A DNA stretch of 26,133 nt from a virus. Taxonomy: Duplodnaviria; Heunggongvirae; Uroviricota; Caudoviricetes; Crassvirales. A program made the position numbers and the translations under genes. The stretch spans positions 74,182-100,314 of the IMG/VR virus record IMGVR_UViG_2974789010_000001; one strand, written 5' to 3'. Positions 1 to 26,133 of the stretch are shown piece by piece; the stretch's first letter is position 1; every line of letters starts with the position of its first letter. The notes beneath the pieces are model-generated. The model saw only the letters and a list, made by a program, of their open reading frames with translations, was not told the origin of the DNA and searched no databases.

Positions 1-1
1 A

Positions 2-457
2 CTATTATTAAGAAGAATATTTAAAGGACCTAGATATACTATTGGAAAACTCTTCATAAATGGTGTTTATGAGTGTGACACTTTGGAAGACCAGGATAGA
101 GGATTAACAAGTCAAATGTCACTTGAAGAGATTAAAGCTAAGAAGGTGTATGGGGTAACAGCAATTCCTACAGGTACATATAGTATTAATATGACTACTG
201 TAAGTCCTAAGTTCAAGGATAGAGCATGGGCTAAGCCTTATAAAGGCATACTTCCTAGACTAGAGAATGTAAAAGGGTATGAAGGAGTACTAATACATGT
301 AGGTAATAAAGCTGAGGATACATTAGGTTGTATCCTAGTTGGAGAGAACAAAGTTAAAGGTCAAGTCATTAATAGTACAGCAACATTCTATGAGTTAATG
401 ACTGTATTATTGAAGGCTCAAAGTGCAGGAGAAGTAATAGAACTGACTATAGAATAA
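2..457 (+). CDS. DUF5675-family protein (YkuD/L,D-transpeptidase-like His/Cys motif), putative peptidoglycan-acting enzyme; 5' end lies outside the window
   Basis: The frame of the 83..457 ORF is open back to base 2 (LLLRRIFKGPRYTIGKLFINGVYECDTLED...), resembling the typical DUF5675 N-terminus. Codon 83 is TTG (Leu in DTLED), not a real start. Contains LIHVGN...TLGCILVG. Ends TAA followed by TGA. Confidence 0.7.
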   Translation, partial: LLLRRIFKGPRYTIGKLFINGVYECDTLEDQDRGLTSQMSLEEIKAKKVYGVTAIPTGTYSINMTTVSPKFKDRAWAKPYKGILPRLENVKGYEGVLIHVGNKAEDTLGCILVGENKVKGQVINSTATFYELMTVLLKAQSAGEVIELTIE

Positions 458-459
458 TG

Positions 460-504
460 AGAGTAAAGGGTGTGGTTAATATTAACTCAACACCCTACTC
501 TTTT
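460..504 (+). terminator. Imperfect long hairpin followed by a T run; probable intrinsic terminator after the DUF5675 gene
   Basis: AGAGT 460-464 / ACTCT 497-501; AGGGTGT 467-473 / ACACCCT 490-496; central palindrome GTTAATATTAAC 475-486; followed by TTTT. Confidence 0.55.
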
Positions 505-556
505 ACTATTACTATAAGTGTTTTACTTATAATCAAATTACAATCAGACTTAAGGT

Positions 557-590
557 ATTGCACAGTTCAAATCTTTGACTTACCTTTGCA
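557..590 (+). promoter_or_regulatory. Bacteroidetes sigmaA-type promoter for the scaffold-MCP unit
   Basis: -7 element TAccTTTG at 581-588 and TTG at 558-560 with a 20-nt spacer, matching the Bacteroides -33/-7 consensus. Context ACTTAccTTTGCA. Confidence 0.7.
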
Positions 591-616
591 TAGTTTAATT
601 AAAGGAGAAGAGTTAT

Positions 617-1771
617 ATGGAAGGATTAGACATGGACAATATCCTATCACCAGATGAGGTTGAAAGCCTATTCACTAGTGATGGGAGTGAAGAAACACAG
701 GTTACTCCACCTGAACAACAGGAGGAAGAAAATAAAGAAAAACCAACTACTGAGGTACCAGAAGTAAACCCAGATGAACTGTTTACTGAGGAACCAGAGA
801 GCGTAGGTAGTGAGAAAGTAGATACACAAGGTAAAGAGGATACCACTTCTAAGGAAGAAACTGGTACTTCTCCCAAAACTAACTTCTACTCTTCCATTGC
901 CAGTGCTTTGAAAGAAGAAGGTATTCTCTCAGCCCTTGATGAAGAAACATTAAGTAAGATTCAAACTCCAGAAGACTTTGCAGAAGCTATGGAGAATGAG
1001 CTTAAAGCTAAATTAGATGAAAGACAGAAGAGAATTGATGAAGCATTGCAAGTAGGTGTAGAACCTGATGAAGTAAGAAAGTATGAAGGTACTATTAACT
1101 ACCTTAATACTATTACAGAAGATGCTATCTCTGATGAGTCAGCTAATGGAGAAAAGCTGAGAAAACAACTAATCTTTCAAGACTTCCTTAATAGAGGATT
1201 TAGCAAAGAAAGAGCACAAAGAGAGACTCAAAAGTCATTTAACTCTGGCTCTGATGTTGAAGATGCAAAGGAAGCACTAGCAAGCAATAAAGAATACTTT
1301 CAACAAGAGTATGAAGATTTGGTTGCAGAAGCAAGAGCAGAGGAAGAAGCTGAAAAGGCAAGAACAAAGAAGGAAGCAGAGGAGTTAAAGAAGTCTATTC
1401 TTGATGAGAAGGAAATCTTTAAAGGGTTAGAGTTAGATAAGACTACTAGAGAAAAGGTCTATAACTCAATCAGCAAACCTGTTTACAAAGACCCAGAAAC
1501 TGGGCAGTATCTAACAGCTATTCAGAAGTATGAAAGAGATAATAGACAAGACTTCTTAAAGAAAATTGGTCTCTTATTTACTATGACTGATGGCTTTACA
1601 AACTTAGATAAGCTAGTTAAACCAACTGCTACTAAACAAGTGAAAAAGAGCCTAAGAGAGCTGGAACACACTATCAACACTACTAGAAGAAATACAGATG
1701 GAAGTCTTAGTTTCATATCAGGTGTTAGTGATGACCCAGAGTCAAAGGTTAGCTATGAACTTGATGTATAA
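617..1771 (+). CDS. Acidic, coiled-coil-rich protein upstream of MCP; putative capsid scaffolding/assembly protein
   Basis: 384 aa; very E/D-rich, low-complexity N-terminal region and helical E/K-rich middle. Occupies the conserved position immediately before the MCP in crAss-like phages. Function inferred from composition and position. Confidence 0.65.
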   Translation: MEGLDMDNILSPDEVESLFTSDGSEETQVTPPEQQEEENKEKPTTEVPEVNPDELFTEEPESVGSEKVDTQGKEDTTSKEETGTSPKTNFYSSIASALKEEGILSALDEETLSKIQTPEDFAEAMENELKAKLDERQKRIDEALQVGVEPDEVRKYEGTINYLNTITEDAISDESANGEKLRKQLIFQDFLNRGFSKERAQRETQKSFNSGSDVEDAKEALASNKEYFQQEYEDLVAEARAEEEAEKARTKKEAEELKKSILDEKEIFKGLELDKTTREKVYNSISKPVYKDPETGQYLTAIQKYERDNRQDFLKKIGLLFTMTDGFTNLDKLVKPTATKQVKKSLRELEHTINTTRRNTDGSLSFISGVSDDPESKVSYELDV

Positions 1772-1807
1772 ATAAGATTTTAAGATAAACTGTTAAACAA
1801 TTAAATT

Positions 1808-3328
1808 ATGGCTGGAAAATTAAGTAAATTCCAAATGATTGGTTTTCAACACTGGAAAGGGTTGACAACTGAGAATCACTTAGGTGCCATCTTCCAAAAA
1901 GCACCTCAAAAGGCAACTAACCTAATGGTGCAATTGTTAGCTTTCCACAGAGGAAAGACACTTGATACATTCCTTAGTTCATTCCCTACTAAAGTGTTTG
2001 AGGATGATGCTGAATATTACTGGGATGTTATTGGTTCTTCAAGAAGAAATATTCCTCTGATTGAAGCTAGAGATGAGAATGGCGTAGTTATTACATCAAC
2101 ATCAGGTAATGTTGGTGTAGGTGGTGCACCTTTCTATCTTGTATTCCCAGAAGACTGGTTTGCAGATGGTGAAGTTATTGTAGGTAACTTAAATCAAGTT
2201 TACCCTCAAAGAATTCTTGCAGATGGCAGACCAGAAGGTACAAACTGTGTATATAAGGTTGAACTAATGGGTGCTAACAGCAAGGGTATTCCTGCTGAAA
2301 GACTACTTGCTGGTGAAAGATACTCTGTTGAATTTGCACCTGTTGAAAGAGAACTTTCAAGAAAGGTTGGTGATGTTAGATTCACTAGTCCTGTTTCTAT
2401 GAGAAATGAATGGACTACTATTAGAATTCAACATAAGACTCCTGGTTCTAATCTTGATAAGAAGTTAGCTGTTGGTATTCCTATGGTTCATAGAGATGCT
2501 AGTGGCAGACAGGTTAAGGATGTTGCAAACAAGTGGATGCACTATGTAGAATGGGAAGTTGAACTTCAATTTGACGAGTACAAGAACAATGCAATGGCCT
2601 TTGGTACTTCTAACAGAAATATCAATGGTGAATACATGAACTTTGGTAAGTCTGGTAATGTAATCAAGACTGGTGCTGGTATCTTTGAGCAAACAGAAGT
2701 GGCTAACACTATGTATTACAATGATACTAATGGTCTGATGAAACTGTTGCTAGATGCTCTGTATGAACTATCTGCTTCTAAGTTAGGATTTGGTGATAGA
2801 AAGTTCATCATCAAGACTGGTGAAAGAGGTGCTCTGTTATTCAACAGAGAAGCTAAGAAGACTACTTCTGGATGGATGCCAATCATCTCAACTCAGAACC
2901 CACCAATCTATACTAAGGTTGCAAGTAACTTTGCTCAGAATGCTATTGCAGTAACTGATTATCAGGTAACTGAATGGAGAGCACCTAATGGTGTTATAGT
3001 GTCACTTGATGTTGACCCATTCTATGATGACCCTGTAAGAAATAAGATTCTTCACCCAGAAGGTGGACCTGCTTTCTCTTATAGATTTGATATTTGGTAT
3101 ATTGGTACTATGGACCAACCTAATATTCAAAAGTGTAAGATTAAGGGTCAAGAAGAATTCAGAGGTTATCAATGGGGATTCAGAAATCCTTTCACTGGAC
3201 AGATGGGTAATCCTAATATGTCTTATGATGAGGACTCTGCTGTTATCCACAGAATGGCAACTTTAGGTACATTAGTACTAGACCCAACTAGAACAATGTC
3301 ACTTATTCCTTCAATTCTGCAAGGATAA
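1808..3328 (+). CDS. Major capsid protein (crAss-like, HK97 fold)
   Basis: 506 aa; N-terminus MAGKLSKFQMIGFQHWKGLTTENHLG and C-terminus DEDSAVIHRMATLGTLVLDPTRTMSLIP recognised as crAss-like MCP. Many C-ending codons (AAC, TTC, ATC), suggesting high expression. Followed by a terminator. Confidence 0.92.
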   Translation: MAGKLSKFQMIGFQHWKGLTTENHLGAIFQKAPQKATNLMVQLLAFHRGKTLDTFLSSFPTKVFEDDAEYYWDVIGSSRRNIPLIEARDENGVVITSTSGNVGVGGAPFYLVFPEDWFADGEVIVGNLNQVYPQRILADGRPEGTNCVYKVELMGANSKGIPAERLLAGERYSVEFAPVERELSRKVGDVRFTSPVSMRNEWTTIRIQHKTPGSNLDKKLAVGIPMVHRDASGRQVKDVANKWMHYVEWEVELQFDEYKNNAMAFGTSNRNINGEYMNFGKSGNVIKTGAGIFEQTEVANTMYYNDTNGLMKLLLDALYELSASKLGFGDRKFIIKTGERGALLFNREAKKTTSGWMPIISTQNPPIYTKVASNFAQNAIAVTDYQVTEWRAPNGVIVSLDVDPFYDDPVRNKILHPEGGPAFSYRFDIWYIGTMDQPNIQKCKIKGQEEFRGYQWGFRNPFTGQMGNPNMSYDEDSAVIHRMATLGTLVLDPTRTMSLIPSILQG

Positions 3329-3334
3329 TGATAC

Positions 3335-3366
3335 AAGGGGAGGTTAACTCCTCCCCTTTTCTTTTT
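3335..3366 (+). terminator. Rho-independent terminator after MCP
   Basis: Perfect 9-bp stem AAGGGGAGG 3335-3343 / CCTCCCCTT 3350-3358, loop TTAACT, then TTCTTTTT. Confidence 0.9.
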
Positions 3367-3389
3367 AACTAATTAATGGAGAAGTAAAT

Positions 3390-4382
3390 ATGGCAAGTAA
3401 GAGAGTAGAAGAAGAACTTGACTTAGAGAGCATTAACAGTGAAACATCTATTGTACCTCAGATGCCTGAGGAAGAAGAACCACAATTGCCTGTAAGAAAA
3501 GGTAGAAAGAAAGAAGTAGCAACACTGGGAGAACCAGTAAGTTGTTTAAGAAATGAAAGAATTATAGTAAGATATGTACCCAAAGAGAGTGGTATAGTAA
3601 CTAATCCAAAGCACATTCTATATGGTGGTATGGCTGAAAATGCAGTAAAGTATTTCACAGTTCCACAATTAGAATCTGGTAGATTGGTTAATGTTCTTAC
3701 TGATGAAGAAAAGGAATTCCTTGAGTATATTATGGGTTTAGAGTATAATGCTCTATCTATATATAAGAAGGAAAATAACTATTGGTCAAATAGACAAGTT
3801 AGATTGCTTAAACAAGATAACATCTTAGACCTATCAGACCCAGAACAATACATTAAGTATAAGATATTGCTAGCTAATAAGGATGATATAGCTCCTTCAC
3901 TGCAAGCTCTTCAAGACACTCCAAAGGCAACATATAAGTTTGTTCTTATCAAGGAAGGTGAAGAAACTTCTAATGCTAGACAAGAGATGTCAGCTACAAT
4001 GCAAGCATACATGGAATATGGTAAATATGAAAATGATGCTGATACATTGAGAACTATTATTGAGACTATTGATGGTAGACCATTAGCTGTAAATACTAAG
4101 GTAGAGTTCTTACAAACAAGAATAAACAAGCTAATTCAAGCTGATGCTAAGCTATTCTTAAAGGTTATTACAGACCCTCTATTACCTACTAAGGTAACTA
4201 TTAAGAGAGCAGTTGAAGCAGGTCTTGTATCTAATAGAGGTGGCTTCTTCTATCTAAGAGAAGATGGTTCTCCTTTATGTGGTAACAACGAAGACCCAAC
4301 CTTTAATATAGCAGCTAAGTTCTTAGCATCACCTAAGAACCAGCCTATTAAGTTCAGTCTTGAAGCTAAACTAAAAGAGTAA
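3390..4382 (+). CDS. Conserved crAss-like hypothetical protein downstream of MCP
   Basis: 330 aa ORF with an acidic N-terminal region, occupying the conserved slot between MCP and the ring genes. GGAGAAG lies upstream of the ATG. Function unknown. Confidence 0.7.
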   Translation: MASKRVEEELDLESINSETSIVPQMPEEEEPQLPVRKGRKKEVATLGEPVSCLRNERIIVRYVPKESGIVTNPKHILYGGMAENAVKYFTVPQLESGRLVNVLTDEEKEFLEYIMGLEYNALSIYKKENNYWSNRQVRLLKQDNILDLSDPEQYIKYKILLANKDDIAPSLQALQDTPKATYKFVLIKEGEETSNARQEMSATMQAYMEYGKYENDADTLRTIIETIDGRPLAVNTKVEFLQTRINKLIQADAKLFLKVITDPLLPTKVTIKRAVEAGLVSNRGGFFYLREDGSPLCGNNEDPTFNIAAKFLASPKNQPIKFSLEAKLKE

Positions 4383-4386
4383 TAAT

Positions 4387-5100
4387 ATGGACCACATAGA
4401 GTTCAGTAATGAATTTGATGTACTCTATAACAACATAATGAGCAATGCTGCTCCTGGGTTAAATGAATATGAGAAATCAGTGTTCTTGACTAAAGGCCAA
4501 GAGGAAATAGTCAAGAACTACTTTAACCCTAAAGGTAACAAGTATGGAGAAGGAATGGATGACTCACCTAAGAGACAGATAGATTTCTCAGAGCTTATTA
4601 AGGTTGCACAAGGTACACCTAGCACAACTTCTCCTCTTACTTTTGATAAGAGGGCTAAGGTATTTGACTTGCCTTCTGACTTATTTATAGTCATTAATGA
4701 AGCAGTCTCTACCAACACAGGAACCAAACAAGTGATTCCTATTAGTTATGCTGAGTACACTAGATTAATGTCTAAGCCATACAAGGAACCTCTTAAGTAC
4801 CAAGCATGGAGAATCATAAGCACTTCAAGTGAGAAAATCTCTACTGAGCTTATAGTCAACAGTAATGAAACAATTGCTGAGTATCTATTGAGGTACATTA
4901 GAAGACCTGCACCTATCATAACAGCAGACCTTTCTTCTGAATATGGTAACTTAACTATCAACGGTATTGGCACTATTTCTGAATGTGAATTGAATCCAAT
5001 TATACATCAAGAGATACTTCAAAGAGCTGTTGAACTAGCTAAAGCTGCTTATGAAAGTGATGTTAAAGCTACTATTGAACTAGGTCAAAGAAGTGAGTAA
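4387..5100 (+). CDS. Tail ring (head-tail connector) protein, paralog 1
   Basis: 237 aa; EFDVLYNNI...NEYEKSVFLTKGQ N-terminus and HQEILQRAVELA C-terminus. Paralogous to the next ORF; synteny matches the PhiCrAss001 ring genes as recalled. Confidence 0.7.
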   Translation: MDHIEFSNEFDVLYNNIMSNAAPGLNEYEKSVFLTKGQEEIVKNYFNPKGNKYGEGMDDSPKRQIDFSELIKVAQGTPSTTSPLTFDKRAKVFDLPSDLFIVINEAVSTNTGTKQVIPISYAEYTRLMSKPYKEPLKYQAWRIISTSSEKISTELIVNSNETIAEYLLRYIRRPAPIITADLSSEYGNLTINGIGTISECELNPIIHQEILQRAVELAKAAYESDVKATIELGQRSE

Positions 5101-5102
5101 TT

Positions 5103-5792
5103 ATGAATATAGAACAATTTAGTGCTGAGTTTGATGTTCTGCTTAACTCTTACTCTATTATACCAGTTGATGGAACAACAGACCCTCTTGCATTCTCTGA
5201 GTATGAGAAGTCAGTCTTTCTGACTAAAGCTCAAGATAGCTTGGTTATAGACTTGTATAGTGGTAGAAACTCATTAGGACTCTCCTTTGAGTCTACTGAG
5301 GAAGCTAGAAGATACTTAGCTGAATTGGTTCAAGAGTTCACACAAGAAATTACTGTTCCTTCTACTACTGCATCAATTGTAATGCCACAAGGTTTATGGT
5401 TTATTACCTATGAAGAGTGCAAGTTAAGTGATGAAACATTAGGTTGTTTAAATGGTACATACTCCTTAGTAACACCAGTTAGAGAAGATGAACTTTATAA
5501 GATAAAAAGGAACCCATTTAAAGGTCCATCAGAAAAGAGAGTCTTAAGAGTTGATGTTAATAATGCCATTAAACTTATATCAAAGTTTAAGATAGGTGAG
5601 TATCATTGTAACTATATCACTAAGCCTACACCTATTATATTAACTAACTTAGGTGACTTAAACATATCAGGTTATTCACAACCAATGGAATGTGCATTGA
5701 ATAGTAATATTCATAACTTGATAGTTGAAGTAGCAGTTAGACTTGCCTTGATGAGTAAGGCTCAGTATGCAAACAAAGAGAATAATCAATAG
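5103..5792 (+). CDS. Tail ring protein, paralog 2
   Basis: 229 aa; shares EFDVL, EYEKSVFLTK, PxPII and HxxIxxxAVxLA motifs with 4387..5100. TAG stop. Confidence 0.7.
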   Translation: MNIEQFSAEFDVLLNSYSIIPVDGTTDPLAFSEYEKSVFLTKAQDSLVIDLYSGRNSLGLSFESTEEARRYLAELVQEFTQEITVPSTTASIVMPQGLWFITYEECKLSDETLGCLNGTYSLVTPVREDELYKIKRNPFKGPSEKRVLRVDVNNAIKLISKFKIGEYHCNYITKPTPIILTNLGDLNISGYSQPMECALNSNIHNLIVEVAVRLALMSKAQYANKENNQ

Positions 5793-5822
5793 CTTATTAA
5801 TAAGCAATACGTTTAATTAAAC
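5792..5822. repeat. Two adjacent perfect palindromes upstream of the auxiliary capsid gene
   Basis: GCTTATTAATAAGC 5792-5805 (14 bp) and GTTTAATTAAAC 5811-5822 (12 bp), both self-complementary. Confidence 0.8.
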
Positions 5823-5834
5823 AACAATTTATTT

Positions 5835-6842
5835 ATGGCAACTTATTCCGTAAATCAAGTAAGACATTTATATGTCGCAAAAGCTCTAAAGACAGCAGTT
5901 ACTCAACTAGCTGCTGCTGGTGACATTCTGCCTAAGGCAGATACAGCTAAATCTACAATGTACTTCCAGTACTTTAGCCCTGCTGGTGTTATTGAATCTA
6001 GTGATAAGATTGACATCAAGAATATCACTTATGCAAAATCTACATCTTCTCAGGCTTTAGTTAAGAAGTTAGATAGATACCAAGTAGTTCTAGACTCTAC
6101 TATCAATAGTGGAGCACCAGTAGCTGGACAGGATTATCTGTTGAGACTTGCTTTCAGACAGTATGTAGGTTTATCACCAGAAGACCAATACTGGAAATTT
6201 GGTATGGTACATGCAGTTAGTGGTATGACAGCATCAGACTTTTACAAAGCTATGGCACTTTCTTTAGCTAGAAACATAGCAAGAGAAGCTACTCCACTAG
6301 TAACAATCTATCTAGTAGCGAGTGGTCCTGCATATACAACAGTAACCATTGACACTGACCCTGCTACTCTGACTGGTACTTATACTGGTATTCAAATTGA
6401 ACAGGTAGCACAGGATTGGATTTTAGGTGTTATGCCTCAAGGTTACATTCCTTTTGCAGTACAACCAACTAATATTACCTTTGAAGGTGATGAAAGAATC
6501 TGGGGTACAGTTACTACAGTAACTCCTATTAATTCTGTACAGAATGGTCATGATATTGCAGACCTTGAATACTTCACAATGGGTGCTAGAGGTGACTTCT
6601 ACAGAAACATGGGATGGCCTAATGTTATTCATACTACTTACTTGGTAGACCCAACTCAGAAGTATGATACTCTGGACATCAGTTATTACTGGGCAGGTGG
6701 TGCAGAAGATGTACAAAAGTCTCCTAGAACAATCACTCTGGTAACTGTAGATGATGGTAGTCACACTGCAATGAAGGCTCTGATTGCAGCAATCAACACT
6801 GCATCTGGTTTAACAATTGCAGACCCAGTTGACCCAGTTTAA
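5835..6842 (+). CDS. Auxiliary capsid (cement/decoration) protein
   Basis: 335 aa; MATYSVNQVRHLYV N-terminus and DIADLEYFTMGARGDFYRNMGWPN motif, recognised from crAss-like auxiliary capsid proteins. Codon bias resembles the MCP. Followed by a terminator. Confidence 0.75.
   Translation: MATYSVNQVRHLYVAKALKTAVTQLAAAGDILPKADTAKSTMYFQYFSPAGVIESSDKIDIKNITYAKSTSSQALVKKLDRYQVVLDSTINSGAPVAGQDYLLRLAFRQYVGLSPEDQYWKFGMVHAVSGMTASDFYKAMALSLARNIAREATPLVTIYLVASGPAYTTVTIDTDPATLTGTYTGIQIEQVAQDWILGVMPQGYIPFAVQPTNITFEGDERIWGTVTTVTPINSVQNGHDIADLEYFTMGARGDFYRNMGWPNVIHTTYLVDPTQKYDTLDISYYWAGGAEDVQKSPRTITLVTVDDGSHTAMKALIAAINTASGLTIADPVDPV
6822..6839 (+). repeat. 9-bp tandem duplication (GACCCAGTT x2) encoding the C-terminal DPVDPV
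   Basis: Exact repeat at 6822-6830 and 6831-6839, immediately before TAA 6840-6842. Confidence 0.85.
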
Positions 6843-6849
6843 ATGAGCT

Positions 6850-6897
6850 AATTATAAAGAGCATAGTTGATTCTATGCTCTTTTTTTTTTTATAATT
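6850..6897 (+). terminator. Rho-independent terminator after the auxiliary capsid gene
   Basis: Stem AAAGAGCATAG 6856-6866 / CTATGCTCTTT 6873-6883, loop TTGATT, T11 tract at 6881-6891. Confidence 0.9.
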
Positions 6898-6911
6898 AAA
6901 ACTAAATAACC

Positions 6912-7568
6912 ATGTTACATTTCAACGAATTAAGGATAACCCAAGATGATAAGTATCTAATTATAGATGCCTCTGTTGATAATCAAGACTTCTATGATGA
7001 TATAATCTTAGATAGTGTGGTTATAGATACACAAGATACATATGTACCTAATGGTCCTAGCTCTAATCCTGTATATGAACTTAAAGTAGCTGATGCCTAT
7101 GATTTAACTTACTCTCTTCCTGAGGAATGCAGTTGTAATCCAGTGCTTGAAGAGGAAGATAAATCATACTGTTTCACTTATGGTACTCATCAAATGAGGA
7201 ATATAAGACTTAGATTACAAGCAAGTGATTTTAATATAAATACTCTTAATGATACTATGTTCTTTGTGTATGTGATAGCTACTGGAACTCCCTCAGCAGA
7301 TGCTCCTTGTGGTACAACTAATCCCATGATTATGGGAGCTGTAACTAATCTATATCCTCTTTATCAAAGCATGATGAAGTATGTTAAACAGATAGAGAAT
7401 AACTGTGAAATACCTAAAGAATTCATTGACTTATCCTTAAGAATAAAAGCACTTGAGTTATGTATAAGAACTGGTAATTATCCTCAAGCTATTAAGTATT
7501 GGAATAAATACTTTAAGAATAAGATAGGTACAATAACTAGAGTAACAAATTGTAGCTGCTATGGATGA
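6912..7568 (+). CDS. Putative tail hub / fibre-attachment protein A
   Basis: 218 aa; MLHFNELRIT N-terminus, FIDLSLRIKALELCIRTGNYPQAIKYW helical C-terminus, 8 Cys. Assigned by recalled synteny (auxiliary capsid - hub A - hub B - ring). Confidence 0.55.
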   Translation: MLHFNELRITQDDKYLIIDASVDNQDFYDDIILDSVVIDTQDTYVPNGPSSNPVYELKVADAYDLTYSLPEECSCNPVLEEEDKSYCFTYGTHQMRNIRLRLQASDFNINTLNDTMFFVYVIATGTPSADAPCGTTNPMIMGAVTNLYPLYQSMMKYVKQIENNCEIPKEFIDLSLRIKALELCIRTGNYPQAIKYWNKYFKNKIGTITRVTNCSCYG

Positions 7569-7902
7569 AATGACTAATATTTCTTATGATGCTGTAGTTA
7601 GATACTTCACTTCATTAGCTCAATTTGGCTATAGAAGTTATGGTGATGTAAACAAGCTATTAGCATTACTTGCACTAGATGATGTACTAAATGTATTCAG
7701 TGAATATATAGATGAAAAGGACCTTAGGTCTATAGTTAATGCTATCTATTGTTTAAGTGGGACTACCTGTCTAATTGACTTTCCAAGTTATGTTAATGAT
7801 GATACACTATTCCATAAGACTAAGATTAACTACATTACTAGAATCACTGAGGATAATATTCTCAGAGTTGATGAAACAAATGTGATAAGAATAGAAGCAT
7901 AA
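7561..7902 (+). CDS. Putative tail hub / fibre-attachment protein B
   Basis: 113 aa; overlaps the previous gene by 8 nt; ends in a quasi-repeated ITRITEDNILRVDETNVIRIE segment. Assigned by synteny. Confidence 0.55.
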   Translation: MDEMTNISYDAVVRYFTSLAQFGYRSYGDVNKLLALLALDDVLNVFSEYIDEKDLRSIVNAIYCLSGTTCLIDFPSYVNDDTLFHKTKINYITRITEDNILRVDETNVIRIEA

Positions 7903-7935
7903 TACTTATAGCCAGTAAATAAAACCTATTAAACT

Positions 7936-7969
7936 CTTGTGAATATCAGTAGAAATACTTATATTTGCA
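7936..7969 (+). promoter_or_regulatory. Bacteroidetes sigmaA-type internal promoter for ring/HU/ring/muzzle genes
   Basis: TAtaTTTG at 7960-7967 and TTG at 7937-7939 with a 20-nt spacer. Context ACTTATATTTGCA, in a 94-nt intergenic gap. Confidence 0.75.
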
Positions 7970-7996
7970 GGAGTTTAATTTTATAATAGTATTAGT

Positions 7997-8683
7997 ATGA
8001 ATACATGGAGAGAAATAGTATATATGTGTATAGATGAGTTAAAGCTTCTAAGTGATGATTCATACTATACTGAGGACCATTTGATATTTCTTATCAGTAA
8101 ATTTAGAACATTTATTCTAAAGCAGAGATACTCTGATATAAAGAAGTTCATACCTGAGAGTAACTTTAGTACTATATGTCTAGACCTGATAGAAGTACCT
8201 GCAATCTCAGGTGAGGTCTGTGAAGGTGGGGTATATCTAAGGTCTAAGAATAAAATCCCATATATGATGGGAATTAAACAACCAAGAGTATATCCAGTGG
8301 ACTATTACCAAGGTGAGATAACTTATGTAAGTAGAGATAGAATGAAGTATGTAGGGTATAACAAGTATTTGAATAATATAATCTATTGCTCTCTAGCACC
8401 AGATAACTATCTATACTTCAAGTCTAGCAACCCTCAATACCTCTACCTTGAAAAGGTAAGAATAACAGCTTTATTTGAGAATGCTGAGGAAACCTTTGGA
8501 TTACAATGTGATGAAAATGGTAGAATATGTGAGTTACTTGATGCTGAGTTTCCTTTAGAAGCTTCTCTAATTCCTCCTCTTATTGAGCTTGTAGTTAAGG
8601 AATTAAGAAGTTCAGAGTTTATGCCAGAAGATAAGGAGAACAATGCTGATGATGATATGTCTGACCTAAATCCTAAGAAGTAA
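7997..8683 (+). CDS. Tail ring protein
   Basis: 228 aa; MNTWREIVYMCIDELKLLSDDS N-terminus and FPLEASLIPPLIELVVKEL C-terminus, typical of crAss-like ring/tubular proteins as recalled. Confidence 0.65.
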   Translation: MNTWREIVYMCIDELKLLSDDSYYTEDHLIFLISKFRTFILKQRYSDIKKFIPESNFSTICLDLIEVPAISGEVCEGGVYLRSKNKIPYMMGIKQPRVYPVDYYQGEITYVSRDRMKYVGYNKYLNNIIYCSLAPDNYLYFKSSNPQYLYLEKVRITALFENAEETFGLQCDENGRICELLDAEFPLEASLIPPLIELVVKELRSSEFMPEDKENNADDDMSDLNPKK

Positions 8684-9237
8684 TGACACTAGAAGAGTTT
8701 AGACATAGCATACTAAAGGTAGATAAGCCAAGAACTCACAAAATCAGAGGGTCATTGGGTATCTATGATGGTTACAAGCATTATAGAAAGAATGGCTATG
8801 GTAGTACTGGGTATAGATTAACTGAATCTCAGTACTTCTCTATTACTAGAAGAGTTAATGAATTACTAGCTGATAACTTAGTAAATGGTGAAGAAGTAAC
8901 TTTGCCTTATAGAATGGGAAGACTTGAGATAAGAAAGACAGCAGGGGAAATTAGGTTAGATGCTAAAGGTAACTTAGTAACTAACCTGCCTATTGACTGG
9001 GATAGAACTCTTAAATTATGGTATGAAGATGAAGAATCTTTCAACGCTAAGACTCTTATTAAAGTAGAAGAGAAAGAGATATTTAAAGTCTATTATAACA
9101 GAGGTAAAGCTAACTATATCAATAAGTCATTCTATGAGTTTAGTGTTAATAGAGAGCTAAAGAAAAGGCTTAAGCAGAACATTAAAGATAGAAAGATTGA
9201 AGCAATGTACCTAGATAAAAATAAAAGATATGACTAA
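8683..9237 (+). CDS. HU/IHF-like DNA-binding protein (crAss conserved)
   Basis: 184 aa, basic. LVNGEEVTLPYRMGRLEIRK resembles the HU/IHF alpha2-beta1-beta2 signature. TAATG overlap with the previous gene; conserved position before the tail tubular gene. Confidence 0.7.
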   Translation: MTLEEFRHSILKVDKPRTHKIRGSLGIYDGYKHYRKNGYGSTGYRLTESQYFSITRRVNELLADNLVNGEEVTLPYRMGRLEIRKTAGEIRLDAKGNLVTNLPIDWDRTLKLWYEDEESFNAKTLIKVEEKEIFKVYYNRGKANYINKSFYEFSVNRELKKRLKQNIKDRKIEAMYLDKNKRYD

Positions 9238-10003
9238 AATTTGGACTGTGTACAGGCATATATCCCCATCAGGGAAGGTGTATATAGGCATTACATCTAA
9301 ACCTATAGAGAAGAGATGGAATAAAGGTAAGGGTTATATTAACTGCAAATCTTTCTATAATGCTATTGTAAAGTATGGTTGGGATAATATAAAACATGAA
9401 GTATTATTTACTAACCTACTTGAGGTGAAGGCTAAAAGCTTAGAAGTAGACTTAATAAGACATTATAAGAACTTAGGAATATCTTACAATATAACTGATG
9501 GTGGAGATGGTATGACTGGGTATAAGCACTCAGAAATAACATTAATGAAGTTAAGGAAATCTCTTAAAGGTAGAGTATCCCCAAATAAAGGGATACCTAT
9601 GAGAGAATCGACAAAAGAGAAACTTAGTAAACTGAATAAAGGGAAATCTTTATCAATAGAAACTAGAATGAAAATCAGTCAGTCTAATTCTGGAATTAAT
9701 CATCCTTTCTATGATAAGAGTCTTAGTAAAGAGCATAGATATAAGATAAGTTTAGCTCATATAGGCACTAAACTTGGAGATAATCTAGGATTTGAAAGAA
9801 GGTCTAAATCAAGAGATAACTATTGTAAAGCTGTAGAACAACTTGATGATAACCTTAATATAATTAAAACTTTTAGGTCTGCTATAGATGCTGCAAAGTT
9901 CTACAGTAAAAGCAAAAGTGCAGCTTCTAAGATAACAGAATGCTGTAGAGGTACTAGAAACAAAACATTAAATAGTAAATGGAGATACAAATATGGTAAA
10001 TGA
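9230..10003 (+). CDS. Free-standing GIY-YIG homing endonuclease with NUMOD3 repeats and a C-terminal NUMOD1-like HTH
   Basis: TVYRHISPSGKVYIGIT (GIY-YIG motifs), R in IEKRW, E in SLEVDLI, YNITDGGDG. NUMOD3-like repeats (KHSEITLMKLRKSLKG, MRESTKEKLSKLNKG, LSIETRMKISQSNSG, LSKEHRYKISLAHIG). C-terminal KAVEQLD...FRSAIDAAK...ITECCRG...KWRY. Confidence 0.9.
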   Translation: MTKIWTVYRHISPSGKVYIGITSKPIEKRWNKGKGYINCKSFYNAIVKYGWDNIKHEVLFTNLLEVKAKSLEVDLIRHYKNLGISYNITDGGDGMTGYKHSEITLMKLRKSLKGRVSPNKGIPMRESTKEKLSKLNKGKSLSIETRMKISQSNSGINHPFYDKSLSKEHRYKISLAHIGTKLGDNLGFERRSKSRDNYCKAVEQLDDNLNIIKTFRSAIDAAKFYSKSKSAASKITECCRGTRNKTLNSKWRYKYGK

Positions 10004-10694
10004 GATAAATTATATAAATCTTCGCATTATCGCAGATAGATTAACTAGACATCCTTTAATGGTTGACTTAACCCTTGAAGCTATTATACAATACACAGTG
10101 GACTTCATAGGTATTGTAGGTCTCCCTACTATCTATTATGATAAGGTTGATACTGTAGATATTAGTAACTATAGAGCAGCTCTACCATGTGATTTAATAG
10201 CTATAAGACAAGTGAAAGATGTAAAGAACAACATCTCACTTAGAGCTACTACTGATACTTTTCACCTAATACATGATGAAAAGAAACCTATAATGAGACA
10301 AGAAGGAACCTTTAAGACACAAGGTAATATCATATATACTTCCTTTAAGGAAGGTAAGATAGCTATAGCATATAGAGCTATTCCAGTAGATGAAGAAGGA
10401 TTACCTATGATACCTGATAACTCTATATTCCTTAAAGCACTAGAGTTATATATAAAGAAAGAATGGTTCACTATTCAGTTTGATATGGGTAAAATAGCAC
10501 CAGCAGTATTGCAGAATGTACAGCAAGAATATGCGTGGAAAGTTGGACAACTTAACACTGAATTCATTCTGCCTTCTGTTAGTGAAATGGAAGCTATTAG
10601 TAATATGATGAATCAACTATTACCTAGAACCAATGAGTTTAGAAAAGGGTTTAAGTCTCTTGGTAACAGAGAGTATTGGAAAGACCAAAGATAA
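9993..10694 (+). CDS. Tail tubular / ring protein (P22 gp4-like)
   Basis: 233 aa; AYRAIPVDEEGLPMIPDN and QQEYAWKVGQ motifs; lies directly before the muzzle gene, the conserved tubular-stabilization pair of crAss-like phages. Confidence 0.75.
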   Translation: MVNEINYINLRIIADRLTRHPLMVDLTLEAIIQYTVDFIGIVGLPTIYYDKVDTVDISNYRAALPCDLIAIRQVKDVKNNISLRATTDTFHLIHDEKKPIMRQEGTFKTQGNIIYTSFKEGKIAIAYRAIPVDEEGLPMIPDNSIFLKALELYIKKEWFTIQFDMGKIAPAVLQNVQQEYAWKVGQLNTEFILPSVSEMEAISNMMNQLLPRTNEFRKGFKSLGNREYWKDQR

Positions 10695-10712
10695 TTAAGA
10701 GGAGAATATAAT

Positions 10713-13700
10713 ATGGTAATGAAAAGTTCACAACATATAATTAAAGGTATGACTAGAGACTTAACAGTCTCAAAGTTCAATCCAGAGTTTGCATATGAAT
10801 GTAAGAACATTAGAATAACTGCAAGAGATAACTCAACTCTACTAACAGTTACTAATGAAAGAGGTAATTCTGAGTTATCCATCCTCACTTCTAATGGTAA
10901 TCCTCTTCAAGTGCTAGGTACTCTCATAGGATATAATGTCTTGAATAACTATGTTACTTTGTTTACTACTGGTGATAAGGATAGGATATATAGGTTGGAG
11001 AATAAGCAGACTTACTTTGAAGGCAAGCTTCTTTATGAAGGTAACTTGAACTTTAATGTCAATAATCCTATTGAGAATATCAGTGTATATGAGAATGATA
11101 ACATACAGAAAGTATATTGGATAGATGGGTTAAATCAGTCTAGAGTTATAAACATTGTAGCTGATAGCACTGTTAGTGGAAGTTGGAATGATAGTTCATT
11201 TGACTTTGTACAGGACCTTGAATTAAAAGAGACTGTAACTGTAGTAAGAGATGACTTAGCTAGTGGTTCTTTCTCCTCTGGAGTTATACAATATGCTTTT
11301 ACATACTATAATAAGTATGGTCAAGAGAGTAACATATTCTATACTTCCCCTATACAGTATATTTCTTTTGCAAGTAGAGGAGCTTCACCAGAAGAGAAAG
11401 TTAGTAACAGCTTCACTATTACTATAGCTAATCCTGATACAAGATTTGATTATATAAGAGTGTATTCAATACATAGAGCAAGTATAGATGCTACTCCTAA
11501 TGTATTAAATGTAGTTGATTTGCCTATTAATGCAGCTAATGTAAGAGCAGGTGAGACACTTACTTATACTGATAATGGCACTATTGGAACCAATGTTGAC
11601 CCTACTGAACTTCTATATGTAGGAGGTGAAGAAGTAGTATTTGGTACTATGACTCAAAAGGATAATACACTATTTTTAGGTAATGCTGATATAAAGAGAA
11701 AGTTAGTTGGACCTGATATTATTAACTCTATTAAAGGTGGTAATATTAGCTTTAATCAAAGATATGTAGGTAACTATGTAAGAACAGCAGGATATTATCC
11801 TTATAAGAATAGCCTATACCTAGGCTCTAAGATTAAATCCTTCAAGTATCTTGAGTGGTACAGATTTGGTGTACAATTTCAGTATAAGAATGGTAAGTGG
11901 TCAGAACCAATATGGATTAATGATGCTTATAATGGACCAGCCTCAGGAGGCATGGGATATGGAATATCACCATCTTATAATGGTGCTTTAACAACTGTTC
12001 AAGCTAGTTATTCATTAAACTCTGATATAATCAATAAGGTAGTTGCACAAGGTTTCATAAGAGCTAGAGGTGTAGTAGTATATCCTACTCTTATAGATAG
12101 AGAAGTAGTTGCACAAGGTATTCTATGTCCTACTGTTTACAATATAGGAGATAGATTTGGCAATTCACCTTTTGCACAATCTTCATGGTTTGCAAGACCT
12201 AATCTAGCATTTGATATTGAAAGAAATAAAAGTAACTGGAATGGTATTGGTACTTTATTTGGAGACTATGATAAGTCTAAGGCAGCAGTAATCAGTAATA
12301 AGAATGTGAATCTTACTATAGACCCAGGAACTCCATCAGCAAAGACTACTCTTATTGATATAGTTAACAAAGGGGCATGGGCTGAGTTCAGACATAATAA
12401 ACCAGTTCCTAACAACTGGGAAAGAAATGCTGAGATACAATGTATAGCTAATACACCTGCTGGTCCATATACTGCTAGTAAAGGTTCTGAGTTGAATAGT
12501 TATACAGCAAATCATGCTGAATACTTCTTTGTAGACCAGAATATACTTACACTTCATTCACCAGATATTGAATTTGATGAAGGAGTTCAGAACTTAGATT
12601 CATCAGGTCTTAAGCTAAGAATAGTAGGTGTAGTACCTATTACAGCTAATGCTTCTGAAATAGATATACAGACCTCAACTCCTGCTAATGATACAAGCAA
12701 GATGGGATTCTATAAGGAGACTATAGGTTCTGAGAATAATTCATATCATGGATTGAAGAATCTTATCTCTGGTGCATTCTGGTTTGATAAGATGACTAAT
12801 ATGAAGAATGTAGATGATGACCACGGATATACAGAATCATTCTTTGTATATGCTTGGCATAGAAATGGTTCTCTAAATAATCAAGGTCCTGTTACTGAGG
12901 GTTCTAGAACTGCAATGCTTGATAAGAAGAAGATTTCTAACTTGAAATTCTCCTCATTCTCAAAATATTTTAATGAGCCTTGGCTGGCATATAAGGCTAA
13001 TGATGCAACTCACACTGGCATTACTGGTGTTAGTATATTCAACTCAAATGAGCAATCTTTAGTAAGAATACCAGCCCCTGCTAACTCAAATCTTGGAGAT
13101 TTGAACTATTATGGTAATGTAGATAAAGTAATTGCAGCAACTAGAGTTGATGATGCTTATTCACTTACATTTGATTTCTCTGATGGCCCAAAAACTGAGG
13201 AATTCAATAGAAAGAATGGTTATCCTATAGTTGTGACTGGTGTTAATACTGCTGAATCTCTTGCTCATCAACTGTTTACTGGAGGTACATTCCCTATACA
13301 GTTTGTAAAGAGAAGTGATGGTGCTACTCTTACAGAAGTACCTAATGGTACTGATGCTGTAAGAATGAAGTATAAATCAACTCCTCATGCTGTATTTGCA
13401 TTAAACTATGCTACTGATGGCAGACAGATAGTAATGCCTACTAATAGAGAGACTGACTATACAGACTATTGGAATGTTAATGATGCTAATGTAACTAAAG
13501 GAGGTGTTAATCACTTCTTCTGGAATCCTACAGCTAAATCTATTAGTGAAAGTAAGACTCAGATAAATGATGGTGTATTTCAAGATGTAATCTCTGAATA
13601 TACAAGTAACCTAACGGATAATAACTATAGTTACTTATATCTTGCAGAGTTATATAATGATAATATTACTAATAGATTTGGTGGTCAGACAGAAGAAGCA

Positions 13701-15113
13701 TTTGAGAATAATATATGGCTTCCTGGTGGAGAGCCTATTAATCTTCTTAATGCAGATGGAACTCCTGTAAGTTATGCTAGCCTTACATATACAGAAGGTG
13801 ATACTTTTCTTGAAAGATATGACTGCCTTAAGACATACTCTTATACCCTTGAGGACCAGAATAGTGTTACTGAGATTGTATCATTCATGTGTGAGACAAG
13901 AGTAAACATTGAAGGTAGATATGATAGAAATAGAGGTCAGCTCAATAACTTGACAATGACTCCTGAAAACTTCAACAAAGTAAACAAGGTGTATAGTCAG
14001 AAGAATAACTTCTTTAACTATAGAGGTATCAATCATAGTAAGTTTAACCTAAACTACTTCCCTAATACAGTTACTTGGACTAAGGAGAAGCAATTAGGTA
14101 GCATTATTGATACTTGGACTAATATTACTATGGCATCTACTCTAGACCTTGATGGAGATAAGGGTGAAGTAATATCATTGAATACTTATAACAATGAGAT
14201 ATTCTGCTTCCAAAGAAAAGGATTCAGTAACATCTTATTTAACTCAAGAGTACAGATACCTGCATCTGATGGTATGCCTATTGAAATCACTAATGGTATG
14301 AAAGTTAGTGGTAAGAGATATGTTAGCAATACTATAGGATGTAGTAATAAGTGGTCTATAGTTGAGTCTCCTTCTGGTCTTTACTTCATTGATAATGAAA
14401 CTAATTCAATGTATCTGTTTAATGGAGAAGTGAAGTCAATCTCAGATAGTCTTGGTATGAGACAATGGGTTAATGAAAATAATACTCATATAAACTGGAA
14501 CCCTGTTACTTATGAGAACTTTAGAGGATTCTATGATAAGAATAACAATGATGTGTACTTTGTTAATAACAACTGGTGTCTATGTTACTCAGAGTTAATA
14601 GGTCAGTTTACTTCTTTCATGAGTTATGAAAGGGTTCCAGCTATGTTTAATGTAGGCAGTGAATTCTATGCTTTCAATAACAACAAACTATGGCAACAGT
14701 TTAATGGTGATTACAACATGTTCTTTGGTCAGTATAAACCTTATAGTATTACTGTAGTAGCTAATGCTGATGAGCCTGCTGATAAGATATTCAATACTGT
14801 TGAATTTAGAGCTGATGCTTATGATGGTGATAACCTTGCTCCTACTAAAACTTATGATACACTTGATGTATATAATGAGTATCAACATGGTAGAGTAACA
14901 TTAACTGACTTAAATGGAAGACCTTCTCCTTTAAAGAGAAAGTTCAGGATATGGAGAGCTAATATACCAAGAGCTAATACACCTATTAATGGTATTCCAG
15001 CTAATAATAGAGATAGAATTAGAAATACTTGGGCATATGTTAAACTATCAACTGAAACACCTAATACATATAGAACAGTGTTCCATGATATGACAATACA
15101 TTACTTTGTATAA
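10713..15113 (+). CDS. Muzzle / tail stabilization protein (P22 gp10-like)
   Basis: 1466 aa, beta-rich. KGMTRDL...FAYECKNIRIT N-terminus, VYWIDGLNQSRVIN, SGVIQYAFTYYNKYGQESN and KRKFRIWRANIPR...DRIRNTWAYVKL C-terminus, all typical of the crAss tail stabilization family. Confidence 0.85.
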   Translation: MVMKSSQHIIKGMTRDLTVSKFNPEFAYECKNIRITARDNSTLLTVTNERGNSELSILTSNGNPLQVLGTLIGYNVLNNYVTLFTTGDKDRIYRLENKQTYFEGKLLYEGNLNFNVNNPIENISVYENDNIQKVYWIDGLNQSRVINIVADSTVSGSWNDSSFDFVQDLELKETVTVVRDDLASGSFSSGVIQYAFTYYNKYGQESNIFYTSPIQYISFASRGASPEEKVSNSFTITIANPDTRFDYIRVYSIHRASIDATPNVLNVVDLPINAANVRAGETLTYTDNGTIGTNVDPTELLYVGGEEVVFGTMTQKDNTLFLGNADIKRKLVGPDIINSIKGGNISFNQRYVGNYVRTAGYYPYKNSLYLGSKIKSFKYLEWYRFGVQFQYKNGKWSEPIWINDAYNGPASGGMGYGISPSYNGALTTVQASYSLNSDIINKVVAQGFIRARGVVVYPTLIDREVVAQGILCPTVYNIGDRFGNSPFAQSSWFARPNLAFDIERNKSNWNGIGTLFGDYDKSKAAVISNKNVNLTIDPGTPSAKTTLIDIVNKGAWAEFRHNKPVPNNWERNAEIQCIANTPAGPYTASKGSELNSYTANHAEYFFVDQNILTLHSPDIEFDEGVQNLDSSGLKLRIVGVVPITANASEIDIQTSTPANDTSKMGFYKETIGSENNSYHGLKNLISGAFWFDKMTNMKNVDDDHGYTESFFVYAWHRNGSLNNQGPVTEGSRTAMLDKKKISNLKFSSFSKYFNEPWLAYKANDATHTGITGVSIFNSNEQSLVRIPAPANSNLGDLNYYGNVDKVIAATRVDDAYSLTFDFSDGPKTEEFNRKNGYPIVVTGVNTAESLAHQLFTGGTFPIQFVKRSDGATLTEVPNGTDAVRMKYKSTPHAVFALNYATDGRQIVMPTNRETDYTDYWNVNDANVTKGGVNHFFWNPTAKSISESKTQINDGVFQDVISEYTSNLTDNNYSYLYLAELYNDNITNRFGGQTEEAFENNIWLPGGEPINLLNADGTPVSYASLTYTEGDTFLERYDCLKTYSYTLEDQNSVTEIVSFMCETRVNIEGRYDRNRGQLNNLTMTPENFNKVNKVYSQKNNFFNYRGINHSKFNLNYFPNTVTWTKEKQLGSIIDTWTNITMASTLDLDGDKGEVISLNTYNNEIFCFQRKGFSNILFNSRVQIPASDGMPIEITNGMKVSGKRYVSNTIGCSNKWSIVESPSGLYFIDNETNSMYLFNGEVKSISDSLGMRQWVNENNTHINWNPVTYENFRGFYDKNNNDVYFVNNNWCLCYSELIGQFTSFMSYERVPAMFNVGSEFYAFNNNKLWQQFNGDYNMFFGQYKPYSITVVANADEPADKIFNTVEFRADAYDGDNLAPTKTYDTLDVYNEYQHGRVTLTDLNGRPSPLKRKFRIWRANIPRANTPINGIPANNRDRIRNTWAYVKLSTETPNTYRTVFHDMTIHYFV

Positions 15114-15121
15114 TAATAGTT

Positions 15122-15165
15122 AGGGTAGATAAACTAATTTAGTTGTCTACCCTTTCTTTTTTATT
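15122..15165 (+). terminator. Rho-independent terminator after the muzzle gene
   Basis: AGGGTAGA 15122-15129 / TCTACCCT 15146-15153 with inner AACTA / TAGTT pairing, followed by TTCTTTTTTATTT. Confidence 0.85.
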
Positions 15166-15172
15166 TAAAGGC

Positions 15173-15205
15173 TTTGTAATCTCAATAACTTTACTTATAT
15201 TTGCA
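15173..15205 (+). promoter_or_regulatory. Bacteroidetes sigmaA-type promoter for the cargo-protein unit
   Basis: TTTG 15173-15176, 19-nt spacer, TAtaTTTG 15196-15203. Context ACTTATATTTGCA, identical to the 7957-7969 site. Confidence 0.8.
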
Positions 15206-15223
15206 ACAAATTAAAGATATGCT

Positions 15224-17911
15224 ATGGCTAACAAGAGAATTATAAGAAGAAAGAATAGACCATTAAATATATTTGCAGATGGAGGGCCAGTTGGCAGTCT
15301 TGCATCCCTAGCTAATACAACTGACTTATCTAAGATTACTACATTAGGTCAAGGAGGTGCATCAGGTTCTGTAAGAATGCAATCAGTTGGTACTTCTGCC
15401 AGTGGAGGTGGTGGATTTAATATGGGTAGTATTGGGGGTATAGGTTCCTCTGTTGGAACTATAGTAAATGCAGGTCTATCTAATGCTCAGATAGCTGATA
15501 CTAGTGCTCAAGAAGAAGGTATTAAAGCTCAAAAGAATATGGTAGTAGGTGCATCATCAAACGATGAACTCATGAGTGAATGGGGTTCTTGGAACAAATC
15601 TAAAGATGACTATACATGGAAGGATGTTAGAGGTGGAAGTACTGGTCAGCGAATTACTAATACTATTGGAGCTGCTGGTCAAGGGGCTGCTGCTGGAGCA
15701 TCTGTTGGTGGTCCAATTGGTGCTATTGTAGGAGGTGTAGTAGGCTTAGGTTCCTCACTTGCAGGTTGGTTTACTGGTAACAGAAAAGCTAAGAAGAAAG
15801 CTAAGAAACTTAATCAACAAGCTAAAGAAGCTAATGAAAGAGCAATGAGTTCATTTGAACTTAGAGCTGATAATATAGATAAACAGAATGACTTCAATCT
15901 ATTAGCTAACTACTCAGCATTTGGTGGTGTGCTTGGGGGAGGTGCTATTGACTATGAATTGGCTACTAAAGCTTTAAACAATAAACAATTAGATGCTATG
16001 AGTAAATTCAGAATGCCATCTATGCCCAACTCATTTGAAGTATCAGAGTTTGGTGTAGATTACTTTGCAAAGGGTGGCAACTTATCCAGAGATAAGGACT
16101 ATGGTTCCAAGAAGAAACCATATCCAATGGTTCCTGCTGATGACTTTGCAGGTCCACATAGAAGCTATCCTATACCAACTAAGGCTAATGCCAGAGATGC
16201 ACTTAGATTAGCAGGACTTCATGGTGATAGTAGTGTTAGAGCTAAGGTATTAGCTAAGTACCCTTCACTTAGAAAGAAGGCTTTTGGTGGAGAGTTATTT
16301 AATACTAATTCTATAATTGGTGGTAGCTTAGGTTCTAATATTCAAAATGCTATTGCACCTGCTCAAGAACAAACTTTAACTGTTTCACCTATGAATACAT
16401 TCAAAGATGGAGGTGGTATTCATATTAAGAAAGCTAATAGAGGTAAGTTTACTAAATACTGTGGTGGAAAGGTTACTTCTGCTTGCATAGCTAAAGGTAA
16501 AAGAAGTAGTTCACCTGCTGTAAGAAAGAGAGCTACATTTGCAGCTAATGCAAGAAAGTGGCACGCAGATGGTGGTTACATGGGGTATAGTTATGATGAA
16601 AACTATGCACCTATAGGTACTTTATATACAGGAGCTTATGACTCTTTAACTACTCACCCAGATGCTCTAACTAATGGTGGAGTATTTAGTGATGGAGTTA
16701 CAGTAGTAGGCGAGGGTGGAAGCCATGAAGAGAATCCTTTAACTGGTGTGCCAATGGGTGTAGCACCTGATGGTCAACCTAATTTAGTTGAAGAAGGTGA
16801 AGTAATCTTCAATGATTATGTGTTTAGTAATAGATTACATCCTAGTGAAGAGCTACTTAAATCAGTTAATCTTCCATCTAAATACAAGGATAATACCTTT
16901 GCTTCTATAGCTGAAAAGATTAATAAAGAGCCTAAAGAAAGACCTTATGACCCTATTGCTAGGAGAGGTTTACTTGCAAATATGTCTAAGTTAATGCAGG
17001 CTCAAGAAGAAGTTAAAGCTATAAAGGAAGCTAAGACAGAAGGAAGACAGTTTGCTTATGGTGGTGATACTGATTGGGACCCAACTTTATTAGATGACTC
17101 ACCTTTTACATGGGAAGACTATGTGGCATCTCAAGGAGATGCAGATACTAAGCCTAATGATACTCAACCTTCTAGTACTAGAAAAGGTATAGGATTAGAT
17201 GCTCTTAGATATGCACCTGCTTTAGGTGCTGGTGTTGGAGTAATATCAGACCTATTTGGATGGACTAATAAACCAGATTACAGTAATGCTGATATGATTG
17301 TAGATGCAGTAAGCGGATTACCTACTATTGAAGCTGAACCTATTGGTAACTATCTATCTTATAATCCATTTGATAGAGACTTTTACATTAATAAGCTCAA
17401 TCAACAATCATCAGCTACTAGAAGAGCTTTACAAAATACATCAGGTGGTAACAGGCTTAATGCTCAGGCTGGAATACTTGCTGCTGATTATAACTATGGT
17501 CAAAGCATAGGTGATTTAGCAAGACAAGCTGAGGAATATAACTTAGCTCAAAGAGAAAGAGTTGAGTCCTTTAATAGAGGTACTAATCAATATAATAGCG
17601 AGTCTGCACTTAGAGCTGCTGGTATGAACCAACGGAACAGAGAAATGAAGCTTAGAGCTATAATGCAAGCTGCTGGTATGAGAGAAGAAGCAGGTGCTAG
17701 AAGTAGTGCAGCTAAGAGTGCCAACTTAACAAACTTCTTTGATAGTTTAGGTGATATTGGTAGAGAGGAGTTCAGTAGAAATATGATTGAATCCAATCCT
17801 GCACTTGGCTATACTATTGATAGAAGTGGTAAGGTTAGATACAAGAAACCTAAGAGTGGTACTAAAAGTAAAAAGAAAAGTAAGGGAGGATATTTGACTT
17901 ATGGCAAGTAG
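15224..17911 (+). CDS. Putative cargo/ejection protein 1 (internal virion protein with a glycine-zipper hydrophobic segment)
   Basis: 895 aa, G/A/S-rich, with a hydrophobic GxxxG segment, repeated FxxGG motifs and a helical Q/N/A-rich C-terminal third. First gene after the muzzle, as for crAss cargo genes. Confidence 0.7.
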   Translation: MANKRIIRRKNRPLNIFADGGPVGSLASLANTTDLSKITTLGQGGASGSVRMQSVGTSASGGGGFNMGSIGGIGSSVGTIVNAGLSNAQIADTSAQEEGIKAQKNMVVGASSNDELMSEWGSWNKSKDDYTWKDVRGGSTGQRITNTIGAAGQGAAAGASVGGPIGAIVGGVVGLGSSLAGWFTGNRKAKKKAKKLNQQAKEANERAMSSFELRADNIDKQNDFNLLANYSAFGGVLGGGAIDYELATKALNNKQLDAMSKFRMPSMPNSFEVSEFGVDYFAKGGNLSRDKDYGSKKKPYPMVPADDFAGPHRSYPIPTKANARDALRLAGLHGDSSVRAKVLAKYPSLRKKAFGGELFNTNSIIGGSLGSNIQNAIAPAQEQTLTVSPMNTFKDGGGIHIKKANRGKFTKYCGGKVTSACIAKGKRSSSPAVRKRATFAANARKWHADGGYMGYSYDENYAPIGTLYTGAYDSLTTHPDALTNGGVFSDGVTVVGEGGSHEENPLTGVPMGVAPDGQPNLVEEGEVIFNDYVFSNRLHPSEELLKSVNLPSKYKDNTFASIAEKINKEPKERPYDPIARRGLLANMSKLMQAQEEVKAIKEAKTEGRQFAYGGDTDWDPTLLDDSPFTWEDYVASQGDADTKPNDTQPSSTRKGIGLDALRYAPALGAGVGVISDLFGWTNKPDYSNADMIVDAVSGLPTIEAEPIGNYLSYNPFDRDFYINKLNQQSSATRRALQNTSGGNRLNAQAGILAADYNYGQSIGDLARQAEEYNLAQRERVESFNRGTNQYNSESALRAAGMNQRNREMKLRAIMQAAGMREEAGARSSAAKSANLTNFFDSLGDIGREEFSRNMIESNPALGYTIDRSGKVRYKKPKSGTKSKKKSKGGYLTYGK

Positions 17912-19319
17912 ATATATAGTAAACAATAGTAAGTTTAAGCCTTTCTCTTATACAGAAATGCTTGCTCCAGTACAGATGGCTGATACTGAACACAAGCTTA
18001 TTGAAGAAGGTTTAGGAGAGATGTCTGCAAAGGCAGGTATGTGGGATAAGTTAGCTGACCAGCAAACTAGTCCTGTAGCTTATGCACAATATAAAGCCTA
18101 TGCAGATGACTTGACTAAACAAGCAGACCTCTTAGCCAGACAAGGTTTAACACCAGAAAGTAGAAGAGGTTTGTTAAATATGAAGAGAAGATATGCTAGT
18201 GAAATAACTCCTATTGAATTAGCTGCAAGTAAGAGAGAAGAGTTAACTAAGGCTCAAAGAGAAGCTATCCAAAGAGACCCTTCTTTAATGTTTGATGTTA
18301 ATTATGGTACTGCATCTATTGATGATTTATTGAATAATCCTAATGCTACTTATAATACTATCAGTGGTTCAGAATTAACTAAGAGAGCTAGTACAATGGC
18401 TCAGAACTTGGCTAAGACTATTCAAGATAATCCTCAGTATTCATCTATACTTGGTGGGCAGTACTTTCAACAAATGCAGCAGCTTGGTTATAGTCCTCAA
18501 CAGGTTATGCAGACTATAATGAATGACCCTAATGCTCCTAAAGAATTGAAGCAAGTAGCTGATACTATATGGCAGGAATCTGGTCTTGATACATGGGACC
18601 AAGCTACTCAATCAAGAGCTAGAGACTATATTAATGCTGGTTTATATGATGCTATTGGTACTCAAAGATATGATACTCAAGCTAATAGAGGTTATATGAG
18701 TCCTGCTGAGTCTGCTAGATTAGAGATGGAGAAAGAAAGATTTAACTTAGCTAAAGAACAAGCAGCTAAAGATAAGAGTACTATTCCTCTTCAAGATGGT
18801 TCTGTAATCAGAGTAATTGGTGGTGGAAAGGCACTTAGAATATATCCAGATGGCAGAGTTGAAAACTATGCTGGTAATAGTGGAATAGCAGGTGCAGGAG
18901 TTAAAGATGCAGCTAAGAGAGGTGATAAGCCTATTATCATTGCTAATACCAATGGTAAATGGAGAACAGGTGAAAAGGGAGAAGATGTAAAAGGTACTTG
19001 GTTTGGTATGACTAGAAGTAATGCTGCATCTACATGGGGTAACTATACTCTTGATAATGTGAATGTCAATGATATAGTAACTAACTACAATGAAATACCT
19101 AAGGGTGCTCTTGATGAAATGTTGAAAGTAGCTAAAGAACAAAATATAGACTTAGATTTATATGATGTAGTTAGAGTGAAAGCTTCTACTGGTAGAGCAG
19201 CAGGTGACTATGATTATGTATTAATGCCTAAGCAAAACATACCTCAAGCACCTATAGCAGCTCCAGCTACTCCACAAGTAGTTGATAGTATCAATTTTGA
19301 TGTAAATACAGGATTATAA
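17901..19319 (+). CDS. Putative cargo/ejection protein 2
   Basis: 472 aa; FKPFSYTEMLAP N-terminus, helical and Q/A-rich; 11-nt overlap with cargo 1. Assigned by synteny. Confidence 0.6.
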   Translation: MASRYIVNNSKFKPFSYTEMLAPVQMADTEHKLIEEGLGEMSAKAGMWDKLADQQTSPVAYAQYKAYADDLTKQADLLARQGLTPESRRGLLNMKRRYASEITPIELAASKREELTKAQREAIQRDPSLMFDVNYGTASIDDLLNNPNATYNTISGSELTKRASTMAQNLAKTIQDNPQYSSILGGQYFQQMQQLGYSPQQVMQTIMNDPNAPKELKQVADTIWQESGLDTWDQATQSRARDYINAGLYDAIGTQRYDTQANRGYMSPAESARLEMEKERFNLAKEQAAKDKSTIPLQDGSVIRVIGGGKALRIYPDGRVENYAGNSGIAGAGVKDAAKRGDKPIIIANTNGKWRTGEKGEDVKGTWFGMTRSNAASTWGNYTLDNVNVNDIVTNYNEIPKGALDEMLKVAKEQNIDLDLYDVVRVKASTGRAAGDYDYVLMPKQNIPQAPIAAPATPQVVDSINFDVNTGL

Positions 19320-19320
19320 T

Positions 19321-22300
19321 ATGGAAGGATTAGAAGGACTAAAGGGTTTAACAGCTCAAGATAGACAGAACTGGGAGAAGGAGTATTCCACTAAGATAAA
19401 GGGGCTTACTCCTGACCAGACTGAAAGAATGTATAGAAATGTCAAGTTCAAGGAGAAGTTTGGTAATAGGCCAGACTATAATATAATTAAGAATTATACT
19501 CCTGAACAAAGAGATAGTCTATACAATGAAGACTTGTTTAAGATGCAGCCTCTAGAAGCAGAACATACTGATGAGGAACAAGTTAAAGCTATTGGTAAAG
19601 CCTTTGAGCAGGGTCAACAATTTCAAGAAGAAGCAACTAAGCTTGATAGTATTTATAACCAATGGCCTGCTAGAGGTAGAAAGGCCCTTGATGAATTTGA
19701 TAAGATAGCTGATAATGTATCTCCTTATTATAAGAGATACAAGAACACTGAATACTTGCCTTTCTCTGATGAAGAGAAGTATAAGATAGCAGCAGAATAC
19801 AATGCTGCTAAGGCTGCTTATGGAGAGCAGGAAGCTAATAATATACTTAGAAGGAAGATGCAAGATACTGCATCAAAGAACCAAAGTGTATTTGAGAAGT
19901 TCTGGAATGGATTTAAGGGTATGGGTGCTCAAACAGCAGGTGCTTTAATAGGTACTGCTGGCATGGTTAAAGGTGCTATTGACTATGTTGGTGATGAAAG
20001 AAATGAAGACATTGATAATGCTTTCTTTGATTTCATGGACCATGTTATAGATAATAGTTGGACTAGATATGGCAATGATGTAATGCAGTATGGCAGCTTA
20101 TTTGATGCTAATATTCAAGAAGCTAAAGAGAATGGTGGTATGTCTAACATACCAGTAATTAGAACACAAGCTGAGGAACAAGGTACTATTCTTGATAACT
20201 TACTTAGTGTCAATACTATACCAGAACTTATTAATCAGCAAGGTTTTACAATAGCATCTATGCTTACTGGTGCTGGTCTTTCTTCTATATCAAGTAAGGC
20301 ATTTCAAGGTGCCAAAGGTTTGACTATGGCTGCTAATAGGGCAGGTGCTTTAACTAACCTTGAAAAGGTTAATACTATACTTAAAGGACTCCAACAAGTA
20401 CAACAAAAGACTAATGCTTTCCTTATTCCTGCAATGGTTGGTACTGTTGAAGGGGTAAGTGAAGGTCTTAATACTAAGATACAGTTCCTTGATGATGCTA
20501 AGCAAATGATTGCTGAAACACAAGCTAAGGCAGTTAATGATGAGTTCAATAAGAGATTACAGAACCCCGAAGAACTTAGCAGACAAGGCTATAATCCACA
20601 GGATGCAAAGTCTATGGAGAAACTATATAAAGATATTTATGATAGTTATGCTCCTAGATATGAGGAAGCTGTTAAGAAAGCAGAGGTAAATGCAGCTAAG
20701 GCAGGTGTATATAACATGGGTCTTAACTCCATGATTAATGGTGCTCTTAACATGACACTAAAAGCTGGTCTTCAAACTCCTTCTGTGCAAGAAGCTATGA
20801 GAAGAAGTAGGTTAGGTAGGTTATTTACACCACAAGACTTTAGAGTAGAAGCAGGTAGAGTGGTTCCTTCTTATGGGAGGATAGGTAAAGTACTTAATGT
20901 ACTTCAAGAACCTGCTGGTGAGTTCACTGAGGAATATCTTCAAAGTGTATCTGATGCCTTTTCAAGAGGTGGTGCTGAGTATAATCTACAGAACTTTATT
21001 ACTAATAAGTATAAAGGTGATGGTAAGGATGCAGTAGATGAATCTCTTGCTAATGACTTCTTTGCAGCAAGTAGAGCAGCAGGTGATGCAATGATAGATA
21101 AAGAGACTATTCTCTCTGGTATCTATGGTGCTTTAGCCTCTGGTATGGGTACTCCTACTATTAATAATAGAAGAGGTCCTGCTATCAGAAGAGAGGATGA
21201 GTCTAATCTTAGTTATGCTATGAGAAGGTCTCCTATTACATATAGAAATCCTATATGGGAAGCTATTCAAGAGCAAAAAGAAGCTAGTGAAGAAAGGTCA
21301 ACTGCTGCAAGTATAATGACTGATTGGATACAAGACCCAGCTAATAAATCTAAGTATGATGGACTGGTTGGTACTCTTAACTGGGCTAAATCTATGGATG
21401 AAGCATCAGGTAGAAATGATGAATTTGACTATAGAAACAGTGAATTAGGTAAGACTATTAATGATGTTATGACTCTTGAGAAACTAAGAGGAACAGACTA
21501 TTATAACTCATTTATGCAGGACTTGATTAGAACTGCTAACCTTGAAGAAGGTTCAGAAGAAGCTCAAGCTTTAGTCCAACAATTCAAGAATGCACCTAAC
21601 AACAGAGATATTGAACAAGATGATTCTCAGATACTTTCTACTATAAAGAAGAATAGCAATAGACTTCTTGATACTATGAGCAAGATAGCTACAGAATCTG
21701 AAAGTATTGATAAGATGTTAGGTAATGCTGCTGATGAAGATACTAAACAAGCTCTTATTTATGGTAAGTTAAGTGTTGATTCATGGAGAGAAAGAGCTAC
21801 ACAGCTTGAGAATGAAATTAGTAGCATCTCTATTAATCCTACTACTTCAAGTAGCCTTAATGACACACAGAGAGATTTGTTAATTAACTATGGTTCATTA
21901 GGTAAAGCTCATTCTGAATATCAGAAACTGAGAGAAAAGATTGGTGAATTAGAGACTGATATAGCTAATATTAATAGTAGAAAGAACTTAGGAGTAAAAG
22001 AAACTGAGACTCTTAGAGCTAAGAAAGTAGCCTTAAAGACTTTAGAAAAGCAAGCTAAAGCTATTGCTAAAGTAGGTGAGACTATTGAGGGTAATCCTGT
22101 ACTTAGTGAAACTGATATAATGCAGCTTAATCCCACAGATAGAGCTACCATCCTTAACCCTGAGAATAAGAATAAGTATAGTGAAGAACAACAATCTATT
22201 ATAGATAATGTAATAAGAGAAGGTACTTTACAATACAATGATTTCATGGATAAGGTACAAGATGCTGGTAGAATTAACTTGGCTCAACAAGCTTATTTAA

Positions 22301-25300
22301 CTCAATATAACAGCATACTTAGTAACCCTGCAAGCTTTAATGCTTTTGTTAATAGAATCAAGCAACAAGTTGCTGATGATAATACAAAGAAGAAGTATGA
22401 ATTCTTGAATGGAGTACAGGACTATGCTACTTTTGTCAAAGGATTAGATAAAGCATATAGAGAATCTGATGTAAGAGAAAGACAGGTTATCAGAAACATA
22501 CTTAGTGAGAATGAAAACTACAAGAGATACCTTGAAGATAATAAGAACCTTGAGGGTATGTTTGACCAGTTAGATTCTAATGATAAGTTCAAAGAACTTG
22601 ATGAGAATGATAGAAATGTCATAATGACTACTATGCAATTCTTAGTTGATAGAGGTGTTAGTCCAACTGATGTTACAGCATTAGCTGCACTTACTGCACA
22701 AGATGAGAATGGTACTCCTGCTTTGCTTAACTATATTGATGAAGTTAATGGTAGATTGCCTAGTGATATGCAATTAACTCCTGCAAGTATAGAGGAGATT
22801 GTACAGACTTACAATGATATAATAGGTGAGCATACTAAGAACATCAATGAAGTTGAAGTTGTTAACAAGCCAGTAGAAGTAGCTCCTACAACTACAGAAG
22901 CATCTAAGCCTCCTGTACAAGTTGGTATCTTTGGTCAAATACAACAGAATCCTGAAATGGCTGCTGATAAAAACCTTAAAGAAGATACCTCTGCACCTGC
23001 TAAACCAGGAATCTTTGGTGATATTCAAAGTAATCCAGATTTAGCTAGAGGAGTAGCACCAGAGTCTACAACAGATACACCTACAACTGATTTAGTTGAC
23101 AAGTACAAGGTTAACAGTAATGAAGAAGTAGCTAATAGTGTGCAGACAGGACTATCTATTATTGATAACTCTTCAAGTATTTATGATGATGTTAAAGAGC
23201 AAGCCACTCAAATTATAGATGAACTTGGAGATAGTGAGTATGAAACTCCTACTGATTTAAGTGAAGCTATTATGGCTAAGGCTAATCAGCTACAGGCACA
23301 AGTACAACAAGGTGGAGATAATAATGATAAAGCATCATCATTATTAAAGCAGGTTGCAGCTAAGATGAAAGTTAAATCTGAGACTCCTACTACTAAAGTT
23401 GAAAGAGCTGAAACACCTTCAACAGTAAGTGAAGAGAGGAGAAACAACAGTATGATAACAACTGCTGATGTTGATAGACATCCTCAATCTGTTGTAGGTC
23501 AAGCATCTAAGAACTTTAAGATGAATGACTATCTTAGAAAAGGTTATATTACTCCTAAAACTCCTATCATGTTTGTTGCAGACCCCGCTATTATAGCAGG
23601 TGTTAAACAAGAAATGGGGGAAGCTTATAATGAGAGTGACCATCTCCCTATAATGGCAGTTGTAGAAGATAGTAATGGTCCTATTATTATAGGTGATAAG
23701 AAGTACCAGCCTATTGGTTTTATGCCAAGAACAAGTGCTAATTCACAAGGTGCAGCTAGAATGGAACCAGTTAGATTGGCTGGTTTAACTCAGCAAGATG
23801 GTACTTTATTGAAGGATAAAGATGGCAAGGTTATTACAACCAATGGTTATGTAAGAGCTAATCCACCTGAGCATACTAAGGCAGGTACTCCTAATACTTT
23901 GATACATACTATCATGAGTAATGATATGGATGCTGAGTCCAGAGCTAAGATGAATGATGTTAACTTGCCTATACAAGAAAGACAGTCTATTTATAGAAAG
24001 TTCAAGAACAGTATCTTACCTAATATCAGAAGAGTTGCACAAGATGCTAAGGGTGAGAGAATACATTTAGCTTATTTCACACCTAATATGAAGGGTGGAG
24101 AACAAGAGTTTGAGTTATATGTAACAACTCCTCAAAACTCCTTCTCTAGAGCAGGTAAACCAATGGCTCAAGTATTAACTGAGGGAACTCCAGAAGAAAT
24201 ACTAAAAGCTAATAGTAGACTTCATAGATATGGAAAGACACTTGAAGAGTTCTTCAAGAAGAAGCCTTTTAGTGATAATGCTAGGTTCAAAAGAGAGAAT
24301 GGGGTGTTAGTACCAGTAGGTGAAAGTGCATCTAAGTTGCAGACATTAGGTGAAAGTCTGACTAAGAAGTTAAGTAACTATATTACTATTCCTAAAGGAT
24401 ATGAATATGTACTTACTCCTACAGAAGAGATGCTTGAAGGTAATAGAATGTATCAATTAGCTTTAACTAATGGTGCTAGTACTATACCTTTAGCCAATGT
24501 AACTAATGGCACGATGACTGATGAAACTAAAGCTCAAGCTATTAAGAACTTGTTCATTGATGGTGGTAACTTTAGATATGAGGGTACTCAACCATTTGCT
24601 AAGTGGCAAGTTAATTATAATGACTTTGGTGCTAAAGAAGGTGAGTCTGAGGATGCTAGAAAGGCTAGATTAGGAAATGCTAGTGATATATTTGATGATA
24701 ACATACTTGAATCAAGTAGAACTTCATTGAAGTACACTATCAGAGGTATTGATATTAATAGTCCATTCAAGCAAGATGGTAGCAGAACACCATCACCTAC
24801 ACCAGTAGTTGCTAATCAAGTTAATGCTACAACTAGCAAACCAATTGATACTCCAGTCATTACAGCTACTGACCAAGTGAAAGTAGGTAATGCTATAGTT
24901 GATAGTGAGTCTGGTGCTGTATTACAAGGTGAAGTTAGACCTGTATCTAATCCTGCTGTTGATAAGGCTAGAGATATAGCTAATAGAATAGTTGAAGATA
25001 GTAAATCTATTAGATTAGCTGATGATAATTCTGGTTATGTTGATGAAGAAGGAAGAAGATATGCTAGAGTTACTTCTATCATTCAAGCTGATGAACTAGC
25101 TGGTGAAAGATTTGACCCTAATAGTCCTTGGATTACACCTTCAACTAATATAGGTACTTCTGTAGATGAGTTTGTAAGAGACTTCTTTGCAGGTGAGTTT
25201 ACTGGAGAAGATGGTAAGTTATTGAATGACTACTTATATGATTATCCTAATGCTACTCAAGCAGAATGGAGAGCTTTTGCTAACCAGTTAGTAGGTCTTA

Positions 25301-26064
25301 AGAACTACCTTGATGCTCAAGGTCTTACAGTAATTCCAAGGGATGTTACTGTTACAGGAACTGTTAAAGTAACTGATACACAAGGTCAGGTACATGAAGT
25401 ACCAGTTGCTGGAACTCTTGACTTACTTGCTTATGATGCTCAAGGTAACTTTCATATCTTTGATATGAAGACTAATAAAAGCGGTATAAGTGAAGAAAAG
25501 AGAAAGAAGTATGCTAAACAAGTCTCAATGTATCAGAAGTTCATTGAAGATAAGTATGGTATTAAGGTAGCCTCACTTAACATTATACCTATTAATGTTA
25601 CCTATCCTGCTCCTGTAGGATTTAGAGATGGAAAGACCAAGTATGAAGTTAGTGAAGGAAACCAACTACTTGCTAATGGTAAAGAGTACAAAGACTCTAA
25701 ACCTATTCTCGAAGAAGTAGGTTCGGTACCATTCACTGATGTAAATATTCAATATGATAAACTTACTGATAGTGAGAAGCAAATGATTACTGATATGTTA
25801 CCAGCAGGTGTAGAGGTTGAGAAGACTGAAATAGTTGAGCCAGAGACTGTAGTTAACAAGAACCTTGGTCTTAAGATGGGTAGAGTTAAGAATAGATTTG
25901 CTAAGCCAGCTAAGAAAGGTAACCTAGTTACTCCATCAGCTAATAACTGGGAGTCAATTAGTGATGATGTTAGGCAAGCTGCTATACAGTTAGGATATAC
26001 CAAGGAATCTTGGAATAGCATGACTGAGGATGAGAAGCAACATCAGAAAGAATGTCTGAGTTAA
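19321..26064 (+). CDS. Giant putative cargo protein with a C-terminal PD-(D/E)xK (RecB/Cas4-like) nuclease domain
   Basis: 2247 aa uninterrupted ORF. Near the C-terminus: YARVTSII...GTSVDEFVRDFF...VAGTLDLLAYDAQGNFHIFDMKT...KQVSMY. A hydrophobic A/G-rich segment lies in the N-terminal quarter. No DxDxD RNA polymerase motif seen. Confidence 0.7.
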   Translation: MEGLEGLKGLTAQDRQNWEKEYSTKIKGLTPDQTERMYRNVKFKEKFGNRPDYNIIKNYTPEQRDSLYNEDLFKMQPLEAEHTDEEQVKAIGKAFEQGQQFQEEATKLDSIYNQWPARGRKALDEFDKIADNVSPYYKRYKNTEYLPFSDEEKYKIAAEYNAAKAAYGEQEANNILRRKMQDTASKNQSVFEKFWNGFKGMGAQTAGALIGTAGMVKGAIDYVGDERNEDIDNAFFDFMDHVIDNSWTRYGNDVMQYGSLFDANIQEAKENGGMSNIPVIRTQAEEQGTILDNLLSVNTIPELINQQGFTIASMLTGAGLSSISSKAFQGAKGLTMAANRAGALTNLEKVNTILKGLQQVQQKTNAFLIPAMVGTVEGVSEGLNTKIQFLDDAKQMIAETQAKAVNDEFNKRLQNPEELSRQGYNPQDAKSMEKLYKDIYDSYAPRYEEAVKKAEVNAAKAGVYNMGLNSMINGALNMTLKAGLQTPSVQEAMRRSRLGRLFTPQDFRVEAGRVVPSYGRIGKVLNVLQEPAGEFTEEYLQSVSDAFSRGGAEYNLQNFITNKYKGDGKDAVDESLANDFFAASRAAGDAMIDKETILSGIYGALASGMGTPTINNRRGPAIRREDESNLSYAMRRSPITYRNPIWEAIQEQKEASEERSTAASIMTDWIQDPANKSKYDGLVGTLNWAKSMDEASGRNDEFDYRNSELGKTINDVMTLEKLRGTDYYNSFMQDLIRTANLEEGSEEAQALVQQFKNAPNNRDIEQDDSQILSTIKKNSNRLLDTMSKIATESESIDKMLGNAADEDTKQALIYGKLSVDSWRERATQLENEISSISINPTTSSSLNDTQRDLLINYGSLGKAHSEYQKLREKIGELETDIANINSRKNLGVKETETLRAKKVALKTLEKQAKAIAKVGETIEGNPVLSETDIMQLNPTDRATILNPENKNKYSEEQQSIIDNVIREGTLQYNDFMDKVQDAGRINLAQQAYLTQYNSILSNPASFNAFVNRIKQQVADDNTKKKYEFLNGVQDYATFVKGLDKAYRESDVRERQVIRNILSENENYKRYLEDNKNLEGMFDQLDSNDKFKELDENDRNVIMTTMQFLVDRGVSPTDVTALAALTAQDENGTPALLNYIDEVNGRLPSDMQLTPASIEEIVQTYNDIIGEHTKNINEVEVVNKPVEVAPTTTEASKPPVQVGIFGQIQQNPEMAADKNLKEDTSAPAKPGIFGDIQSNPDLARGVAPESTTDTPTTDLVDKYKVNSNEEVANSVQTGLSIIDNSSSIYDDVKEQATQIIDELGDSEYETPTDLSEAIMAKANQLQAQVQQGGDNNDKASSLLKQVAAKMKVKSETPTTKVERAETPSTVSEERRNNSMITTADVDRHPQSVVGQASKNFKMNDYLRKGYITPKTPIMFVADPAIIAGVKQEMGEAYNESDHLPIMAVVEDSNGPIIIGDKKYQPIGFMPRTSANSQGAARMEPVRLAGLTQQDGTLLKDKDGKVITTNGYVRANPPEHTKAGTPNTLIHTIMSNDMDAESRAKMNDVNLPIQERQSIYRKFKNSILPNIRRVAQDAKGERIHLAYFTPNMKGGEQEFELYVTTPQNSFSRAGKPMAQVLTEGTPEEILKANSRLHRYGKTLEEFFKKKPFSDNARFKRENGVLVPVGESASKLQTLGESLTKKLSNYITIPKGYEYVLTPTEEMLEGNRMYQLALTNGASTIPLANVTNGTMTDETKAQAIKNLFIDGGNFRYEGTQPFAKWQVNYNDFGAKEGESEDARKARLGNASDIFDDNILESSRTSLKYTIRGIDINSPFKQDGSRTPSPTPVVANQVNATTSKPIDTPVITATDQVKVGNAIVDSESGAVLQGEVRPVSNPAVDKARDIANRIVEDSKSIRLADDNSGYVDEEGRRYARVTSIIQADELAGERFDPNSPWITPSTNIGTSVDEFVRDFFAGEFTGEDGKLLNDYLYDYPNATQAEWRAFANQLVGLKNYLDAQGLTVIPRDVTVTGTVKVTDTQGQVHEVPVAGTLDLLAYDAQGNFHIFDMKTNKSGISEEKRKKYAKQVSMYQKFIEDKYGIKVASLNIIPINVTYPAPVGFRDGKTKYEVSEGNQLLANGKEYKDSKPILEEVGSVPFTDVNIQYDKLTDSEKQMITDMLPAGVEVEKTEIVEPETVVNKNLGLKMGRVKNRFAKPAKKGNLVTPSANNWESISDDVRQAAIQLGYTKESWNSMTEDEKQHQKECLS

Positions 26065-26077
26065 GTATAACTAAGAT

Positions 26078-26126
26078 AAAAAAAAAAGAGCTAGAGGTTA
26101 ATCCCCCTAGCTCTTTTTGTGTTTTA
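26078..26126. terminator. Bidirectional intrinsic terminator closing the structural module
   Basis: Stem AAAAAGAGCTAG 26083-26094 / CTAGCTCTTTTT 26107-26118, with an A10 tract (26078-26087) on the left and TTTTTGTGTTTT on the right, giving U-tracts on both strands. Confidence 0.85.
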
Positions 26127-26133
26127 TTACTTG

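Follow-up and report, generated by a model that had tools for sequence, protein, structure and literature searches.

Cargo protein 1 (C1) of a Steigviridae crass-like phage is composed of modules that can be exchanged, and a conserved aromatic-Ala-x-Gly-Gly peptide marks the boundaries of each. The gene lies in a window of 26,133 nucleotides, the whole stretch of DNA that was analysed (positions 74,182 to 100,314 of IMG/VR record IMGVR_UViG_2974789010_000001), and the product of the ORF at 15224-17911 is the crassvirus C1, an internal virion protein that is ejected first. Phmmer matched it to the crAss001 gp45 chain 7qog_M of the PDB (E 1.3e-266) in two collinear stretches, query residues 51-454 and 483-894, and the homology takes in both the Gly-rich membrane segment near the N-terminus and the helical domain at the C-terminus. 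Residues 483-611 matched Pfam family PF25725 (crAss_CARG1) with 194.5 bits at a cut-off of 27, and the gene has 99.1% nucleotide identity to that of phage cr126_1 (Kolpuevirus hominis). The gene order, in which the muzzle gene is followed by C1, C2 and then an ORF of 2247 aa for a giant gp47-like protein, matches the crassvirus setting of C1 (Table 1). No phages are more abundant in the human gut than crassviruses, and we know of no solution to how their protein cargo of about 5 MDa is loaded and injected. Packaging of C1 in the virion and its binding to the portal and the tail barrel have been shown for crAss001 only (PMC10172136).

Table 1. Genes around C1 and modules of C1, in window positions
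Feature	Position	Strand	Net charge	Remarks
Muzzle protein gene	10713..15113	+		PF25731 crAss_MUZ and PF25729 crAss_MUZ_C
Cargo protein 1 (C1) gene	15224..17911	+		895 aa; crAss001 gp45 homologue
M0, basic N-terminal leader	15224..15286	+	+5	ends in motif 1 (NIFADGG, 15272-15286)
M1, Gly-zipper/predicted membrane segment and long helix	15287..15928	+		ends in motif 2 (SAFGG, 15914-15928)
M2, tail-barrel-binding helix equivalent	15929..16078	+		ends in motif 3 (FAKGG, 16064-16078)
M3, basic 71-aa cassette (SYPIPTKANARDALRLAGLHG...)	16079..16291	+	+9	ends in motif 4 (KAFGG, 16277-16291)
M4, disordered acidic linker	16292..16414	+	-2	ends in motif 5 (FKDGG, 16400-16414)
M5, very basic three-helix cassette with CGG...C	16415..16576	+	+13	ends in motif 6 (HADGG, 16562-16576)
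M6, short acidic disordered insert	16577..16681	+	-4	ends in motif 7 (LTNGG, 16667-16681)
M7, CARG1 portal-binding domain	16682..17065	+	-5	ends in motif 8 (FAYGG, 17051-17065); PF25725 residues 483-611
M8, helical C-terminal domain	17066..17911	+		motif variant KSKGG-YLTYGK (17876-17890); in 151/151 homologues
Cargo protein 2 gene	17901..19319	+		PF25712 crAss_CARGO2, E 1e-183; without motif

The eight five-residue motifs of the original prediction and the SKGG near the C-terminus were all confirmed at their coordinates in the frame of the C1 ORF. Among the 17 ORFs of the window the motif array is unique to C1: each of the remaining ORFs has 0-7 GG and at most 2 matches to the loose pattern, and the context N-x-[FYH]-A-x-GG-x-[LI] is absent from them. 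In C1 the pattern 'F..GG or AFGG' had 6 matches where 5000 shuffles gave an expectation of 0.45 (about 13-fold), none of the shuffles reached 6 matches, and GG dipeptides numbered 24 against 12.4 expected, the enrichment patterns having been chosen post hoc, once the data had been seen. Across 151 diverse C1 representatives the strict motif had a mean of 3.9 copies per protein against 0.6 expected. The logo of C1 homologues gave the consensus N-x-[FYH]-A-x-G-G-x-[LI], with N at position -2, [FYH] at 0, A at 1, GG at 3 and 4, and [LI] at 6. The motif is a unit of 7 residues, [FYH]-A-x-G-G-x-[LI], in most cases with N-x before it, and is frequently found in tandem as one to three copies; 56 of 525 successive motif pairs were exactly 7 aa apart. 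In homologue alignments G234/G235 and G613/G614 were at least 90% conserved or invariant (G234 and G235 of motif 2 at least 90%; G613 of motif 8 at least 90% conserved in alignment A3 and without variation in A2). Two of the marks, LTNGG and HADGG, match the motif less well, and the GG pairs of the Gly-zipper (residues 44-171) do not belong to it.

The motif unit also stands at the end of the basic leader at the N-terminus of C1 and at its C-terminus. A leader of the form M.KK..IRR.N..LN[IL][FY]..GG was present within the first 40 aa of 105/151 homologues, and K.KGG[YK][LI].. within the last 30 residues of 110/151, followed by a basic tail of mostly 3-13 residues (range 0-15). The leader ending in [FY]xxGG, which is restricted to C1 within this genome, is a short N-terminal peptide shared by these C1 homologues and by stand-alone M3 and M5 proteins, as in T4-type cargo. 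Codon usage differed among the motif copies of C1, and no extended nucleotide identity was found between copies. The differing codons indicate that selection acts on the peptide, and on the same ground the idea that shared DNA sequence at the motifs drives recombination was rejected.

The closest structural reference is gp45 of crAss001 (PDB 7QOG, 7QOI, 7QOJ, 7QOL and 8CKB; PF25725; Bayfield et al. 2023, PMC10172136), which has about 59% identity to C1 in a MAFFT alignment. Like C1, gp45 is encoded after the muzzle gene and has a TM/Gly-zipper region, a tail-barrel helix, and portal-binding and C-terminal domains, and it shares all motif sites (FDTGG, SAYGG, FAEGG, KAFGG, KDGG, AFGG, TQGG and FAYGG). 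C1 differs in two places: the stretch past motif 1 is longer, and motifs 6 and 7 are separated by the extra 28-aa M6. The repeated motif, the cassette structure and a possible processing of gp45 are unmentioned in PMC10172136. Within the literature searchable here, the remark that a system of this kind had not been characterised in crassviruses holds.

As had been predicted, composition changes sharply at the GG marks, as the net charges of M0 and of M3 to M7 in Table 1 show. The alignment of M1 to gp45 spans the predicted TM helix at residues 136-158 (PMC10172136), and the AlphaFold model of C1 has a helix at 140-232. The '~50-aa' module after SAFGG, here M2, contains the equivalent of a crAss001 segment bound to the tail-barrel rings: M2, with an AlphaFold helix at 243-261, aligns with gp45 residues 214-245 (7qog_M), which bind rings R1 and R2 (PMC10172136). 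M2 was detected in 23/151 representatives. The stretch described as an 'acidic GGSHEENP domain' is actually the solved portal-binding CARG1 domain (M7); the AlphaFold model matched 7qog_M with a Foldseek E of 9.6e-7 and a target-normalised TM of 0.84, and 7qog_M was the sole match when the whole C1 model was searched against the PDB. M3 (pI 10.2) was present in just 4/151 homologues and M5 (pI 11.2) in 90/151. M5 had pLDDT 90-97 in the full-length AlphaFold model and 74.6 when folded alone, and residues 355-397 of M4 had pLDDT below 50. Per-module Pfam and PHROG scans returned only CARG1 (M7), weak Gly-zipper matches (M1) and phrog_16160 (M3, E 1.6e-5), and nothing that pointed to DNA binding or an effector role. 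The fold search with M5 gave no match in the PDB at E <=0.001 and only unnamed small proteins in the AlphaFold DB; in the Atlas the matches were hypothetical proteins of viruses, with DUF6321 as a weak lead. The suggestion that the modules are effector or DNA-binding peptides found no support, M2 and M7 being known docking segments and M3 and M5 being without a family or fold match.

Comparison of C1 with its relatives showed that the modules are exchanged at the motifs. In whole-protein BLAST searches, the breakpoints clustered on the motifs, with HSP starts at residues 390-395 (45) and 480-485 (61) and HSP ends at residues 234-239 (69) and 612-617 (29). Of the inserts unmatched in the query, 39% started no more than 5 aa from a motif; for random positions the figure was 5%. 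Every motif of the AlphaFold model lies where a confidently modelled module ends and a stretch of pLDDT below 50 begins, in line with the prediction that GG motifs delimit self-contained modules. Every large indel in relatives of 58-90% identity spans motif to motif, so that indel boundaries in the orthologue alignment coincide with the motifs: relatives L012 and L013 (89-90% identical) lack residues 359-392, residues 283-394 (M3 and M4) are missing in P0003, residues 233-394 are deleted in L040, and residues 455-482 are deleted in gp45 of crAss001, where M6 is missing and a near-tandem AFGGWLNTQGG is left. In P0007 M5 is duplicated, with the M5-M5 junction HAEGGYLYEDGG, and other C1 homologues have a tail-lysozyme cassette in the same slot. 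M3 and M5 also occur as stand-alone proteins. The M3 homologues, of 70-103 aa, start with MPILFKKGG.. or MILKYKKGG.. and keep [FY]KKGG before the module, behind a leader of 2-6 aa. Stand-alone M5 homologues numbered 242 among the matches listed (candidate window 34-111 aa) and keep [FL]K.G[GSN] before the module, behind a leader of 9-54 aa; an M5 alignment of 120 sequences had 21 invariant residues. These indels, the duplication of M5, the loss of M3 and M4, the stand-alone proteins and the lysozyme cassette bear out the idea that modules are swapped as cassettes between strains. Single-linkage clustering of the inter-motif segments was dropped, as all segments fell into one cluster.

The motif could be a passive joint, that is, a helix cap with a Gly-Gly hinge that binds nothing, stays uncut and recurs via cassette recombination at joints. 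The position of the motif at helix C-termini ahead of disordered linkers is consistent with this, as are the indels from motif to motif, and tandem copies resemble the fused end- and start-motifs of adjoining cassettes, as at the M5-M5 junction of P0007. We nevertheless consider it unlikely, as the motif copies share no long run of identical nucleotides on which recombination could act, N at -2 and [LI] at +6 are conserved beyond the needs of a cap, the motif marks the N- and C-termini too, and stand-alone single-module proteins, which require no joint, retain it behind a short leader. Since the motif is kept on stand-alone M3 and M5, it appears to be a signal in its own right and more than a linker.

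We propose, with about even confidence, that the C1 chain is uncut after GG and that the motif is both a conserved joint and a tag for cargo recognition or docking in a cassette architecture. Independently folding cassettes would be strung together by one to three copies of [FYH]-A-x-G-G-x-[LI], in which each cassette's final helix would end at the aromatic-Ala and the Gly-Gly would break the chain into a flexible linker. By homology to crAss001, the fixed cassettes would be M1 as a membrane-inserting Gly-zipper, M7 as the portal binder and M8 as the conserved C-terminal domain, with M2 as an optional tail-barrel binder. An exchangeable slot between M1/M2 and M7 would hold M3, M5, the tail lysozyme or others, and slot cassettes would be gained or lost through motif-to-motif events. 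The tag may serve loading into the procapsid or the tail lumen, or passage through the portal, and the joints may let small modules unfold and refold singly during extrusion. Repeated docking motifs were the second option of the original prediction, and they fit at least as well as protease sites. Such a tag would act through a putative partner, and against it stands that just one motif copy, at 425-428, is ordered in the solved crAss001 structure. If the motif is a tag, it defines which proteins enter the virion, and attaching it to foreign proteins could be a way of loading them. As a 7-residue unit that marks all module boundaries of C1, both its ends and stand-alone small proteins, it offers a mutable handle on cargo loading and injection.

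A possible but less than probable explanation is that C1 is a true polyprotein: a protease of the phage or of its host would cut some of the junction motifs, or all of them, either while the virion is assembled or once C1 has been ejected. Such cutting would free the small basic M3 and M5 and part an N-terminal piece in the tail barrel from a C-terminal piece bound to the portal, and the conserved logo of 9 residues is P/P'-like. In the crAss001 structure, the density of gp45 is continuous for residues 425-552, starting with A-F-G-G and passing through T-Q-G-G (PMC10172136), and the deposited chain 7qog_M has 126 residues. The density continues across GG428|W (AFGG|W) and GG435|D (TQGG|D), which excludes a cut immediately after GG at these two crAss001 sites, and this evidence covers neither the other sites nor a cut before Ala. 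The best-fitting cut would lie between motif positions 0 and 1, [FYH]|A-x-G-G, and not after GG: the order of the portal-bound segment begins with A425, which is motif position 1, and about half of the stand-alone M5 proteins stop 2-3 residues past RKW, near motif position 0 (many with ...RKWKH).

We also re-matched the published MALDI spectra of gel bands from crAss001 virions (Shkoporov et al. 2018; bands 1-9, ~70 to >300 kDa). In bands 1-9, which are all that the gel evidence covers, gp45 (90.7 kDa) was at decoy level (0-3 peaks, P >=0.19), although mixed-band MALDI fingerprinting can miss proteins. All other crAss001 virion proteins of 77-97 kDa, among them proteins of equal size and equal copy number, were found, and the portal, gp22, gp25, gp26 and gp23 were clear; for the 12-copy portal 11 peaks matched, and 0/200 decoys scored as high. 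The published model threads one intact gp45 chain through the portal over a span of ~420 Å (PMC10172136). In 21/23 M2-bearing homologues, the spacing from M2 to the portal-binding domain is below 111 residues, too short for ~420 Å and for one chain to occupy both docking sites, as the single-chain threading model would require. The missing gp45 signal and the short linkers are expected of a cut protein or of two separate chain populations, and they weigh against the docking-tag reading. Together, the linker lengths and the re-matched spectra show that an intact C1 chain is an assumption of the published model, which would need revision if the motif is a cut site. On the other hand, tandem motifs 7 aa apart would leave a heptapeptide as waste.

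The complete 100,314-bp genome encodes two candidate proteases. One is retropepsin-like, is membrane-anchored and has its DTGA motif intact (genome positions 19380-19880, minus strand), and the other is a JAB protein with an intact HxH-x7-S-x2-D (JAMM) motif (30576-31823, minus strand), whose match of 21 bits is under the Pfam cut-off of 25. If the motif is a cut site, one of these enzymes acquires a substrate. However, both genes lie in the replication module on the opposite strand from C1, and neither protein is among the reported virion proteins of crAss001 (PMC10172136 and the 2018 gel study). The retropepsin gene was present in 51/52 CARG1-bearing phage records, all of them Steigviridae, and since the co-occurrence is confined to this family it is not independent evidence. 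The protease families C39, S78, ClpP and C48 (clan CE) had no match in the complete genome; for C39 (PF03412), the partner of bacteriocin-type double-glycine leaders, the control matched 7/14 reference genomes. S77 (PF03420) also had no match in the complete genome, an uninformative result as its control matched no control genome. No HExxH zincin domain was found in the giant cargo proteins of this lineage, and the literature searched offered nothing relevant on a crass JAB/ThiF pair or aspartyl protease. For maturation-protease sites, as first predicted, the conservation of the boundaries is favourable, and the excluded after-GG cut at two crAss001 sites and a genome without a recognisable prohead-type protease are not.

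More specifically, C1 might be cut at [FYH]|A-x-G-G by the phage-encoded membrane-anchored retropepsin-like protease, freeing the tail-lumen, M3/M5 and portal-bound pieces, which we regard as quite unlikely. If so, the cassette slot would be a swappable payload bay for injected proteins, and crassviruses would be the first tailed phages known to have retrovirus-style polyprotein processing of ejected cargo. Very improbable, in our view, is a ubiquitin-like chemistry in which C1 or its released modules would be trimmed to a C-terminal GG by the JAB peptidase and this GG activated for conjugation by a ThiF-family (E1-like) enzyme. The intact JAMM gene does adjoin a ThiF-family gene, and the C-terminal K.KGG of C1 with its short basic tail formally resembles a Ubl precursor. 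However, the modules before GG are helical in the AlphaFold model and not beta-grasp, the JAB match is sub-threshold, the JAB-ThiF pair sits amid nucleotide-metabolism genes without a link to C1, and the crAss001 structure speaks against after-GG cleavage at two sites.

Known systems share parts of this architecture. In phage T4, IPI-III and Alt have an N-terminal capsid-targeting sequence that is removed by the gp21 prohead protease. This resembles the C1 motif as a short conserved N-terminal peptide on packaged and injected proteins, and it is a precedent for a tag that is later cut. However, in T4 the tag is found only at the N-terminus, and its removal, at L/I-x-E, requires an S77 protease, whereas the C1 tag is also internal and C-terminal and ends in GG, and unlike in T4 no S77/S78 protease was found here, the S77 control being uninformative. 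T7 gp14, gp15 and gp16 and P22 gp7, gp16 and gp20 are packaged in the capsid, are ejected before the DNA and are proposed to form a trans-envelope channel. The muralytic domain of T7 gp16 parallels the tail-lysozyme cassette of some C1 homologues, but the ejection proteins of T7 and P22 are separate and without a common junction motif, and the PDB search with the C1 model showed no similarity to them in sequence or fold. Modular proteins that are cut between modules include MARTX toxins, with a cysteine protease domain, retroviral Gag-Pol, and pp220 and pp62 of ASFV, and C1 shares with them exchangeable modules separated by a short conserved peptide. The cut site is Gly-Gly in ASFV and adenovirus, and the retroviral retropepsin cuts past an aromatic residue. 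Unlike ASFV and adenovirus, this genome is without a clan-CE (C48-like) protease, and unlike in retroviruses the retropepsin-like gene is unlinked to C1 and C1 cleavage is only putative. In cr1_1 (Suoliviridae) and phi14:2, the protein encoded after the muzzle gene has few or variant GG sites.

The window (G000:C1:74182-100314) comes from a crass-like phage genome, G000, which is complete at 100,314 bp and has direct terminal repeats; it covers that genome's late/structural arm and shares 99% identity with uncultured phage cr126_1 (Kolpuevirus hominis, Steigviridae). The cargo protein 1 gene lies 3' of the muzzle gene (PF25731/PF25729) and 5' of the cargo protein 2 gene (PF25712), after which, further downstream, comes a 2247-aa gp47-like ORF. 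Along its whole length, cargo protein 1 matched crAss001 gp45, which bears the name 'Cargo protein 1' (PDB 7qog_M, E 1.3e-266), and residues 483-611 of the window protein matched Pfam crAss_CARG1 (194.5 bits). The protein thus belongs to a known family that has been studied structurally. The ORF entering from the window start is a DUF5675 protein (E 7e-28), and corresponds to a gene that the crAss001 and cr126_1 annotations call L,D-carboxypeptidase/transpeptidase. In the gp47-like giant cargo protein, a PD-(D/E)XK nuclease matched weakly around residues 1977-2089 (Pfam E 7e-4; PHROG exonuclease E 1e-5); the protein has neither an HExxH motif nor a GG tag at its N-terminus.

Genes and indels discussed in the text (genes in window positions, or in G000, the phage genome, or L001, cr126_1, where prefixed; indels in cargo protein 1 residues)
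Feature	Position	Strand	Details
DUF5675 ORF	2-457	+	enters from window start
Cargo protein 1 ORF	15224-17911	+	895 aa, P0001
gp47-like giant cargo protein	19321-26064	+	
Retropepsin-like aspartyl protease	G000:C1:19380-19880	-	167 aa, LLDTGAT intact, ILGNSFF
JAB protein	G000:C1:30576-31823	-	416 aa, intact JAMM motif HSH-x7-S-x2-D
JAB equivalent, cr126_1	L001:28420-29670		
ThiF-like equivalent, cr126_1	L001:27404-28417		
Indel, loci L012/L013	359-392		89-90% identity
Indel, homologue P0003	283-394		82% identity
Indel, locus L040	233-394		58% identity
Indel, crAss001	455-482		59% identity

The original prediction described cargo protein 1 as a likely polyprotein with modules delimited by FxxGG motifs, and all nine of its motif positions were correct. 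The pattern 'F..GG or AFGG' occurs six times against 0.45 expected, a count reached in none of 5000 shuffles, and the motif array is exclusive to cargo protein 1 among the 17 window ORFs. The motif is confined to this protein in the present lineage; generality beyond the lineage was not reproduced on cr1_1 or phi14:2. Among 1.8 billion cluster representatives 4350 homologues were found, and the best 150 of these (381-1172 aa) had 3.9 strict motifs per protein against 0.6 expected. A logo of 676 instances lengthens the motif to N(-2)-x-[FYH](0)-A-x-G-G-x-[LI](+6). Because 56 of the 525 successive motif pairs are spaced by exactly 7 residues (e.g. YAKGGHLFAGGG and HAFGGYLYDEGGNL), the unit is a heptad, which can occur in tandem. 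Among the best of the 4350, a basic N-terminal leader ending LN[IL][FY]xxGG is present in 105/151 proteins, and K.KGG[YK][LI] in the last 30 residues in 110/151, after which comes a basic tail, 3-13 residues long in most cases (range 0-15). Conservation is at least 90% at G234/G235 and G613/G614, G613 being invariant in one alignment, and since codon choices differ between motif copies, selection acts on the peptide. A literature search found no paper on the motif or on the cassette structure of cargo protein 1.

BLAST breakpoints, indels and module ends in the AlphaFold model all support the idea that the modules (M0 to M8 in order, M0 to M7 each ending at a GG motif) are motif-delimited cassettes. 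With the uncut query, HSP starts clustered on motifs at residues 390-395 (45) and 480-485 (61), as did HSP ends at 234-239 (69), 612-617 (29), 450-455 (13) and 282-293 (17). Of the inserts that the query lacks, 39% began no more than 5 aa from a motif, compared with 5% for random positions, and every large indel among relatives runs from motif to motif. The AlphaFold model (mean pLDDT 70.4) has each motif closing a confident helix or module and opening a stretch of pLDDT <50 (234-243, 262-318, 355-397, 449-486 and 611-618). The change of composition originally noted at the motifs is borne out by charge (M0 +5, M3 +9, M4 -2, M5 +13, M6 -4, M7 -5). M5 is present twice in homologue P0007. In the variable slot, 7 of 149 inserts contain a Phage_lysozyme2 domain, and in P0009 the insert with the lysozyme is flanked by motifs at 259 and 515. 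In one homologue, P0057, residues 172-551 are an intein carrying a LAGLIDADG homing endonuclease (Intein_splicing E 2.8e-10, LAGLIDADG_3 E 1.3e-17).

M3 (basic, 71 aa) and M5 (very basic, three-helix), which had no family or fold match in searches of individual modules, also exist as stand-alone proteins. Stand-alone M3 forms start MPILFKKGG or MILKYKKGG. Small-protein homologues of M5 numbered 242 among the matches listed (candidate window 34-111 aa); an alignment of 120 sequences has 21 residues that are invariant. These small proteins have a leader of 9-54 aa and then [FL]K.G[GSN] immediately before IHIKK; about half stop 2-3 residues past RKW, and the others run on as KHxxGGx[IL]. In ~172-kb TAG=Q-recoded phages (metagenome contigs L004-L007), the M5 gene is outside any cargo protein 1 gene, at a divergent gene junction beside an SLT transglycosylase, with small, holin-like membrane proteins and a second hydrolase-like gene as further neighbours. 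Given these neighbours, the M5 module may be tied to passage through the cell wall.

In the crAss001 structure, a gp45 domain made of residues 425-552 sits on the portal wing, and residues 214-245 make up a helix on rings R1/R2 within the tail barrel; a TM helix is predicted at 136-158 (PMC10172136). Mapping on the alignment showed that the ordered portal segment starts at A425 of N-A-F-G-G and continues through T-Q-G-G, and that the tail-barrel helix starts 4 residues past SAYGG. M2 and M7 are therefore docking segments rather than the effector modules originally proposed. Because ordered density crosses the motifs, gp45 remains unbroken directly after GG at two of the sites. Of the two roles first suggested for the GG motifs, protease sites or docking motifs, docking agrees with the data no less than cutting does. 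Our best reading, which we hold at about even chances, is that the motif is an uncut joint doubling as a cargo tag or docking element; a purely passive joint is distinctly improbable.

That cargo protein 1 is nevertheless cut at the motifs appears unlikely, although several observations favour it. A single chain that threads the portal and spans ~420 A with 179 residues has been proposed in a paper from which the words protease, cleavage and scaffold are absent, and whose mass spectrometry covered one excised band only and so carries no size information (PMC10172136). M2 was detectable in 23 of 151 representatives, and in 21 of these 23 the M2-helix match was <111 residues from the CARG1 core (median 67, minimum 1), too short for 420 A even when fully extended. 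Provided that virions share the same geometry, one threaded chain occupying two sites cannot be the general picture.

MALDI peak lists for SDS-PAGE bands 1-9 of crAss001 virions (Shkoporov et al. 2018, PMC6235969 source data, which do not include lower bands 10-13) were compared with tryptic masses calculated for 24 crAss001 proteins (translations from NC_049977), using internal recalibration and, for each protein, 200 shuffled decoys. The matches were gp47 in band 3 (38 peaks), gp49 (44) and gp44 (17) in band 4, portal gp20 in band 5 (11), gp26 (23) and gp22 (15) in band 6, gp22 (21) and gp25 (10) in band 7, gp25 in band 8 (14) and gp23 in band 9 (10), each reached by 0/200 decoys. By contrast with these counts, gp45 (90.7 kDa) matched 0-3 peaks in each of bands 1-9 (P ≥0.19 throughout). 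Full-length cargo protein 1 is not evident in these bands, where the equal-copy portal appears; this is weak evidence, since fingerprinting can miss a protein in mixed bands, copy number is uncertain and bands 10-13 are absent.

The genome also encodes two candidate proteases with intact motifs. The retropepsin-like protein, which carries a hydrophobic anchor at its N-terminus, is encoded between the dUTPase and DNA polymerase genes and is conserved across 51 Steigviridae records. The JAB protein (Prok-JAB E 3e-4, under the Pfam cut-off) is encoded directly beside a ThiF/E1-like gene (E 3e-15). Both candidate genes, however, lie outside the window in the replication module, and their products are not among the reported virion proteins (PMC10172136, PMC6235969). 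C39, S78, ClpP and C48 protease families had no match in the genome; S77 had none either, but its control was also silent, so that search is uninformative. If there is a cut, the first ordered residue A425 and the ends of stand-alone M5 proteins (many ...RKWKH) place it at [FYH]|A, a site that fits a retropepsin-like enzyme, rather than after GG. Judged by sequence, the JAB and ThiF/E1-like genes are a putative phage-encoded ubiquitin-like-system pair, on which a literature search found nothing.

In the same gel, top bands 1-2 (>~270 kDa) contained muzzle gp44 together with gp34 and gp40 peptides (PMC6235969 source data). This combination indicates that crAss001 virions have a tail complex that withstands SDS even on a reducing gel. 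We take gp34 and gp40 to be the tail-ring proteins of the crAss001 atlas.
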